A stretch of DNA of 64,000 bases from Thermodesulfobacteriota bacterium (GTDB taxonomy: Bacteria; Desulfobacterota; Binatia; Bin18): contig OZ219926.1 of the NCBI GenBank assembly GCA_964291405.2, positions 3,520,001 to 3,584,000 of the forward strand, in the 5' to 3' direction. Numbering within the stretch: position 1 is the first letter of the stretch; every line of letters starts with the position of its first letter. This document shows positions 1-64,000 of the stretch, one piece after another. Below the pieces are notes generated by a model. It was not told the origin of the DNA and did no database searches. It was given only the letters and a program-made list of their open reading frames with translations. The translations under genes were made by a program, and so were the position numbers.

Positions 1-718
1 ACTGAAAATACACGAACGACGCATCCATGAAGTCGGTGTTTTCCTGGGCAATCCACTGATGACCGAGAAAGTCTTCATGCACCGCGGTGTGGAAACCTAT
101 GGACAAATCATACTCCTGCAATACCGTCCACAGTGGATCGTAGGTCCTGTCCCAAAAGGCCCGCTTATTGGCCGGAGCGGCACATACGAACACGCCTTTA
201 TGCCCGAGTTTTGCCACCCGCTTCACTTCCGTGATTGCCGCGTCAATATCCAGCAGAACGATGTGGGCAACCGGGATGAGTCGGGTCGGGTCGGCGGAAC
301 AAAAATCAAGAATCCAGTTGTTGTAGGCGCGGCAGTAGGCTGACGAGAGCTCGACATCGCTGATGCCGGGCTCCCAGATGAGGCCGAGGGTGGGAAAGAG
401 CACCGAGATATCGATGCCATCCTCGTCCATGCGTTGCAAACGCGCCTGCGCATCGTAGGCTCCCGCAGGGCCATCACGGTAGCCAAAACGGCCCGGCTCG
501 AAAATCGCCCGCAGAGGCTGTCCGATGCCTGCCGCGGTCGGGCCTATGCCACGGGTAATGGGCAGCGGTTTATTTTCAACCACCAGGTATTCGACGCCAT
601 CATCGCCAGTGTCCATCCGAATGGCGCGATCTTTGAACTTGGCCTCCAGGTAGTTCTGCCACAGATCGACAGGTTCCAGTATATGTCCGTCCGCATCAAT
701 GATTTTTCCGTGCAGCAT
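1..718 (-). CDS. Amidohydrolase_2 family protein (3' end runs off window)
   Basis: Not in the ORF track. Manual minus-strand translation from ATG at 718 (RBS AAGGAGGGAG) gives MLHGKIIDADGHILEPVDLW...ARLQRMDEDGIDISVLFPTLG...AYNNWILDFCS, typical amidohydrolase_2 motifs. Confidence 0.9.
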   Translation of the reverse strand, partial: MLHGKIIDADGHILEPVDLWQNYLEAKFKDRAIRMDTGDDGVEYLVVENKPLPITRGIGPTAAGIGQPLRAIFEPGRFGYRDGPAGAYDAQARLQRMDEDGIDISVLFPTLGLIWEPGISDVELSSAYCRAYNNWILDFCSADPTRLIPVAHIVLLDIDAAITEVKRVAKLGHKGVFVCAAPANKRAFWDRTYDPLWTVLQEYDLSIGFHTAVHEDFLGHQWIAQENTDFMDASFVYFQ

Positions 719-822
719 GCTCCCTCCTTGCCCATCGCATGTAGCGCATTTTTGCGGGTTGCGCACCAGCCATGCTGCATGGTGAGGCGTATTCATAGCT
801 TTATAGAGAGAGGTAAGAAGTC

Positions 823-857
823 CTTATTTGACAGAATACGTTTGAATAAGTAATAAT
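823..857 (+). promoter_or_regulatory. Sigma70-like promoter with overlapping inverted repeat (possible operator) for the regulator-tup operon
   Basis: TTGACA at 828-833 and AATAAT at 852-857. CTTATT (823-828) and AATAAG (845-850) form an inverted repeat. Confidence 0.45.
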
Positions 858-883
858 TCGTTAATATTTTCTCAGAGAAAACC

Positions 884-1807
884 ATGCCCGAAATCTTGCT
901 CAGCACGCGCGAAGTGGCCTCGTATCTGCATATCAACGAAAAGCAGGTGTACCGCTTGATCCGAAACGGCACGATTCCGTGTACGCGTGTTACCGGTAAA
1001 TGGCTGTTCCCACAAAGCCTGGTGGAGGATTGGGTCAAGCAGAATTCTCTGGCGCAAACTCTGCCGCCGCACGCTTCGTCCTCAGGAGCAGTCCAGTTTG
1101 GACCCGAACGGGGGCTCTTAATCGCGGGCAGCAACGACCTCTTGCTTGATAGCTTGATTGACTTAGCCGGACGGAGTTTCCCCGAACACCTTTTTTACAC
1201 GACCAATCTGGGCAGTTTCGGTGGTCTCGAAGCGCTGAAGCAATCGAAGACCCACGTAGCGCTGGCCCATCTGCTGGACCCCGAGACCGGCGAGTACAAT
1301 GCGCCGTTTGTGTCGCAAACCGGTCGCCCCGACCTGGTAGCCGTGACCCTCTGGCATCGCCGGCTCGGCTTGATTGCCCGGCCCGACAGCCGACCGATCC
1401 GCTCGCTGGCCGAACTGCCGCGGAAGAAGAAACGTCTGGTGAACCGCCAGGCCGGGTCTGGGGTGCGCTGGTTCATTGACCAGCAGCTCCGGCAGGCCCG
1501 GATCAAGCCGGAACGGATCACAGGCTACGAGGCCGAAGCCCGGACGCACTGGGAGGTCGGCTTACACGTGCTCCAGGGACGGGCGGATGTCGGAGTGGCC
1601 GTCCAGGCGGTGGCCGTGTTGTTGGGTCTCTCGTTTATCGAAATGGTTGAGGAGCGGTTTGATTTGCTGGTCTCCAAAGAGCTGTATTTTGCCAAACCGG
1701 TCCAAGCCCTGCTGGACGTTGTGACCTCGTCCGAGTTAAAGGAACGCGCGGCTGCACTCGGAGGCTACGAGGTCCGTGAGGCCGGCAAAGTCGCGTTTGC
1801 GCTCTAG
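884..1807 (+). CDS. Excisionase-like HTH + periplasmic molybdate-binding (PBP_like) transcriptional regulator
   Basis: N-terminal LLSTREVASYLHINEKQVYRLI HTH, then GSND...GSFGGLEAL...VNRQAGSG...ERFDL PBP_like motifs. Lies directly upstream of the tup genes. Confidence 0.9.
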   Translation: MPEILLSTREVASYLHINEKQVYRLIRNGTIPCTRVTGKWLFPQSLVEDWVKQNSLAQTLPPHASSSGAVQFGPERGLLIAGSNDLLLDSLIDLAGRSFPEHLFYTTNLGSFGGLEALKQSKTHVALAHLLDPETGEYNAPFVSQTGRPDLVAVTLWHRRLGLIARPDSRPIRSLAELPRKKKRLVNRQAGSGVRWFIDQQLRQARIKPERITGYEAEARTHWEVGLHVLQGRADVGVAVQAVAVLLGLSFIEMVEERFDLLVSKELYFAKPVQALLDVVTSSELKERAAALGGYEVREAGKVAFAL

Positions 1808-1814
1808 CAGTCTC

Positions 1815-2522
1815 ATGCAGGATTTCGGACAAGCCTTTGCCTTGGCCTTCCAGCTCATCGTTTCCGCCGACCCCACGCTGAGTGAGATTATACTCCTTTC
1901 TCTGCGAGTGAGCCTCGGTGCTGTCGCCATCGCCAGCGTGATGGGACTCAGTATTGGAGCAACAGTCGGTATTCTTCGTTTTCCCGGACGTGGTGCGCTC
2001 ATCGTCTTCTTAAACGCTCTGATGGGATTGCCCCCGGTTGTGGTGGGCCTGTTGGTCTATATGGCGATGTCTCACGCCGGCCCGCTCGGCTGGCTCCATC
2101 TTTTATATTCTCCAACAGCGATGATCATTGCCCAGACCATTCTGGTCACGCCCATTATCGCCAGCTTATCACAACAGGTGATAGCGGACTTTTACATCGA
2201 ATACCGAGAGCAGTTTTTATCGCTGGGGGTTCCGCCGAAGACAGCTGTGGCCGCCCTGTTGTGGGACGCTCGGTATAGCCTCCTGACAGTCGCCTTGGCC
2301 GGCTTCGGGCGCGCTATCGCTGAAGTGGGGGCGGTCATCATCGTAGGTGGAAATATCAAACACGTGACTCGGGTGATGACCACGGCCATTGCGTTGGAGA
2401 CCTCGAAAGGGGACCTGGCGCTTGCCCTGGCCCTGGGTCTGATTCTCATTCTGATTGCGCTGAGCGTAAATGCCGCCGTGTCGCTCCTGCGCCTCAATAC
2501 ATCCAATAGCGCCTATGCCTAG
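1815..2522 (+). CDS. tupB: Tungstate ABC transporter permease
   Basis: LMGLPPVVVGL and FGRAIAEVGAVIIVGGNI...TRVMTTAIALET motifs. ATG 1815 chosen as start. Confidence 0.88.
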   Translation: MQDFGQAFALAFQLIVSADPTLSEIILLSLRVSLGAVAIASVMGLSIGATVGILRFPGRGALIVFLNALMGLPPVVVGLLVYMAMSHAGPLGWLHLLYSPTAMIIAQTILVTPIIASLSQQVIADFYIEYREQFLSLGVPPKTAVAALLWDARYSLLTVALAGFGRAIAEVGAVIIVGGNIKHVTRVMTTAIALETSKGDLALALALGLILILIALSVNAAVSLLRLNTSNSAYA

Positions 2523-3285
2523 CGCCGTAGAGACCCTTCAACCAGAGCGCGTATCAACCGATACCGCTCAGTCCTTGTTTCCTCTCAACGTTCATCAACT
2601 CGTGTATAGCGTGGGCACCCAACGCCTCATTGATGGCACCGACCTGACCATCGAGCAGGGCAGCCGCACCATCATCATGGGTCCGAACGGAGCGGGCAAG
2701 AGTCTGCTGCTGCGACTGCTGCATGGCTTGCTGACCCCAACCGAGGGGGAAATCTGCTGGGGAGAAATCCCACGGATAGACCAGGCCCGGCAGCGACAAG
2801 CGCTCGTGTTTCAACGCCCGGTTTTACTGCGACGTTCCGTAGGAGCCAATCTGCGCTTCGCGCTCAAGCTGCGCCGGTACACACGGGCCGAAAGAGAGGA
2901 TCGCCTGCGGCACGTCCTGGAACTTGCCAGCCTCTCTCACCTTGTGGACCGTCCGGCCCGAGTCCTCTCCCAAGGCGAACAACAACGCGTCGCCATTGCG
3001 CGCGCCCTGGTCCTTGAGCCGGAGGTTCTGTTGCTCGACGAGCCGACCGTCAGTTTGGATCCGGTCTCCGTTGAAGCGATTGAAGAGCTGATTCTCGCCG
3101 CGCACAGGCGTGGTACGAAGATCATCCTGGTGACCCACGATATGGGTCAGGCCCGTCGCTTGGCAGACGAAGTTGTTTTTCTTGAGCAGGGTCGGGTCGT
3201 TGAACACTCTCCCGCGCTCCAGTTTTTTCAGCAGCCTAACGCGGGGGCAGCCCACACTTATGGCGACAGCCGGGTCGTTCTGTAG
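2515..3285 (+). CDS. tupC: Tungstate ABC transporter ATP-binding subunit
   Basis: Walker A GPNGAGKS, LSQGEQQR signature, LLLDEPT. Overlaps the tupB end. Confidence 0.88.
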   Translation: MPSAVETLQPERVSTDTAQSLFPLNVHQLVYSVGTQRLIDGTDLTIEQGSRTIIMGPNGAGKSLLLRLLHGLLTPTEGEICWGEIPRIDQARQRQALVFQRPVLLRRSVGANLRFALKLRRYTRAEREDRLRHVLELASLSHLVDRPARVLSQGEQQRVAIARALVLEPEVLLLDEPTVSLDPVSVEAIEELILAAHRRGTKIILVTHDMGQARRLADEVVFLEQGRVVEHSPALQFFQQPNAGAAHTYGDSRVVL

Positions 3286-3293
3286 GGAGGGAA

Positions 3294-4136
3294 ATGCGTA
3301 TACCAACGCCTCGATTGTGGTGCGTGCGAGCCGTCCTCAGCCTGACGCTGGGGTTACTCCTGAGCGGGATCAACCAGGCGGAGGAGCGCTTTATCATCCT
3401 CCAGTCAACAACCTCAACCCAGAACTCCGGTTTGTTTGACGCGATACTGCCCCGTTTTCAGTCCAGGACGGGAATCGAAGTGCGCGTGGTCGCGGTCGGG
3501 ACGGGCCAGGCGCTCAAGAATGCCCGCAACGGCGATGGCGATGTGCTGCTCATACATGCCAAGCCCGAGGAGGAAGCCTTTGTCGCTATGGGCTGGGGGG
3601 TGAAACGCTATGATGTCATGTACAACGATTTTGTGATTGTTGGTCCAGCGGACGATCCGGCAGGCATTGCCGGTATGCATGAGGCCGGCGCGGTGCTCAG
3701 AAAAATTGCCCAAACCCAGGTCGCATTTATCTCGCGCGGAGATGAAAGCGGCACCCATAAAAAAGAGCGGGCATTGTGGAAAATCGCTGCGGTTGATCCG
3801 CTGGAGGCGAGTGGAACGTGGTATCGAGAGGTCGGAGCCGGCATGGGAGCAACTTTGAACACCGCGGTCGGAATGCAAGCCTACACGCTGACCGACCGCG
3901 GTACCTGGTTGAGTTTTCGGAACAAGGCTGACTACACTATCCTGGTGGAAGGTGACCCGCAGCTTTTCAATCAATACGGGGTGATCCTGGTGAATCCGGC
4001 CAAACACCCGCATGTGAAAGCCGGTCTGGGCCAGCGGTTCATCGACTGGCTGGTCGGGCCGGAAGGCCAAAGTCTGATTGCCGGCTATACCATCGCCGGC
4101 CAGCCGCTCTTTTTTCCCAATGCTCCAGGAGGATAG
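3294..4136 (+). CDS. tupA: Tungstate ABC transporter substrate-binding protein
   Basis: Signal peptide, STTSTQNSGL, VAVGTGQAL, MYNDFVIVGP, FISRGDESGTH. Confidence 0.9.
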   Translation: MRIPTPRLWCVRAVLSLTLGLLLSGINQAEERFIILQSTTSTQNSGLFDAILPRFQSRTGIEVRVVAVGTGQALKNARNGDGDVLLIHAKPEEEAFVAMGWGVKRYDVMYNDFVIVGPADDPAGIAGMHEAGAVLRKIAQTQVAFISRGDESGTHKKERALWKIAAVDPLEASGTWYREVGAGMGATLNTAVGMQAYTLTDRGTWLSFRNKADYTILVEGDPQLFNQYGVILVNPAKHPHVKAGLGQRFIDWLVGPEGQSLIAGYTIAGQPLFFPNAPGG

Positions 4137-4154
4137 TAGACCGGGGGAGTAGAT

Positions 4155-4559
4155 ATGGTCACAGGAAGCTGTCACTGCCAAGCCGTCCGATTTGAAATCA
4201 CCGAGGAGATTCGTGGCTTCATGCACTGCCATTGCCATACGTGCCGCAAGATCAATGGCACGGTGTACGGGTCGAGTGCGCTGGTGACGAAGGCGGGGTT
4301 CACCATTGTTACCGGCCAGGACGCGCTTACCGCCTATGAGTCGTCGCCCGGAAAAAAGCGCTGTTTTTGTTCTCGATGCGGCTCGCACGTGTATGCGTAT
4401 TTTGACCGTGACCCACAGGCCATACTCCTTCGTATTGGAACCTTGGACGATGATCCGGGTGTACGCTCCCAGGGCCATATATGGGTGAGTCATAAAGCAC
4501 CATGGTATGAGATCCAGGACGACCTGCCCCGCTTTGACGAGGATCCTGACAAACGCTGA
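4155..4559 (+). CDS. GFA (CENP-V) family zinc protein
   Basis: GSCHC...HCHCHTCRK...RCFCSRCGS. Confidence 0.9.
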   Translation: MVTGSCHCQAVRFEITEEIRGFMHCHCHTCRKINGTVYGSSALVTKAGFTIVTGQDALTAYESSPGKKRCFCSRCGSHVYAYFDRDPQAILLRIGTLDDDPGVRSQGHIWVSHKAPWYEIQDDLPRFDEDPDKR

Positions 4560-4666
4560 TCATACACGGTCTTTCCGTTCACTTATGGGCTGGTTGCCTT
4601 CTATCTCTTCATCCCTCACCCCCGGCGTGATATAGGCGGCGTATAGCAAAAACAGGAGGTGTTCAC

Positions 4667-5080
4667 ATGTCACAGATTGTTGGCGGCTGTTTATGTGGGA
4701 ATATTCGTTATACCTGTGAGGCGGAGCCGATGATGATGGCGATCTGCCACTGCAAAAATTGTCAAAAGCAAACCAGTACGTCCTTCTCCATATTAGTTGC
4801 CGTGCCGAAGGGGTCGCTGAACATTGAGGGTGAGCTGTCAGCGTACAACGATCAGGGGTCGAGTGGACAGGCGGTGATTCGTAAATTTTGCGGCAAATGT
4901 GGCTCACCGATTCTGTCTGATGTGGCAGCCTTGCCAACCATGGATTTTCTCAAGGCCGGCACGCTCAACGATACCTCCTGGCTCAAGCCCGAAGTCCAGC
5001 TCTGGTGTGACAGCGCCCAGCCCTGGATCAAGCTGGACGACGACATTACGCAAATAGCCCAGAACCCACCGATGGACTAG
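4667..5080 (+). CDS. GFA family zinc protein
   Basis: GGCLCG...CHCKNCQK...RKFCGKCGS. Confidence 0.9.
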   Translation: MSQIVGGCLCGNIRYTCEAEPMMMAICHCKNCQKQTSTSFSILVAVPKGSLNIEGELSAYNDQGSSGQAVIRKFCGKCGSPILSDVAALPTMDFLKAGTLNDTSWLKPEVQLWCDSAQPWIKLDDDITQIAQNPPMD

Positions 5081-5213
5081 AGCAGTTTTCATTCTAATGT
5101 AGCAAGGTGCTATCCATAGTATCGGAGATAACTGGTCCACTCAGCCGGGAAGAAACCCTCAAGCGCACACCCGCAGGCTATTGGACGCTACACTAATATG
5201 AATTTTGCTCTAG
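5077..5213. mobile_element. Possible nested MITE / IS-end remnant
   Basis: Outer imperfect inverted repeats CTAGAGCAGTTTTCAT / ATGAATTTTGCTCTAG. Inner pair TAATGTAGC (5095) / GCTACACTA (5187-5195). Confidence 0.4.
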
Positions 5214-5335
5214 CAGTTTGTCAGGGCTCTCTATTTGCCTCGTAGCCTCCTTTCCTTGTGTTGCTGCCGGTCAAAGCTCCTGAGCAGCGAGGCACTTGTC
5301 GACTAGAGAAAAAGTGTGGGATAGGAGCGGCTGAC

Positions 5336-5875
5336 GTGGCAAAGGATATTGAGCGTATCCTGTTCACAGAGACGGATATCCGAGCTGGCCTGAGCCGCGT
5401 TGCCCAGGAAGTCACGGCCTATTACCGGGACGCGCCCTGTACGGTGGTGTCGGTGCTTAAGGGCGGCTGTCTCTTTACGGCGGATATCATCCGCCAGCTT
5501 CCCTTTCCGCTCCGTCTGAGCTTTGCCGCAGTATCGAGCTATGGAGACGGGACAACGAGTGGCAGGCTCAGCCTGGACTATTTCCCGGCCGACCAGGAAA
5601 TCCGGGAGCAGCGGATTCTCCTGGTCGACGACATCCTGGATACGGGTCGGACGCTCGCGTCTCTCCGCGCAGCACTGTTGAAGCAAGGGGCCCGTGAGGT
5701 CAGAACCTGTGTGTTGCTCGATAAGCCCGCCCGGCGGAGAGTCGAGTATGAAGCCGACTTTCGCGCTTTTGTTATCGAAGACGTGTTTGTGGTGGGTTAT
5801 GGACTCGACTTTGCCGGCCGCTATCGCAATCTGCCGTATATTGCCGTCTTACGGCCCGAGGTCTATGCCGGGTAA
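5336..5875 (+). CDS. hpt: Hypoxanthine phosphoribosyltransferase
   Basis: VLKGG, SSYG, LLVDDILDTGRTL PRPP motif, FVVGYGLD...YRNLPYI. GTG start at 5336 after AGGAG. Confidence 0.93.
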   Translation: MAKDIERILFTETDIRAGLSRVAQEVTAYYRDAPCTVVSVLKGGCLFTADIIRQLPFPLRLSFAAVSSYGDGTTSGRLSLDYFPADQEIREQRILLVDDILDTGRTLASLRAALLKQGAREVRTCVLLDKPARRRVEYEADFRAFVIEDVFVVGYGLDFAGRYRNLPYIAVLRPEVYAG

Positions 5876-5889
5876 GGACGACAGACAAA

Positions 5890-5921
5890 AAGAGGGACGA
5901 GCCCTAGGACTCGTCCCTCTT
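5890..5921. terminator. Hairpin terminator between convergent hpt and dyp
   Basis: AAGAGGGACGAG-loop-CTCGTCCCTCTT, perfect 12-bp stem. Confidence 0.75.
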
Positions 5922-5945
5922 GTGAATAGCGTGCTCGGCTAATGG

Positions 5946-6866
5946 TTACGACAGCGCGGCGTCGAGCGTTTCTACCGACGGAGCGAAGTAGAACGAACCG
6001 GAAGCCGGGTTGCTGTATGAGGTGAGCCGGTCGCGTTCCTGACCGTCCATGCCGTACATGGCCCGCATCCGCTCGCGAAGCGGGGCCTGGCTCTTACAGA
6101 AGGCCATGAAGTACAGGCCAACCGTGCCATCGTGGAAGGCATACGGGGTCGAGCGGCGCGAAATCTCATCCCGCTTGGGAGTGCTGTCGTCACCGGTTTT
6201 GCCCTCTCTCAGCTCGACATGCGAGAGGTGGGAGGGAGAGGGTTGGGGGGACAGGCGGGTTGAGTCGGCCTTGGTCCGGCCAAAGACTTTTTCCTGCTCT
6301 TCAACGGGCAGGAGGTTGAAGGCTTCCAGGTCATGAATCCATCGCTGGGCAATGATGAAGCTCCCGCCTGCGCCCGGCTCGCCATCCGGAACGACGGCGA
6401 CTTCAACATCCCGCTCGGGCTCGGGGTTACCGGTGCCATCTTTGAAGCCGGACAGGTCGAGCGAGTCGCCAAAGATGAAGGTCATGGTCTCACGGGCTAC
6501 CCGCATATGCCCCTTCAGAGCTTCCCTGGCATCCCACTGGGCTTTCCAGACTTCGTCCTTTTTTTCGCTGTTCAGCCAAAAAAGGAGTTCTTCCTGGGTG
6601 CCCTTGGCTTCCTTGCCACTGCCGTCAATCGACTGGAACGTTTCGTAGGGCTGGAAATCGTTGGGCACGTCGTCCGTAAGGTCTGAGAGGAGTGATGGTC
6701 CGAGGCCGATGGTCAGATTGATACCTTTGTCGGCACAGTCTTTGCGCAACTGCTGGACCGCAGATTTGATCACACCCATATCAGCGCCATCTAGGCGACT
6801 GAGATGGACATACCACTGATGCTGGCCCATGTTTCTATTGAGAACTGCTGGTTGTGGTGTTGCCAT
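5946..6866 (-). CDS. Dyp-type (dye-decolorizing) peroxidase
   Basis: DLSGFKDGTGNP (GxxDG), GGSFIIAQRWIHDL, FGRTK, SHLSH, RRSTPY, FYFAPS. Confidence 0.9.
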   Translation of the reverse strand: MATPQPAVLNRNMGQHQWYVHLSRLDGADMGVIKSAVQQLRKDCADKGINLTIGLGPSLLSDLTDDVPNDFQPYETFQSIDGSGKEAKGTQEELLFWLNSEKKDEVWKAQWDAREALKGHMRVARETMTFIFGDSLDLSGFKDGTGNPEPERDVEVAVVPDGEPGAGGSFIIAQRWIHDLEAFNLLPVEEQEKVFGRTKADSTRLSPQPSPSHLSHVELREGKTGDDSTPKRDEISRRSTPYAFHDGTVGLYFMAFCKSQAPLRERMRAMYGMDGQERDRLTSYSNPASGSFYFAPSVETLDAALS

Positions 6867-7030
6867 AAGGCCCTCCTTGCCTCCAAATTATTAGGAATGA
6901 ATATGCAGCCGTCTTATCTGAGAGCAATCAGGGCTGTCAAGGGATTCGATGCTTCTCAAGCCTGCCTCTTGCGTGTGAAGCGGCGAGTCTTTACAAGAAA
7001 ATGAACATTCACTCAGGAGAGGGGGGTCGA

Positions 7031-8296
7031 ATGCGAATAAGAAACCGGAGCGTTCTTTTCCTCACCGGCATACTGAGCCTGGTGGGGCTATTGTCGACAG
7101 GCGTGTATGCCCAGGACGGAGACCAGCAACTGCTGGACGGCTTTCTGCCGTACCGCAATGGCAGCCCGCAGATTGACGGCATAACACCTGGCATGACGCT
7201 GACCAAAGAGAATGTGCAGGTTGCCGAAAAGGTGTTGCCGCCGGAGATTGTCCGCGTGGTCCAAGCCGGAGATTTTGAGATTCCCGTCCAGGCGACAACG
7301 GACTTTCCTATCCTTGAGGCCTATATGCAGGCGTCGATCGAACACGCCGGCCAAACCCAACTCGACGCCAACGGAGAACTCCAGAACTACACGCTTGGCC
7401 AGCCTTTTCCCCTGATTGATCCGGCCGACCCGCAAGCCGGGCTCAAAGCCGCCTGGAATTACCGCATGCGCTATATGGGTGATACCATGACAACCCAAGG
7501 CGTCCTGCGTACGGTCAACAGTAGCGGCAATACCGAACGTGCGGTGGACACTCTCTATTCGCGCATGTACGGCATGTTCCGTCCGGACCCGGCGCGCAAT
7601 GTAGCGAAGTGGGAAAAGGAGGGGACCTGGTGGCGAGAACACTCGATTGTTATGAGCCCCCAGGACCTTGAAGGGGCCCAGAGTCTCACCTTTCATTACG
7701 CGGCGGACATGACCAACCAAAAGGGGTGGGCCTACGACCCGCAGAGTCGCCGCACGCGGAGCATTGTCGTGAATCATCAGTCGTCCTCATTCGAAGCGAA
7801 TTTTCTCATCGAAGATCATGCCGGTTTTCAGGGTTATCTCCGCAATTACACCTGGAAATATCTGGGCGAGCAGGTGATGCTGATGCCGGGCTTCGTCGGA
7901 GGAAACCCCCCGGAGTATGGGGGCAAAGGCGGCTGGTATCCCCAGTCGCCGTGGGAGTTGCGTCAGGTCGTCGTTCTGGAAGCCACCTCCAACGATGCCA
8001 GCCATCCGTACGGCATGCGGCGCTTTTATATTGACCGGCAGATTTATTCGGTCTTTTGCGTTGTCGTGTATGACCGTGAGGGCAATCATTGGCGGACCTT
8101 GTTTCACACGTTTGGCGACCCGGCCGACGATCCGGACAACGCCGAGGTAAAGGGTACGCATCTTCACTTGGGCAATGTGTGGATTGACTACAAAAGCAAT
8201 CGTGCCGCCCTGTGGACCGCCGACGAAATCCTGATCAACAAGCCGCTCAAGCCCAGAAAGTTCACGGTTAAAGAGATGGTCCGTTTGGGGAAGTGA
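7031..8296 (+). CDS. DUF1329 family periplasmic protein (LolA-like fold)
   Basis: Signal peptide, GQPFP...AGLKAAWN, WAYDPQSRRTR, YTWKYLGE, WELRQV, HPYG.R.FYID, YDREG..WR. Confidence 0.8.
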   Translation: MRIRNRSVLFLTGILSLVGLLSTGVYAQDGDQQLLDGFLPYRNGSPQIDGITPGMTLTKENVQVAEKVLPPEIVRVVQAGDFEIPVQATTDFPILEAYMQASIEHAGQTQLDANGELQNYTLGQPFPLIDPADPQAGLKAAWNYRMRYMGDTMTTQGVLRTVNSSGNTERAVDTLYSRMYGMFRPDPARNVAKWEKEGTWWREHSIVMSPQDLEGAQSLTFHYAADMTNQKGWAYDPQSRRTRSIVVNHQSSSFEANFLIEDHAGFQGYLRNYTWKYLGEQVMLMPGFVGGNPPEYGGKGGWYPQSPWELRQVVVLEATSNDASHPYGMRRFYIDRQIYSVFCVVVYDREGNHWRTLFHTFGDPADDPDNAEVKGTHLHLGNVWIDYKSNRAALWTADEILINKPLKPRKFTVKEMVRLGK

Positions 8297-8312
8297 AGCC
8301 TAGCTCCCAGCT

Positions 8313-10142
8313 ATGAGGCACAGCGTGCAGGGTCGACAAGCAGCGACGAATAAGCGCACTTCATCGTGCCTGAGACAGGCCGGGCTGTTGTGCGTTCGTA
8401 GCTTGGTCGTTGGTCTAGTGCTCTGGCCGGCCCTGCTGCACGCTCGCTTTCTGGACGAGTCCCAAACGCTGCGCTTTAACGGCCGGGTGTATAACCGGAC
8501 GGCCATGGCCGTGGAGAACGCGGGTGGAAATACTCGTCTCCAGACGCCGTACAATTCCTTCAATATGCTCCAGAACCGCTCCTTCATCCAAGCCGAATTG
8601 CGACATGATCTGGTGGACCTGGTTGAGGGCAGCTATGAGGGCACTCTTAGCGCGCTGGCGCCTCTGTTCAAGCCGCTTCAGTGGCTCCAGCTTGAAGACA
8701 TCAGTTATTTCATCACCTATCGGGGGGAGTACGACGGCGTCTGGGACTACGGACCCGACGTGTTTCGCGAGCGTTTTCCCCTGCACTCCAACTGTGGTCA
8801 GCCCAGCAAACAAAAGCGGACCAGTCCGCGTCAGTTTGCCGGCTGCTCGCGCGTCAACTCGCGCCGCAGCTTGCGTATGCGTCATCGGCTGTTTGAAGCC
8901 TATGTTGACCTGTCGTGGGAGTTTCTCTTTTTACGCATTGGACGCCAAAACCTGTCCTGGGGAGAGACCGACGCCTTTCGACTCCTGGATCAGATCAATC
9001 CGCTCGACGCCAGCTTTGGCGGCTTCCTCGTCTCCCTGGATGACCGACGCGTGCCCCTGGACATGGTGCGGGCCGTATACAGCTTTGAGGATGTCGGCCC
9101 CTTTTCCGAGCTCAACATTGAGGGCTACGGCGCCTTTGATAAGAATATCTCCAGCCCGGTGCCGGTTGGTTCCCCTTGGTCAACCCCGAACCCGCCGGGG
9201 ATGCGCAGTGTCGTCAAAAAGCCGGCCCAGAATTTCAAGGACACCCGGGGCGGCTTTCGCGTCACCGCCCGAATCGGTGAGCTGACGCTCTCTGCGGCGC
9301 ATTACTACACGTTTCTGGATGCGCCCGAGGTGCGCATTGTCACGCCCAGGAATCGTCCCCCGATCAGTCTGGCGGCGTTTGAGCAGGCGGTCAACGCCGG
9401 GCTGGCCTCTCAATTTATCGTTGATAACTTTCAGGCCAATGTGCTGTATCCGAAAATTGCGATTTCCGGCCTGACCGCCTCCTTCCCCGTGCCGAAGTGG
9501 TACGCGATCATTCGCAGCGAGGCGGCTGTTTTCTGGGACGAGCCGTTCTTTAAGAACTCCGGTGCTACCCACCTCCTCGGACCGGTCCTCTCCGACGGCC
9601 AGATCACACCCGGCTATCGTCAGGTCGGGATCGATCCCCTCACTGGCTCGCCGCTGCTGTCGTATGAGAACGATATTGCCCACTCACACGTTGTGCGCTG
9701 GGTGCTGGGCATCGATATCAATCGCTATATTCGTGCCCTCAATCCCCAGCAGTCTTTTATTATCAGCGGGCAGATGTTCGGTACGCATATCGTCGATTTC
9801 AACGACACCTCGCTGGCGTCAGCCGGGCCGTACGGTTTTGGTCATTTTGCGATTCCGGTGAGCGAGCCGAGCCGCCAGAACCGCTCCCTGGTCAATATCG
9901 ATCAACACCAGTTTGTGAATACGCTGAGTATCTCGACCTCCTTCCGCTCCGGGGTGATTAAACCCCAACTGGTCTTCTTCTACGACTGGCAGGGCTCCTG
10001 GCTCGTCCAGCCGGGGATTACGCTGACGCGGGACCCGTTTCGACTGACGCTCCAGTACAACTACCTCGATGGCCAGTACAATGGTATCGGCTTGCTGCGG
10101 GACCGGGACAATCTGATTACGCAGCTTGAGGTGGTGTTCTAG
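8313..10142 (+). CDS. DUF1302 family outer-membrane beta-barrel protein
   Basis: LFEAYVD...LRIGRQNLSWGETD.FRLLDQINPLD and C-terminal LRDRDN...VVF. Paired with DUF1329. Confidence 0.8.
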   Translation: MRHSVQGRQAATNKRTSSCLRQAGLLCVRSLVVGLVLWPALLHARFLDESQTLRFNGRVYNRTAMAVENAGGNTRLQTPYNSFNMLQNRSFIQAELRHDLVDLVEGSYEGTLSALAPLFKPLQWLQLEDISYFITYRGEYDGVWDYGPDVFRERFPLHSNCGQPSKQKRTSPRQFAGCSRVNSRRSLRMRHRLFEAYVDLSWEFLFLRIGRQNLSWGETDAFRLLDQINPLDASFGGFLVSLDDRRVPLDMVRAVYSFEDVGPFSELNIEGYGAFDKNISSPVPVGSPWSTPNPPGMRSVVKKPAQNFKDTRGGFRVTARIGELTLSAAHYYTFLDAPEVRIVTPRNRPPISLAAFEQAVNAGLASQFIVDNFQANVLYPKIAISGLTASFPVPKWYAIIRSEAAVFWDEPFFKNSGATHLLGPVLSDGQITPGYRQVGIDPLTGSPLLSYENDIAHSHVVRWVLGIDINRYIRALNPQQSFIISGQMFGTHIVDFNDTSLASAGPYGFGHFAIPVSEPSRQNRSLVNIDQHQFVNTLSISTSFRSGVIKPQLVFFYDWQGSWLVQPGITLTRDPFRLTLQYNYLDGQYNGIGLLRDRDNLITQLEVVF

Positions 10143-11484
10143 TCCGGAGCGCGGCGATGAGATCGTCTTCACTCAGCGCTTGCTGCTCCCCGGTTGCCAG
10201 GTTCTTCAAGGTATAGCGCTGGCGTTCAACCTCGTCAGGTCCGAGAATGAGCGCATGGGGAATCTGCTGGGCGTCTGCGGCGGAGAGCTGGCGCTTGAGT
10301 CTGCTCTGTTCCGGATAGACCTCGACCGTAATGCCTGCCTGTCGCAGGCGCGAGGCCAGTCCGACCGCCGGTGGCAGCGGGGCATCGGGCAGGATGCAGA
10401 CCATCACCTGGGCGGTCAATTGCAGGGCCGGAAACATCTGCCGCTCTTCCATTAAGAGCAGGATACGTTCCAAACCGAGGGAAAAGCCGACCGCCGGAAC
10501 CTGCTTGTTGCTGAACATGCCAACCAGGTTGTCGTAGCGTCCGCCGCCGCCTAAGGAGCCGCTGAAGTCGGTTGAGACAACCTCAAAGATAGGACCGGTA
10601 TAATAGCTCAGACCCCGTGCCAGCGCCGGGGCCAGGCGGATATGCGAACCTGCTGGGGCCTCCATGGTTAAGGCCACAAGCGTTTCAAGATCCTTGAGCG
10701 CCTGCTGTGCCTCGGGCTGCAATAACTGTCCGCGCAAGGCTTCTAATACGGCGTGGTTGCTCATCTTCGGGGTGCTCGTTGTCATGGCGAGCAGACGTTG
10801 GGCCGAATCTGGAGCAATGCCGCGTTGCGTGAGTTCTGCCTGCACGCCGTCAACACCGATTTTATCCAGCTTATCAATGGCGATCAGAGCGGAACCCTCA
10901 AGATTGGGGTCAATACCGGCCGCCCCGATCATACTGCGTAGAACCACCCGGTGGTTGAGCGCAATGGAGAAGTTGGAAAAGCCGAGCTCAAGCAGCGCGC
11001 CGCTGACCGCGTTCATCACCTCCGCTTCGGCCAGCAGCGACGTGGTGCCGGTCAGATCAACATCACACTGATAAAACTCACGAAAGCGGCCTTTCGCCGG
11101 CCGGTCCGCCCGCCAGACAGGCTGAATCTGGTAGCGCTTGAATACCCTGGGAAGGCTGTTGCCGTACTGGGCCACGACGCGAGCCAGCGGAACGGTGAGA
11201 TCGTAACGCAGCCCCAACTCGGCCAGGTCTCCGGCTTCGGGGGTCGGTTTTTCCAGGGCTCGCGTGAGTTTGTCGCCCCGGTGGAGGAGACGGAAGAGGA
11301 GTTGGTCGCCCTCCTCGCCATACTTGCCTAACAGCGTGGTCAGATTCTCGATGGCCGGCGTTTCAAGGGGCAGAAAACCGTAGCGCTGAAAGACGTTCTC
11401 AATCTTCGACACAACGTAGCGTCGTTTTGCCACGGTCTCAGGTAAGTAATCTCGCGTGCCGCTCGGCGGCTTGGTACTCGGCAT
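10117..11484 (-). CDS. hisS: Histidine--tRNA ligase
   Basis: MPSTKPPSGTRDYLP, LRYDLTVPLAR, WRADRPAKGRFREFYQCD, LARGLSYYTG, GGGRYDNL, GFSLGLERI. True start at 11484. Confidence 0.97.
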   Translation of the reverse strand: MPSTKPPSGTRDYLPETVAKRRYVVSKIENVFQRYGFLPLETPAIENLTTLLGKYGEEGDQLLFRLLHRGDKLTRALEKPTPEAGDLAELGLRYDLTVPLARVVAQYGNSLPRVFKRYQIQPVWRADRPAKGRFREFYQCDVDLTGTTSLLAEAEVMNAVSGALLELGFSNFSIALNHRVVLRSMIGAAGIDPNLEGSALIAIDKLDKIGVDGVQAELTQRGIAPDSAQRLLAMTTSTPKMSNHAVLEALRGQLLQPEAQQALKDLETLVALTMEAPAGSHIRLAPALARGLSYYTGPIFEVVSTDFSGSLGGGGRYDNLVGMFSNKQVPAVGFSLGLERILLLMEERQMFPALQLTAQVMVCILPDAPLPPAVGLASRLRQAGITVEVYPEQSRLKRQLSAADAQQIPHALILGPDEVERQRYTLKNLATGEQQALSEDDLIAALRTRTPPQAA

Positions 11485-11578
11485 ATGCGAACCTCGAACA
11501 GGGTGATACCGGAGTGTATCCGTTCCGAAGAGAACTGTCAGGGCCGTAGGTCGAGTGAGCGGAGTATCCTCCGACTCC

Positions 11579-13516
11579 TTATCCCTGGGCTGCTGCCTGG
11601 AGGGCTGCACGGCCCGTATCGGACAGGGAGAGACGCCGCTCCCAGATGCCGTGACTGCGCACCTGGCCAAGTCGTTCCAAGCGACTGACGACCACGCCGA
11701 GCGTCGAGGCGTTCGCCTCAATCGCTCGGCCCAAGGTCCGCAACGTCTGCGGACCGCTTTCAATCTGTCTGAGGATTTGGAGCTCAATGGTGGGGACCGA
11801 AGAGCGGGGCGGTCCAACCGCTCCGTGCTCTTCACTTCTCTCCCAGTGTTGCACTCCCTGGGGAGTGAGCCCTAGGGTAAAAAAGTCCGGGCCTGATTGC
11901 GCCTGCCGCCGGACCAGACCCGCGGCTATCAGTTCATCGATTAAGCGGTTCCCGCGCGCGGTGTCTATGCCGAGAAAATCAGTCAACTCGACCATCTGTC
12001 CATAGCCGTTGTGTAACAGGTCCAGGAGTCGCATATGCTCGGCAGTGAGGACGGAGGGCTCCTGGCCGGCCTCGGAGCGACTGTCCTGCTGGATTGCCGG
12101 TCGTGAGGTTGCCAGCGAGATCAGAACGATCAAGGGCAGGGTGGTAAGGGTTCCGATAAGAACCGTATGCGTTGACCACGCGGTTACGCCAGTCAGTTGT
12201 AACCCCTCGTAGACCAGCATGACGACCATCCCGATGAGCGTCCCCCAAAATGCTCCGGTTGCGTTTATTCGCGGCCAGCGATGCCCGAGCAAAAAGATCA
12301 GTGCTGCCGGGCCCAACATCGCGCAGCTAATGGCCAGCAAAAAATAGGGTCCGCCGGGGTAAAAACTGAGCAGCCAAATGCCGCCCCCGGTGACGACGGT
12401 GAGAATCCGGCTGATACGCAAGACCTGCTCCCGTGTTGCCTCCGGATGCAGAAAGCGTTGATACAGGTCACGCACCAGGGTCGAGGTAATCCCCAGGTGA
12501 GCGTTGCTGGTGGTTGAGATAGTCGCCGCCAAGGCCGCTACCAAGCCGAAGAGCGCCACCCCTGAGGGGAGGTCGCGCATCAGCATGCCATAGGCGCTCA
12601 TGGGGTTGGCCTCACCCAGAAAGTCTTGACGATACACGCTCCCCGCGTACAGTCCGAGCAGGCCCAACGCCCCGTGGACAACCAGGACGACCACGACTCC
12701 GCCAATCAGATATTGCCAGCGGGCGACAAACTCGGTGCGGGCGGCCGCGGCGCGCAGCCAGTAGTAGTTACCGCCCCACTGAATGAACATGCCGACCACC
12801 AGGGAGACGGTGATAATGCTGGGATAGCTCAGGCGTAACCACGGAAACGTCCCTGCCGTTCCCTGGGTCAACGGAGCCGGGGAAACGAACTGGGCTTGAA
12901 TCATATCCCAGCCACCAAATGTCCACGCACAGTAGCCGACCAGCGCCGGCAGGAGGATAAAGCCCAGAATGACCTGTACGACATCGGTCAGGGTCAGCGC
13001 CCACAGGCCACCGAGCAGGAGAAACATGACGTGACCACCGAGAATAAGCGTCACCATCAGCCACAGCGGAGCCTCAAGAAAGCCGGTCATAATCAGCGCC
13101 ATAGCAATGACATTCATGGCGACCAGGCCGGTCACACCGAGGACGGTGGCAATGCTGACGACCAGGCGGGTGCGTGCATCAAAGCGCATCTCCAGCCACT
13201 CCGGTAGCGTGTAGGCCCCGGAGCGACGGACATACGGACAGGCCAGCAGACCGTATATCCAATAGCCGATAACCGCCGGCAGACTAATACCCCACACCCA
13301 GCCAAAAAAGCCGTACTGAATGGTCAGGCCCGGAATAATGCTGGTCACGCTGCCGGCAAACGCGATCCCACAGATCCCGGCAATGCCGGGGAGCAGACTG
13401 ACCTGGCGGCCGGCCAGCAAATAATCGGCATCGGTCGAAACCCAGCGTTTGGCATACCAGCCCAGAGACCAGAGCAGAGCGATCAAGATGAGAACGGACA
13501 GGACGGATATCAGCAC
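11579..13516 (-). CDS. Sodium:solute symporter (SLC5/SSS) with two C-terminal winged-helix (MarR-like) domains
   Basis: DYLLAGR, YTLPEWLEMRF, GGLWALTLTDVVQ and AATIST..AHL..TSTLVRDLY SSS motifs, followed by a soluble tail with two wHTH-like units. GTG start at 13516 after AAGGAGG. Confidence 0.88.
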   Translation of the reverse strand: MLISVLSVLILIALLWSLGWYAKRWVSTDADYLLAGRQVSLLPGIAGICGIAFAGSVTSIIPGLTIQYGFFGWVWGISLPAVIGYWIYGLLACPYVRRSGAYTLPEWLEMRFDARTRLVVSIATVLGVTGLVAMNVIAMALIMTGFLEAPLWLMVTLILGGHVMFLLLGGLWALTLTDVVQVILGFILLPALVGYCAWTFGGWDMIQAQFVSPAPLTQGTAGTFPWLRLSYPSIITVSLVVGMFIQWGGNYYWLRAAAARTEFVARWQYLIGGVVVVLVVHGALGLLGLYAGSVYRQDFLGEANPMSAYGMLMRDLPSGVALFGLVAALAATISTTSNAHLGITSTLVRDLYQRFLHPEATREQVLRISRILTVVTGGGIWLLSFYPGGPYFLLAISCAMLGPAALIFLLGHRWPRINATGAFWGTLIGMVVMLVYEGLQLTGVTAWSTHTVLIGTLTTLPLIVLISLATSRPAIQQDSRSEAGQEPSVLTAEHMRLLDLLHNGYGQMVELTDFLGIDTARGNRLIDELIAAGLVRRQAQSGPDFFTLGLTPQGVQHWERSEEHGAVGPPRSSVPTIELQILRQIESGPQTLRTLGRAIEANASTLGVVVSRLERLGQVRSHGIWERRLSLSDTGRAALQAAAQG

Positions 13517-13681
13517 GGACTCCCTCCTTTGCCTGTCCTGATAGCTGAAGAATGCCACTGGAAACAAGGCAGGCGGATTCCCCGTGTCGGCCGTTCAGCC
13601 CTGAAGATTCTGCGAATTGGGTTGAATATTTGCCCCTGACCCAATAATGAGACTCTAGCGCGAAAAAGAAGGGAGAATACC

Positions 13682-14727
13682 ATGGCTCAGTATGTCTACG
13701 CTGGAGCATCGCAGTTTTCCACCAACGGACAGACCGCCCCAAGCAGTGGTTTGTGTCGTCAAAGAGTCGGAGAAACGGAGTGGCAGATTTTGAGCCAGGG
13801 CCTCCCGGAGCGGGCCGAGATTCGGGCCATTCTTGTCCATCCTGATAATCCGCATCTATTATACGTCGGTACCCAGCACGGGCCGTACCGCAGCACAGAC
13901 GGCGGGGCGCATTGGGAGGAGCTGGATTTTCCGGATACCGGGATGGCGGTCTGGTCGCTGCTGTTTCGCCCGAATGATCCTCAGGTCGTATATTGCGGTA
14001 CCGCACCGGCGGCCATCTATCGGAGCGAAAACGGTGGCGACACCTGGAAACGCCTGACCTTTGCCCAGCCGTCCGGCATGGTTGAAATGGGCTTTCCGTG
14101 TCGCATTATCGGCCTGGCGGCCGATCCGAATGATCCGGATGCGGTGTACGCCGGCCTGGAGGTCGGCGGAATCATCCGCAGTAAAGATGGCGGCGACACC
14201 TGGGAGGACTGTAGTCAAGCGCTAATTCAGTTTGCCGAGCAGGATTATTTGAAGAGTCGTATTCTGAGCAACACCGATGCCGAGGGTATGATGGACACCC
14301 ACGCTCTGGTGCTGAGTGCCGCGCAGCCGGGTAGCGTCTTTCTCGCCACGCGCATGGGTCTGTTCCAAAGCCCGGATCAGGGTCAGACCTGGGCGGATAT
14401 GGAAATCTGGCGTTCTTCGCCGTTGGCGTACGCGCGTGATATCCAGGTCGCTCCTGGTGACCCCAATACACTCTACGCCGCGCTGAGTCCGGGAGCACTC
14501 ACCCTGAACGGCTCCGTCTATCGCAGCCCGGACCTGGGTCAGACCTGGCAGCGCTTTGACCATGATATCTCCCCCCGGAGCACCATGATGACCGTCGCCC
14601 TCAGCCGCCAGGCCCCGCAACTCGTATACTGTGGCACGCGGGAGGGCCAGGTGACGGCGGTACGGCCTGGAGCGAGTCCGCGCTGCCGGACGGATGTCAG
14701 AACGTCTATACCCTGGCGTGCGGATAA
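13682..14727 (+). pseudogene. BNR/Asp-box beta-propeller protein, frameshifted near the C-terminus
   Basis: Repeated S.DGG..W boxes. After GTREGQV (~14652) the last repeat DGGTAWSESALPDGCQNVYTLACG* continues in another frame to TAA 14727. Confidence 0.8.
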
Positions 14728-14979
14728 CGGCCGTTGCGGATTGATTGAAACCCGCCGCTACGCTCCTCTTGAGTGGGGTGAAGCGTAGCGGTGGAGTGGC
14801 TTTTGTCAGGTCGAGAAGCAGGAATCCATCCTGGTCTACAGCCGCCCCTCCCTACTGAGGATGGGATATGGACCGGTCGGGACAAGAGCCTCAAAACCCT
14901 TGCCCGAGCGAACCGTGTAGGCTAAAAATGATACTTCCACGCTTCAGTTCACAACACGCAAAAACGGAGGGAATGCAGA

Positions 14980-16137
14980 ATGACCGCAAACGGAAAGTTT
15001 CCCTATAGCGGAACGGTTGATGCCGACGGACACATTCTTGAGCCACCTGATACCTGGGAGAAGTATATTGATCCAAGATATAAGGACCGGGCAATCCGTC
15101 TGCATACCAATGAAGATGGGTTGGAGGTCCTGGAACTGGATGGACGACCTGCGAAGTATTCCCAGCCGGGACAATTGGCCCAGTTCGGAGCGATGGGAAA
15201 AAAATCGGAAGAAGAAACCGCGCCCCATCCGGACCGTACCTATGTGGGCGAGGCGCCCTTTGGCTCGATGTATCCCAAAGAGCGGCTGGCCCGTATGGAT
15301 CAAGAGGGCTTGGAAAAGGCCATTATCTATCCGAGTCTTGGCCTCTTATGGGAAACCGAAGAGGTTGAAGGCCTTGATCTCCAGGCGGCCTACGCCGAGG
15401 CGTATAATCGCTGGGTGGTTGATTTCTGCTCTGACTCCGATGGCCGGCTGATCCCGATTGCCCATATCTCAATGGGAGATGGGAATGTGGCGGCCCAGGA
15501 ACTGGAACGGGCAGTACGCGCCGGAGCCAAAGGCGCGTTCTTCGTGCCGTTCACGCCGACCAATAAATCTCACGCCCACCCGGACTACGACCCGTTCTGG
15601 GCCAAGGCCCAGGAGTTGGACGTCCCGGTCGGTATTCACCCGAGCGGTGAACCGCCCTCCAAGCGGGTGCACCAACGCTTCAAGGATATGCAGAAATGGG
15701 CGTTGTGGCACTACAATGTGCACGGCGCGCAGGGGCCGCTCCAGGCCTTTACGGCGATGTTCCAGTACGGCCTGTTTGAGCGTTTCCCCAAGATCAAAAT
15801 TGTAGTGCTGGAATCGGGCGCGGGCTGGGCCGGCTATCTGCTCAACCGCATGGATGCGGTGTTCGACAGCCCCTTGGGCGACACCGTCAAGCTCAAGGAA
15901 AAACCCAGCTATTACTTTCATCGCAACTGCTGGATTTCCGGCGACCCGGACGAAAAAGCCTTTGGTCATGTGGTGGACTTCGTAGGCGCAGACAAATTCT
16001 TCTGGGCCTCTGACTTTCCGCACCCCGACCATCCGGACAACTATATGGACGAGTTGGTCGAACTGGTTGATCCCATGTCTGAGGCAACACGGCAGAAGGT
16101 CATCGGCCAGAACGCGGCGCAGGTGTACGGGCTGTAG
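14980..16137 (+). CDS. Amidohydrolase_2 family protein
   Basis: VDADGHILEPPDTW, RLARMDQEG, AYNRW, LESGAGW, WASDFPHPD. Confidence 0.92.
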   Translation: MTANGKFPYSGTVDADGHILEPPDTWEKYIDPRYKDRAIRLHTNEDGLEVLELDGRPAKYSQPGQLAQFGAMGKKSEEETAPHPDRTYVGEAPFGSMYPKERLARMDQEGLEKAIIYPSLGLLWETEEVEGLDLQAAYAEAYNRWVVDFCSDSDGRLIPIAHISMGDGNVAAQELERAVRAGAKGAFFVPFTPTNKSHAHPDYDPFWAKAQELDVPVGIHPSGEPPSKRVHQRFKDMQKWALWHYNVHGAQGPLQAFTAMFQYGLFERFPKIKIVVLESGAGWAGYLLNRMDAVFDSPLGDTVKLKEKPSYYFHRNCWISGDPDEKAFGHVVDFVGADKFFWASDFPHPDHPDNYMDELVELVDPMSEATRQKVIGQNAAQVYGL

Positions 16138-16147
16138 AGGGAAGGCG

Positions 16148-16603
16148 ATGAAACTCGAATATCTGTGCGATTACACTGCCACCTTCATTACCCCGATAAG
16201 CGTCGGCAAGGGGCCGCTCGGCGAGCGTATCGTGGCCGACCTGACCGGCGGGCACTTCGAGGGCCCGCGGATGAAGGGCAAGGTCCGGGCCAGTGGGGCC
16301 GACTGGGCTCTGGTCGGCCCGGACGGCAACCTGCGTCTCGACGTGCGTGCGGTCTTTGAGAGCGACGATGGGGCGGCGATCTATGTCACCTACCGGGCGC
16401 GTATGGAAGCCACCGAGGGGATTCGGAAAGCGCTTGCGGGCGGCGGCTCGACCAATTTTGGGGATAATTATTTTATCTCACAGATTCAGTTTGAGACCGG
16501 CGACGAGCGGTATGCCTGGCTCAATAACCTGATGGCCGTGGGCGAGGGCAAACTCAAGCCCAATGAGGTGACCTATCGGGTGTATGCCGTCGTACCGGAT
16601 TAA
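16148..16603 (+). CDS. DUF3237 family protein
   Basis: GPLGER...GGHFEGPRMKG...GADW...LDVR...DDGAAIY...FETGDERYAWLN. Confidence 0.88.
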   Translation: MKLEYLCDYTATFITPISVGKGPLGERIVADLTGGHFEGPRMKGKVRASGADWALVGPDGNLRLDVRAVFESDDGAAIYVTYRARMEATEGIRKALAGGGSTNFGDNYFISQIQFETGDERYAWLNNLMAVGEGKLKPNEVTYRVYAVVPD

Positions 16604-16612
16604 CCTTTGATA

Positions 16613-16710
16613 TCCCCTCCTTGGAGGGGTGGCCGAAGGCCGGGGTGGGTTCCTCGACCGGGTGAAACACCCTCCGCCACTACGTGGCCCTCCCTCTCAA
16701 GTGGAGACAA
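16613..16710. repeat. Intergenic palindromic REP-like repeat (CCCCTCCTTGGAGGGG type)
   Basis: CCCCTCCTTGGAGGGG palindrome followed by GGCCGAAGGCC and a degenerate partner CCCTCCCTCTCAAGTGGAG. Similar degenerate motifs occur at ~14750-14865 and ~23330. Confidence 0.5.
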
Positions 16711-16719
16711 TCTCTTTTC

Positions 16720-18060
16720 TTACCCACACGCTTCCTGCCCCAGATGCTCTCTGAGCGTCTGGCCGGTATACTCCGCGCGGTGCAGGCCGCGTTTCTGTAA
16801 CACCGGTACGACCGCGTCAACAAATTCCGTAATTGAGCCCGGCATGGTCGCAGGGGTGATATTAAACCCGTGGCCGCCGGTCTCATCCAGGATCGCTTCC
16901 ATCTGATCGGCGATCTGCTCTGGCGTGCCGACAATTTGCGGACAGCCAATGGTCGCGCCGTAGATTTTACCGACCTCGCGCATGGTGAGTCGGTCGCGGC
17001 CCAGGTCGCCCGATTGATACATCTTGGTGAATATCTCGAACAGCCCACGTATGCCTTCAATCTCAATGTCTTCAACCGGCTGGTCCAGGTCATATTGGGA
17101 CAGATCGTGGCTGGTGTGCCCCGACAGCAGGGCCAATCCGCCTTCGACCGGAACGCGCTCGTTCATATCCCGCTGTTTTCGGCGCGCCTCTTCTTCCGTT
17201 CCTCCGACAATGGCCTGAATACCCCAAATAAATTTGAGACTGCCGGGATCTCTGCCAAGGTTTTTCACCCGCGCACGCATGTCATCCGCATAGGCTTTCA
17301 TCGCCCGTGGCGTGAGCTGTACCCCGAACGCCGCTTCGGCATGCTTGGCACAGAAATCGCGTCCCGCGCCCGAGGCGCCGGCCTGAAAAAGAACCGGATA
17401 GCCCTGGGGCGAAGGGGAAACAGGCGAGATGCCCGGACAGGAGAACCACTTACCCTTGTGATTGATGGGATGGACTTTGCTGGGGTCAACATACACCCCG
17501 GACGTTTTATCCGCCACGACCGCGTCAGCCTCCCAACTCTGCCACAGTTTGTGACAGACCTGCATGTATTCGTCGGCGCGCTCATAGCGCGCATCGTGCG
17601 CAATCATGTTCTCCCAGCCCATATTGTGCGCCTCTCCAATATGGACGGAGGTAACAATATTCCACCCGATCCGTCCCTTGGTCAGATGATCGAGCGTCGA
17701 AAGTTTGCGGACCGCCATATACGGCGGGTAATAGGTGGCGGACAGGGTCACGGCAAACCCGAGCCTTTCGGTTACCGCGGCCAGCATGGGAATCAGCAGG
17801 GTGGGGTCATGAACCGGAAACTGAACGGCATGGATGAGGGATTCATCGGTGCGGGCGCGGTAGTTGCCATAGGTGGCAAGCTGGTCCGCAAAAAATATGG
17901 CGTCAAACTTGCCCCGCTCCAGTGTTCTGGCAATGTCCTGCCACATATCGGGTTGAGCAAAAGAGGAGCCGACCGTGCTGTCCGGATGGGTCCACGACCC
18001 AACCGTATGATTCATGGGGCTGTGAATCAGAAAAGCATTCAGATGCATAATGTTTTTCAT
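16720..18060 (-). CDS. LLM flavin-dependent monooxygenase, NtaA/DszA/SnaA family
   Basis: ARTLERGKFDAIFFAD, LDHLTKGRIGWNIVTS, HDARYERADEY, PVLFQAGAS..GRDF.AKHAE, VVPVLQKRG. Confidence 0.93.
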   Translation of the reverse strand: MKNIMHLNAFLIHSPMNHTVGSWTHPDSTVGSSFAQPDMWQDIARTLERGKFDAIFFADQLATYGNYRARTDESLIHAVQFPVHDPTLLIPMLAAVTERLGFAVTLSATYYPPYMAVRKLSTLDHLTKGRIGWNIVTSVHIGEAHNMGWENMIAHDARYERADEYMQVCHKLWQSWEADAVVADKTSGVYVDPSKVHPINHKGKWFSCPGISPVSPSPQGYPVLFQAGASGAGRDFCAKHAEAAFGVQLTPRAMKAYADDMRARVKNLGRDPGSLKFIWGIQAIVGGTEEEARRKQRDMNERVPVEGGLALLSGHTSHDLSQYDLDQPVEDIEIEGIRGLFEIFTKMYQSGDLGRDRLTMREVGKIYGATIGCPQIVGTPEQIADQMEAILDETGGHGFNITPATMPGSITEFVDAVVPVLQKRGLHRAEYTGQTLREHLGQEACG

Positions 18061-18081
18061 GGTGCGGCTCCCCCTGCGTTT

Positions 18082-18939
18082 TTATGCGCCCAGCATCTCT
18101 TGAGCTAACCCCTCTAACTCCGGAATGACCTCCTCTTCCTGAAGCTTGTTGAGCCAGATAATGGCGTGTTCCGCGCCGGCCGCTTCCAATGCCTGGACCT
18201 GGTCCCGGCTATGCAACTGCCCCGGCTGCCCAAAGGCGATAACGGAGATGGACTTGGGATCACGCCCGGCTTGGGCGGCCAGCTCGTTCAAGGTCTCGCG
18301 TCCGTGTCGAATCTCATCGGGCGAGGTGCTGACCGGCATCCAGCCGTCCCCCCACTCAACCGTCCGTTTGAACACATTCTTGGCCGAACCACCCAGAATA
18401 ACGGGTGGATGCGGGTTTTGGGCCGGCTTGGGGAAGCATTTGACCGCGGGAAAGTCATAATACCTGCCGTGATATTCGGACTCGTCCGTAGTCCACAGCT
18501 CTTTCATGGCCAGGACCGAATCCCGAGTCTGGGTCCAGCGGTGCGGAAAGTCTCCGCCCATGATCTCACACTCTTCCTTTTGCCAGCCGGCTCCAATGCC
18601 AAACAAAAAACGTCCGCCCGAATAGTGATCCAGCGTGGAGATCTCTTTGGCCAGCAACAACGGGTTGCGCTCCGGCACGAGGCAAATCCCTGTACCCAGC
18701 TTGATCTTCGTGGTCGTGGCCGAGGCTCGAGCCAGCGACACAAACGGGTCGGAAATAATCCCGATCGTTCTCGGAATAGGCTGATCCGGAGCCATGGGAT
18801 AGCCCACGGTGGTATGCACCGGCAGAACCGGATGTTCCGGGACCCAAAACGAGGCAAAGCCCAGTTCTTCCGCCTTTTTCGCCACCACCGCAGGGTCCGC
18901 CGACTCGCCGGACGTGAAACAGAATACGCCAATGTCCAT
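18082..18939 (-). CDS. LLM F420-dependent oxidoreductase, Rv2161c-like
   Basis: AEELGFASFWVPEH, DPFVSLA, IKLGTGICLVPERNP, GRFLFGIGAGW..EE, PKPAQNPHPP. Confidence 0.88.
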   Translation of the reverse strand: MDIGVFCFTSGESADPAVVAKKAEELGFASFWVPEHPVLPVHTTVGYPMAPDQPIPRTIGIISDPFVSLARASATTTKIKLGTGICLVPERNPLLLAKEISTLDHYSGGRFLFGIGAGWQKEECEIMGGDFPHRWTQTRDSVLAMKELWTTDESEYHGRYYDFPAVKCFPKPAQNPHPPVILGGSAKNVFKRTVEWGDGWMPVSTSPDEIRHGRETLNELAAQAGRDPKSISVIAFGQPGQLHSRDQVQALEAAGAEHAIIWLNKLQEEEVIPELEGLAQEMLGA

Positions 18940-19045
18940 ATGTGCTCCTCCTTATTCTGAAACGCTCACTCTTGTGTATCTGTCTTATTCTATTACCCGC
19001 AAGATGTTGGGCTGCCTCTTCCACGGGAATACCGGACCGTATTGT

Positions 19046-19072
19046 GTCATACCTGCGAAAGCAGGTATCCAG
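19046..19072. repeat. REP-like palindrome GTCATACCTGCGAAAGCAGGTATCCAG
   Basis: Hairpin ATACCTGC-GAAA-GCAGGTAT, resembling the widespread GTCATTCCCGCGAAAGCGGGAATCCA repeat. Confidence 0.55.
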
Positions 19073-19196
19073 GCTTCGGGAATACGACGAAGTTTTGTGA
19101 GATGTATGGTTTCTATTAGGATAGGAACAGATGGAACCTTATTAAAGTCTCTCTATAATACTGACCTGATTCGATTCCGTTATTAAGTAAAATTTC

Positions 19197-19349
19197 GGAA
19201 CGACTTACCCAGCAGCAAACGATCTCGTCGCACGGCTGGTCATACATGGCATTCTACACGAGTTCACCGGTCAGGCCCGCAACCGGAGATTCATGTACAA
19301 GAGCTATATTGATCTATTTCACGATACCGAGTCGGAGGAAGGCATATGA
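19197..19349 (+). pseudogene. C-terminal fragment of a Fic-family protein
   Basis: Manual translation GTTYPAANDLVARLVIHGILHEFTGQARNRRFMYKSYIDLFHD...* matches the C-terminal wHTH tail of Fic proteins. No upstream part is present. Confidence 0.7.
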
Positions 19350-19408
19350 TCGCCAACCTCAACCCAGTCCTGCCTATCGGCGAGATTATGGGGAAAGGTA
19401 AAGAATGA
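19346..19408 (+). pseudogene. Possible 5' stub of type I RM specificity gene (hsdS)
   Basis: ATGATCGCCAACCTCAACCCA..CCTGCCTAT resembles the HsdS start MIADLKPYPAY. ATGA-coupled to the Fic tail and to the next gene. Confidence 0.4.
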
Positions 19409-19887
19409 AACTCAAGAAAATGTTCAAGAATTTCGGTTTGGAGAAGATCAGGTTAGGCCCCAAGTGGGCCAGTGCGGAAATATCTTTCCAAACCTCCGAC
19501 CGAGATGCGGCCTGGGAACTGTATATTGAGATGCTGACCAGAATCGTTACCCAGCCGTTACCGGTTGAAGCCGGAGACGAAAAAGCGGCTTTGGATAGTG
19601 TGTATTCCCTTTTTCCAACCTCCCGAGAGATTCTCCGACGGCGAGGACGCGGAGCAATACAATTCAGCAAGGTTGTCGTGCCCGTGCTGAACCAGGTGGT
19701 GCGGCCCTTTACCGCAAAGTGGCATAAGGAGAGTGAGGCTGGGGCTTTCGATAACGAAGTCAAGCGGAAGGAGTTTCGTGAAGAACTGGCGGTATTACAG
19801 GACGAGTTGCGTAACTACAACCGTATGCTGGCAGAGATCGCCGACGTGGAAGATTTGACCGACCTGGAACGGGTCGAAGGAAAGTAG
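19405..19887 (+). CDS. Conserved hypothetical helical protein, coupled to TIR gene
   Basis: 160 aa, AAWELYIEMLTRI..QPL...ALDSVYSLF...VLNQVVRPFTAKWH. The TIR ATG follows 2 nt after its stop. Confidence 0.8.
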   Translation: MKLKKMFKNFGLEKIRLGPKWASAEISFQTSDRDAAWELYIEMLTRIVTQPLPVEAGDEKAALDSVYSLFPTSREILRRRGRGAIQFSKVVVPVLNQVVRPFTAKWHKESEAGAFDNEVKRKEFREELAVLQDELRNYNRMLAEIADVEDLTDLERVEGK

Positions 19888-19889
19888 CA

Positions 19890-20456
19890 ATGCCTCAAAC
19901 CCAGAGGGACAAAGTGTTCATCAGTTTTCATCATGAGGACCAGAAGTACAAAGAGCGATTTGCCAAAATGATGAAAGGAGACATTGTAGATAAATCGGTC
20001 AAAGACAGCGACATAGATGACCGCAATCTGAAAACGGCAACGATTCGCCAGAAAATCCGCGAGGACTTCATTGCTGACGCAACCGTGACCGTTGTACTGA
20101 TAGGTCCTTGCACCTGGAAGAGAAAACATGTGGATTGGGAGATTGGTTCCAGTCTGAGAGATACTAAGAAGAATCCCAGATGCGGCCTGCTGGGTATCCT
20201 GCTTCCCAATCATCCTGATTTTGGCAAAGAACCTATGATCCTCACCTGATACCGCCAAGACTGGCGGACAACTGTAAGGGAGATGACCCCTACGCATGCA
20301 TATATCGTTGGTCAGGAAGTCCGAATGAGGTATCGTGTTCGCCGGTGGATTCATCAGGCATTCAAGAGAAGGAAGAGAACACCAGACCCCAACAACAAAC
20401 GGCGGCAGTTTCGAGACAATAGAAAAGGCAAGTGTTCAAAAGGTTGGCAGGATTAG
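19890..20456 (+). pseudogene. ThsB/MTH538 (DUF1863)-like TIR-domain protein with two compensating frameshifts
   Basis: KVFISFHH, TVTVVLIGPCTWKRKHVDWEI. The protein continues YDPHLIPPRLADN.. in the -1 frame from ~20231, then VRRWIHQAF..* back in the original frame to TAG 20456. A premature TGA lies at 20247. Confidence 0.8.
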
Positions 20457-20492
20457 GGCGAAAAATTTTCGCCTCTATCATGACGGTGTATC

Positions 20493-21077
20493 GTGACTAA
20501 GGGGGATTCACACCGCCGTCGGTCGCCCCGTCTGCGCGGTTACGATTATTCGTGGGCAGGAGCGTATTTCGTAACGGTCTGTACCCACAACCGGGCGTGT
20601 CTGTTCGGTGAAATTGTGAACGGAGAGATGCAGTTGAATGATGTCGGGCGGGTGGTCGCTACACACTGGCGTTCTTTGTCCAAACGATTTTCAAGTGTTC
20701 AACCGGATGTGTTCGTCGTGATGCCGAATCACATGCACGGTATTATCGCGTTGCCCGATGTAGGGGCGGCCCTTGTGGCCGCCCAGGGCAGAGCGCGTAG
20801 GATCACCCCCCCAAGACGGGCAACCACAAGGGTTGCCCCTACGACATCATTGGGCACGGTGATAGGTGCGTACAAATCATTGACAACAGTTGCCTATGCG
20901 CGTGGGGTGAAAATGTGGGGTTGGGCACCGTTCGCTGGTAAATTATGGCAACGGAATTATTATGAACATATCATCCGCAACGAGGCAGCCCTGAACCGGA
21001 TTCGCCAATACATCATGGACAACCCGGCCCGCTGGGCCGAAGACCCAGAGAATCCTGCCCGAACAACCCATTTGTAG
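20493..21077 (+). mobile_element. REP-associated tyrosine (Y1/HUH) transposase, RAYT
   Basis: RRSPRLRGYDYS..GAYFVTVCT, VVMPNHMHGII (HUH), WQRNYYEHIIRNE...YI.DNP.RW. Confidence 0.92.
20760..20842. repeat. GTAG-type REP doublet inside the RAYT gene
   Basis: GTAGGGGCGGCCCTTGTGGCCGCCC ... GGGCAACCACAAGGGTTGCCCCTAC inverted pair. Confidence 0.9.
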
Positions 21078-21113
21078 GGACACCTGTAGCGGGTCGGACG
21101 ACCAGGAATCCTT

Positions 21114-21196
21114 GTAGGGGCGGCCCTTGTGGCCGCCTGGGGTATGGTGGAGATGACCCACCTCCCAAGATGGGCAACCACAAGGGTTGCCCCTAC
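21114..21196. repeat. GTAG-type REP doublet downstream of RAYT
   Basis: Same GTAGGGGCGGCCCTTGTGGCCGCC / GGGCAACCACAAGGGTTGCCCCTAC pair with the same 83-bp span. Confidence 0.9.
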
Positions 21197-21208
21197 CGCG
21201 AACAATCT

Positions 21209-21268
21209 ATGCCCCACCCCCTCAAACCCCACCCGGCCTGTAAGTCCTCCGGTGTCAAACGGCTTTGA
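21209..21268 (+). pseudogene. Degenerate 5' stub of hsdS
   Basis: MPHPLKPHPACKSSGVKRL* versus the typical HsdS start LKPYPAYKPSGVEWLG. The differences (Y>H, Y>C, E>K, W>R) are single-base changes. Confidence 0.6.
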
Positions 21269-21320
21269 AGGGCTGGGCAATACAGCCAACGCCACCTCTG
21301 GTCAGGATAGATATTTGGTC

Positions 21321-21349
21321 AAAAATGTGTAATCTTTATACACATTTTT
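21321..21349. promoter_or_regulatory. Perfect inverted repeat, probable antitoxin operator
   Basis: AAAAATGTGTA-N7-TACACATTTTT, 20 nt upstream of the antitoxin start. Confidence 0.7.
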
Positions 21350-21369
21350 ACGGAGAGGCTGGATACGTC

Positions 21370-21645
21370 ATGGCCAGAGTCCAATTGATAATACCCGATG
21401 AAGACCGTGACCGTTTCGTCTATCAGGCTCGCAAGGAGGGCTTGACATTGAGCGCTTGGCTGAGGGCTGCCGCCCGTGAACGGCTTGAAGACCGGCAACG
21501 CCCCGAGTTTTTCGAGTCACCCTCGGCCTTGGAAGAGTTTTTCAGGGCGTGCGATGCCCTGAAGGGTCCCGAGACCGAACCGGAATGGGACGAGCACCTG
21601 AGCGCAATCGCCGAGTCGCGGCGGCGGAACGCAGCCAACACATGA
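21370..21645 (+). CDS. vapB: RHH-type antitoxin (VapB-like)
   Basis: MARVQLIIPDEDRDRFVYQARKEGLTLSAWLR ribbon-helix-helix. ATGA overlap with the PIN gene. Confidence 0.8.
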   Translation: MARVQLIIPDEDRDRFVYQARKEGLTLSAWLRAAARERLEDRQRPEFFESPSALEEFFRACDALKGPETEPEWDEHLSAIAESRRRNAANT

Positions 21646-22037
21646 TATTCGTCGATACGAATGTCTTCATGTACGCGGTAGGTCGGCCACATCCGCTGCA
21701 AGCGCCGGCCCGAGAGTTCTTTACCGAGTCCAACCGGCGCGGCACGCCTCTCGGTACTTCGGCGGAAGTCTTGCAGGAGTTGGCACATGCCTACCTGCCG
21801 GTCGGCCGACTCCAGACGTTCGATGCAGCCCTGGCGTTGGTGGTCAGAGCCGGTGTCGAAGTGTGGCCGCTGGAAGAAGCGGATGTGACGCTGGCGAGGC
21901 AGCTCCATGAAAAGTATCCCACGCTGGGGGCCAGAGACCTTTGCCATCTCGCAAGTTGCCGACGGCGCGGCGTGAAGCAAATCATGACCTTTGACCAAGC
22001 CCTGAGCACCGTTGGACCGAAGCCGGCACGGTCATAA
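21642..22037 (+). CDS. vapC: PIN-domain toxin
   Basis: MIFVDTNVFMYAVG..HP, TSAEVLQE, LGARDLCHLA, IMTFD. Confidence 0.93.
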   Translation: MIFVDTNVFMYAVGRPHPLQAPAREFFTESNRRGTPLGTSAEVLQELAHAYLPVGRLQTFDAALALVVRAGVEVWPLEEADVTLARQLHEKYPTLGARDLCHLASCRRRGVKQIMTFDQALSTVGPKPARS

Positions 22038-22071
22038 AGGCAAAGTCGTCAACTCTGCTAGGCGATATCCC

Positions 22072-22149
22072 ATGACCGCTGGCCTGATCAAGCCATTTGA
22101 TGAAGGTGCTGCTCGGAGGCTGAGGAAATACATCCCTTTCTGGGCCTGA
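22072..22149 (+). pseudogene. C-terminal remnant of an AlbA/HATPase_c_4-wHTH regulator-like protein
   Basis: TAGLIKPFDEGAARRLRKYIPFWA* resembles the characteristic ...GLIKP.D.....KYVPFWA terminus of that family (recognised from memory). Confidence 0.5.
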
Positions 22150-22645
22150 ATTTTAATTGATAGGCAGCTATTGGACAAGCAGGATTTTTTCCTAAGCCAT
22201 TGACCTAACTATATAATTTTAATTGATGGGTAATTGATAGAGAAGTGCCCAGCTTGATCTTCGTGGCCGAGACCCGTTTCGCAAACGGAAGTACACGACG
22301 AAGAAGGAAGGGGAGCCCGGGAGGGGGGACTCCCGGACTCCATGGGGGAGGAAATCTGTAGACTCTACGGACAGGTAGAGCAGCAAGCACTTTTAATAGT
22401 GCTTTAATCTGGGATACACATACAGTATGGATGTAAAACTGACTATCTGTCAAGCATATCTCTGTTTCTTGAGTAAAAATAAATGGTTATAGGGGAATAG
22501 TTTAAAACCGAGAAAATCACATAATTTCTTCTTCTAACCCTCAGGAGACAGACTTCCAGTGGACAGTTTTGTGGGCCAATAGAGAGAAACGACGCTGGTC
22601 TTAACGGCTGGAATGAAGTCGTAAGAATTGAACGCTTTACACCTC

Positions 22646-23308
22646 ATGAAGTCCTGTCCGGATTGTCGCAAACTCAATAGAGAACACGCGCGCTTCTGCG
22701 GATACTGTAGGAAACCCCTGACAGCGCGCTCCCCTGTACGGGGCTGGAGCTTCAACCCACTCTTTCTCTGGGCGAGTCTCGTCATCGCAGTTATCGCGAG
22801 CGTAGTCGTAACATCCATCCAAGAGGACCTGCTTCAAGAGCATTTAAGAGCTGACAGGTTCTCTCCTGACGTGCTCCTTGAGCGTGTCCGCACCGAGCCG
22901 ATTGATGTGCTCTCTTATATGCGGGATTTCGAGCGTCGTACCCATATTTTGGTGAATGAACATCGCATTGCGATCGGACTTGAGCCTCTTGAGTATAGCG
23001 AAGCCCTGGCGATGATCGCACGACAGCATAGCAAAGCTATAGCCACCGGATACGAATTCTTCAGCCACGACGGTTTTGAGGAACGCAAACGTATGGCCCA
23101 AGGATTTGTCCAACTCGAAACATTTGCGGAAAACCTTGCCCTCAATAATTCCTCGCCTGCCAGTGCTCCGACGGACGCCGTCGCGGGCTGGCTGGACAGT
23201 CCGGGGCACCGGAAGAATATGGAAGGCCAGTTTAATCTGACCGGTATTGGATGTGCGCGGGGAAAAGACGGTGTGTTCTACTTTACTCAGCTTTTCGGGC
23301 TGAGGTGA
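22646..23308 (+). CDS. CAP/SCP-domain protein with N-terminal zinc ribbon and TM helix
   Basis: CPDC..CGYC, a hydrophobic helix, LVNEHR..GL.PL, ARQHS, FSH, AENLA, WLDSPGHRKNM. Confidence 0.88.
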   Translation: MKSCPDCRKLNREHARFCGYCRKPLTARSPVRGWSFNPLFLWASLVIAVIASVVVTSIQEDLLQEHLRADRFSPDVLLERVRTEPIDVLSYMRDFERRTHILVNEHRIAIGLEPLEYSEALAMIARQHSKAIATGYEFFSHDGFEERKRMAQGFVQLETFAENLALNNSSPASAPTDAVAGWLDSPGHRKNMEGQFNLTGIGCARGKDGVFYFTQLFGLR

Positions 23309-23387
23309 GGAGGAGGGTCCACTGGACTTCCCCCTCTTCGAGAGTAGAGTGGGTCGGGAAAACCCACCCTGTGCCATGAATGAGACG

Positions 23388-24545
23388 TTACGCGCTCATC
23401 CCCATCAGATCCGCGAAGTTCTGCGTATAGAACCGGTCCAAGGTCTCTGCGTCTTGTCCTTCCAATGTACGACCAAAACGACCCAAAGGGTCACGACCGC
23501 CCTCGGGATGTGGATAATCGCTGGAGAACATATAGAGACGTGGGTCAGAAGCATTGATGATGGCCCCCACATCCTCGAACACAAACGGCGTAAAGCGGAC
23601 CTGATCGATAATCTGCTGGCTTGGCGTGCGCTGCAAGTCTTTGAGCAAAGGCTCGCTCCGACTCCAGATGCCGGCGACCAGGTCGAGACGGTCCAGCATG
23701 GACGGCACCCAACCAGCACCGAGTTCAATGACCCCACCGCGCAGTTCGGGAAAGCGTTCCAGCACGCCGTCTAGCACCATCGTGGACAGGAACTGCTCGG
23801 GCAGATGATGCAGACCCATCATGTCTTTACTACGGATGTTCTCACCGCCGCCGAGCCAGTCGTTGGGAATCGGACGGCCATTATCGAGCCAGCCCGGATC
23901 GACTTTGAGCGCGGCCCCACCCACGTGCAGAAGGAACGGGACTTGATGTTCAACAAAGCGAGCCCAGAGGGGATCGAGGTCGGTATGGCCGGGCGAATGC
24001 CCGTTGGCCAAGCGGTGGGGAATCCACATGGCTTCCAGCCCAAGACTCACCGCATAGTCGAGGTCTGTGATCGACCGTTCCACATCGTCAATGGGGAGCA
24101 GGCCCACGCCGACCAGACGCTCGTCCGCACAGAATTCCGCCATGGAACGGTTATGCGCCCGACAGCCGCCATAGGCAATATCGGGAGCAACGTCTGACCC
24201 AAACAGCATGGAGGTGCTCAGCGAGGAGAAGACAAACTGTTTGGCAAAGCCCAAACGGTCGAGCGCGTCCGTCCGTTCGGAGGCGTCAAATGCGCCGAGC
24301 GCGTCATAGCCCTTGGGACCGCTAATCAAGCCGTCGCCCAGGTCTCGCAATTTCTGCGCTTCGTGGTCCGGGCGACCGTTGTCGACGTACTGATTCACAT
24401 GTTGAGCGAGCACCCCCGCGGCTTCAAAATTAAACGGGGGAAGCTGGTCGGCGACATTACGGTCAGCGGTGGCCGTCAGAAAGTCCGACAATTCCATGAT
24501 ATGGCTGTCCGCGTCAAAAAATATGCGTCCGGTTGCGTATGCCAT
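23388..24545 (-). CDS. Amidohydrolase_2 family protein
   Basis: FDADSHIME, AHNR, IELGAGWVP, FSSDYPHPEGG. Confidence 0.9.
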   Translation of the reverse strand: MAYATGRIFFDADSHIMELSDFLTATADRNVADQLPPFNFEAAGVLAQHVNQYVDNGRPDHEAQKLRDLGDGLISGPKGYDALGAFDASERTDALDRLGFAKQFVFSSLSTSMLFGSDVAPDIAYGGCRAHNRSMAEFCADERLVGVGLLPIDDVERSITDLDYAVSLGLEAMWIPHRLANGHSPGHTDLDPLWARFVEHQVPFLLHVGGAALKVDPGWLDNGRPIPNDWLGGGENIRSKDMMGLHHLPEQFLSTMVLDGVLERFPELRGGVIELGAGWVPSMLDRLDLVAGIWSRSEPLLKDLQRTPSQQIIDQVRFTPFVFEDVGAIINASDPRLYMFSSDYPHPEGGRDPLGRFGRTLEGQDAETLDRFYTQNFADLMGMSA

Positions 24546-24700
24546 CAGGACTCCTTCGTCTGAATTGGATTGGCCAAAACCATTATCAATTTTCGCCAAC
24601 GGAAGCTAGCGAACTCCAGGGCATTCTGTTTTGATTTTCTACCTGATGGAATAAGGTAGCGCGGCAGACTTGGACAGAGATTGTCCTCAGGAGCACATTC

Positions 24701-25921
24701 ATGATTGAAACCGTTTCCCCAGAAAGCGTCGGACTGAGTCGCATCCGCCTGAACCGTATCCCCGAGCATCTCAAGGGCTATGTCGATGACGGGAGAATTC
24801 CTGGTTATCTGGTGCTGGTGGCCCGGCGTGGCCAGCCAGCTTATCTGAATCGTTACGGACTACGCGATGTAGAAGCACATACGCCGGTTGAAGAAAACAC
24901 CATTTTTCGCATCTATTCCATGACCAAGCCCATCACCAGTGTGGCGCTTATGACGCTGTATGAACGAGGATTGTTTCAACTCGATACTCCGGTGTCAGCC
25001 TTCATTCCTGAATTCAAACACTTGGAAGTCTTTGAATCCGGAGATGCTCAGCAGTACCGCACCACGACGGCTGAACGTGAAATAACGATTCGCGATCTGC
25101 TGACGCATACAGCCGGTTTCACCTACGGCTTTATGAACGTTCATCCGGTTGACGCTCTGTACCGCGCCCAAGGAGTTGAAGGGTCGAGTTCCAAGGGAAG
25201 TTTACACGACATGGTGCAAAAGCTCAGTACACTTCCGCTCCTTTTCTCTCCGGGAACGCGCTGGAGTTATAGTGTGGCCACTGACGTGTTGGGATATCTT
25301 GTTGAACTGCTGTCAGGACAGTCGCTCGCTACCTATTTCAGCGAGCATATTTGGGAGCCGCTGGGTATGCGGGACACTGCCTTTGCGGTTGCGGATGAAG
25401 ATGTCCCCCGCTTGGCCGCAAACTATGAGTATCAAAAAGGAGGCTTTCGTCTCATTGATAGCCCAACGAAGAGTAGGTATCGCGGACAGCCGACGTTTCT
25501 CTCAGGTGGGGGCGGGCTGGTCTCAACAGCGAGTGACTATCTCAAGTTTTTACTTATGCTTAGAAATAGAGGCGTATTGAACGGTGAACGCCTCCTTGGC
25601 CGTAAGACCGTTGAACTCATGACCGTGAATCATCTGCCGGACAATGCCGATCTGAGCCGTATGGGCCAGAAGGTGTTCAGTGAGATGCCTTTTGATGGGA
25701 TTGGGTTCGGTCTGGGTTTTTCCGTCACGCTAGATCCGGTCAAGGCCCAGATTCTTGGCTCATCCGGTGAGTATTCATGGGGTGGGGCTGCCAGCACAAC
25801 TTTTTGGGTTGATCCAGTGGAAGACTTGATCGTCATCTTTCTCACGCAACTGATGCCGTCCTCTTCGTATCCGATCCGGCGTGAGCTGCGGGTTTTGACG
25901 TATCAAGCGGTTGTGGAGTAG
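24701..25921 (+). CDS. Serine hydrolase, beta-lactamase/class C-like family
   Basis: FRIYSMTKP (SxxK), LLTHTAG, PGTRWSYS, SGGGGLVST, WGGAAST. Confidence 0.92.
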   Translation: MIETVSPESVGLSRIRLNRIPEHLKGYVDDGRIPGYLVLVARRGQPAYLNRYGLRDVEAHTPVEENTIFRIYSMTKPITSVALMTLYERGLFQLDTPVSAFIPEFKHLEVFESGDAQQYRTTTAEREITIRDLLTHTAGFTYGFMNVHPVDALYRAQGVEGSSSKGSLHDMVQKLSTLPLLFSPGTRWSYSVATDVLGYLVELLSGQSLATYFSEHIWEPLGMRDTAFAVADEDVPRLAANYEYQKGGFRLIDSPTKSRYRGQPTFLSGGGGLVSTASDYLKFLLMLRNRGVLNGERLLGRKTVELMTVNHLPDNADLSRMGQKVFSEMPFDGIGFGLGFSVTLDPVKAQILGSSGEYSWGGAASTTFWVDPVEDLIVIFLTQLMPSSSYPIRRELRVLTYQAVVE

Positions 25922-25986
25922 ATTGGGAAAGCGCGGGAAACGAGACCGCCCGCGGGGAGTGAACGACGCAAATAAGGAGGGACGAC

Positions 25987-26742
25987 ATGGACCCACATCA
26001 GTATATCGTAGCGCCCTCAACCGTACCGTGGAAAACCTTGGCCCTTGAGGGCGGAGGGGAAACCCAGCTTCAAATGTATTTGAAAGGCAGAGATGGTGGA
26101 CCCGAAGCCGTCCGGGCGCAAATCTCGGAAAACTATACGGTGGAGCCGCATTTTCACTATGCGGCGCAATTCCAAGTCCTGCTTGAAGGTGCAATGGCCT
26201 TCCCGCTGGTCCGGCTGGAGGCGCCGGCCGTGCACTATACGGAACACAATACACCCTACGGTCCGTTCACGGTCAGCGGCGGGCACGACATGCTCGTGTT
26301 GCATACCAAGCCGGGCGGTTTGGCCGTCATGCGCGACAAAAAACGTCGCTGGCGAGCGAATGTGCGCGGGCGTGAGTTTACGCGCTGTGCACACGAGGTC
26401 GAGTGGCAGCCCATGCCCGGCTGTAAAGACGCCCGACGCAAGCTGCTCATCCCGGATAGCTTTGGCCCGAGTGCAGAGTTGGTTGCGTTTCCGGCCGGTG
26501 CTGAATTCACTCCCCCGGTCCCGGAGTATGGCCGGTATGAAGTGGTGTATGCCGGTTCTGCCTCCATGATGGGTAGGCATCTGGAACCGAAAGCGCTTCG
26601 TTTCATTCCGGGCGGAGAACACGCCGATCCGTTCACCGCTGGTCCCGAAGGCGTGAGCATGATTTTCCTGAGCTTTGACCAAGACGCCAACTATAGTGAG
26701 GCCGGCAGTACGGAAGACGCGATTGCCCGGATGGAGAAGTGA
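25987..26742 (+). CDS. Bicupin-like hypothetical protein
   Basis: PHFHYAAQFQVLLEG...HYT..NTPYGPF cupin motif, followed by a second beta-rich half. Confidence 0.65.
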   Translation: MDPHQYIVAPSTVPWKTLALEGGGETQLQMYLKGRDGGPEAVRAQISENYTVEPHFHYAAQFQVLLEGAMAFPLVRLEAPAVHYTEHNTPYGPFTVSGGHDMLVLHTKPGGLAVMRDKKRRWRANVRGREFTRCAHEVEWQPMPGCKDARRKLLIPDSFGPSAELVAFPAGAEFTPPVPEYGRYEVVYAGSASMMGRHLEPKALRFIPGGEHADPFTAGPEGVSMIFLSFDQDANYSEAGSTEDAIARMEK

Positions 26743-26761
26743 AAAAGCAAAAAGGAGAAGG

Positions 26762-27265
26762 ATGACCATGAAAACAGAAGAACTCCGAGCCCTCCAGGCA
26801 CCGCTCAAGGATGTCTATAAAGACGCACCCGAAAAGGCGGTGGTGACGCTGAATGCAGAAGGCCGGATTGGCGAGGGCATTACCTGCCGCGTTGAAACGG
26901 GCAAGGCATTGGTCGAAGCCGGGCTGCACCCGGCGACTGGTGGGGACGGGCTGGCGGCCTGCTCCGGTGACATGTTGCTGGAGGCGCTCGTGGCGTGTGC
27001 CGGCGTGACTCTGCAAGCCGTGTCTACGGCGATTGGGGTGGAACTCCGAGATGGCAAGGTAATCGCAGAAGGCGACCTGGATTTCAGGGGGACCCTCGGG
27101 GTTTCAAAAGAAGCCCCGGTCGGCTTTCGCGACATCCGCCTCCGGTTTGATCTGGACACGGATGCCGATGCGGAGCAGTTGGCAACCCTGATTCGTCTGA
27201 CTGAACGCTACTGTGTCGTCTTCCAGACCATCCAGAATAAACCGGACTCTCAACGTCTCGTATAG
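26762..27265 (+). CDS. OsmC family protein
   Basis: LQAPLK..Y...PE.A, AGLHPATGG...CSGDMLLEALVACAGVT, TERYCVVFQT. Confidence 0.9.
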   Translation: MTMKTEELRALQAPLKDVYKDAPEKAVVTLNAEGRIGEGITCRVETGKALVEAGLHPATGGDGLAACSGDMLLEALVACAGVTLQAVSTAIGVELRDGKVIAEGDLDFRGTLGVSKEAPVGFRDIRLRFDLDTDADAEQLATLIRLTERYCVVFQTIQNKPDSQRLV

Positions 27266-27271
27266 CGTTGT

Positions 27272-27895
27272 ATGAGGGGAGCAGACGGCCAGCCTGCTCA
27301 CGGTATGGATACCGTCCGCTATCATATGGCTCTCCTCACGCTGGTGACCTTTATTCCAGGTATCCTGTTCTGGCCGTTTGCTCACGGTCTGGTTCATAGC
27401 TGGCGACAACTTGGACTCGTGATCTCGTACTCCGCGCTGGGGGCGATCCTTATTGCCATCGGCGCTGGCGCCTTTTTGTTGCATCAGCCGCTTCTGGCCG
27501 TAGAGTTCGGTCCTCCCGGATGGTTAGGTTTGCCTGCCCTGCTGTGCTTTGGGGCAGCCCTGGTGGTCGAGGTGCAGTGTCGAAAACATCTGACTCTGCG
27601 TACTCTGGTCGGCATTCCCGAGCTGTCACCCACGCCGACCGGTCAGCCTTTATTGGACCAGGGCATCTATGCTCGTCTGCGGCATCCCCGTTATGTCGTC
27701 GTGATGCTGAGTGTCTTCGCAGTTGCGTTTTTTACGAACTATCTGGCTGTGTACCTCCTCTGTCCTTTTGCCTGCATTGTGCTGTACGGCATCACGTTGA
27801 TGGAAGAACGCGAGCTGGTCGAACGCTTTGGGGAGGCATACGAGCAGTATCAACGCCGGGTGCCGCGTTTTGTTCCCAGGATTTCCAAGGGGTAA
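27272..27895 (+). CDS. Isoprenylcysteine carboxylmethyltransferase/PEMT family membrane protein
   Basis: GIYARLRHPRY...EERELVERFGEAYEQYQRRVPRFVP. Confidence 0.85.
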   Translation: MRGADGQPAHGMDTVRYHMALLTLVTFIPGILFWPFAHGLVHSWRQLGLVISYSALGAILIAIGAGAFLLHQPLLAVEFGPPGWLGLPALLCFGAALVVEVQCRKHLTLRTLVGIPELSPTPTGQPLLDQGIYARLRHPRYVVVMLSVFAVAFFTNYLAVYLLCPFACIVLYGITLMEERELVERFGEAYEQYQRRVPRFVPRISKG

Positions 27896-27905
27896 AGGGA
27901 GGAGT

Positions 27906-28787
27906 ATGGAAAGGTCGGTTCAATTCTACAGTGAAAGTGTCCCCATGGCGGGCGTCCTTTTTCTGCCTGAGGACAGCTCTTCCGATAGGCCAAGACCCGG
28001 CATTGTCATATGCCACGGCTTTACCGCGGTGAAAGAAGTCATGTTGCCCGATATTGCCCGGCGCGTGGCCCAGGCTGGGTATGTCGTCTTGACGTTTGAC
28101 TACCGCTTCCTGGGTGCGAGTGGTGGAGAACCTCGTCGCCAGATCATCCCCATGCGGCAGATCGAAGATATCCAAAATGCGGTCACGTTCATGCAGCAAC
28201 AGCCCGAGGTCGCTCCAGACCGGATTGGACTGCTCGGCGTCAGTCTCGGTGGGGCCAACGTCAGTTATGCTGCCGGGGTAGAGGAGCGGGTCAAAGCCAC
28301 GGTGAGCGTCTGCGGCATCGGCGACTGTGGGCGTTGGACGCGTGACGCCTGTCATTTCTGGGAATGGCGGGCATTACTCCAACGCCTGGCAGACAACCGA
28401 CGCGAGCGCGTCCTGACCGGGCAGGAGCAGTATGTGCAAGCCAGTGAGATTGTGCCTGAGCCGGAGAGTACGGCCGCCCTGTTTGCACAGATTCTCGACC
28501 AGTATCCGCAGTGGAGCCGGGAGATCACGCTGACCTCGGGCGAAGCGTTGATTGCGTATCGCCCCGAGTCCGTCGTGCATCAGATATCACCCCGCGCGAT
28601 ACTCTGGCTGCACGGCGACGCAGATGATCGCGTATCCATGGAAGAGTCACAGTCCATGTATGAAAAGGCCGGGGAGCCCAAGAAGATCGTGATTCTGCCC
28701 GGTCTTGGTCATAGTGACATTCTCTCTGGTCCTGGGCTTGACCAGAGTCTGCCGCTCATCAAAGAATGGTTTGAAACACATCTCTAA
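27906..28787 (+). CDS. Alpha/beta hydrolase
   Basis: CHGF, FDYRFLGASGG, GVSLGG nucleophile, HGDADDRV, GH. Confidence 0.9.
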   Translation: MERSVQFYSESVPMAGVLFLPEDSSSDRPRPGIVICHGFTAVKEVMLPDIARRVAQAGYVVLTFDYRFLGASGGEPRRQIIPMRQIEDIQNAVTFMQQQPEVAPDRIGLLGVSLGGANVSYAAGVEERVKATVSVCGIGDCGRWTRDACHFWEWRALLQRLADNRRERVLTGQEQYVQASEIVPEPESTAALFAQILDQYPQWSREITLTSGEALIAYRPESVVHQISPRAILWLHGDADDRVSMEESQSMYEKAGEPKKIVILPGLGHSDILSGPGLDQSLPLIKEWFETHL

Positions 28788-28799
28788 CAAGGAAACTGT

Positions 28800-29285
28800 A
28801 TGCGCCCAGCCAGACGAGGTCTCGTACTCTCTCTCATGCTCGGCTTTTGCCTAGTGTGCTCAGTGCAGGTGTCGTCTCAGGAGTGGGGCAAGGTTTTTAA
28901 TCCGTATACGGGTCAGTGGGAAGACCTGAACCCTCCAGCTCCTGCCCCATCAACGCCTCAGTCTGAGACGGCTCCCGTGGAAGTACTGAAGCGCTCCCCC
29001 ACCCCTGCGGGAGTACCAGCGGAAGTCCTGCCGCCGGAACCGGACTATACGACCGAGGAAGCGGCCCTGCAAATACTGCAACACGAAACCGCTGAGGCCA
29101 CCAAGTGGGTGTATGAACGACCGGACTGTCCGAGCATGCATTACCACAAGCCCCTTCAAGGAAAAGATGTGTGCTCAAATCCCTTCGGAGACGATGTTGC
29201 GGTCAGTTGCCCCGCTGGAGCGAAACTTATGACCGACTATCATGCAGCTGGCAGCGACGCCTGTCGCAGTGAGCGGTCTTTTTGA
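28800..29285 (+). CDS. Secreted hypothetical protein, Pro-rich linker and Cys-rich C-terminus
   Basis: Signal peptide, FNPYTGQW motif and four C-terminal Cys. RBS AAGGA present. Confidence 0.65.
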   Translation: MRPARRGLVLSLMLGFCLVCSVQVSSQEWGKVFNPYTGQWEDLNPPAPAPSTPQSETAPVEVLKRSPTPAGVPAEVLPPEPDYTTEEAALQILQHETAEATKWVYERPDCPSMHYHKPLQGKDVCSNPFGDDVAVSCPAGAKLMTDYHAAGSDACRSERSF

Positions 29286-29296
29286 GGCGCGGTCCG

Positions 29297-30736
29297 CTAC
29301 CCCTGCTGCGCACTGGTAGCGACGGCAGTTTGGAGGGCTTGTAAGGCGCTGTGAGAGAAGAGCTTGCCACCGACAACCACTGCCGCAATTTTCTGGGTGT
29401 TGGTGATATCCTCCAAGGGATTCGCTTCGAGAAGGACGAGGTCGGCAATCTTGCCCACCTCGATGGTGCCAAGCAGGTCTTGTTGGTCAAGGTACAGGGC
29501 AGGGTTGCGGGTCGCGGTCTGTAAGGCCTCCATGGGTGTCAGGCCTGCCTCGACCAGTAGGGCTAATTCTTCGTGTAACGAGGAGCCGGGGAAGACATAC
29601 GGGGCTGGCGTATCGGTTCCGGCCAAGAAGGGTACGCCTGCTCTGTGCGCCGTTTTGATCAAATCAAACAGCGTCTGGAAATACTGCTTGCCCGCTGCAA
29701 TATCCTCGGCAGAGCGGCCTGCGAGCAAGCGTTCTTCCTTTGTCACGCGCCAAGCCGCAACCCACGAGGCGGGAATATAGTCCAGGCGCGGGTCAGCCGG
29801 AAATGTGTTTTCGTCAATATGCGATAAGCCCCGCATCCACACAATCGTTGGGCACTGCCACATGCTCTTCTGCGCGAGGCGCGCAAACAGCGCTTCTTCT
29901 TTCTCTTTACTCTGGGTACCGAGAAGGCGTTGAACGGGTTCTTTTTTTTGGAACAGATCAAAAATCGATACTGTCTGGAGCAGTTCTTCCTCTACTGTTG
30001 AGCTGCTTTTGAGCCAGCCAATGAAGTGTTCCATACTGTGTTGCCCGGCCTCGGACGCCTCCGTGGCGGTTATCTGATCCGGCAGATGACCGGCAACTCG
30101 CAAGCCGTGCTGTTGGGCCTCGTGTATGACAGCGAAATAGGCATCACGCGAAATGAGCGACTGGACTTTGATAAAGTCTGCCCCTTGCTGCTTGAGCTCT
30201 AAGACGGTCTGGCGCCCTTCGGTTGCAGTGTGCACACTGACCGATTGGGGGAAGGGCGGATTGGGACCATCCAGCATGGGACCGGAGGCGATAATGCGGG
30301 GACCGACCCGCTTGCCTGCCGTGATCTCCTCACGCCACTGAGTGAGAGACGCCAAGTCGCCGCCCATGTCACGAATGCCCGTGACTCCGTGGGCGATGAG
30401 CAGCGGCAGAAAAATATCCCTGCTTCTCGGATACGTCTCAATGTCGGCGATATGGGTATGCATGTCCCACAGGCCGGGTATGAGAAAATGATCCGTGGCA
30501 TCGAAAACGTGGGCACCTGAGGGGATAGCGATCGTCCCGGTTTCCCCCAGGGCGCTAATACGATCCTGAGTGAGCACGACGGTCATGTCGGGCTGGGCCG
30601 GCGTCCCAGTCGCATCTATCACCGTTACGTTGGTAAAGACGACCGGAGCGAGCGGGGAAGGATCGTCCTGCTGCGCTTGAAGAGCGTGTGTACTCACCAC
30701 CAACAGGAATGGGATGAGTGCAAGCGAGTGTTTCAT
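29297..30736 (-). CDS. Secreted amidohydrolase (imidazolonepropionase-like)
   Basis: LIPGLWDMHTH, GVTGIRDMG, GADFIK, LAGTD, GTIEVGKIADLVLL.ANPL. Confidence 0.9.
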   Translation of the reverse strand: MKHSLALIPFLLVVSTHALQAQQDDPSPLAPVVFTNVTVIDATGTPAQPDMTVVLTQDRISALGETGTIAIPSGAHVFDATDHFLIPGLWDMHTHIADIETYPRSRDIFLPLLIAHGVTGIRDMGGDLASLTQWREEITAGKRVGPRIIASGPMLDGPNPPFPQSVSVHTATEGRQTVLELKQQGADFIKVQSLISRDAYFAVIHEAQQHGLRVAGHLPDQITATEASEAGQHSMEHFIGWLKSSSTVEEELLQTVSIFDLFQKKEPVQRLLGTQSKEKEEALFARLAQKSMWQCPTIVWMRGLSHIDENTFPADPRLDYIPASWVAAWRVTKEERLLAGRSAEDIAAGKQYFQTLFDLIKTAHRAGVPFLAGTDTPAPYVFPGSSLHEELALLVEAGLTPMEALQTATRNPALYLDQQDLLGTIEVGKIADLVLLEANPLEDITNTQKIAAVVVGGKLFSHSALQALQTAVATSAQQG

Positions 30737-30838
30737 TGTATCCTCCTCCAGACTCTTTCATCTGTGGTGACTCTTTTCTCTTTACCCCTACACTTCTTTC
30801 CTTCTATACTCCAGCGAAAACACCACAAGGAGGACGTA

Positions 30839-31255
30839 ATGGCCCAGACCTTTGAAAAGCAGAGTGTGACAGACGAACTCGCGCAACAGATGGTAGCCGC
30901 GGCTGTTGCCAAAGCAAAGGAACTTGGGGTGCCCCAAGTCGTAGCCGTACTGGACGAGAGTGGGCTGCTCAAGGCGTTTTGCCGGATGGATGGAACACCG
31001 TTAGTCAGTATCGAGGTGTCTCAGAACAAAGCCTACACTGCCCTTTTTGGGATGCCGTCGCACGAGTTTTTTAACTTTATTAAGGATGATCCGGCGCTCT
31101 TGGCAGGGGTGCCGCATATTCCGCGCATCGTGACCTTTGGCGGCGGTTTGCCGATCCGAATTGGGGATAGAGTGGTCGGAGCAATCGGTGTCAGTGGCGG
31201 TTCGGTTGAACAAGATATCGAATGCGCCCAAGCTGGACTCGACGTGCTTGCGTAG
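30839..31255 (+). CDS. GlcG/HbpS heme-binding protein
   Basis: VAVLDESG.L.AF.RMDG, NKAYTA, GGGLPI, GAIGVSGG...QD. Confidence 0.92.
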   Translation: MAQTFEKQSVTDELAQQMVAAAVAKAKELGVPQVVAVLDESGLLKAFCRMDGTPLVSIEVSQNKAYTALFGMPSHEFFNFIKDDPALLAGVPHIPRIVTFGGGLPIRIGDRVVGAIGVSGGSVEQDIECAQAGLDVLA

Positions 31256-31408
31256 CAGTCATATGCGGTAACTCTTGCAATTGCGACGTATTCCGTTGCA
31301 GGATGGAGAGACCCGTCAACGTGTTGCACCAAAGGCCTGAACCGGGTGGCTACGGGGAGGAATGAAATGTAACCGCAACCGGCTTCTGTGAGCCAAAGGA
31401 GGGATCAT

Positions 31409-33160
31409 ATGGCAGAGTACGATCTGCTTATCAAGAACGGCACGATTATCGACGGATTGCAGGTGCCCCGCTATCGGGGCGATATTGCAATTCGTGACGG
31501 TAGGATCGTTGCCATGGGGAATATCCAGGACACGGCAACGCGGGTACTTGATGCGACCGGCATGATCGTCGCGCCAGGGTTTATGGACATCCATACCCAT
31601 TACGACGCGGCGCTCTCCGGCGGCACGGCCTGGGACCCGTATGCCACGCTATCCGGCTGGCACGGCGTAACCACGGTCGCGATCGGAAACTGTGGCTTTG
31701 GTTTTGCGCCGGTGCGTCCGGAAGATCGCGACCGGGCGATGCGTCGTATGGAGCGCACCGAGTCCATTCCGTTGTCCTGTATGCAGGCCGGCATGCGCTG
31801 GGACTGGGAGACCTTCCCTGAATATCTGGACAGCCTGGACCGTGGCGGGTTGGGTATCAATGCCGCCTCCCTCGTGCCGTACTCTCCGCTGCGCGCCTGG
31901 GTATTGGGCAACGATGCGGCGCGGGACCCGGACTATAAGACTACCCCGGATCAGATTGCAGAGCTGAAACATCTGTTGCGAGAAGGCTTGCAGGCCGGCG
32001 GCTTCGGCTTTTCCGCCAGCTTTAGCATGGCGAATCGCGACTATGACGGCGGCTATCTCCCGACCCATGTGGCACCGCGTGAAGAGTTTCTCGAAATGGC
32101 GTCCGTCATGCGCGAGTTCAACCGCGGCTCTATCGAGTGGACGATGGGCCATGCCTTACAAGGACTGGGCATGGACTTCTTATTGGAGTTGGCCAAGACG
32201 AGCGGTAGACCGGTGAACTGGAACGCGATTATCCACGATCCGTCCTCACCCAATACCTGGCGCGAGCAATTGGCCTGGACCGAGCGGGCAAACAGGGAAG
32301 CGCCGGTCCTGCCGGTCAACATCTGCATGCCGATTGAGTTTGAGTTTACGCTGGAGACCATGGGCTTGTTTGACCAACTGCCGGCCTGGAACGAGGCCAC
32401 GGTCGGCACCCTGGAAGAGCGACGCATGAAGTTGGCCGACCCAGGTCGGCGGGCGGCCCTCAAAGCCGATATGGAAAAGGCCCCGACCGTTATGCCGGGC
32501 GAGAATCCCGACGGGGAGCAGGGCCAGCTCCGGATGTTCCGCTGGGATGAGACCTTTATCGATGATGTCCACCTGGAAAAGAACGCCCATCTCAAGGGCC
32601 GCACCGTTGCAGAACTGGCCCAAGAGCAGGGCAAACACCCGATCGACGCATTGCTCGACCTGTCGGTGGAAGAAGAACTCAAGACCGAGTTTGCCATGCA
32701 GGGCTTCATCAATAACGATGAAGAAGCCCTGAGCACCATTCTCAAACACCCGCTCTGCCTGGTCGGAGCCTCGGATGGTGGCGCGCATACCAAATTCCTG
32801 ACCCTGGGCCGCTACCCGACCCACTTCCTGACCCACTGGGTGCGCGACAAGCAGATCATGACCCTGGAAGAGGCGCACTGGCGGCTGTCGACCATGGTTG
32901 GCTGGGCGATTGGCATCCGGGACCGAGGTTGGCTGCGCGAGGGTATGCCTGCGGACATCGTGGTGTACGACCTGGAAAAGCTGGCCGTGCGACCGATGGA
33001 GACGATCACCGACCTGCCCGACGGCGACTGGCGGCGAGTTCAAAAGGCCGACGGCTATCGGTATTCGATTATCAATGGGCAGATTACGTTTGAAGACGGC
33101 AAGTGCAGCGGGGCCCTGCCGGGTAAGATGCTGCGCAGTTATGATATGGCCGCCGGCTAA
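31409..33160 (+). CDS. N-acyl-D-amino-acid deacylase family amidohydrolase
   Basis: YDLLIKNGTIIDG, VAPGFMDIHTHYDA, HGVTTV.IGNCG, SDGGAH. Confidence 0.9.
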   Translation: MAEYDLLIKNGTIIDGLQVPRYRGDIAIRDGRIVAMGNIQDTATRVLDATGMIVAPGFMDIHTHYDAALSGGTAWDPYATLSGWHGVTTVAIGNCGFGFAPVRPEDRDRAMRRMERTESIPLSCMQAGMRWDWETFPEYLDSLDRGGLGINAASLVPYSPLRAWVLGNDAARDPDYKTTPDQIAELKHLLREGLQAGGFGFSASFSMANRDYDGGYLPTHVAPREEFLEMASVMREFNRGSIEWTMGHALQGLGMDFLLELAKTSGRPVNWNAIIHDPSSPNTWREQLAWTERANREAPVLPVNICMPIEFEFTLETMGLFDQLPAWNEATVGTLEERRMKLADPGRRAALKADMEKAPTVMPGENPDGEQGQLRMFRWDETFIDDVHLEKNAHLKGRTVAELAQEQGKHPIDALLDLSVEEELKTEFAMQGFINNDEEALSTILKHPLCLVGASDGGAHTKFLTLGRYPTHFLTHWVRDKQIMTLEEAHWRLSTMVGWAIGIRDRGWLREGMPADIVVYDLEKLAVRPMETITDLPDGDWRRVQKADGYRYSIINGQITFEDGKCSGALPGKMLRSYDMAAG

Positions 33161-33202
33161 CGCAAAAGGAGTCAGCCACTCACCCTTGGTTTTTACCGAG
33201 GA

Positions 33203-33232
33203 CAAAACGCCGGGTTTCGACCCGGCGTTTTG
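33203..33232 (+). terminator. Rho-independent terminator
   Basis: CAAAACGCCGGGT-TTCG-ACCCGGCGTTTTG. Confidence 0.8.
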
Positions 33233-33282
33233 GTATGTAGCGAGCACTCCGCTGCTTTGTCTCTCAAGGAGGATTGTGGAGC

Positions 33283-33789
33283 ATGACGGATTCGGAACAA
33301 CGAGTTATTGACGCACTTGAAGCCCTGGGACTACCCTTTGAGCGGATAACCATAGATCCGGCTCATGCCGATACGGCCGTGTTCTGCGCTCACTACGGCT
33401 ATCCGCCGGAAACGTCCGGCAACACGATTGTTGTGGCGTCCAAGAAAGAGCCTAAAAAGTTTGTTGCCTGTGTGGTCCTGGCCACAACTCAGCTTGATGT
33501 GAACAAACGGGTGCGCAAGCTTATGGGGGTGTCTAAGGCGTCGTTTGCCTCGGCCGAGGAGATGCACACGCTGACGGGAATGGAAGTCGGTGGCGTGACG
33601 CCGTTTTCACTGCCTACGGCTATGCCCCTATACGTTGATACACGGGTGATGGAGCTGGAAACCGTTATCCTGGGTGGCGGGGGACGCAGTCTCAAGATTG
33701 GGATTTCACCAGAAGTCTTTCACAAGCTGGGGGCTGAGGTTGTCGCAGATTTAGCTATACGGCGACCTGTGATAGAGACGGAAGCATAG
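33283..33789 (+). CDS. YbaK/EbsC (aminoacyl-tRNA deacylase-like) protein
   Basis: IDP.HADTA.FC..YG, ASFAS.EE...LTGME.GGVTPF, GGG.RS.K. Confidence 0.85.
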   Translation: MTDSEQRVIDALEALGLPFERITIDPAHADTAVFCAHYGYPPETSGNTIVVASKKEPKKFVACVVLATTQLDVNKRVRKLMGVSKASFASAEEMHTLTGMEVGGVTPFSLPTAMPLYVDTRVMELETVILGGGGRSLKIGISPEVFHKLGAEVVADLAIRRPVIETEA

Positions 33790-33826
33790 GGCTCCATCCG
33801 TATCGGGGAACAAAAGGAGGAAGGGC

Positions 33827-34165
33827 ATGAGCATTTTTCACATGTATACAGGGGACGACGGCCAATCGCATATTGAGGAGCCGGCGTTGAGTGCGCAACC
33901 GAGCCAGGAAACGCCACAATCGACCCAGGAGATTTTCTTCCGAGAACTCCCGGCCGGAACCGCCATGGATTGGCATAACGCCCCCCGACGACAGTATGTC
34001 ATTGTATTACGGGGCCAGATGGAAATCGGCTTTAAGGACGGGTCGGTCCAGCGCTGTGGACCGGGGGATGCCGTGCTTGCCGCCGACCTGACCGGTGGGG
34101 GGCATACGACCCGTGTGGTCGGAGACGGTCCGGCGATGGTTGGTGTCGTACCCCTGGCCGACTGA
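33827..34165 (+). CDS. Small cupin protein
   Basis: YTGDDGQSH, DWHNAPRRQYVIVL.G, D.TG.GH.T. Confidence 0.85.
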   Translation: MSIFHMYTGDDGQSHIEEPALSAQPSQETPQSTQEIFFRELPAGTAMDWHNAPRRQYVIVLRGQMEIGFKDGSVQRCGPGDAVLAADLTGGGHTTRVVGDGPAMVGVVPLAD

Positions 34166-34225
34166 GCAGAGAGCTGACTCACTTGTCTCTTTGGGGAAAT
34201 AACTCACCCTTACTTTTGGAAAGCA

Positions 34226-35089
34226 ATGGAATCCCACAGCACTCTCCGCATCTTTGACGGTGCGGTAGCTATCATGACCGGCGGGGCCTCGGGTATCGGG
34301 CGCGCGCTGAGTGAAGCGCTGGGCCGACGCGGGGCAAGTGTGGTCTTAGCTGATCGTCAGATCGAGCTGGCCCAAGAGGTCGCGGCTGGCATCCAAGAAA
34401 AGGGCGGCAAGGCGTCCGCGGTTGAACTGGACGTCACGGACTTCCCTGCGGTAGATCAGTTCGTCCGGGCAACGACCCAGGCGCAAGGCCGGCTGGACTA
34501 TATGTTCAACAACGCCGGCATTGCGATTGGGGGAGAGGTCCGGGTGTGTCAGATTGAGGACTGGGACAATGTCTTGAACGTCAATTTACACGGCGTGGTT
34601 AACGGGGTGCAGGCGGCGTACCCGGTTATGCTCAGCCAGGGCTACGGCCATATCGTCAATACCGCTTCCATGGCCGGTCTGCTGCCCATGCCAACGGCCG
34701 TCAGCTATGCAGCAACCAAACATGCGGTTGTCGGCCTGTCAAAATCACTCCGGGTTGAAGCCGCGTCCTACGGGATCCGTGTCAGCGTGCTCTGTCCTGG
34801 GTTTATTCGGACACCTATCCTGTACGGCGGGAAGTACGGCAAGAACTTGCAGTCCGTGCCGCCAGAAGTCCAGGAAAAATTCATACGGAAATACCGGCCC
34901 ATGGACCCGGCTGTGTTTGCTGAAAAAGTGCTAGACACGCTGGCCCGGAACAAACCCCTGATCATTGTTCCGGGCTGGTGGAGGCTCTTTTGGTGGCTAA
35001 GTCGCCTCTCACCAGCGCTGGAGTTTTCTCTCGCCCAACGCAGCTATCGGTCGGCGCGCAAGGTTATGCAGTCTGAGACAGACGCGTAG
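34226..35089 (+). CDS. Short-chain dehydrogenase/reductase
   Basis: TGGASGIG, FNNAG, YAATK. Confidence 0.93.
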   Translation: MESHSTLRIFDGAVAIMTGGASGIGRALSEALGRRGASVVLADRQIELAQEVAAGIQEKGGKASAVELDVTDFPAVDQFVRATTQAQGRLDYMFNNAGIAIGGEVRVCQIEDWDNVLNVNLHGVVNGVQAAYPVMLSQGYGHIVNTASMAGLLPMPTAVSYAATKHAVVGLSKSLRVEAASYGIRVSVLCPGFIRTPILYGGKYGKNLQSVPPEVQEKFIRKYRPMDPAVFAEKVLDTLARNKPLIIVPGWWRLFWWLSRLSPALEFSLAQRSYRSARKVMQSETDA

Positions 35090-35108
35090 CGTGGGCGATA
35101 GGCCCAGG

Positions 35109-35687
35109 TCAGGCGACCTGCTCAGCCCCGTTGGTATGTGTCTCCGACAGCGGACACACGCCGCCTTTTTCTAAGCCGAGCGCCCGGATAAAACGCCCAT
35201 AGCCGACAAAAGCCGTAATCCGAAACCCGAGGTCTATGATCTCCGGCTCGGTGAAGTACTGGCGCAGTTCGTCAAACAGTTCTGGTGAGGCTTGGGTATG
35301 ATCTCCGGCTAACACGTCGGCATAGCGGACGGCAGCCCTTTCACGCGGGGTGAGAATCTCGCTGTCGGCATAGATTGACAGTTCGCCGATTTGTTCTTCC
35401 GTCAGACCTTGTTGCTTTGCCAAAGCAACGCGACCGTTAATTCAAAGGGCACAGTCGTTGCGTTCCGCGACCTTCAGCCGCACCATCTCGGTCAGCTTCA
35501 TATCGATGCTGCCACGGGTCTCAAAGATGAGCGGGAAGTAATAGTTGACGAAAGACTTGAATACCTCAGGGGCATGGGCGAAGGCCTGCAAGAACGCCGA
35601 GCCGCCATACTCCTTGTCATAGGTCTGCATGATCTGCTGAACCTCAGGATCGATCTGCTCAAATGGAACCGGACTGACATGCGCCAT
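35109..35687 (-). CDS. AhpD/carboxymuconolactone decarboxylase family selenoprotein (in-frame UGA = Sec)
   Basis: Track ORFs 35442..35687 and 35109..35423 are in the same frame. The junction reads ...VRLKVAERNDCAL(TGA)INGRVALAKQQG, so the UGA sits at the second C of the AhpD CxxC. A hairpin follows 12 nt downstream. Confidence 0.85.
35411..35429 (-). promoter_or_regulatory. Candidate bacterial SECIS hairpin
   Basis: mRNA GUUGCUUU-GGC-AAAGCAAC, a perfect stem with G in the loop, starting 12 nt 3' of the UGA at 35444-35442. Confidence 0.7.
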
Positions 35688-35844
35688 AACACTCCCTCCT
35701 TACTCAGCTTGTGTGTACTCCTTCTAGGGGTGAGGAGGCAAGGGGAGATCGTGCTCTATCCCTCTCCTTTCAGAAGGTAGCTTACCTGCTATCCTTATCC
35801 CTCTGTGCGTACACTACAGACGGCTGTTATGTGAAGGAGGAAAA

Positions 35845-36459
35845 ATGATTACGCTCTACCATGTCCCCGGCGCCCGTTCGACGCGTTCTCTCTGGCTGTT
35901 GCATGAACTGGGCGTTGAGTTTGAACTCGTGGAGATGGCCTTTGATCTCAAGGTGCTGCGCGCGCCCGAGTATCTCGCTATCCATCCGCTCGGCCGAGTT
36001 CCCTGCCTGGTTGACGATGGGCAGACGATTTTCGAGTCGGGTGCGATCGCGCAGTATTTATGCGAAAAATACGACGATGGCAGGCTTGGCCGCGGTCCCA
36101 GTCATCCGGAGCGGTATGAATGGTTGCAGTGGATACACTACGCCGAAACCGTCGCCGTTCATGGTGCCAGCCTGGTCCAGCAGTCGGTCTTTATTCCCGA
36201 AGAACAACGTTCGCCCATTATTCAGAAATTGGAATCGCGTCGATTGGAAAAGGCGGTTGAGGTGTTGGACAACCACCTCAAAGATCGGGACTACTTGCTC
36301 GCCAGTGGATTTTCCGCCGCCGATGTGAACGTCGGCTATAGTATCTACCTGGGAGATCAGTTCCTCAGCTTTGACGCCTTCCCCACGGCGATGCAGTATT
36401 ACGACCGGCTGAGAGAACGCCCAGCCTTTCAGGCCTCGGTTCCAAAAAAGGAAGGATAA
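35845..36459 (+). CDS. Glutathione S-transferase family
   Basis: LYHVPGARS.R, HPLGRVP, FESGAI, FSAADV. Confidence 0.93.
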   Translation: MITLYHVPGARSTRSLWLLHELGVEFELVEMAFDLKVLRAPEYLAIHPLGRVPCLVDDGQTIFESGAIAQYLCEKYDDGRLGRGPSHPERYEWLQWIHYAETVAVHGASLVQQSVFIPEEQRSPIIQKLESRRLEKAVEVLDNHLKDRDYLLASGFSAADVNVGYSIYLGDQFLSFDAFPTAMQYYDRLRERPAFQASVPKKEG

Positions 36460-36502
36460 AGCAGGGGCGGGCCAGAGCGACCCGACCCTGCGTGTTGGTT
36501 TA

Positions 36503-36787
36503 CTACGCGCCCGGAATAATAGACATGACGAAATTGGCAGTGTTCGCACGCGTCTCGCGGGCGGCGGTATACTCCGGAGAATTGAAGAAGTCCTTCGCGA
36601 CTTCGACCGACTCAAACTCGATAATGAGGGCGAGTGGGGCAGCCCATTGGCCCTCGACTGTGTCCGGTGCTCCCCGACCGAGAATCTTACCCTTGTATTT
36701 CTGCACGGCAGGGAGAGCAAGTTTTTGGTATTCGGGAAACTTCTCGGGATTCGTAATCTCTGCCTGAACGATCATGTATGCTGACAT
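36503..36787 (-). CDS. DUF1330 family protein
   Basis: MSAYMIV...Y......YKG..L.RG....EG.W.....IIEF.S...A..F.NSPEY..AR..R. Confidence 0.88.
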   Translation of the reverse strand: MSAYMIVQAEITNPEKFPEYQKLALPAVQKYKGKILGRGAPDTVEGQWAAPLALIIEFESVEVAKDFFNSPEYTAARETRANTANFVMSIIPGA

Positions 36788-36834
36788 GTGATATCTCCTG
36801 TATTCCGAATTGCTTCACCCTGTATGTCTCAATT

Positions 36835-37929
36835 CTACAGCGGTGGCAATAGCCGGGCGTCTTGGAAGCGTTTGAAGCACGCCCGGAAATTGTCTTCCGT
36901 ATCCAGGCATTCGTGAAAGCCGGCTTGCCGCAGTTTGATTGTACTCACCAGCATGGGCGGTGGAGACTGGTCTCTGCTGCCATAGCCGAATGTAAAATCA
37001 GCCAGAATAAAGGACTGTCCCACAAATTCTTTCAAGCTGGTGGGGGCGCGTAGATCGTACTGCTTGACAATAGCCGCCCACTCGGCTTCATGCTTGGGCA
37101 TCTCTTCCGCAAGAGAGCATGGCTCTGGTGGGCCCACCTCCATGCCTAGCGCATCAGCGATAGCTGGCCACACATTTTGCCACACAAAGACATCACCGTT
37201 CGTAATATTAAAAATTTCGTTCTGCGCGTTTTCTGATGTCCCTGCCCACTCGCACGCTCGGGCAATCATTCCTGCATCAATTGCTTCGAGAACAAAAGAT
37301 GGGCCACCGGGGAAGGACAAGGGTAGCCCGGCCTCCTTGCGCAACGCAGCATACACGCCCAGAGCAGGAATGACGTTCATATTGCTACCCAGCGATTGTC
37401 CCAGGATGAGTTGAGGTCGCCAGACTGTCCAGTGCCAGTTTTTGCCGGGCTGTCGCTCGCGCAAATAATCTTCTTGTAGAAAATAGAAGTTCTCGTGTTG
37501 GTGGCGCGGCCAGCGTTCGCGGGCCGGGACGGGAAAGGGTTCAATATGCACTCCATACGCCTTTGTGCCTTGGAGTAAAGAGACGTGCTGAAGGTTTTGC
37601 GCGACGGCTTCGAGTGGAGAGAAGAGATTATCCAGCATGGCCAGATTGGTTTCCATCTGGTCTTTCTGAAACCAGCCTTCGACCAGCCCTGGCTTTTCGT
37701 ACAGCGCCGTATAGATCAGATGGGTCACGTCCGACATGCGGCCAAAGACTTCCGCACAGCGGGCCGTATCCGTCAGATCGACCGAAATGACCTCAGCGCC
37801 TTCGAGTCCGTCAGGGATACGGCGCGAAACCCCAACCACATCCCAATCGTCCTGCTGCGCGAAGTGCTCGACCGCGGCGTAACCAACCAAACCGGATGCA
37901 CCCGCCACCAACATCTTTTTCTTGGACAT
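36835..37929 (-). CDS. Atypical SDR, progesterone 5-beta-reductase/PRISE-like
   Basis: GASGLVG, LQGTKAYG, NFYFLQED, WTVWRP, FNITNGDVF.W, STIKLRQAGF. Confidence 0.88.
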   Translation of the reverse strand: MSKKKMLVAGASGLVGYAAVEHFAQQDDWDVVGVSRRIPDGLEGAEVISVDLTDTARCAEVFGRMSDVTHLIYTALYEKPGLVEGWFQKDQMETNLAMLDNLFSPLEAVAQNLQHVSLLQGTKAYGVHIEPFPVPARERWPRHQHENFYFLQEDYLRERQPGKNWHWTVWRPQLILGQSLGSNMNVIPALGVYAALRKEAGLPLSFPGGPSFVLEAIDAGMIARACEWAGTSENAQNEIFNITNGDVFVWQNVWPAIADALGMEVGPPEPCSLAEEMPKHEAEWAAIVKQYDLRAPTSLKEFVGQSFILADFTFGYGSRDQSPPPMLVSTIKLRQAGFHECLDTEDNFRACFKRFQDARLLPPL

Positions 37930-37972
37930 AAGAAATTCTCCTTCAGAACAGACAAAGCCCGGCGGCGAAAAC

Positions 37973-38983
37973 TCAGCGAAAACACTCTGCTAGCCCGATC
38001 GCGGCCAGCCAGTCTTGGACGGTCCGGCGTTCTTCTGCGTCGATTTGATTCGCAATGCGGTTGACGAGCATGCGCCGGGATAACTCGGGATAGGGGCGAG
38101 AGAGGTAGCTGACCTCTTCTGCATAGGTTGTCACAACAAAGGCTTTCGTGCCGCTGGCTTGGGCCTGGGAGTTCGCCAGGATGTAGGGCTTATAGGTTGT
38201 TGGCATTTCCGAGAGTATCATCTGCGCAAAGGGAGTCGACTGCGGGAACGACGCCAACTCTCCAGTCCCGTCCCAGCGGTCTGCATCTCGCTCGCACCAC
38301 GCGACAATACGGGGATACCGAGCGACGATCTTTTTTGGGTCAGGGTCCATATAGGTGTGCGCTCGCAGGCCGCCCAGGACGATAGTATCAACCGCGCACG
38401 GGCGGGTGCCTAACAGATAGGGCGTCTGCTGAAGTTGTCGGTCTATGGCATCAAGAATACGGATATATTCGGCCTCTGCGGCGCGTTGTTGTTGCTCGGA
38501 AGCGGTACCGGTGGCACGACAGGCCCGATTTCCCCATTCGGCAATCGGCGCGTTTGTGAGGGCCGCGGCAATGGTTGTCTCGTCCGCGTCCGGCATGGTT
38601 GCTCGGGTAATCCGCTCGGCGGCAAAGCGGCTGCTTTCTTCATAATGCCACCGATAATGGACCATCACCCGTGCCACCCACTCGTCCAAGAACTCTTCAA
38701 TGACATGCACGAGGACGCCAAGCGGGCCGTGAGGAAACAGCGCTCGGGCGGGATACCGATTGTCCAGCAGCATCATGAGGGGGGTCGTATCGCCGATCAT
38801 CCAGTTCTCGGGTGTGTGTAAGACCGGGACTTGATGGGTCCCTGAACGGTGCTCAATCTCTTGCCGGTTCGCCTGGGTTTTTGGCTTGCGAACAAATGGC
38901 GCGCCATAAAAAATCAGGGCCGCTTCGAGCTTGCGGGTGAACAGGCTGAGTTCCAGGCCGTAGACGGTATATTGATAGTCCAC
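37973..38983 (-). CDS. GST-like protein
   Basis: YG.ELSLFTRK, QVPVL, DTTP, EEFLDEW..R.MVHYRW, YLLG.RP. Confidence 0.8.
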   Translation of the reverse strand: MDYQYTVYGLELSLFTRKLEAALIFYGAPFVRKPKTQANRQEIEHRSGTHQVPVLHTPENWMIGDTTPLMMLLDNRYPARALFPHGPLGVLVHVIEEFLDEWVARVMVHYRWHYEESSRFAAERITRATMPDADETTIAAALTNAPIAEWGNRACRATGTASEQQQRAAEAEYIRILDAIDRQLQQTPYLLGTRPCAVDTIVLGGLRAHTYMDPDPKKIVARYPRIVAWCERDADRWDGTGELASFPQSTPFAQMILSEMPTTYKPYILANSQAQASGTKAFVVTTYAEEVSYLSRPYPELSRRMLVNRIANQIDAEERRTVQDWLAAIGLAECFR

Positions 38984-39118
38984 GCGTTTCCTTTCCTCTA
39001 GAGCGGTGTGAAAAGAGGTCTATCATGCGGTTAGACGGAAATGAATGAGCAATTCGGTACAGGGCCGTACCGCGAGCGGAGTTTTTTCTTCTCGGCTTTT
39101 CTGCCATGTTAGCAGTCG

Positions 39119-39949
39119 ATGAAAGATCACAAGGCTGCCCATTCTTTGACGATGAAAAACGGAGTACCAGGGAAACGGCTATCCAGGGGGCAATGGTCGG
39201 GACTGCTTGTCCTCAGCCTGCTACTCTGCCCGCCCGTTCTCGCTTCCGCCGAAGAAACGCCGCGTGAACAAATCGGTACCGTGTTGGGACAGCCGGTGTA
39301 TAGAGACCAACTCTCGGCCAAAGGGGGCGTGGCGCTCTCGAACGAATTGCACAATCTGTTCAGTCACCCGGTGATGCAGCAGTATCGTGCAGCCCACAGC
39401 AAGGAGCTTCAACCCACGGAGCACGAGGTCTCGAATGCGACCGCGCATTTTGATGGCTGGCATAACGAACGCCTCAAGGCTCAGGACCACCCGCTCAAAG
39501 ACCGCCGGGCGGAGATTGAACAAGTGCTTGCCAAGCCAGGACTGGCGGCGGAGGAGAAACAACAGCTTGAGGACGAACGGCAAGCGATTGATAGTCAGCT
39601 CAGACCACCCGGACGACGTTTTGCCGGCTGGATGGTCGTCAACTGGAAACTCCAGCGTCATTTATACAAGGAATACGGTGGTGGGCGGGTCTTATGGCAA
39701 CAAGCCGGGCTTGAAGCCTTTGACGCCATGCACGTCTGGCTGAAGCAGCGCGAGAAAGCGGGAGACTTTGCCATCTCCGACCCGCTCCTGCATGAGCAAT
39801 TCTATGCGTACTGGACGACGGTGGACCACGGCCCGTCGCTGAGCGACGATCCTCTTTTTATTGAGGAGGAATTTCTCAATCCGTATTGGTTGCGACCGTT
39901 TATCGGTGATTCGCTGCAGAAGAATCTGGAGGCGGACCAGCGCCGATGA
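39119..39949 (+). CDS. Secreted hypothetical protein
   Basis: Signal-like hydrophobic stretch, coiled region, LYKEYGGGRVLWQQAGLEAFDA motif. Start position uncertain. Confidence 0.65.
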   Translation: MKDHKAAHSLTMKNGVPGKRLSRGQWSGLLVLSLLLCPPVLASAEETPREQIGTVLGQPVYRDQLSAKGGVALSNELHNLFSHPVMQQYRAAHSKELQPTEHEVSNATAHFDGWHNERLKAQDHPLKDRRAEIEQVLAKPGLAAEEKQQLEDERQAIDSQLRPPGRRFAGWMVVNWKLQRHLYKEYGGGRVLWQQAGLEAFDAMHVWLKQREKAGDFAISDPLLHEQFYAYWTTVDHGPSLSDDPLFIEEEFLNPYWLRPFIGDSLQKNLEADQRR

Positions 39950-39965
39950 TGTCGCTCCGCCCGCG

Positions 39966-41252
39966 CTATACCAGCACCTCGTTCTGAACGATCTGATCCA
40001 GTGTCTGCCGCTTGCGGATGAGCACGGGTTCTTGCTCCGGCCCGCGGTAGAGCACCTCCGGCGCTTCCGGAAACGAGTTGTAGTTTTTGGAGCTCATGCC
40101 GGAGCAATACGCGCCCGAGCCTTCAATCACCAGGTAATCGCCAATTCCGGCATCACGGAGCGCGCGGGGTTCCAGCGCTTCCGGGTCGCCGGCCGAAGGC
40201 GTGAGGATATCCCCGGATTCACAGCAGTGGCCGGCAACAATAGCGTCGATGGTCGGCTGTTGCTCTTGCTCGGCTGCCTCCGTTGCCAGGACAACAACGA
40301 GCGGATGCTGCGCGCCATACATGCTGGGACGGAGCACCTCCGTCATGCCGCTGTCGATCTTGAGAAAGTCATAGCCGTCTTTCCCGGTGCGGGTCCGGTC
40401 CTGGATCGTGGTAATCACGCAGCCAGCATTGGCGACCAGATACGTCCCCGGCTCGACTTCCAGGCGGATTCTTCTGCCTGTGGCTTCCCCAAAGGCCACA
40501 AAAGTCTGGACCACGGGCTGGCCGACCTCTTGCAGGTCGGTTGAGGTTTCGTGGCTCATCCGTCCCACCTTATACCCCCCGCCAAGGTTGAGCGTGTGCG
40601 CCTCCGGAAAATGTTCCAACAGGCCAATACTCATACCCGCCACATGCTGCCACACCTCGGGGTCTGAGCCTGAGCCAATATGGGTATGAATTCGGATAAC
40701 CCTGAGCCCATGCTGTTGCACAATGTCCTGGACCGTTGCTCTATCCTCGTGCCAGATCCCAAAGCTTGCCGCCGGGCCACCCACATTGGTTCGGTTCGTC
40801 CCGCCGGAGCCGAGGCCGGGATTGAAGCGGATGCCGAGTTCCTGGCCTGGAAAATGCTCGCCAAAATAGCGCAACTGATCGAGCGAACAGGCGTTGAATG
40901 CGACACCGGCGGTGTGTAAATCCTGGAAATTCTGTGGAAGCTCCTGGGCGGTCAAGGCGATCTTCTGGGTGGCGATGCCGGCTTTCATGGCCCGTTCGAC
41001 CTCAAAGCCGGAGCTGGCGTCAAAATGCAGTCCCAGACGGTCAAACAAACGAAGAATATTGCCGTTGGGCAGGGCCTTCATGGCGTAGCGCGCTGTCAGA
41101 CCGAAGGCGTTTGGAAAGTGCAAAACCTCTTGGGCGGCCTGGGTGAGTCGCGCCTCGTCGTAGACATACACTGGTGTCCCGAATTGCTGCGCGATTTTCC
41201 GCACTGCACTGTGAGAAAGAAAACTGGTGGTCTCAATGGCTTGCGTTGACAT
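39966..41252 (-). CDS. lysA: Diaminopimelate decarboxylase
   Basis: [14 protein letters not shown] (PLP Lys), [39 protein letters not shown]. Confidence 0.93.
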
Positions 41253-41323
41253 TGTGCTCCTCTGTATATCGGAACGCGGACAATTGTCGAGGACGGGCAG
41301 CCGGCTGGACGAGGAACGTGGCC

Positions 41324-41995
41324 TTAGCGGCAGACGGTGCCGTCGTTGTCGGCGTCGTGCATATAGATATAGGCCGGATGGCCCCGGCGCACCGGGGCGA
41401 TGCCGTGGCGGCGCGCTTCGGCGCAGGTGATGCGGCCATTGCCGTTATCGTCGTATCGCTCGAGTACGCTAGCCGGACGGGTCCTTGAGGGTCTCCGCTT
41501 CCTGACCCCTACACCCCAGAGGCCCAGGCCAGCCCGCTGGGCCTCGCGTTCATAGCGCCGGAAGCGGTCTCTATAGCGGAACGGGAAGCGTTTTATCAGC
41601 CTGCCATACCCATGCTGAATGAGCATCTCGTTGACAAAGACGCCGTTTGGCAGATGAACATAGGCCAGAGTGCGCCCGTACTTGTCCGTTCTCTGCTGGT
41701 CGTATTGAAGACGTATCTGCTTGCCTTCGACGAGGCGCTGCGTGAACGCGCGCGCCTCCTTGCCGAAGGGCGCGTCCCATTCGGGGGTATCGACCCCAAT
41801 GAGTCGGACTTCCCCAACGCCTCGAACCTGGAGTGAGTCGCCATCAATGACCTTATCCACGATTTGAGCCTGAGCGGGGGCTGATACGAGACAGGTCAAA
41901 ATGACCGTCAGGCTGAGCCAGACGCCGGACGCCGCCTTGTGCTTAGCCTGTGGGTTCGGTATGCCTGCTAATGGAAGAAAAGTGTTTCTGATCAT
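41324..41995 (-). CDS. Secreted thermonuclease (SNase) with C-terminal Excalibur Ca-binding domain
   Basis: [25 protein letters not shown], then TCAEAR..G...V.RGHPAY...DADNDGTVC. Confidence 0.9.
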
Positions 41996-42024
41996 AGGAG
42001 AATGACGAAAGAGGAGGTCGTCTT

Positions 42025-42861
42025 ATGACTCATCCCCAACCCGTTCGCGTTCACCTGATTGTCGGTGGGTTTCCGCCGGGCTCTCCGGCAGGGCACGATA
42101 TGGACTATGCCCGGCTACGGATTCTTCAGCTTTTACTACACGAGCAACCCAATGTCACGGCCTCGGTCAGCGGTGACTTCACCGACATCGATAAATGGCT
42201 GCCTGGGTGTCATTTGCTGGTGACCTATGTCGCCGGCCCGTTCCCCAACGAAACGCAAAACAGCTTCCTCCGACAGTGGCTCGAAGACGGCGGGCGTTGG
42301 CTGGGGCTGCACGGGACGAGTGGCGGAAAGGCAGCACCTGTGGGCAACGACCGACGCGTACGGAAAATGGTCAAGGCCGACCACCACACGACCCTGGGCG
42401 GTTTCTTTCTGAATCACCCGCCGCTGCGCAAGTTCCAGGTTGATGTGGTCAATCGGCAGCATGTCTTGACCAAGGAACTGCCCGCTTCGTTTGAGGTCAT
42501 GGACGAGCTGTATCTGATTGAACTCCAGGAACCAGAGGCTTCAGAGATTCTGTTGACCACCGAGTTGGCAAAAGACCCGTCCCCTTCGGGGTTTGGCTTT
42601 GTGTACGATGAAGACACCGCCCTGCAACCGGATGGAAAAACACGGGTGCTGGGCTTTACCCGAGCGTTGGGTAGGGGAGGGGTCGCCTATATTGCGCTGG
42701 GTCACTGCCATTCAACAACCAGTAATATGCAGCCGTTTGTTGATACGAGCGTCGATGCCGCGAGCACAACGCCTCAGGTCTTTCGCGGCTCGTGGGACAC
42801 TCAGCCATTTGAACAATTGCTCCGCAATGGAATCGAGTGGGGCTGTAGTCATAGTGCCTGA
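42025..42861 (+). CDS. ThuA-like domain protein
   Basis: HDMDYARL, GGRWLGLHGT, F..HPP...F.V, DELY, VAYIALGH. Confidence 0.8.
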   Translation: MTHPQPVRVHLIVGGFPPGSPAGHDMDYARLRILQLLLHEQPNVTASVSGDFTDIDKWLPGCHLLVTYVAGPFPNETQNSFLRQWLEDGGRWLGLHGTSGGKAAPVGNDRRVRKMVKADHHTTLGGFFLNHPPLRKFQVDVVNRQHVLTKELPASFEVMDELYLIELQEPEASEILLTTELAKDPSPSGFGFVYDEDTALQPDGKTRVLGFTRALGRGGVAYIALGHCHSTTSNMQPFVDTSVDAASTTPQVFRGSWDTQPFEQLLRNGIEWGCSHSA

Positions 42862-43640
42862 TGCCGACGGTCGTGATACCAGCAGCGTTTTCGCTTGAGG
42901 GAAAAATTGCGCTGATTACCGGTGGGGGACGCGGGCTGGGCCTGGAAATCGGCCGGGCCTTTGGGCGGCATGGGGCTCTGGTGCTCGTCAACGGCCGCCG
43001 CCGGAACCAGCTTGAGCGGGCTCTGGCCGCCATTACCGACGAGGGGGGCAGGGCCGAGGCGCTGGTGTGTGATGTTGCCGACGAAGGAGCCGTATCTGCC
43101 GCCTTCCAACATATTCGAGCCACCTACGGTCGGCTCGATATTCTGGTGAACAACGTTGGCCGGCGCGACCGTCGAAAACTCTTTGAATTCGAGCTGAATA
43201 CGATTCGCCAGCTCATCGACGTGAACCTGCTTGCGCCTTTCAATATGAGCCGAGAAGCGGGCCGCCTGATGATTGAGCATGGCAGCGGGCGGATTATTAA
43301 TATCACCTCAATCGCCGGTCCGATTGCCAATAGCGGGGACGCCGCGTATACCGCGACCAAGGGTGGCCTTGAAGCGTTGACGCGAGCCTTGGCGGCCGAA
43401 TTGGGTCCGTCCGGTATTACCGTCAACGCCATCGCGCCGGGATTTTTTGCCACTGAGACAAACAGTGACCTTGTTGCGGACCGAAAAATTGCCAGCATGC
43501 TGAAACGGCGTACCGCGCTCGGACGGTGGGGCAAGCCCGCGGAGATCGCGGGGGCGGCGGTCTTTCTGGCCTCGCCGGCAGCCTCGTATATCACCGGACA
43601 AGTGCTGGCGGTCGACGGCGGCTACCTGGCTCATTTCTGA
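42861..43640 (+). CDS. SDR, gluconate 5-dehydrogenase-like
   Basis: TGGGRGLG, YTATK, NAIAPGFFATE, GRWG.P.EI.GA. Confidence 0.9.
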   Translation: MPTVVIPAAFSLEGKIALITGGGRGLGLEIGRAFGRHGALVLVNGRRRNQLERALAAITDEGGRAEALVCDVADEGAVSAAFQHIRATYGRLDILVNNVGRRDRRKLFEFELNTIRQLIDVNLLAPFNMSREAGRLMIEHGSGRIINITSIAGPIANSGDAAYTATKGGLEALTRALAAELGPSGITVNAIAPGFFATETNSDLVADRKIASMLKRRTALGRWGKPAEIAGAAVFLASPAASYITGQVLAVDGGYLAHF

Positions 43641-43729
43641 CGGTTGATTTTTTTCTCGCCCGCCTGGATAAAGAAAGGACGAGTTTGGGAACTGCGGCCA
43701 ATCGGTTCGGCAACATGGGAGGAAGAGCG

Positions 43730-44578
43730 ATGACGCTTCAGATTACGCCATTAAGTGATGCCCTCGGGGCTGAGGTGGCAGGTGTCGATTGGACACAGCC
43801 AGTCAGTGATACGACCGTCGCGGCCATTAAGGACGCCTTTTTGACCCATCACCTCGTGTGTTTACGCTCAGCACCGCTGACGCCGGCGGCCTTCGCCCAA
43901 GTCAGCCGGTATTTTGGTGAACCCCAAATCCAACTGCTGCGGAATATGCGGGTTGAGGAGGTCCCGGAAGTCTCGGTCTTTAACAGCACGTATAAAAAAG
44001 CGGAAGACAAACCGGCCGACTTGATACTCGACCGGCGCTCGGGCTGGCATACGGATGACTCCTATTTTGCGGTTCCGGCCCAAGTGACGCTCTTACAGGC
44101 TCTGGAAATTCCTGGACATGGTGGGGAAACTCGTTTTTGCAATGCGCGCGCGGCCTACGAAGATTTATCCGCAGAGATGAAGGCCCGCCTCGACAGGCTG
44201 CGTGCCGTTCACAGCTATGATACCATGCGTGCTCCGGCCCGAGCGATGAAGCGCACCAAGGAAGAAGCGGCGGAAACGCCGGATGTCGTTCATCCCTTAA
44301 TTCGCACTCACGATGAGACGGGCCAAAAAGCGATTTATTTTAACTCGAACCGGACTGACCGAATCCTGGAGATGGAACGGGAAGCAAGTGACGCGCTGCT
44401 CGATCAAATCCATACCCATATGACACAACCGCAATATCAGTATCATCATGCCTGGCAGGTCGGAGACGTACTCATGTGGGATAACCGGAGCGTGACGCAT
44501 TCGGTCAATATGGATTTTCCTCCGGGCCAACGCCGTGTCCATCAGCGTATTCTGCTCAAGGGCTCGGTGCCAGCGTAG
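43730..44578 (+). CDS. TauD/TfdA family Fe/2OG dioxygenase
   Basis: LGAEV.GVD, WHTDDSY (HxD), HPLIRTH.ETG, WDNRSVTH...R. Confidence 0.93.
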   Translation: MTLQITPLSDALGAEVAGVDWTQPVSDTTVAAIKDAFLTHHLVCLRSAPLTPAAFAQVSRYFGEPQIQLLRNMRVEEVPEVSVFNSTYKKAEDKPADLILDRRSGWHTDDSYFAVPAQVTLLQALEIPGHGGETRFCNARAAYEDLSAEMKARLDRLRAVHSYDTMRAPARAMKRTKEEAAETPDVVHPLIRTHDETGQKAIYFNSNRTDRILEMEREASDALLDQIHTHMTQPQYQYHHAWQVGDVLMWDNRSVTHSVNMDFPPGQRRVHQRILLKGSVPA

Positions 44579-44630
44579 GGAGACGTGCAACCGCGCTCTA
44601 CTCTTTCTTTCTGTTCTACTCTTGCCTTGG

Positions 44631-44662
44631 AGGGTGGGTCTGTCGGACCCACCCTTTTTTTT
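44631..44662 (+). terminator. Rho-independent terminator
   Basis: AGGGTGGGTC-TGTCG-GACCCACCC followed by a T8 run. Confidence 0.85.
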
Positions 44663-44714
44663 GTGTGGGCATATGGGGTAGGGTGACGCTGCGAAAGGCT
44701 GGAGTACAAACTGT

Positions 44715-45839
44715 ATGAAATTTCACGCGATTGCCTATTGTACGGTAGGAACCCGAAAAGAGCTCGAATGTGGCATGGCCGGCAAGCGACCCGAGCTCTA
44801 CCAGCGCATGCTCAAAGACCTCAAAGAATACGTCACGGTTTGTGATCAAGCTGGTTTTGAAGGCTTTGGCCACCCCGAGCATCATCTTCAGATCGAGGGC
44901 ATGGAAGCCACCGGCAGCCCCGGTTTACTGAGCATGTTTATTGGCCAGCACTCCACGCGCTTAAAGGTTGACGTGCTGGGCTATGTGCTCAACACTCACA
45001 ACCCTCTGCGCGTGGCGGAAGATGTAGCGATGATGGATCATATGCTTGAGGGCCGTCTGAACGTTGCCTTCGTGCGTGGCTATCAGGCGCGCTGGGTCCA
45101 AAATTATGGTAGCCTGCCCGGTGTCGAAGCCGTTGGCCACTGGAATAAAAAGCAAGCGTCCGATCTCAAAAACCGCAGAGCGTTCGAAGAGTCGGTCGCG
45201 GTCATCAAGAAGGCCTGGAGCACCGATACGTTTTCCCATCGTGGCGAGTTCTGGCAGTTTCCGCCCGAAGGCGCAAAAAATCCGCATCCCATGGAAGCGT
45301 ATACGCAGTTCGGCGCCGGGGTGAAGGATGACATGAGCATAGAAGAGATCGGCATCGCGCCACGTCCCTACCAGAAGCCCCACCCACCGCTGTATGCCGG
45401 CTTTACCCATAATACGGAATCCATTCGCTATTGGGGCCGGGAAGGTGGGAAGCCGATTATCATTCTGCTGCACGAGGAGTTATGTGCCCGCCTGCAAAGT
45501 GTTTATCGGGAGGAGGCGGAAAAGGCGGGCCGGACGGTACAACCCGGCACCGAACTGGCCTTAGGTGGTCAGCTCGTACTCACGGAAAATCCCTCGGAAA
45601 CGTCTCAGATCATGGCGGATACCCGCTGGTTCTGGGAAAAGTGGGGGATTCCGTTCGGACTGGGGGTTGCCGAGCCGTTGATCGGGGACCCGGACAGCGT
45701 GTCGCGCAAGATCGAGCTGGCCCAGAAGATCGGAACGGACGAAATGTTCTTCCTGCTGGGTGATGGGCTCCTGCCGCGGGATACCATTCTGCGCAGCTTC
45801 GAGCTCTTTGCCACGAAAGTGATGCCGCGTTTTGCCTAA
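44715..45839 (+). CDS. LLM (luciferase-like) flavin-dependent oxidoreductase
   Basis: EHH...EG, HNPLRVAED.AM.DHM..GRL.....RGYQ, PRPYQKPHPP, ELFATKVMP. Confidence 0.9.
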   Translation: MKFHAIAYCTVGTRKELECGMAGKRPELYQRMLKDLKEYVTVCDQAGFEGFGHPEHHLQIEGMEATGSPGLLSMFIGQHSTRLKVDVLGYVLNTHNPLRVAEDVAMMDHMLEGRLNVAFVRGYQARWVQNYGSLPGVEAVGHWNKKQASDLKNRRAFEESVAVIKKAWSTDTFSHRGEFWQFPPEGAKNPHPMEAYTQFGAGVKDDMSIEEIGIAPRPYQKPHPPLYAGFTHNTESIRYWGREGGKPIIILLHEELCARLQSVYREEAEKAGRTVQPGTELALGGQLVLTENPSETSQIMADTRWFWEKWGIPFGLGVAEPLIGDPDSVSRKIELAQKIGTDEMFFLLGDGLLPRDTILRSFELFATKVMPRFA

Positions 45840-45860
45840 GAGCGACAGAGAGAAAGCCGG

Positions 45861-46277
45861 ATGCACCAGCCTGATCGAGCCGGAGAAGCAGACGAATTGC
45901 GTTCGGCGTTCCCGCGTATTTACGATATTGCCCGGCAAATTCCCTACGGGCGGGTGGCAACCTACGGCCAAATCGCCCAAGTCATGGGACCACCGGTGAC
46001 TGCACGGGACGTTGGGGACGCCATGGCCGCCCTACGGGATGGACAGCCGGACCCGCCCGTGCCGTGGCAGCGGGTCATTAACGCCCAAGGCAGAGTGAGT
46101 ACCGGGCAACGTCAGCAGACTTTACTCGAACAGGAAGGCGTGGTCTTTACTGTCAAAGGCGTGACAGACCTTGGACGCTTTGGCTGGCAGGGGCCGGACC
46201 CGGATTGGGCCGAAGCGCATGGATTCCATCCCCTGAAAAACGCGAGTGAGGAGAAGAAACAGCTCGATCTGTTCTGA
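45861..46277 (+). CDS. MGMT-family alkyltransferase-like (ATL) protein
   Basis: IPYGRVATYGQIA and VPWQRV (W in place of the catalytic C), then Q..LLEQEGV. Confidence 0.88.
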   Translation: MHQPDRAGEADELRSAFPRIYDIARQIPYGRVATYGQIAQVMGPPVTARDVGDAMAALRDGQPDPPVPWQRVINAQGRVSTGQRQQTLLEQEGVVFTVKGVTDLGRFGWQGPDPDWAEAHGFHPLKNASEEKKQLDLF

Positions 46278-46296
46278 GCATTGCAAGAGGAAAACG

Positions 46297-46689
46297 ATGA
46301 GCACATTCAACGTCGATTTACTCCGTGAGTCGTCCGACGACGGCCCGGTTACCATGATTAACCTGATCAAGTATCGAACACACTCGCTTGACGGCGACGG
46401 AACGGGCCGGGAAGCCTACGCTCGGTATACCAAACCGGTCCAGAAGCTCGTTGAGGAGCGAGGCGGACGGGTGCTGTGGGCCGGGCCGGTAGCCGAAGCT
46501 GCCCTGCAGGAAGGGGGCGATGTGGATTGGGACTGGGCGATCCTCGTCTACTATCCCAGTCGAGCCGCTTTCATTGATATGGTGGAAAGCAAGGAATTTT
46601 TAGAAGCGAACGAACATCGACGGAACGGGGTTGAAAAGCATGTTATCATGGCGGCTCGAACCCTGTTGCTGGAAAACCTGCCGGAATAG
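46297..46689 (+). CDS. DUF1330 family protein
   Basis: GPVTMINLIKYR...GREAY.RY...GG...W.....V.YPSRAAF.DM. Confidence 0.8.
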   Translation: MSTFNVDLLRESSDDGPVTMINLIKYRTHSLDGDGTGREAYARYTKPVQKLVEERGGRVLWAGPVAEAALQEGGDVDWDWAILVYYPSRAAFIDMVESKEFLEANEHRRNGVEKHVIMAARTLLLENLPE

Positions 46690-46732
46690 TGAGTATCAGT
46701 AAGACCGCCAAACGAAGGACAAGGAGGATATT

Positions 46733-47191
46733 ATGGGTGAGGTCAAAATACCGGATAGTCTGCCAAGCTGGATTGCAGACCATTTGCAGCGCTACCTCGA
46801 TACGGATGGCGCTGACGGACATATGTGGGATTCCGCGCCGGTTGGTGGCCCAGGGCTCCTCCCGACACTGTTGCTGACCACAACGGGTCGTCGGTCAGGC
46901 AAGACAGGTATCATGCCCTTAATCTATGGCGAGGCTGATGGGAATTATATTGTGGTCGCGTCCAAAGGTGGTGCCCCCAAACATCCCGGCTGGTATCTGA
47001 ACTTGGCCGCCAACGAGGACGTTGAGGTGCAGGTGGAGGCCAGACGTTTTAAGGCCAAGGCACGAACCACCAGCGGAGACGAACGCGCTGTACTGTGGGA
47101 AAAAATGGCGGCCATTTATCCGCCCTATATTGACTATCAGGCCAAGACCGAGCGCGAGATTCCGGTGGTGGTGCTGGAGCCGGTGACGTAA
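46733..47191 (+). CDS. Deazaflavin (F420H2)-dependent nitroreductase family
   Basis: LLLTTTGRRSG, VVASKGGAPKHP.WYLNL, YQAKT.REIPVVVL. Confidence 0.93.
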   Translation: MGEVKIPDSLPSWIADHLQRYLDTDGADGHMWDSAPVGGPGLLPTLLLTTTGRRSGKTGIMPLIYGEADGNYIVVASKGGAPKHPGWYLNLAANEDVEVQVEARRFKAKARTTSGDERAVLWEKMAAIYPPYIDYQAKTEREIPVVVLEPVT

Positions 47192-47264
47192 TACGAACCC
47201 TCGCTGAATTCCTGCGAGGGGATATAAGCGTTCTACCAACCATCGCGTACAAGGAGGCACGCCA

Positions 47265-47726
47265 ATGAGTGACGAAATGCGTCGGGTTGTGGACGAAGCC
47301 GCCATCCGCCGGGTGATTGATCGCTACTGTCATGCGGTCGATCGTGGCAGCGCGGATGATGTGGCTGCGCTCTTTCATCCCAACGGGCGGTTAGTGGTCA
47401 GCATTGAAGAGAACGATGGCTATAATGGTCGTGAGGCCGTGCGTGAATGGTATGCGAACTACCATAAGCACTTCCGGGCCAAACTGACCCACCTCCGCCA
47501 TAAGATCTCCAACATTCAAATTGATCTGAACGGAGACGAGGCGCGGGTGGTATCCTATATGGACGCCGACCTCATCGCCAAAGACGAAACCACACCCCGT
47601 CAGGCGATTGGTCGATATGACGACCGCTTTGTCCGCGATGGTGGGGAATGGTACTTCGCCGAACGCGCGATTGTTGTGTACTACGCCGATGAGCGGCTGG
47701 CCGAATTGTTGAGCGCCGATTCGTAG
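47265..47726 (+). CDS. NTF2/SnoaL-like protein
   Basis: D..AIR....RYCHAVD, H..SN..I, GRYDD...R.GG.W.F..R. Confidence 0.88.
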   Translation: MSDEMRRVVDEAAIRRVIDRYCHAVDRGSADDVAALFHPNGRLVVSIEENDGYNGREAVREWYANYHKHFRAKLTHLRHKISNIQIDLNGDEARVVSYMDADLIAKDETTPRQAIGRYDDRFVRDGGEWYFAERAIVVYYADERLAELLSADS

Positions 47727-47732
47727 ACACTA

Positions 47733-47768
47733 AAAGGAGGATAGGTCGCCGGACCCATCCTCTTCTTT
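47733..47768. terminator. Hairpin between convergent genes
   Basis: AAAGGAGGATAGGTC-GCCG-GACCCATCCTCTTCTTT, imperfect stem. Confidence 0.55.
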
Positions 47769-47785
47769 ATTAGAGCCCCCTCAGA

Positions 47786-48919
47786 TCACGTCTCTCCCAA
47801 ACCATACAAGCGCACGCAGTTCTCTACGACAATCGGCCGGGCCTCATCGGCGGGGACGGTGGCCAGATGTCTCTCCAAGAACTTCCGCGATTCGGGCCAG
47901 CTGCTGTCGAGATGGGGAAAATCCGACGACCACATAATGCGATCCACCCCAATGAACTCGCGCAGCATGACACCGGGCAGGTCATCAATAAACGTCAGAT
48001 AACAGTGCTCGTGCCAATACTCGCTAGGTAAGCGCTGACACTTGACCATGGGATCTTTCGCCATAGTGCGGCGATGATAGCCCCAGTCCAGGCGACCCAG
48101 AAAATTGGCGGCCCACGACAGTTCGTTCTCGGCGGAAATCAGCTTCAAGCCCGGATGGCGGTCGAACACGCCCTCCAGAATAAACGTACCGAACGCCCGC
48201 GCCATGCGGACCGGTAGAACCGCATAGCCGACCGCCGCGCTTTCTTCGCCCGTCTCATCCCGCGTCCAATTGGTGTTGGCATGGCCGGAGGCAATAATAT
48301 GAAGACTGAGCGGCATGTTGAGTTCGGCCAGCGTCGCCCACAGCGGGTCCCATTGAGCTGCCGAATAGCGTGAACCGTCGGGCGCATCTTGCGGCAACAG
48401 CGCCCCAACCAGCCCCTTCTCCTTGGCGCGTCGGCATTCCCGTATTGCCCAGTCCACATCAAAGACCGGTATGACGGCAATGCCGAATAACTCCTGTGGA
48501 TGGGTGCTGCAAAAATCGCTCAGCCAGTCATTATACGCCTGGCAGACGGCCTGCTGCAGGTCCGGGTCGGGGATGCCAAAAGCGCGCATAACGTAATTCG
48601 GATACAGCACTTCGGCATCCACTCCGTCCTGACGCATATATTCCACCCGGGCATCCGGGTGCCAATCGTTCGTGTCCGTGGCGTAGCGTTTATCGCCTTC
48701 TGCGGCCGCGGCGTAGGCTTTCTCTTTATTTTTTGCCACCGCGCCCATCGGACGTTTTGCGATATGCGACGGCATTCCCTCGCACACCCAGATATCTCCC
48801 GTAGGTTCCGAAATGACACGCGGTCCTCGGTCTTTATAGGCTTGGGGCAGATAGCGTTGCCACAGGTCAGGGGGTTCGATGGCGTGCGAGTCGGCCGATA
48901 TGACGCGATACTGTTTCAT
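47786..48919 (-). CDS. Amidohydrolase_2 family protein
   Basis: ISADSHAIEPPDLW, DGVDAEVLYP, AYNDW, MWSSDFPH.DSSWP. Confidence 0.92.
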   Translation of the reverse strand: MKQYRVISADSHAIEPPDLWQRYLPQAYKDRGPRVISEPTGDIWVCEGMPSHIAKRPMGAVAKNKEKAYAAAAEGDKRYATDTNDWHPDARVEYMRQDGVDAEVLYPNYVMRAFGIPDPDLQQAVCQAYNDWLSDFCSTHPQELFGIAVIPVFDVDWAIRECRRAKEKGLVGALLPQDAPDGSRYSAAQWDPLWATLAELNMPLSLHIIASGHANTNWTRDETGEESAAVGYAVLPVRMARAFGTFILEGVFDRHPGLKLISAENELSWAANFLGRLDWGYHRRTMAKDPMVKCQRLPSEYWHEHCYLTFIDDLPGVMLREFIGVDRIMWSSDFPHLDSSWPESRKFLERHLATVPADEARPIVVENCVRLYGLGET

Positions 48920-49090
48920 CGTTCGTTCCTTCCTTCGCCTGGAAAATGAGGGATTCTCGATCTATTGAGGGCCACTCTACCCCATTGCCGTATGTCCATG
49001 TCAAGCGTTCGGCTTGGTCGGAGCCGGGTGTAGCTTGAAAAGGGCGCTGGAAGTTTCTATCTTCCTGTAAAAAAGAGAAGGGAAGCAGAT

Positions 49091-49813
49091 ATGCCGATAT
49101 TCGAACGTGGCGAGACCAAGTTGTATTACGAAGAGCAGGGCACAGGATTTCCGCTCTTACTCATCGCACCCGGAGGGATGCGCTCCTCCGTGCCATTTTG
49201 GCAGCAAACCCCCTGGAACCCTATTGAGCAGCTTGCCCCCAGCTATCGCGTGATCGCCATGGACCAGCGCAACGCCGGCCAATCAACCGCCCCGATCAGT
49301 GCCGCAGATAGCTGGCATACCTACACGGAAGACCAGCTGGCGTTGATGGATCATTTGGGAATCGACGCTTTCCATGTGGCCGGTATGTGCATTGGCGGAC
49401 CTTACTGTATGGGTCTCATCCAGGCCGCGTCGCAGCGGGTTGCGTCGGCTATTCTCTTTCAGACGATTGGGCTGTCCGATAACCGCCAGGCGTTTTTTGA
49501 CATGTTTGACGGTTGGGCAGCCGAGCTGAAACCTGGGCGGCCTGACGTGAGCAACGAGGCCTGGGAGTCATTCAAGACAAATATGTACAGCGGCGATTTT
49601 CTCTTCAACGTCTCGAAAGAGTTTGTCTCCCAGTGTCAGACGCCGCTCCTGGTCCTCCTGGGGGACGATCTCTATCATCCGCAGGAGACCTCCCGAGATA
49701 TTGCCGCGCTCGCCCCAAACGCCACACTGGTTGAGCACTGGAAAGAGCCCGAGCATCACTCGGCTGCCAAGCAGGCGGTCGAGCGTTTTCTGTCTGAGCA
49801 TACTCCGGCATAG
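49091..49813 (+). CDS. Alpha/beta hydrolase with Cys nucleophile
   Basis: AMDQRNAG.S, GMCIGG, D.YHP. Confidence 0.85.
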   Translation: MPIFERGETKLYYEEQGTGFPLLLIAPGGMRSSVPFWQQTPWNPIEQLAPSYRVIAMDQRNAGQSTAPISAADSWHTYTEDQLALMDHLGIDAFHVAGMCIGGPYCMGLIQAASQRVASAILFQTIGLSDNRQAFFDMFDGWAAELKPGRPDVSNEAWESFKTNMYSGDFLFNVSKEFVSQCQTPLLVLLGDDLYHPQETSRDIAALAPNATLVEHWKEPEHHSAAKQAVERFLSEHTPA

Positions 49814-49862
49814 AGCAAATGATTGCCGGTGCAGGCTCCGATGTCGCAGGCAGGTTTGTCGC

Positions 49863-49891
49863 TTGCGTGTGCATTGAACGGCGGTTATGCT
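49863..49891 (+). promoter_or_regulatory. Sigma70-like promoter predicting a leaderless transcript
   Basis: TTGCGT-17 nt-TATGCT. An in-frame ATG at 49899 lies 7 nt after the -10 box. Confidence 0.5.
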
Positions 49892-49898
49892 CTACCGC

Positions 49899-50138
49899 AT
49901 GGGGAGCGATTTTGAACTCCTCGGTGAACTAACGGCTATTGAAAGCATTGCGTCCAATCTATCCATTCGCGAGCGGCGGCGCTTGCGAGAACAATTCGGC
50001 GGACGGCGGTGGCGGAAGCTCAAAGGTATTGGCCGCGTACGTTTCCCCAACCACGAGGTTCGCTTGGCAGAGTTGCACTGGTATGAAGCCCATGGCGTCG
50101 GTCGGCGAAAGATGAAGGTCAAGCGAGTCTTAGATTAA
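49899..50138 (+). CDS. Small basic hypothetical protein (candidate toxin)
   Basis: About 79 aa, Arg/Lys-rich, WRKLKG...AELHWYEAHGVG. Confidence 0.75.
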   Translation: MGSDFELLGELTAIESIASNLSIRERRRLREQFGGRRWRKLKGIGRVRFPNHEVRLAELHWYEAHGVGRRKMKVKRVLD

Positions 50139-50149
50139 GGCTGCTAGAT

Positions 50150-50383
50150 ATGTCAACAGAGCAATGTGAATTCGCCATTTGCGTGACCAATGAAAGCTAC
50201 GAAGACCTGGAAGTATGGAAGGTGTACCAGGTCATTCCCGACCAGAAGGCAGCAGGGGTCGATTGCTTACGCGTAGTTGATGAATCGGGGGAAGACTATC
50301 TCTATCCGACGAGTCGTTTCGTTCGAGTAACATTCCCCGATGACGTACGTACTCGGCTGCTCGCGACGGCAGGGGGGAAATAA
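50150..50383 (+). CDS. Small acidic hypothetical protein (candidate antitoxin/immunity)
   Basis: 77 aa, FAICV.N..Y.DLE..KVY...D......LRVVDESGEDYLYP. Confidence 0.75.
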   Translation: MSTEQCEFAICVTNESYEDLEVWKVYQVIPDQKAAGVDCLRVVDESGEDYLYPTSRFVRVTFPDDVRTRLLATAGGK

Positions 50384-50440
50384 GTCTAACCTGACCTCCT
50401 AGGGATAGACGGAGAACAATTTTTCATCAAATCAGTCGGA

Positions 50441-51700
50441 TTAACTCGCCCCGTGCCGCGGCGGAGGCACGCCGTTCAGCCAGTAGTTCCCAATGGCGTG
50501 ATATTTCCAGCGCACGGGATCGTGCAGGGTATGGGTACGCGCGTTGCGCCAGTGACGGTTCAGGTTGTACTCCTCCAGCGTTGAGCGGGTGCCGGCCAAC
50601 TCAAACAACTTGTTTGTTGTCAGCACAGAAACTTCCGTGGACATGGCTTTTGCCTCAGCCACGGCAATCGAGGCTTGAGAGACGTTCTCCTCGGTTGGTG
50701 AGGCGACCGCCGCATCCACAAAACGGCCCGCCCGTTCGAGCAGGGCGTCCGAGGCGTGCACCCGGACCTCAAGCTCGCCAATTTGATGAATCGTGTACGG
50801 GTCCTCGTAGCCGTGCTCCTGGCCGCTATCGATCCACGGCCGCGTATACTGACGGACAAAGGCGATCGTCTCGGCCAGGGCTGCGCGGGCGATGCCGGCA
50901 TCGACCGCGGTATGAAAAATTTGAGCAACGGCACCCATCGGGGTGGGCCGATCAAACGCGGCCTGATGGTCGATAATATCAAAAGGCTCGACCGCAACAT
51001 TCTCGAACACCGCAGTCCCGCTGGCCGTGGTCCGCTGGCCGAAGCCTGACCAGTCGTCGATGATGGTGACCCCCGGCGCATCACGCCTGACAAAGACGAT
51101 GGCAATCCGTCCCTGGTCGTCCTTGGCGACAGCCGGTACCCAGTGGGCAAACATCGCACCCGTGGAATAGAACTTTCTGCCGTTCAGGAGGAATTTGTCG
51201 CCGGAGGCCGTGAGGTGCGTCTGAAAGTCAAAGACGGTTTTTGTGCCGCGCTCGACAAAGGCATTCCCAAAGCGATCGCCCTCCAACACCCGTTTGAAAA
51301 GGAACTCCTTTTGCTCCTCGGTCCCGTCCAGTCGGACGGCTTCGATCATATAGTAATGATTCTGGGGAATCTGGCCTAAAGACGAATCCGCGGCTGATAT
51401 GACGGCCGTGACCTCGGCCGCGGTCGAGAAGGACACCCCCGCCCCACCGTATGCTTTCGGAATAGTGATGCCCCATAAGCCGCTCTGCGAGAATTCGTCC
51501 AATTCTTTATGCGGCAGGCGGCGCTCGCGGTCGCGCTCGGCCGACTCCTGCTGAAAGCGCTCGGCGAGACGGTGGGCAACTGCCAGGGCTTCCTGATCGT
51601 CACGAATAATGTGGGCAGGAGCCTCAACCCGCGCCATTGGTGCGGCGACTCGAATACCTTGATCCGGTGGAGCGGTAGCTTGCGAGGACGCTTGGCTCAT
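50441..51700 (-). CDS. SfnB family sulfur-acquisition oxidoreductase (acyl-CoA dehydrogenase fold)
   Basis: AHII..D.EA, SQSGLWGIT.PK.YGG, DSSLGQIPQNH, DDWSGFGQRTTASG, RHWRNARTHTLHDPVRWK. Confidence 0.92.
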   Translation of the reverse strand: MSQASSQATAPPDQGIRVAAPMARVEAPAHIIRDDQEALAVAHRLAERFQQESAERDRERRLPHKELDEFSQSGLWGITIPKAYGGAGVSFSTAAEVTAVISAADSSLGQIPQNHYYMIEAVRLDGTEEQKEFLFKRVLEGDRFGNAFVERGTKTVFDFQTHLTASGDKFLLNGRKFYSTGAMFAHWVPAVAKDDQGRIAIVFVRRDAPGVTIIDDWSGFGQRTTASGTAVFENVAVEPFDIIDHQAAFDRPTPMGAVAQIFHTAVDAGIARAALAETIAFVRQYTRPWIDSGQEHGYEDPYTIHQIGELEVRVHASDALLERAGRFVDAAVASPTEENVSQASIAVAEAKAMSTEVSVLTTNKLFELAGTRSTLEEYNLNRHWRNARTHTLHDPVRWKYHAIGNYWLNGVPPPRHGAS

Positions 51701-51722
51701 ATATTCTCCCTGGCCTGTTCTT

Positions 51723-53003
51723 CTATATCCACGCGTGGCGTGGCGGCTTGATATTATTCAGATAGTAATTGCCGATGGCCTGGAACTTCCACCGGACGGG
51801 ATCGTGCAGTGTATGCGTGCGGGCATTCCGCCAGTGGCGATCCAGATTGTACTCTTCGAGTGTAGAGCGAGTGCCGGCGAGCTCAAACAACTTGTTGGTC
51901 GCCTGAATGGCGATTTCCGTGGTCAGAACTTTTGCTTCAGCCACGGCAATAGACGCCGCGGCTACACTGTCTTCATTCGGATTGGCCATTGCTGCATCGA
52001 CCGTGCGGCCAGCCCGGTCCAGGATGGCCTCTGCCGCGTGCAAGCGCATTTTCAGGTCTCCTATTTGAGCAATGGAGTACATGTCCTCATAGCCGTGCTC
52101 CTGACCGCTATCGATCCACGGACGGGTATAGCTGCGGACAAAGTGGATGGTTTCATCAATCGCGGCCTGGGCAATACCGAGATCGATGCCGGCATGAATA
52201 ATCTGTAAGACTGCCCCGTTCGCGGTTGGTATATCGTACGCTTCATGCGCCGGGATAACATGGCTGGCCGGCACGAATGCGTCCTCCAGCAGAACGGTCC
52301 CACTGGCGGTGGTGCGTTGGCCGAAACTCGACCAGTCATCAATAATGCGCATCCCCGGCCCATCGCGTTCCACAAAGGCAAGCTGCGCTTTGCCGCGCTC
52401 ATCGGTCGCTGCGACCGGCACCATATGGGCGAGAAGCGCGCCGCTGCAATAAAACTTTTGTCCATTCACGACATAGCCGTCCCCGTGGGGACGTATTTGC
52501 GTTTCAAAATGGCCGACGGTTTTGCTGCCTTTTTCGGAAAAAGCATTGCCGAGGCGCATGCCTTTTAAGACCTCGCCAAAGAAAAAACGCTTCTGCTCCT
52601 CACTGGCGCACAGACGAATGATATCGAGTAGACCAAGATGGTTTTGCGGAATCTGTCCGAGCGACGGGTCGGCCGCGGAGATAATTTTAATCACCTCGCC
52701 CACCGTGACATACGAGACCTCGGCGCCGCCATAGACTTTGGGTACGGTCATGCCCCACAAGCCGCTCTGCGAGAATGCGTCCAGTTCGGCAAGCGGCAGT
52801 CGGCGTTCCCGGTCACGCAGCGCCGCTTCCTGCGCAAAGCTTTTTGCCAAACGGTGGGCGATATCAACCGCTTCCCGGTCGTCCTGAATAATATGGGCAG
52901 GTGTGGTGGGACGCGGTGGGCCGAAGGCCTCCAGGTCTTCGATCCGAGATGTTCCATTCGTTTCTGAACGGTCTATTAGTCTTTCACTGTCTTCCCTGCT
53001 CAT
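51723..53003 (-). CDS. SfnB family sulfur-acquisition oxidoreductase (tandem paralog)
   Basis: Same motifs (DPSLGQIPQNH, DDWSSFGQRTTASG, HTLHDPVRWK). Start near 53003 after AAAGGAG. Confidence 0.92.
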   Translation of the reverse strand: MSREDSERLIDRSETNGTSRIEDLEAFGPPRPTTPAHIIQDDREAVDIAHRLAKSFAQEAALRDRERRLPLAELDAFSQSGLWGMTVPKVYGGAEVSYVTVGEVIKIISAADPSLGQIPQNHLGLLDIIRLCASEEQKRFFFGEVLKGMRLGNAFSEKGSKTVGHFETQIRPHGDGYVVNGQKFYCSGALLAHMVPVAATDERGKAQLAFVERDGPGMRIIDDWSSFGQRTTASGTVLLEDAFVPASHVIPAHEAYDIPTANGAVLQIIHAGIDLGIAQAAIDETIHFVRSYTRPWIDSGQEHGYEDMYSIAQIGDLKMRLHAAEAILDRAGRTVDAAMANPNEDSVAAASIAVAEAKVLTTEIAIQATNKLFELAGTRSTLEEYNLDRHWRNARTHTLHDPVRWKFQAIGNYYLNNIKPPRHAWI

Positions 53004-53159
53004 GGCCGCTATAGCTCCTTTGCATAGCTCTGAAAGGGGACTCCGTAGCCTATCGTTCACCCTCCTGAGCGTCAACGCGCTTCGTCGGCGTGTTGCTTGA
53101 CTTTGGCAGGGCAGGGTGTCATGACAGGCGCAGAGTGCCAATGTCTAAAGGAGGGTCAG

Positions 53160-54005
53160 ATGAAACTCGGTATTGAGATGTTTGCCACGGATTATTCTAT
53201 CCGGCCGGATGAGCTGGCCGTTGCCTGCGAAGAACGCGGTTTTGAGTCCGTGTGGTACCCGGAACACACCCATATCCCGGCCAGCCGCCGTACTCCCTTT
53301 CCCCTTGGGGGTGATTTGCCCAAGGAGTACTGGCATACGCACGACCTGTTTGTGACGCTCACCGCCGCCGCCGCCGTCACCACCAATATCAAAATCGGGA
53401 GTGGGATTTGTCTGGCTATGGAGCGCGACCCGATTACGATGGCCAACGAGGTTGCCTCGGTTGATCAGATCTCCAACGGGCGTCTGCTCTTTGGTATCGG
53501 TGGTGGGTGGAACGCCGAAGAGATGGAGAACCACGGGACGCCGTTCAAACGACGTTGGAAGGTCTTACGTGAGAAAATTGAGGCGATGAAAGCCATTTGG
53601 ACCGAAGAGGAAGCCGAGTATCACGGCGAGTTCGTCAACTTTGATCCGATCTGGTCCTACCCGAAGCCCGTGCAGAAACCCCATCCGCCCATCATCCTGG
53701 GTTCACACACCTCAAACGGACTCGACCGGGTGGTGCGCTATTGTGATGGCTGGTTTCCCAATGCTCAGGCCTATAAAGACTTGCCCGCGGTCGTGAACGA
53801 CCTCTGGACCCGGGCCGAAAAGGCCGGCCGTCAACCGGATGACATCTCAATTTCCTTCCTGGGCGCTCCGGAAGATGAGGCGGTGCTGCAACAATACCGC
53901 GAGTTGGGAGCTGAGCGAGCGGTATTTTTTGTACCGTCCGAAGGGAAAGAGGCGATCTTCCCGCTGTTGGACACATACGCCGCGTTTATCCCCAAGGTTG
54001 CTTAA
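53160..54005 (+). CDS. LLM F420-dependent oxidoreductase, Rv2161c-like
   Basis: EERGFESVWYPEHTHIP, GICL..ERDPI, GGWNAEEMENHG, PKPVQKPHPP. Confidence 0.9.
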   Translation: MKLGIEMFATDYSIRPDELAVACEERGFESVWYPEHTHIPASRRTPFPLGGDLPKEYWHTHDLFVTLTAAAAVTTNIKIGSGICLAMERDPITMANEVASVDQISNGRLLFGIGGGWNAEEMENHGTPFKRRWKVLREKIEAMKAIWTEEEAEYHGEFVNFDPIWSYPKPVQKPHPPIILGSHTSNGLDRVVRYCDGWFPNAQAYKDLPAVVNDLWTRAEKAGRQPDDISISFLGAPEDEAVLQQYRELGAERAVFFVPSEGKEAIFPLLDTYAAFIPKVA

Positions 54006-54036
54006 GGACACACGGAAACGCTGCCGGAGGCCTACT

Positions 54037-54852
54037 ATGCCATTTACTGCTGTCCGTGACATTCAAATGTATTACGAACTGCGCGGGGTCGGACCGCGCC
54101 TGCTCTACATCAGCGGAACGGGTGGAGATCTGCGGCGTTCGCCGAATGCGTTTGATTCGCCGCTCACGGAACATTTTGAGGTCCTGGCCTATGACCAGCG
54201 TGGCTTGGGTCAAACGGACAAACCCGACAGTGCCTACACCATGGCGGACTATGCGGCTGATGCGGATGGTCTGCTCGAAGCTGTTGGATGGGAGTCATGT
54301 CTGGTGATCGGTATCTCTTTTGGTGGCATGGTTGCACAGGAATTTGCGTTGCGGTATCCGAGCCGCGTCAAGCGGTTGATCCTTGGCTGTACAAGTAGCG
54401 GTGGGGAGGGAGGAGCTTCATATCCGTTGCATGAACTTGCTTCACTCTCCGCGGAGGAGTGGGCCAAACGAGTGGTCGAGCTGAGCGATGAGCGCCGCGA
54501 TGCTGCCTGGCAAGCAGCTAACGCCCAGGAGTTTCAGACTTTGATGGATGAGATGCTCGCCATTCGGACGATGGGGGTGGACGAACCTGACAAGATTATT
54601 GGTGCGCGGCGCCAGATCGAAGCGCGACAAGAGCACGATACATATGAGCGTTTGTCTCAGCTCAACATGCCGACTCTCGTCTGTGGTGGGCGGTATGATG
54701 GGATAGCGCCGGTGGATAATCAGGAAGCATTACTCCGCCAGATTCCCACCGCCCAAATGTCGCTGTTTGAAGGGGGCCATCTATTCTTTACGCAGGACCC
54801 CAAAGCATTTGAGGAAATTATCGCCTTCTTTAAAGATGAAGCCATGCTCTGA
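54037..54852 (+). CDS. Alpha/beta hydrolase (enol-lactonase-like)
   Basis: YDQRGLG, GISFGGM, GRYDGIAP, EGGHLF. Confidence 0.9.
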   Translation: MPFTAVRDIQMYYELRGVGPRLLYISGTGGDLRRSPNAFDSPLTEHFEVLAYDQRGLGQTDKPDSAYTMADYAADADGLLEAVGWESCLVIGISFGGMVAQEFALRYPSRVKRLILGCTSSGGEGGASYPLHELASLSAEEWAKRVVELSDERRDAAWQAANAQEFQTLMDEMLAIRTMGVDEPDKIIGARRQIEARQEHDTYERLSQLNMPTLVCGGRYDGIAPVDNQEALLRQIPTAQMSLFEGGHLFFTQDPKAFEEIIAFFKDEAML

Positions 54853-55021
54853 TCTCTCCCGTCTAGAACTTGTTATTGATGTAGACAATCAAGCCAGCCA
54901 GCGCGTTGCCGAGAAGTTAGGGGCCTTCCGAGAAGGCGTGTTACGCCAGAGACTCTTCGTGCACAATCAGGCTCGGGACGCAGTCATGTACAGTTTGATC
55001 CTGCGCGATCTCAAAAGCTAA
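54850..55021 (+). pseudogene. C-terminal fragment of RimL-type GNAT acetyltransferase
   Basis: LSRLELVIDVDNQASQRVAEKLGAFREGVLRQR.....DAVMYSL*. The N-terminal portion is missing. Confidence 0.75.
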
Positions 55022-55046
55022 GCAAGACGCAGACTGGAACCTTACT

Positions 55047-55913
55047 ATGACCACAACAAATCCTGTTGAAAATCATTATGGCGTTGGTGGAATCTTGGAT
55101 TCTATCCTCAAGGCCCTGAGCGACATGGGCAAAGACGTACACCAACTCACACCTATCGATCTTGCCCCTGTGGATGAATTTCATATTCGGGGCCGTGATG
55201 CCACCATCGAGTTAGCCCGCCGCGCCAGCTTAACAGCTAGAATGCACATACTTGATGTGGGGTGTGGGCTGGGTGGTTCCGCCAGATATTTGGCCACAGA
55301 GTATCAGTGCCAGGTGACCGGGGTTGACCTCACACAGGAATATATTGATGTCGCGAACGCTCTTGCGAAACTGGTCGGCTTACAAGAGGTCGTAAAATTT
55401 CGCCAGGCCAATGCGCTGGAACTCCCATTCAACGATCAGGCTTTTGATATTGTCTGGACCGAGCACGTCCAGATGAATATTGCGGATAAACATGGCTTTT
55501 ATTCCGAGATCGCTCGGGTCCTCAAGCCGGGAGGCCGTTTAGTCTTTCATGACATTTTTCAGGGAACAGGAGGAGAGCCCCACTATCCAGTGCCGTGGGC
55601 GGAAGAACGGTCCATCAGCACGCTCGCTCCTATAGCGAATATGAAGGACATTCTGGAAGGGGCCGGCCTGCTTGTCCTGGATTGGGCGGATAGGAGTGGT
55701 CATTCAATAGAATGGTTCCAGAACATGGTTGAGAAGATGCAGAATGCCGGCCCGCCATCGCTTGGACTTCACCTGCTGACTGGCAAAACCGCAAAAGAAA
55801 AGTTTGCCAACGTTCTACGCAATCTCAAGGAGAAGCGGATTGTCGTATTTCAGGGTGTGACGGGTAGTCGAGCTGAGCGACCTGCGCCGGGACGCGGCCT
55901 GGCAGGCAGCTAA
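55047..55913 (+). CDS. Class I SAM-dependent methyltransferase (aberrant C-terminus)
   Basis: LAPVDEFHIRG, LDVGCGLGG, LPF...FD, RVLKPGGRL, YPVPWA. The last ~17 codons come from a hydrolase remnant. Confidence 0.88.
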   Translation: MTTTNPVENHYGVGGILDSILKALSDMGKDVHQLTPIDLAPVDEFHIRGRDATIELARRASLTARMHILDVGCGLGGSARYLATEYQCQVTGVDLTQEYIDVANALAKLVGLQEVVKFRQANALELPFNDQAFDIVWTEHVQMNIADKHGFYSEIARVLKPGGRLVFHDIFQGTGGEPHYPVPWAEERSISTLAPIANMKDILEGAGLLVLDWADRSGHSIEWFQNMVEKMQNAGPPSLGLHLLTGKTAKEKFANVLRNLKEKRIVVFQGVTGSRAERPAPGRGLAGS

Positions 55914-56244
55914 CGGTCAGGAGTTTCAAACCCCAATCGATGAGATACTGGCCATCCGCACAGGGAGTGCGGCCATTGGGGCGCGCCGCCAAATCGAGGC
56001 CCGCCAAAAATACGATACCTATAGCCGCCTGCCTCAGCTCGGGATGCCGGTGCTGATCTGCGGGGGGCGGTATGACGGGGTCGCCCCGGTCGCCAACCAG
56101 GAAGCGCTGCACCGACAGATTGCGACTTCCCGGATGGCCCTCTTTAAAGGCGGCCACCTGTTCTTTGCGCAGGATCCCCGAGCGTTCGAGGACATTATCG
56201 TTTTCCTGAATGACGGTAATGTCCTCAGGGGGACGGAGGCCTGA
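55861..56244 (+). pseudogene. Degenerate duplicate of the 3' half of the 54037-54852 hydrolase
   Basis: GTCGAGCTGAGCGA...GCCTGGCAGGCAGCTAACG..CAGGAGTTTCA matches ~54476-54537. MPVLICGGRYDGVAPVANQEAL...GGHLFFAQDP matches the hydrolase end. Confidence 0.85.
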
Positions 56245-56740
56245 CACGGGTTACGGTGGAGCGCTCCTTTTTTTCAACCAGGACTGCCATATCTTCAGCC
56301 GCCTTGGCGACCGTATCAGTCCGGGTGCACATATCGGTTTTCAAATCGCCCTGCGGACTGCGGTAGGCATACACGACGTATTCTTTCCCGGTCTGAAACG
56401 GAATGCCGCACTGTTCCTGTGAGGCCAACGTTTCGAGAATCAGTGGAGACTCATCAGCCGCCTTAAGCGGGGTTGTGACCTCCAGCGTCACCCGTAGGGT
56501 TTCAAACTCGTACAGCTGCTCCGAGCCCATCATCTGCTTGAAGGTGCCGTACAACCAGCCATCCGCTTCTATCGTTTCCACGTCGGTCGCTTTGCCGACA
56601 AAGACGACGTCTGACTTTTCCAGCCCAAAATTCGGCGACGGAGGCGGCAGACAGCGGCACGCCAGGGCAGCCGCAGGCAGCAGCCAAGAAAGGGCTATTC
56701 CTGCAACGAGTATGGGTAGCATCCTTCTTGAAACAGACAT
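56225..56740 (-). CDS. Secreted TIMP/NTR-like (CxC) protein
   Basis: Signal peptide ending ALA, then CRC, SDVVFVGK, CGIPF..GKEY.VYA, D.C.RT. Confidence 0.75.
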   Translation of the reverse strand: MSVSRRMLPILVAGIALSWLLPAAALACRCLPPPSPNFGLEKSDVVFVGKATDVETIEADGWLYGTFKQMMGSEQLYEFETLRVTLEVTTPLKAADESPLILETLASQEQCGIPFQTGKEYVVYAYRSPQGDLKTDMCTRTDTVAKAAEDMAVLVEKKERSTVTRVRPPSP

Positions 56741-56822
56741 CAGGCTCTCCTTTTGTACTGGCCGAAACCGTACGTTTCAAATGACCCGGACCACCTTCCA
56801 GCAGTGCACACCGAAGAAAAAC

Positions 56823-56853
56823 AAAAGGGTCAGGGAAGACTCCCCGACCCTTT
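56823..56853 (-). terminator. Terminator after amidohydrolase gene
   Basis: AAAAGGGTCAGGGA-AGAC-TCCCCGACCCTTT hairpin with a U-run on the minus strand. Confidence 0.65.
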
Positions 56854-56880
56854 CCGTTTTACACGAATCAGCGGCCCTGA

Positions 56881-57990
56881 CTAGTCTAGGTCCATCCGGT
56901 ACGCCTTGATCGCATTCTCAAAGACGATTTTGCGGGTGATCTCCTCCGGCACGCCGTTGAAGTCCTTCTTGATCCACTGACGGGATTCCGGCCAGGTTGA
57001 GTCGGTATGCGGGAAGTCGGACGCCCACATGTAATTGTCCTCGCCAAAAATCTTATAGGTCGCCGGACCAACCGGATCGTCCTGGAAGGTCGCCCAGACC
57101 TGCCGCCGGACGTATTCGCTCGGCTTCATCGGCAGGGGCTCTTTTTCCATGGCGTGGAATTTATCGTAGGCATGGTCCATACGATACATGAAGTGCGGGA
57201 ACCAGCCCGTGTCATTTTCGGCGGAAACAATTTTCAGTTCGGGAAAACGCTCCAACACACCACCAAAAACGAGTGTGGACAGGGACCGTTGCACTTCGTG
57301 GATCACGTTCATATAGAACAGGCTGATCTGCGAAAAATCGACCCTGCTCTCTTTACTCTTGCCGGTAATCACGTGGAGTGAGAGCGGCATGTGGAGTTCC
57401 GCGGCCGCCTGCCAAAAGGGATCGTACTCGCGGCTGCTATACGGCTTGTCCTCCGGCGGCGAACCCCAAATCATGGCCCCGCGCATACCCTGCTTATGCG
57501 TCCGCTCCAGTTCTTTGACCCCCTCATCAATATCTTCGAGAGAGATCAGGCTGATGCCGTACAGGCGTTTGGGACTATGCGAACAGAACTCTGAGACCCA
57601 GTCGTTATAGGAGCGAAAGCAGGCCCGTTGCAGGTCGGCATTGGGCAGCCCGAAGAGCGGCATACCGAGCGTGGTGTAGAGCACCTCCGCTTCGACCCCA
57701 TCGATCTCCTGGTCTTTGATGCGTTCGACCGGGTCCCATCCGCTCGGACGGGCGGCTTCGTAGCCTTTGTCCATATGGTCTTTGAGCTCTTCTCCGGACC
57801 GTCCGGCCCCGAACCCACCGGCGACGGGAAAGGGCTCAATGCCGTCCGCCACAAAGATGAAGCCCGGCTTCTTCGGGTTTTCGACCACTTTCGGCGCCTG
57901 GTCGCGGAATTTGTTGTCCAAACGTTGTTGCCACAGATCGGCCGGCTCCATCATATGTGAGTCTGCCGAGATCACGCGTAACTTTGCCAT
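56881..57990 (-). CDS. Amidohydrolase_2 family protein
   Basis: ISADSHMMEPADLW, DGVEAEVLY, YNDW, MWASDFPHTDSTWP. Confidence 0.92.
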   Translation of the reverse strand: MAKLRVISADSHMMEPADLWQQRLDNKFRDQAPKVVENPKKPGFIFVADGIEPFPVAGGFGAGRSGEELKDHMDKGYEAARPSGWDPVERIKDQEIDGVEAEVLYTTLGMPLFGLPNADLQRACFRSYNDWVSEFCSHSPKRLYGISLISLEDIDEGVKELERTHKQGMRGAMIWGSPPEDKPYSSREYDPFWQAAAELHMPLSLHVITGKSKESRVDFSQISLFYMNVIHEVQRSLSTLVFGGVLERFPELKIVSAENDTGWFPHFMYRMDHAYDKFHAMEKEPLPMKPSEYVRRQVWATFQDDPVGPATYKIFGEDNYMWASDFPHTDSTWPESRQWIKKDFNGVPEEITRKIVFENAIKAYRMDLD

Positions 57991-58216
57991 ACTACCCTCC
58001 TCTTCAAAGAAAGCCTTGCTTCCTTAATGATGTTGTATGTACGAATATTCTATCTGTGGCATACTCCAAAACGGTCTGTCAAGCGGTAGGGCCAGATAGG
58101 TTGAGTGAGCGTTCAGTTTTTTATCCGTCCGTCTGGATTGAGGCCGGGAGTGGTCCTCGTTGCCACAGCAGGAAATCACCCCGTATAATACAGCTCACAG
58201 CAAGAAGGCGAGAACC

Positions 58217-59170
58217 ATGCTCCCGAAAGTCTATATCGACGGTCATGTTGGCACGACCGGACTGCGTATCCGGGAATGGCTGACGGGACGAAACGACATC
58301 GAATTACTGACCGTAGCCGAAGCGCAGCGCAAGAGTGATGCCGCGCGGCGGGCGGTGTTGGACGAAGCCGACGTGGCCATTCTGTGTCTGCCCGATGCCG
58401 CGTCACGCGAGGCTGCGGAGTGGGCTGCGCACACGAACACCCGTCTGATTGACGCGAGTACGGCGCATCGCATCGAGGACGGTTGGGTGTATGGTCTGCC
58501 GGAACTCCAGCCTGACCAACGCAAGGCCATTCGGCAGGCAAAATATGTTGCCAATCCCGGCTGCTACCCCTCGGCTTTTCTGCTGTTAGTCCGGCCCTTG
58601 CTTGAGGCCGGCTTGATCGAAAAACATACGCCGATTTCCATTCACGCGCTGTCCGGCTATTCGGGCGGCGGACGGCCACTGATTGAGAAATGGGAGGACA
58701 CTGAGCTGGGCTTGGGCTCGTTAGTATACGAAGCGCCCTACGCGCTGGAGCGGGTGCATAAGCACGTTCCGGAAATGACGAAGTACAGTCTGCTCGACTA
58801 TGCACCCCACTTCGTCCCGGCGGTCGGTCCGTTCCGCTGCGGCATGCGGGTCCAGGTACCGATTCATACCGGTCTGTTACAAAGTGGAGCGGGCGATACG
58901 ATCTGGGAAGTCTTACGGGAGCGCTATCGGCATGAACCGTTTGTGCGGGTGCTGCCCAACGAGCAGCCCCCGGAAACCAACGAACGCAGCTTCGACCCGC
59001 AGGCCTGTAACGACACCAATCGCATCGACCTCCACGTTGCGCCCCATCCCGCCGGTCATGTCCTGCTGATAGCGATTCTCGATAATCTGGGAAAGGGCGC
59101 CTGCGGCGTCGCCATCCAGAATTTGAATGTGATGTTAGGCCTGCCCGAGACAACCGGGCTGACGGTGTAG
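58217..59170 (+). CDS. argC: N-acetyl-gamma-glutamyl-phosphate reductase (type 2)
   Basis: KVYIDGHVGTTGLRI, DASTAHR, ANPGCY, SGYSGGG, LDNLGKGA.G.A.QN.N.MLG. Confidence 0.95.
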   Translation: MLPKVYIDGHVGTTGLRIREWLTGRNDIELLTVAEAQRKSDAARRAVLDEADVAILCLPDAASREAAEWAAHTNTRLIDASTAHRIEDGWVYGLPELQPDQRKAIRQAKYVANPGCYPSAFLLLVRPLLEAGLIEKHTPISIHALSGYSGGGRPLIEKWEDTELGLGSLVYEAPYALERVHKHVPEMTKYSLLDYAPHFVPAVGPFRCGMRVQVPIHTGLLQSGAGDTIWEVLRERYRHEPFVRVLPNEQPPETNERSFDPQACNDTNRIDLHVAPHPAGHVLLIAILDNLGKGACGVAIQNLNVMLGLPETTGLTV

Positions 59171-59236
59171 GAGAACCTCCCTCCAAAGCCAACCAGAGCC
59201 TGAACGCATTTTGCTTCCACGCCCTCGAAAAAGAGA

Positions 59237-61158
59237 TCAATCGCTAACGTTTTCCTCTAAGCCGGCCTCCCGAAAGGCGGCCAGGATACGTTCGAGGTCG
59301 GCGGGGTCTTTATACGGAAGCGCCTGGGTCATGGTTGTGAACGAGAAGTTGGGGCTGAGGCGGAGAATCTCCGTTGCCAGCGCTCGGGCTTCTTCAAGAC
59401 GGCCCAAATCAACCGAGGCCAGGAGCAGATTATAATAGGCCGGCAGAAAATCCGGGTTGTGGGCGAGCGCGCGTTTTAAGACGGCTATGGATTCTTCAGT
59501 CTGACCGAGCACACGGTAGGTATGCCCCAGGAAGTGCAGATAGATAAACGGATAGCGGGGGTTGAGGCGGATGGCTTGTTGGATGAGTCGAAGGGCCTCC
59601 TGTGGTCGCCCAACGAAAGTCAGCGCGCTCCCGAACCAGGCATAATTGTCCGCATCGTTCGGGCCGAGAGCCACCGCCCGCTCAAGCTCGCTAATCGCCC
59701 GCTCATGCTGCTTCTCGAACAGATAGATATAGCCCAATAACCGATGCGCGACGGGCAAGGAGTCGTCCAGGGCCACCGCCCGCCGCACGAGCGCATGCGC
59801 GCGCTGTGGGACCTGGGGGTCTTGCTCCCACTGCATGATGAAGCCGAAGAAATCTGCCCAGCCCAGCCAGGCATAGGCCGCGGCATACTGCGCGTCCAGG
59901 GCGATGGCCTGCTCAAACAAACGGCGGGCCTGGACCAGCGATTCCTGCGTTGTGCGCCAGAGATAGCTTTCCCCGCGCAAAACGAAATCGTAGGCTTGGA
60001 GGTTATCGGTCGATCTTTGGACCAAACGGGTTTGTTCGTCCGCGGTCAGGGTGATGTGGAGGGCCTGGACAATTTGCTGTGTGATCTGATCCTGGAGGGT
60101 AAAGATATCCTGCATTTCGCCGTCATAGCGCTCCGCCCAGACATGACCGCCAGTGGTGGCGTCTAATAACTGAGCATTGATACGAACCCGGTCATTGGCT
60201 CGGCGCACACTCCCTTCCAAAACATAACGGACGCCCAAGTCGCGCCCGACCTGCTCAACATCGACCGCTCGACCCTTATAGGTAAACGAGGAATTGCGGG
60301 CGATGACAAATAGGCCAGAGATTTTTGAGAGGTCGGTAATAATGTCTTCGGTGATGCCGTCGCTGAAATACTCCTGCTCCGGCTCGCCGCTCATATTCGT
60401 AAAGGGCAGTATGGCAATCGAGGGTTTGTCGGGTAGCGGTAGGCGCGGTGGATTCCAGAAGGCTGACGATGATAAGAGCGGGTACCAGTCTTTGAGGGCA
60501 AAAGCGCCAAGGCCGAGAATCACAAGGACGACCAGACCGAGGGTGATCAGCGATCCGGGTCCTGGGGGTTTTGGTTCCAGGGGGGGAGGTCGTTGTCGAG
60601 TGTGGGCGGCGCGAGGTCTACCGCCTCCCAGCGCACCTGATAGACCTGAATGGGCTTGGCGATATTCTTCACCCTCTGCTCGCCCTGATATGTGAACACC
60701 AAGTCGAGCTTGTTTGCTATCTGTTCATGCACGGCGCCCGAGATACAGATACCTCCCCCTTCAGCCAGGCTTTCCAAACGGGCCGCGATGTTGACCCCAT
60801 CTCCGTAAATACGCTCATCCTCAACCACCACGTCGCCGACGTTGATACCCATGCGGTAGTGCATCTGTCGGTCTGCCGGAAGCTCGGCGTTCCGCACGGC
60901 AAGCTCAGTCTGCACCTCAACTGCGCATTGCACCGCGTCAACCACGCTCGAAAACTCGGCCAGGAGATTATCGCCGGGGGAATCGACCACCCGGCCGGCA
61001 TGGTGCTGAATGGTCTGGGTCATCAGCTCCCGATATGCGGTCAGCGTCCGAATCGTGGCAACCTCATCATCACCCATGAGGCGACTATAGCCTTGGACAT
61101 CGGCGCTCAGGATGGCGGCGAGTTTGCGCCTGACGGCGGACGGGTCTCTCTCTGACAT
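59237..61158 (-). pseudogene. Adenylate/guanylate cyclase + TM + TolB-like + TPR protein, split by a frameshift
   Basis: RKLAAILSADVQGYSRLM, RMGINVGDV, GDGVNIAARLE, then PDKPSIAILPF.NMS, YFSDGITED and TPRs. The two halves are out of frame at a C7 run (plus-strand G7 60580-60586). Confidence 0.85.
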
Positions 61159-61265
61159 AAGCGGTGGTCGCGTTCCGGGGTGAACTGCTCGTGCTGAACT
61201 GGCAAAAGCTCCTGCCAAAAGGTAGCATAGCCGCAGACACGACTGAAGGCATCGAGGGAAACAGC

Positions 61266-61946
61266 ATGGCAACCTATGTGATTATTGGAGCCGACCGAGG
61301 CATTGCAAATGCGCTGTGTCTGCAATTATGCGAGCGCGGGGAGAATGTGATTGCCGCCTGTTTGGATGACTCGCCCGCCTTGGTAGCAAAGGGTGCGCGC
61401 GTCGAGACGGGCGTCGATGTGACGTCGGACTCGGCGGTCCACGCTCTGGCCCAGCGCTTGATCGGTACGCATGTGGACGTGCTTATCCATGTAGCCGGGA
61501 TCTATCTGGACGACAGCCTCGAAGCCTTACCCATTGCCAACGTGCAACGCCAGATTGAAGTCAATGCGCTGGGACCCTTGCGCGTTGTCCACGCCCTCCA
61601 GTCCTGCCTCGGTCACGGCGCAAAAATAGGCATTGTGACCAGCCGGATGGGCTCGATTACCGACAACACCTCGGGCCGGCTGTACGGCTATCGGATGTCC
61701 AAGGCTGCGGCCAATATGTTGGGGGCAGCGCTGGCCCAGGACCTCAAAGAGCGCGGAATCGCGGTGGCCTTACTCCACCCTGGGATGGTCAATACCCAAC
61801 TGGTGCCCAATCTCCCCGAGAGTGCGCGCAGCCAACTGATTGAACCCGAGCAGGCGGCACGCGGCCTGCTTGCCCGGATGGATGCGCTCACCCTGGAAAC
61901 AACCGGAAAGTTCTGGCACGCCAACGGCGAAGTGCTGCCCTGGTAG
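61266..61946 (+). CDS. SDR, CsgA/C-factor-like
   Basis: GADRGI, VNALGPLR, TSRMGSI.DN.SG..YGYRMSK, LHPG.V.T, FWHANGE.LPW. Confidence 0.9.
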   Translation: MATYVIIGADRGIANALCLQLCERGENVIAACLDDSPALVAKGARVETGVDVTSDSAVHALAQRLIGTHVDVLIHVAGIYLDDSLEALPIANVQRQIEVNALGPLRVVHALQSCLGHGAKIGIVTSRMGSITDNTSGRLYGYRMSKAAANMLGAALAQDLKERGIAVALLHPGMVNTQLVPNLPESARSQLIEPEQAARGLLARMDALTLETTGKFWHANGEVLPW

Positions 61947-62009
61947 GGGCGGCGGGACCGGTCAGATTGAGCTGCCCTGTCCTGAAGTAATAGCCCCCTG
62001 CCACGGTCG

Positions 62010-62777
62010 TTAGGCAAACGTCGCGGACACGCTGCCAAACGAGGAAAAGGTAGTTTCCCAGGCATCGCCCTTTTCAATGGGTGTCGGCTTGGTCATCGAA
62101 CCGGTCATAATGTACTGGCCCGCCTCCAAGGCCAGATCGAATTGCGCCAGATGGTTCGCCAGCCAGGCAACCGTCTGCAACTGATCGTCAATTGCATCTT
62201 CGCCCTGTACACTGGCCACGACCTCGCCGTTTCGCCTGGTTTCCGCGGTCATGGCTCCGAGGTCCACATCCGCCGGGTAGGGTCTGACCTCAGGGCCTGT
62301 CACAAATCCCCACTGCGCTACCCCATCGGCAACACCGAGCGGGAGGTCCGCGCCAATATTGAGCCGCATGTCCACTAACTCCAGAGCCGGAGCGGCACCG
62401 GCCACGGCAGCCAAAGCCTGCTCGCGAGTGACGCCAGGACCTTTCAATTTCTGCCCCATGATGATGCACAGCTCAGATTCAATAATCGGCTTGCGAAAGT
62501 CGGCACAGTTAAAGCTGCCTCCGCTCTGAAACCGACGGCTGGCCAGTAGATAGGCACTGATCGGGGCATCGAGACCAAACATCTGACGGGTAGCATCGGA
62601 CGAGAGACCGACCTTCCAGCCCGCGAGTTGTTCGCCCGCGCTCAGGTGCCGTTCCAGAATCGCCAGTTGAATCTGATAGGCATTCTCAAAATTCAAGGCC
62701 TTTTCCAAACCGGGAGGCGGATACTGCCCGCTCTGGATAGCCTGCCACAGGGTTTCCACCGCTTCGTTGATATTCAT
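62010..62777 (-). CDS. 2-keto-4-pentenoate hydratase family (FAH fold)
   Basis: AYQIQ, GWKVGL, IESEL, PALELVD.R, VAWLAN.L, L.AG..I.TGS. Confidence 0.88.
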   Translation of the reverse strand: MNINEAVETLWQAIQSGQYPPPGLEKALNFENAYQIQLAILERHLSAGEQLAGWKVGLSSDATRQMFGLDAPISAYLLASRRFQSGGSFNCADFRKPIIESELCIIMGQKLKGPGVTREQALAAVAGAAPALELVDMRLNIGADLPLGVADGVAQWGFVTGPEVRPYPADVDLGAMTAETRRNGEVVASVQGEDAIDDQLQTVAWLANHLAQFDLALEAGQYIMTGSMTKPTPIEKGDAWETTFSSFGSVSATFA

Positions 62778-62823
62778 CGGCTGCTCCTTTTTCTGGAAAG
62801 TCTTTTGAGACCCGGTACCTGGG

Positions 62824-63837
62824 TCACGTAATAAACTCGGCTGACGGATGCGCGCGCGGATAGTCCCGTAAGTACTGGAAGAATTTGCTCAGGGCTTTAT
62901 CACTCTTTGTCAGTGTGCCGGGCTGAAAATGAATGGTTTGCATAATGGGCACATCCTCCCCCACAACTTTTTTTTCGAGCTGCATGGCGAATTGGAGGAA
63001 GGCTTCGGTTGAGGCGGCATCGCTGTCCGACTTGCGGGCAACGACAATCATATAGGTTGTTGTCCGACCCGGACGGGGCAGGCCAAAAGGAGCCAAGAAG
63101 CCAAACCAGCGCCCATCAAAGATGCTGCTCTGATAGAAGATGCTGGTGCCATAAATACCAATCCGATATTCAATCGGCTCGCCATTGGCGTGGCGGCCTT
63201 TGAAATCGTACAGCATGGAGTGGGCCGTCCACTCGATATCTTCATCCGGGTCTTCCTGGTCAAACGTGACGCCATGCAGGGCTTTGATATGCTGCATGTC
63301 CGGCGTGTTGCAGCACAAGACCCACGGATCGACTGGGAGAACCGCCTCAATCGCCTCAACCTGTATGGCGAGTTCATCCTCGGGATACGGGAAGTCCGGT
63401 AGCGCAAAGAGCGCTGTTTCGCCATTAAAGGCCCAGATCAGGCCATATTTTTCGGCTGTGGGAAAGTGAAACAAACAGGCGCCGGGTGGTGGCGGGTCGC
63501 CAATGCCCGTTTTGACGCACACGCCGCGTTGGTCGTACTGCCAGTGATGAAAAGCGCAGCGAATGGTATTGCCTAGTACCTCACCCACGGAGAGGTCTGC
63601 GCCAACGTGTGGACAGTAGGCGCTCAGCACCTGAGCCCTGCCGTTCCCCCCGCGGAAAATAACGACCCGTCCGTCAAGAAAATCCACACCCCGGACCTGA
63701 CCTTTGGCCACTTGGCTTGAGAGACATAGGGGGAACCAGGATTGCGTGAATAGCCCGTTTGCGCCCTCAGCCGGGATGGGACGGCCAAGAAAACGCCGGC
63801 GCGGCTTAAGAGGCGCGCCGATAGAAGCAGTGGCCAT
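62824..63837 (-). CDS. Rieske 2Fe-2S non-heme iron oxygenase
   Basis: CPHVGA...CAFHHW Rieske motif, and N..DMQHIKALH...ED mononuclear Fe ligands. Confidence 0.9.
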   Translation of the reverse strand: MATASIGAPLKPRRRFLGRPIPAEGANGLFTQSWFPLCLSSQVAKGQVRGVDFLDGRVVIFRGGNGRAQVLSAYCPHVGADLSVGEVLGNTIRCAFHHWQYDQRGVCVKTGIGDPPPPGACLFHFPTAEKYGLIWAFNGETALFALPDFPYPEDELAIQVEAIEAVLPVDPWVLCCNTPDMQHIKALHGVTFDQEDPDEDIEWTAHSMLYDFKGRHANGEPIEYRIGIYGTSIFYQSSIFDGRWFGFLAPFGLPRPGRTTTYMIVVARKSDSDAASTEAFLQFAMQLEKKVVGEDVPIMQTIHFQPGTLTKSDKALSKFFQYLRDYPRAHPSAEFIT

Positions 63838-63852
63838 AATGCTCCCCTTCTT

Positions 63853-64000
63853 TTATGCCGGCCCGCCAAAGAGGGGATGCAACAGGACCGGTGTGACCTC
63901 AAACTCCAGATAGCGCGCCAGGGGCAGGCTGGAGAAAATCTGGTGGACCTCTTCGTTTGAGTCTGCATCGACAATAAAGAACGATCCCCCACCGCCGAGC
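63853..64000 (-). CDS. Muconolactone isomerase-like protein (3' end only)
   Basis: Manual translation ...GSFFIVDADSNEEVHQIFSSLPLARYLEFEVTPVLLHPLFGGPA* resembles the CatC-type C-terminus. Confidence 0.7.
   Translation of the reverse strand, partial: LGGGGSFFIVDADSNEEVHQIFSSLPLARYLEFEVTPVLLHPLFGGPA

Follow-up and report, generated by a model that had tools for sequence, protein, structure and literature searches.

A sodium:solute symporter with a tandem MarR-like winged-helix tail, a candidate cytoplasmic cap

The window, by which we mean the whole stretch of 64,000 nucleotides analysed here, encodes a sodium:solute symporter (SSS) whose C-terminal tail consists of two winged-helix (wH) units. 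Judging from our models, it is on balance probable that this tail is a repurposed wH cap that serves the transporter as a regulatory partner, and FeoC with FeoB offers a comparable case. The Na+-coupled transporter would carry a dedicated C-terminal module of duplicated and then specialised MarR/PadR-derived wH units, which would no longer be mainly a DNA binder and would act as a cytoplasmic cap. The gene and its surroundings comprise the following features.

11579..13516, minus strand: gene for the SSS transporter with tandem winged-helix tail (645 aa and a stop codon, starting at GTG)
13523..13529, minus strand: Shine-Dalgarno sequence AAGGAGG, 6 nt 5' of the GTG start, read directly
12107..13516, minus strand: membrane domain, residues 1-470, 13-TM SSS/SLC5 LeuT-fold, N-out/C-in (Pfam, hydropathy, AlphaFold2, Foldseek, PDB profiles)
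12044..12106, minus strand: linker, residues 471-491 (about 20 aa), probably flexible (pLDDT block means 56 and 64)
11828..12043, minus strand: winged-helix unit 1, residues 492-563, acidic (Pfam MarR_2/MarR, AlphaFold2, conservation, charge)
11789..11827, minus strand: inter-unit linker, residues 564-576, variable in length and sequence (pLDDT 68-69)
11582..11788, minus strand: winged-helix unit 2, residues 577-645, with a basic wing (VIA-align, conservation)
13517..13681: divergent intergenic region between the symporter gene and a BNR/Sortilin-like gene, with conserved blocks and an imperfect dyad
10117..11484, minus strand: hisS, downstream after a 94-nt gap (Pfam tRNA-synt_His on an ortholog)

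The open frame extends over 11579..13567 on the minus strand, which gives a 662-aa reading, and the true start is the GTG at 13516, in agreement with the sequence-only reading. The position of this GTG is common to 20/20 clade A orthologous loci, where an SD-like purine run also precedes it, and the resulting length of 645 aa agrees with homologs of 641-648 aa. Alignments with homologs of 631-671 aa extend over 93% or more of the window protein. The sequence-only reading had described an SSS domain followed in one frame by a linker and two units of about 60 aa. We confirmed this order, and both peptides that it quoted from the units are present in the translation. The linker at 471-491 is poorly conserved in our alignment A1. 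Contigs from RNA libraries, which cannot show transcript ends, cover 12005-12261 and 13317-13501 of the gene and are silent on its other parts.

In the 662-aa reading, Pfam SSF (PF00474) matched residues 49-446 with an E of 3e-28 and 99.3 bits against a cut-off of 22.8. The match spans the whole 406-position model, and the window protein belongs by sequence to the SSS family (TC 2.A.21). TIGR00813 reached 109.6 bits, below its cut-off of 184, and the protein therefore falls into no named equivalog. Hydropathy and the positive-inside pattern give about 13 TM segments in the membrane domain. Its Foldseek matches were SGLT2, SiaT (TMt 0.79), CHT1, SMCT1 and NIS, and PDB profile matches also support an SSS/SLC5 membrane domain. 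The model shows a LeuT-type fold with 13 predicted TM helices and a cytoplasmic C-terminus. Because of the 13 TM segments and the positive-inside pattern, the tail is predicted to be cytoplasmic. In a profile alignment, the invariant S334-T335 region aligned with the Ser-Ser of vSGLT, which we take to be the Na2-site hydroxyl residues in core TM8.

On the tail alone, Pfam gave MarR_2 (39.6 bits, cut-off 27) and MarR (32.3 bits, cut-off 24.6), in two stretches each, and unit 2 also gave weaker HVO_A0261_N and HTH_27 matches. AlphaFold2 folded the tail into two helix-helix-helix-hairpin-helix units (pLDDT 89.3, pTM 0.80), and a PDB profile search with the tail found MarR proteins at an E of about 1e-4. 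The closest fold match of unit 2 in VIA-align was DNA-bound E. coli MarR 5h3r (Z 13.1, rmsd 1.7 A over 72 residues), and nearly all other listed fold matches of the tail are DNA-binding regulators. The MarR-type pattern that had been read from the letters in both units is thus borne out by the Pfam families, the AlphaFold2 fold and the Z of 13.1 to MarR. A protein atlas search with the tail returned generic wHTH clusters alone, at 0.76-0.78, which is below the meaningful level. The two units account for the entire tail, and Pfam gave no STAC, PAS, HisKA, HATPase or kinase match at E<=1 in the window protein. Units 1 and 2 align with each other in hhalign at 96.4% (E 1e-9) and stem from an internal duplication. 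The same reading had taken the tandem as a stand-in for a MarR dimer, and this did not hold: unit 1 is acidic (pI 5.35) and unit 2 is basic (pI 11.5), so they are not equivalent halves. The units of about 70 aa also lack the flanking dimerisation helices of a MarR-type homodimer, and both lie in one chain.

The placement of the tail relative to the membrane domain is predicted. The full-length AlphaFold2 model reached a pTM of 0.90 and a pLDDT of 90.8, where by our own arithmetic a pTM of about 0.73 would be expected were the roughly 175 residues of tail and linker unplaced. In an independent prediction of the membrane domain (1-472) and the tail (488-645) as a complex, in a type of model where halves of one chain may dock more readily, the ipSAE was 0.77 (runs 0.77, 0.75 and 0.78) and the best of three controls gave 0.00. 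The complex model contains about 80 confident contacts with a partner pLDDT of at least 80 and a contact agreement between runs of at least 96%. In the tool's calibration this mark is reached by 58/80 solved complexes and 2/110 mismatched pairs, counts that apply roughly, since the complex prediction was run on our own alignment. No solved structure that pairs an SSS with such a tail came up in the fold searches, and the pass is therefore not recall of a known complex.

The interface residues were taken from the complex model, while the docking in the full-length AlphaFold2 model rests on pTM and pLDDT. The predicted interface comprises residues 507-509, 512-513, 518-520, 523, 540-543 and 545-547 of unit 1 and residues 592-593, 602-604, 607 and 623-627 of unit 2. 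On the side of the transporter, the R97-R98-x-G100 loop is predicted to touch M508/V509/F546, and the wing of unit 2 (G623-R627) to touch the loops at 260-262 and 353-362. In this model, which represents one state, the canonical DNA-binding faces of both units are buried on Arg-rich cytoplasmic loops. The mean conservation of the interface was 0.66 (27 positions) versus 0.43 for the 127 other tail positions, and none of 10,000 random position subsets reached 0.66. The interface contains M508, D513, D518, G542, G623 and R627, six of the 15 tail positions that are conserved at 85% or more. DNA binding by that face should likewise leave it conserved.

For the cap we propose that the elements with which MarR proteins bind DNA, namely helix 2, the beginning of the recognition helix and the tips of the wings, would pack on conserved Arg-rich transporter loops. 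The contacted elements would be the pre-TM1a segment (residues 24-43), the post-TM3 loop (94-117) and the loops 260-262, 353-362 and 412-415. The cap would in this way bridge elements that move against each other in LeuT-fold transporters, and it could latch or sense the inner gate. We infer a gating or regulatory consequence: uptake may be tuned, for example by auto-inhibition or by feedback from an intracellular ligand, or the state of the transporter may be reported to another partner.

The same docking can be read differently, since it masks exactly the DNA-binding faces, as a switch would need. The tail would then alternate between a docked state and a released, operator-bound one, and transport or substrate occupancy would directly set the transcription of the adjacent catabolic genes, as in a one-component system of the transceptor type. 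We regard this switchable membrane-tethered transcription factor, which refines the idea of the sequence-only reading, as a tentative alternative. A flux-sensing form of it, in which the latched and masked tail is freed as the inner gate opens in turnover and binds operator DNA near the membrane (transertion), seems to us rather doubtful. If it were true, transport activity would directly set the transcription of the catabolic cluster without a second messenger or kinase, and free-standing versions of the tail would act alike by reversible sequestration on their cognate transporter. The short linker, of about 20 aa, counts against the switch. Multi-TM transmembrane regulators do exist, as the main text of a survey reports (PMC10269533).

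The residues of the two units bear on both readings. In unit 1, helix 2 and the beginning of helix 3 carry conserved acidic residues. D513 is 100% conserved, D518 (the recognition-helix N-cap) is acidic in 88%, and positions 518-523 are basic in 0-2%. Further features of unit 1 are a G-Y-x-T-M-x-E-x-x-D motif, the wing-base Arg R537 and the wing-turn Gly G542, and the pI of the tail is below 7 in 60/79 loci. Since unit 1 is acidic, D513 and D518 are conserved acidic positions and 518-523 is barely basic, the tail chemistry appears to fit a protein partner better than DNA. An acidic recognition face that is conserved across phyla is unfavourable for DNA binding, and the same residues are conserved in lineages whose operators should differ. 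Against the cap, and in favour of the switch, sequence and structure alike mark both units as true wHTH domains of the MarR/PadR type. As far as is known, almost every prokaryotic domain of this type binds DNA. Two sequence features point the same way. The basic wing of unit 2 (G623, W625, R627) carries a near-invariant Arg, R627, at 94-97%, and the residues next to it are basic. In helix 3 of unit 1, Asn is kept at 68-76%, and the next residue is Lys/Arg in 62% of fused tails.

The fusion is widely conserved. In tblastn the tail was in frame with the transporter in 79/80 related loci, and in the 80th (L078) it was found on inspection, so homologs keep the SSS-wH fusion in 80/80 loci, as had been asked of them, which is far beyond chance. 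These loci come from Candidatus Binatia, cultured Bacillales, Clostridia and one Spirochaete; the cultured Bacillales members include Brevibacillus panacihumi, Virgibacillus litoralis, Mesobacillus maritimus, Bhargavaea species and others. Tail positions stay invariant even at 22-29% tail identity. It is highly improbable that the fusion is an artefact or in decay, with a transporter gene and a neighbouring MarR-like gene brought together by the recent loss of a stop codon, by misassembly or in a pseudogene. Split forms do exist, and one of the 80 loci, the paralog locus L084, has a frameshift. The conservation data, with the fusion retained in several phyla, already contradict this explanation. 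The window's own genome also has a second gene, a paralog, of the same architecture, one RNA-library contig crosses the transporter-tail junction with 1 mismatch, and the same stretch is present in many independent sequencing runs.

Within a phylum sample we found the module in 2/201 genomes, both from the window's genus, a figure that describes the genomes searched and does not mean absence. A tail profile run against 1.84 billion representatives gave 201 matches at E<=1e-3 and 112 at E<=1e-10. The strong matches that we inspected were fusions of about 630-670 aa, N-truncated fragments with SSF plus tail, or free-standing proteins, and for this reason the wH module seems specific to this SSS transporter subfamily. 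SSF was found in 5/17 proteins of intermediate length that were scanned, while most others gave wH families alone or nothing. Complete free-standing tail proteins of 156-173 aa made up 30/36 proteins fetched. This is an old family that spans domains of life, with members in Binatia, Bacillota, an archaeal-type lineage and a Spirochaete. In the tail tree the fused forms are intermixed with the free ones, and because its deep nodes have a support of only 0.63-0.86 we make no claim on how many fusions or fissions took place.

The module also occurs in some lineages as a small protein of its own, whose gene overlaps the transporter gene at its end. At the archaeal-type locus L095, an SSS of 558 aa lacks the tail; it shares 29% identity with the window protein (E 7e-47), and its gene overlaps a 171-aa tandem-wH gene by 8 nt. 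This pair is adjoined by a PF04199 cyclase-family hydrolase, an FAA hydrolase and an MBL gene. Besides the cluster of L095 itself, we found six more tail-less transporters of 552-566 aa that are 37-41% identical to the L095 SSS. The gene context of the free-standing form was taken from this one lineage, out of 30 inspected free-standing proteins. The fused gene in Bacillota is flanked by the same families, with a cyclase in 21/24 loci, BKACE in 10, FAH in 8 and MBL in 4. Separate-gene homologs had been named as a sign of chance stop loss. They do occur in some lineages, and there they are a conserved split form and not evidence of such a loss. Fused and split occurrence is the classic signature of two physically cooperating parts, and we count the split form with its common gene context in favour of the cap. 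The free-standing versions also resemble ordinary small local regulators, as the switch would have it. The neighbouring genes suggest that the substrate is an organic compound catabolised by the cyclase-family amidohydrolase, FAH, BKACE and MBL enzymes; a literature search on the set of BKACE, cyclase, symporter and FAH found nothing relevant. From the cyclase-family hydrolase, FAH and BKACE neighbours, lactams, formamides and beta-diketo compounds are candidate substrates.

A separate regulator lies beside the operon at 19/24 Bacillota/Spirochaete loci (TrmB-like at 11, a sigma-54/PAS activator at 8), which we count for the cap and against a tail that sets transcription. In the window we recognised no other transcription factor over about 7 kb around the gene, and in 6-7 kb of the split-form loci no regulator was seen. 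Because no other transcription factor is near, the tail could be the sole regulator of the cluster at these loci, which favours the switch and weighs against the cap. The neighbouring regulators also bring in an adaptor or scaffold, in which the docked wH pair would recruit another protein through helix 1 and the C-terminal helices. Candidate partners would be the first catabolic enzyme (channelling) or the TrmB-like or sigma-54 regulator (membrane sequestration, as with Mlc/PtsG). Such an adaptor is consistent with the tight cross-domain co-occurrence with the same enzyme set, with conserved tail positions outside the predicted interface (G504, Y505, E510, R537), and with the frequent role of wH domains in protein contacts, as tandem-wH ScpB is among the fold matches. 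We nevertheless consider it unlikely, as no third partner was identified, the TrmB-like neighbour is not specifically related to the tail (hhalign probability 0.5%) and the cyclase/BKACE/FAH/MBL set is absent beside the window's own copy. A further candidate relative of the tail, an ORF of about 166 aa directly upstream of the paralogs, proved unrelated (hhalign 0.2%). Neither Pfam nor NCBIfam assigns it to a family, and naive ORF picking may have produced it spuriously.

The position of the gene 94 nt upstream of hisS on the same strand had been given correctly. The expectation that homologs keep this neighbourhood failed outside clade A, where 19/20 loci have it and 0/58 other loci do, and hisS is therefore an incidental neighbour. 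It has its own promoter-like site at 11541..11513 in a promoter scan. On the other side of the gene, the dyad of the divergent promoter region (arms 13605-13622 and 13639-13656, centre AATATT) fits the switch and counts against the cap, although the conservation of this intergenic region may simply reflect the close kinship of the genomes. In a search for a shared operator, the dyad TTGGGT-N16-ACCCAA upstream of the gene was found again at 8 clade A loci, the window's included, all of them close relatives and not independent, and its 5 clade B matches sit in a tandem-repeat element and not at promoters. Given this kinship and the tandem-repeat location, the dyad lends no support to a shared operator, and it did not recur as an operator elsewhere.

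The proposal of a membrane-tethered transcription factor thus stands in its first part, as the fusion is real, the fold MarR-like, the predicted location cytoplasmic and the occurrence cross-phylum. Against its DNA-binding part stand the predicted burial of the DNA-binding faces, the acidic and conserved recognition face of unit 1 and the separate regulators at most Bacillota loci. The cap remains our preferred reading. It carries a warning for annotation: a confident MarR/wHTH match need not mean a transcription factor, and counts of membrane-tethered regulators made from domain architectures may include such cases. Since members occur in cultured Bacillales, both the cap and the dock-or-DNA switch are directly testable.

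Secondary transporters with built-in cytoplasmic control modules, such as CBS or RCK domains, are known. STAC-kinase tails are likewise built-in cytoplasmic modules of transporters (PMC7918813, main text). CbrA, CrbS and RpuS, SLC5/STAC sensor kinases also termed "transceptors", resemble the window protein as SSS/SLC5 proteins with C-terminal cytoplasmic signalling modules. They differ in that they carry STAC, PAS and histidine-kinase domains that signal through a response regulator, whereas the window protein has two wH units only. The main text of the review lists kinase, GAF and PP2C fusions and contains neither "DNA-binding" nor "MarR" (PMC7918813).

At the domain-family level, the window protein resembles ToxR, CadC, TcpP and BcrR in joining a wHTH-type domain to membrane segments within a single polypeptide. 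The classic ToxR/CadC-type proteins have an N-terminal OmpR- or XRE-type DNA-binding domain, mostly one TM helix and proven DNA binding, whereas the window protein has a C-terminal MarR-like tandem on a 13-TM transporter with its DNA faces predicted to be buried. A survey of transmembrane transcription regulators reports up to 22 TM regions, and its main text, to which our check was confined, mentions neither "symporter" nor "MarR" (PMC10269533). With the MarR/PadR regulators the tail shares the wHTH fold. It differs from MarR by the absent dimerisation helices and by its asymmetric units, one acidic and one basic. SarS, a single chain with two wH units, is also among the fold matches of the tail, and the two-domain arrangement of the tail matches no solved tandem-wH protein well (TMq 0.31-0.36).

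The sequence-only reading knew of no characterised SLC5-wHTH fusion, and this agrees with our search: no description of the architecture, and no MarR-derived tandem wH module as a dedicated SSS partner, was found in the literature searched. The nearest comparison is FeoC. In the passages of 10.1101/2022.02.26.482101 that concern it, the gene for FeoC, a small winged-helix protein, directly follows feoB. Its fold led to the proposal, made without experimental verification, that FeoC regulates transcription, and FeoC uses helix 3 and the wing to bind the cytoplasmic part of FeoB; Feo accessory proteins are also found in fused variants. FeoC differs in having a single wH unit, often with an Fe-S cluster, that binds the soluble G-domain of FeoB, which does not have a LeuT fold. 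In the window protein two duplicated MarR-like units are predicted to sit on loops of the SSS membrane domain, and there is no sequence relationship to FeoC. The likeness, as far as those passages describe FeoC, is that of a winged-helix protein tied to a transporter, with a fold that suggests a regulator and, in our case, a wH face predicted to lie on the transporter. Taken with the docking models, our findings point to an undescribed way of controlling uptake.

The gene at 11579..13516 on the minus strand encodes a protein of 645 aa, a sodium:solute symporter (SSS/SLC5) that continues into a C-terminal tail of two winged-helix (wH) units. The sequence-only reading had proposed this fusion, and its reading frame (open over 11579..13567) and its GTG start at 13516 proved correct. 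An AAGGAGG Shine-Dalgarno (SD) sequence lies 6 nt upstream, the same start is found in 20/20 loci of clade A, the orthologs of this gene, and close homologs of 641-648 aa are consistent with it. With Pfam we found a full-length SSF domain (99.3 bits, cut-off 22.8), while the tail matched MarR_2 (39.6 bits, cut-off 27) and MarR (32.3 bits, cut-off 24.6), each over two stretches, although it lacks the dimerisation helices that MarR family members have. The whole protein reached the equivalog level of no NCBIfam family. Both tail peptides quoted earlier were present in the translation and the 94-nt gap to hisS (10117..11484) was right, so domains, start, peptides and gap all agree with the original observation.

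By hydropathy and the positive-inside pattern the protein crosses the membrane about 13 times (13 TM segments), from an outer N-terminus to an inner C-terminus, which puts the tail in the cytoplasm. Structural matches of the membrane domain were SGLT2, SiaT (TMt 0.79), CHT1, SMCT1 and NIS. Since the Na2-site hydroxyls, whose role we presume from general knowledge, appear conserved in the alignment, this domain probably works as a transporter and is not just a sensor. The AlphaFold2 model of the whole protein (pLDDT 90.8, pTM 0.90, 59-sequence alignment) divided the rest as follows.

Segments behind the membrane domain in the full-length AlphaFold2 model
residues 471-491, low-confidence linker
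residues 492-563, wH unit 1
residues 564-576, second linker
residues 577-645, wH unit 2

Modelled alone (pLDDT 89.3, pTM 0.80), the tail folded as winged helices, with two helix-helix-helix-hairpin-helix units. Unit 2 superposed on E. coli MarR in its complex with DNA (5h3r; Z 13.1, rmsd 1.7 Å over 72 residues), as well as on BldR, PadR and similar regulators. The two-domain arrangement compared poorly with the tandem-wH proteins ScpB, SelB, SarS and AlkX/YcaQ (TMq 0.31-0.36, Foldseek). The two units stem from an old internal duplication; they are homologous to each other (hhalign 96.4%, E 1e-9) at 16% identity.

We found 145 homologs at E<=1e-3, and among the 120 matches listed almost all had 631-671 aa and query coverage of 92-98%, at identities down to 32-35%; two shorter proteins (448 and 501 aa) were the exceptions. 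Scanning genomes yielded 117 relatives, and the analysis went on with the best 80 loci. They came from Candidatus Binatia MAGs, Clostridia, Dethiobacter, one Spirochaetales MAG and cultured Bacillales (Brevibacillus, Virgibacillus, Bhargavaea, Pseudogracilibacillus, Mesobacillus, Geomicrobium, Lederbergia and others). The tail was in frame with the transporter in 79/80 loci (tblastn) and the 80th (L078) has it too, so all 80 loci keep the tail. One Binatia MAG has its paralog (L084:6950-8960) split between frame 1 (query residues 12-267) and frame 3 (265-653), with the frameshift inside the membrane domain; this is either a pseudogene or an assembly error. The window's own genome holds a paralog of the same architecture at 62% identity (G000:C3:2971286-2973202, locus L002), and invariant tail positions persist at 21-29% tail identity. 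An RNA-library contig crosses the junction of membrane domain and tail (12005-12261, 1 mismatch), which is weak evidence for expression and an intact junction. The fusion is real, conserved and uncharacterised, and we find it hardly credible that it is an artefact.

The distribution is patchy, since an even sample of the window's phylum had the tail module in 2/201 genomes, both of the window's genus. Sequence near-identical to 11400-13800 was present in at least 20 public runs from 13 studies. Several runs with at least half of the sampled words were labelled sponge metagenome, and one with a 0.42 share was labelled coral metagenome.

The tail is also found on its own. Its profile, searched against 1.84 billion representative proteins, gave 201 matches at E<=1e-3, which include fusions, truncated fusions and many complete free-standing proteins of 156-173 aa. 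Such proteins, which begin with Met and match the whole module, made up 30 of the 36 fetched, and one comes from a Bathyarchaeota MAG. Genomic context for free-standing genes was obtained from one lineage (loci L095 and L096). At L095, of a Bathyarchaeota-type lineage, a 558-aa SSS gene overlaps a 171-aa tandem-wH gene by 8 nt; this transporter belongs to the same subfamily as ours (29% identity, E 7e-47), and six more tail-less transporters of its type (552-566 aa) were found besides the query's own cluster. Neighbours of the split form were a PF04199 cyclase-family hydrolase, an FAA hydrolase and an MBL-fold protein, with a cupin, an enoyl-CoA hydratase and an acyl-CoA ligase in addition at L096. 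The sequence-only reading had held that a tail encoded separately would point to chance stop loss. Given the free-standing proteins and the L095 pair, the tail is indeed a separate gene in some lineages, but as a conserved two-gene version and not by chance. Fused and free forms are interleaved in the tail tree, where the deep nodes are weak (support 0.63-0.86).

hisS comes next after the gene in 19/20 clade A loci and in 0/58 others; the 94-nt gap contains a promoter-like site, and the adjacency is incidental. Clade A neighbours are a divergent BNR/Sortilin-like gene, Amidohydro_2, DUF3237 and luciferase-like monooxygenases, and those of the paralogs (clade B) are HpaB, a MetE-like protein, an aminotransferase and a dienelactone hydrolase. 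The 24 Bacillota/Spirochaete loci have catabolic neighbours (cyclase-family hydrolase 21, BKACE 10, FAH 8, MBL 4, thiolase 4), and in 19 of them a separate regulator adjoins the gene (TrmB-like 11, sigma-54/PAS activator 8). Around the window's gene, no other transcription factor was found over a distance of about 7 kb.

Some further features of the neighbourhood were observed. The 62%-identity paralog also sits with a luciferase-like monooxygenase in genomes related to the window's. Just past hisS, a DUF1329 (LolA-like)/DUF1302 pair (7001-10142), possibly for outer-membrane uptake, is kept in the clade A neighbourhood. Amidohydro_2 (14980..16137) and DUF3237 (ORF from 16067), together 14980-16603, overlap by about 70 nt as called, and DUF3237 probably starts further downstream; the pair is kept in 19/20 clade A loci. 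The divergent BNR-like gene (13682 onward) had RNA-library contigs in 3/3 metatranscriptome runs examined.

The two wH units are asymmetric, with a pI of 5.35 for unit 1 and 11.5 for unit 2, and tails are acidic overall in 60/79 loci. Over 69 sequences, fused and free, acidic residues are conserved on helix 2 and around helix 3 of unit 1 (D34 100%, E31 86% acidic, D39 64%, E48 84%), and the wing of unit 2 is basic (R148 94%). By our calculation, a full-length model that left the ~175 residues of tail and linker unplaced would have a pTM of roughly 0.73; the observed 0.90 lies well above this, which suggests that AlphaFold2 places the tail confidently against the membrane domain. A separate, independent complex prediction of membrane domain (1-472) and tail (488-645) gave an ipSAE of 0.77 (runs 0.77, 0.75, 0.78), and the best of three controls scored 0.00. 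In calibration, 58/80 solved complexes and 2/110 mismatched pairs came up to this mark, figures that apply roughly here because our own alignment was used. The model has about 80 confident contacts, with contact agreement of 96% or more between runs, and a partner pLDDT of 80 or higher. Structure searches found no solved structure resembling an SSS with such a tail pair. The model supports binding of tail and transporter and does not show it.

Predicted interface in the complex model
residues 507-509, 512-513, 518-520, 523, 540-543, 545-547, 592-593, 602-604, 607, 623-627, tail
residues 24-43, transporter, segment into core TM1a
residues 94-117, transporter, Arg-rich loop after TM3
residues 260-262, 353-362, 412-415, transporter, loops

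In both units of the tail this comprises helix 2, the beginning of helix 3 and the wing, the faces that touch DNA in MarR-type proteins. Conservation is higher at these interface positions than elsewhere in the tail (0.66 vs 0.43; reached by 0/10,000 random subsets); they include 6 of the 15 tail positions conserved to at least 85%, and are nearly without basic residues except at 626-627. Conservation of this face across phyla, where operators should differ, the acidic unit 1 and the complementarity to the Arg-rich loops fit a protein interface better than DNA. We therefore lean towards the tail being a repurposed cap, a regulatory partner of the transporter. Such a cap would bridge TM1a, the first intracellular loop and the scaffold-helix loops and, from general knowledge of LeuT-fold transport cycles, might latch or sense the inner gate. 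It could thereby tune uptake, e.g. by auto-inhibition or intracellular-ligand feedback. An adaptor role, with the tail holding a third partner, seems to us quite improbable.

The sequence-only reading had proposed a membrane-tethered MarR, and in this simple form it is partly supported. MarR/PadR-type winged helices are indeed fused to the transporter, while the predicted docking and the acidic conserved face of unit 1 speak against the tethered function. A switch version of it, with a tail that lets go of the transporter and can then bind DNA, is unlikely in our view. Several points speak against the cap. Its docking is predicted and not observed, and the tail domains are true MarR/PadR relatives, which to our knowledge are DNA binders in nearly all cases; in unit 2 a wing Arg is kept along with basic residues next to it, in unit 1 helix 3 has kept Asn followed by Lys/Arg, and some loci are without any other regulator. 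Between the divergent promoters there is also an imperfect 18-nt inverted repeat (arms 13605-13622 and 13639-13656, 72% complementary, 16 nt apart, centred on AATATT), which is conserved among close orthologs. As a shared operator it did not generalise, since its clade B matches fall in a tandem-repeat element.

Clade B tandem-repeat element
L036:8937-8964
L037:9003-9030
L073:8988-9015
L039:10085-10112
L050:10200-10227

The C-terminal extensions of clade B paralogs are variable and consist of short tandem repeats (with units such as GTTGAGTCT/GTTGGGTCT, which encode peptides of the 'SVESLG' type), and in other genomes the same element also lies about 1.1 kb downstream, past the next gene. It resembles a small repeat of mobile or REP-like type that can lengthen the reading frame. 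Eight clade A orthologs have some 70 nt more between the start codon and the conserved block of the promoter, and in 6 of the eight this extra segment begins with an SD-like AGGAGG and then ATG-TGA, a start-stop mini-ORF. The window and its nearest relatives are without it, and the same SD serves the gene directly.

Clade A orthologs with the extra segment, ~70-90 nt upstream of the gene start
L010, L012, L013, L014, L016, L017, L021, L028

Our literature search found no description of an SSS-wHTH or SSS-MarR fusion. The main text of an SSS review (PMC7918813) never uses 'DNA-binding' or 'MarR', and that of a regulator survey (PMC10269533), whose supplementary lists might include such proteins, never uses 'symporter' or 'MarR'. 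The transmembrane transcription regulators of that survey share a domain-level architecture with our protein, whereas their defining DNA binding from the membrane is disfavoured here by the model. The SLC5-STAC kinases CbrA, CrbS and RpuS likewise join an SSS domain to a signalling tail (PMC7918813); their tail modules differ, and Pfam found no such domain in our protein. The closest functional analogue is FeoC (10.1101/2022.02.26.482101), a small winged-helix protein whose gene lies behind feoB. It was suspected, without verification, to be a regulator, and it binds FeoB via helix 3 and the wing. The window protein belongs with a known kind, the transporter with a cytoplasmic control module, of which the tandem-wH version is new.
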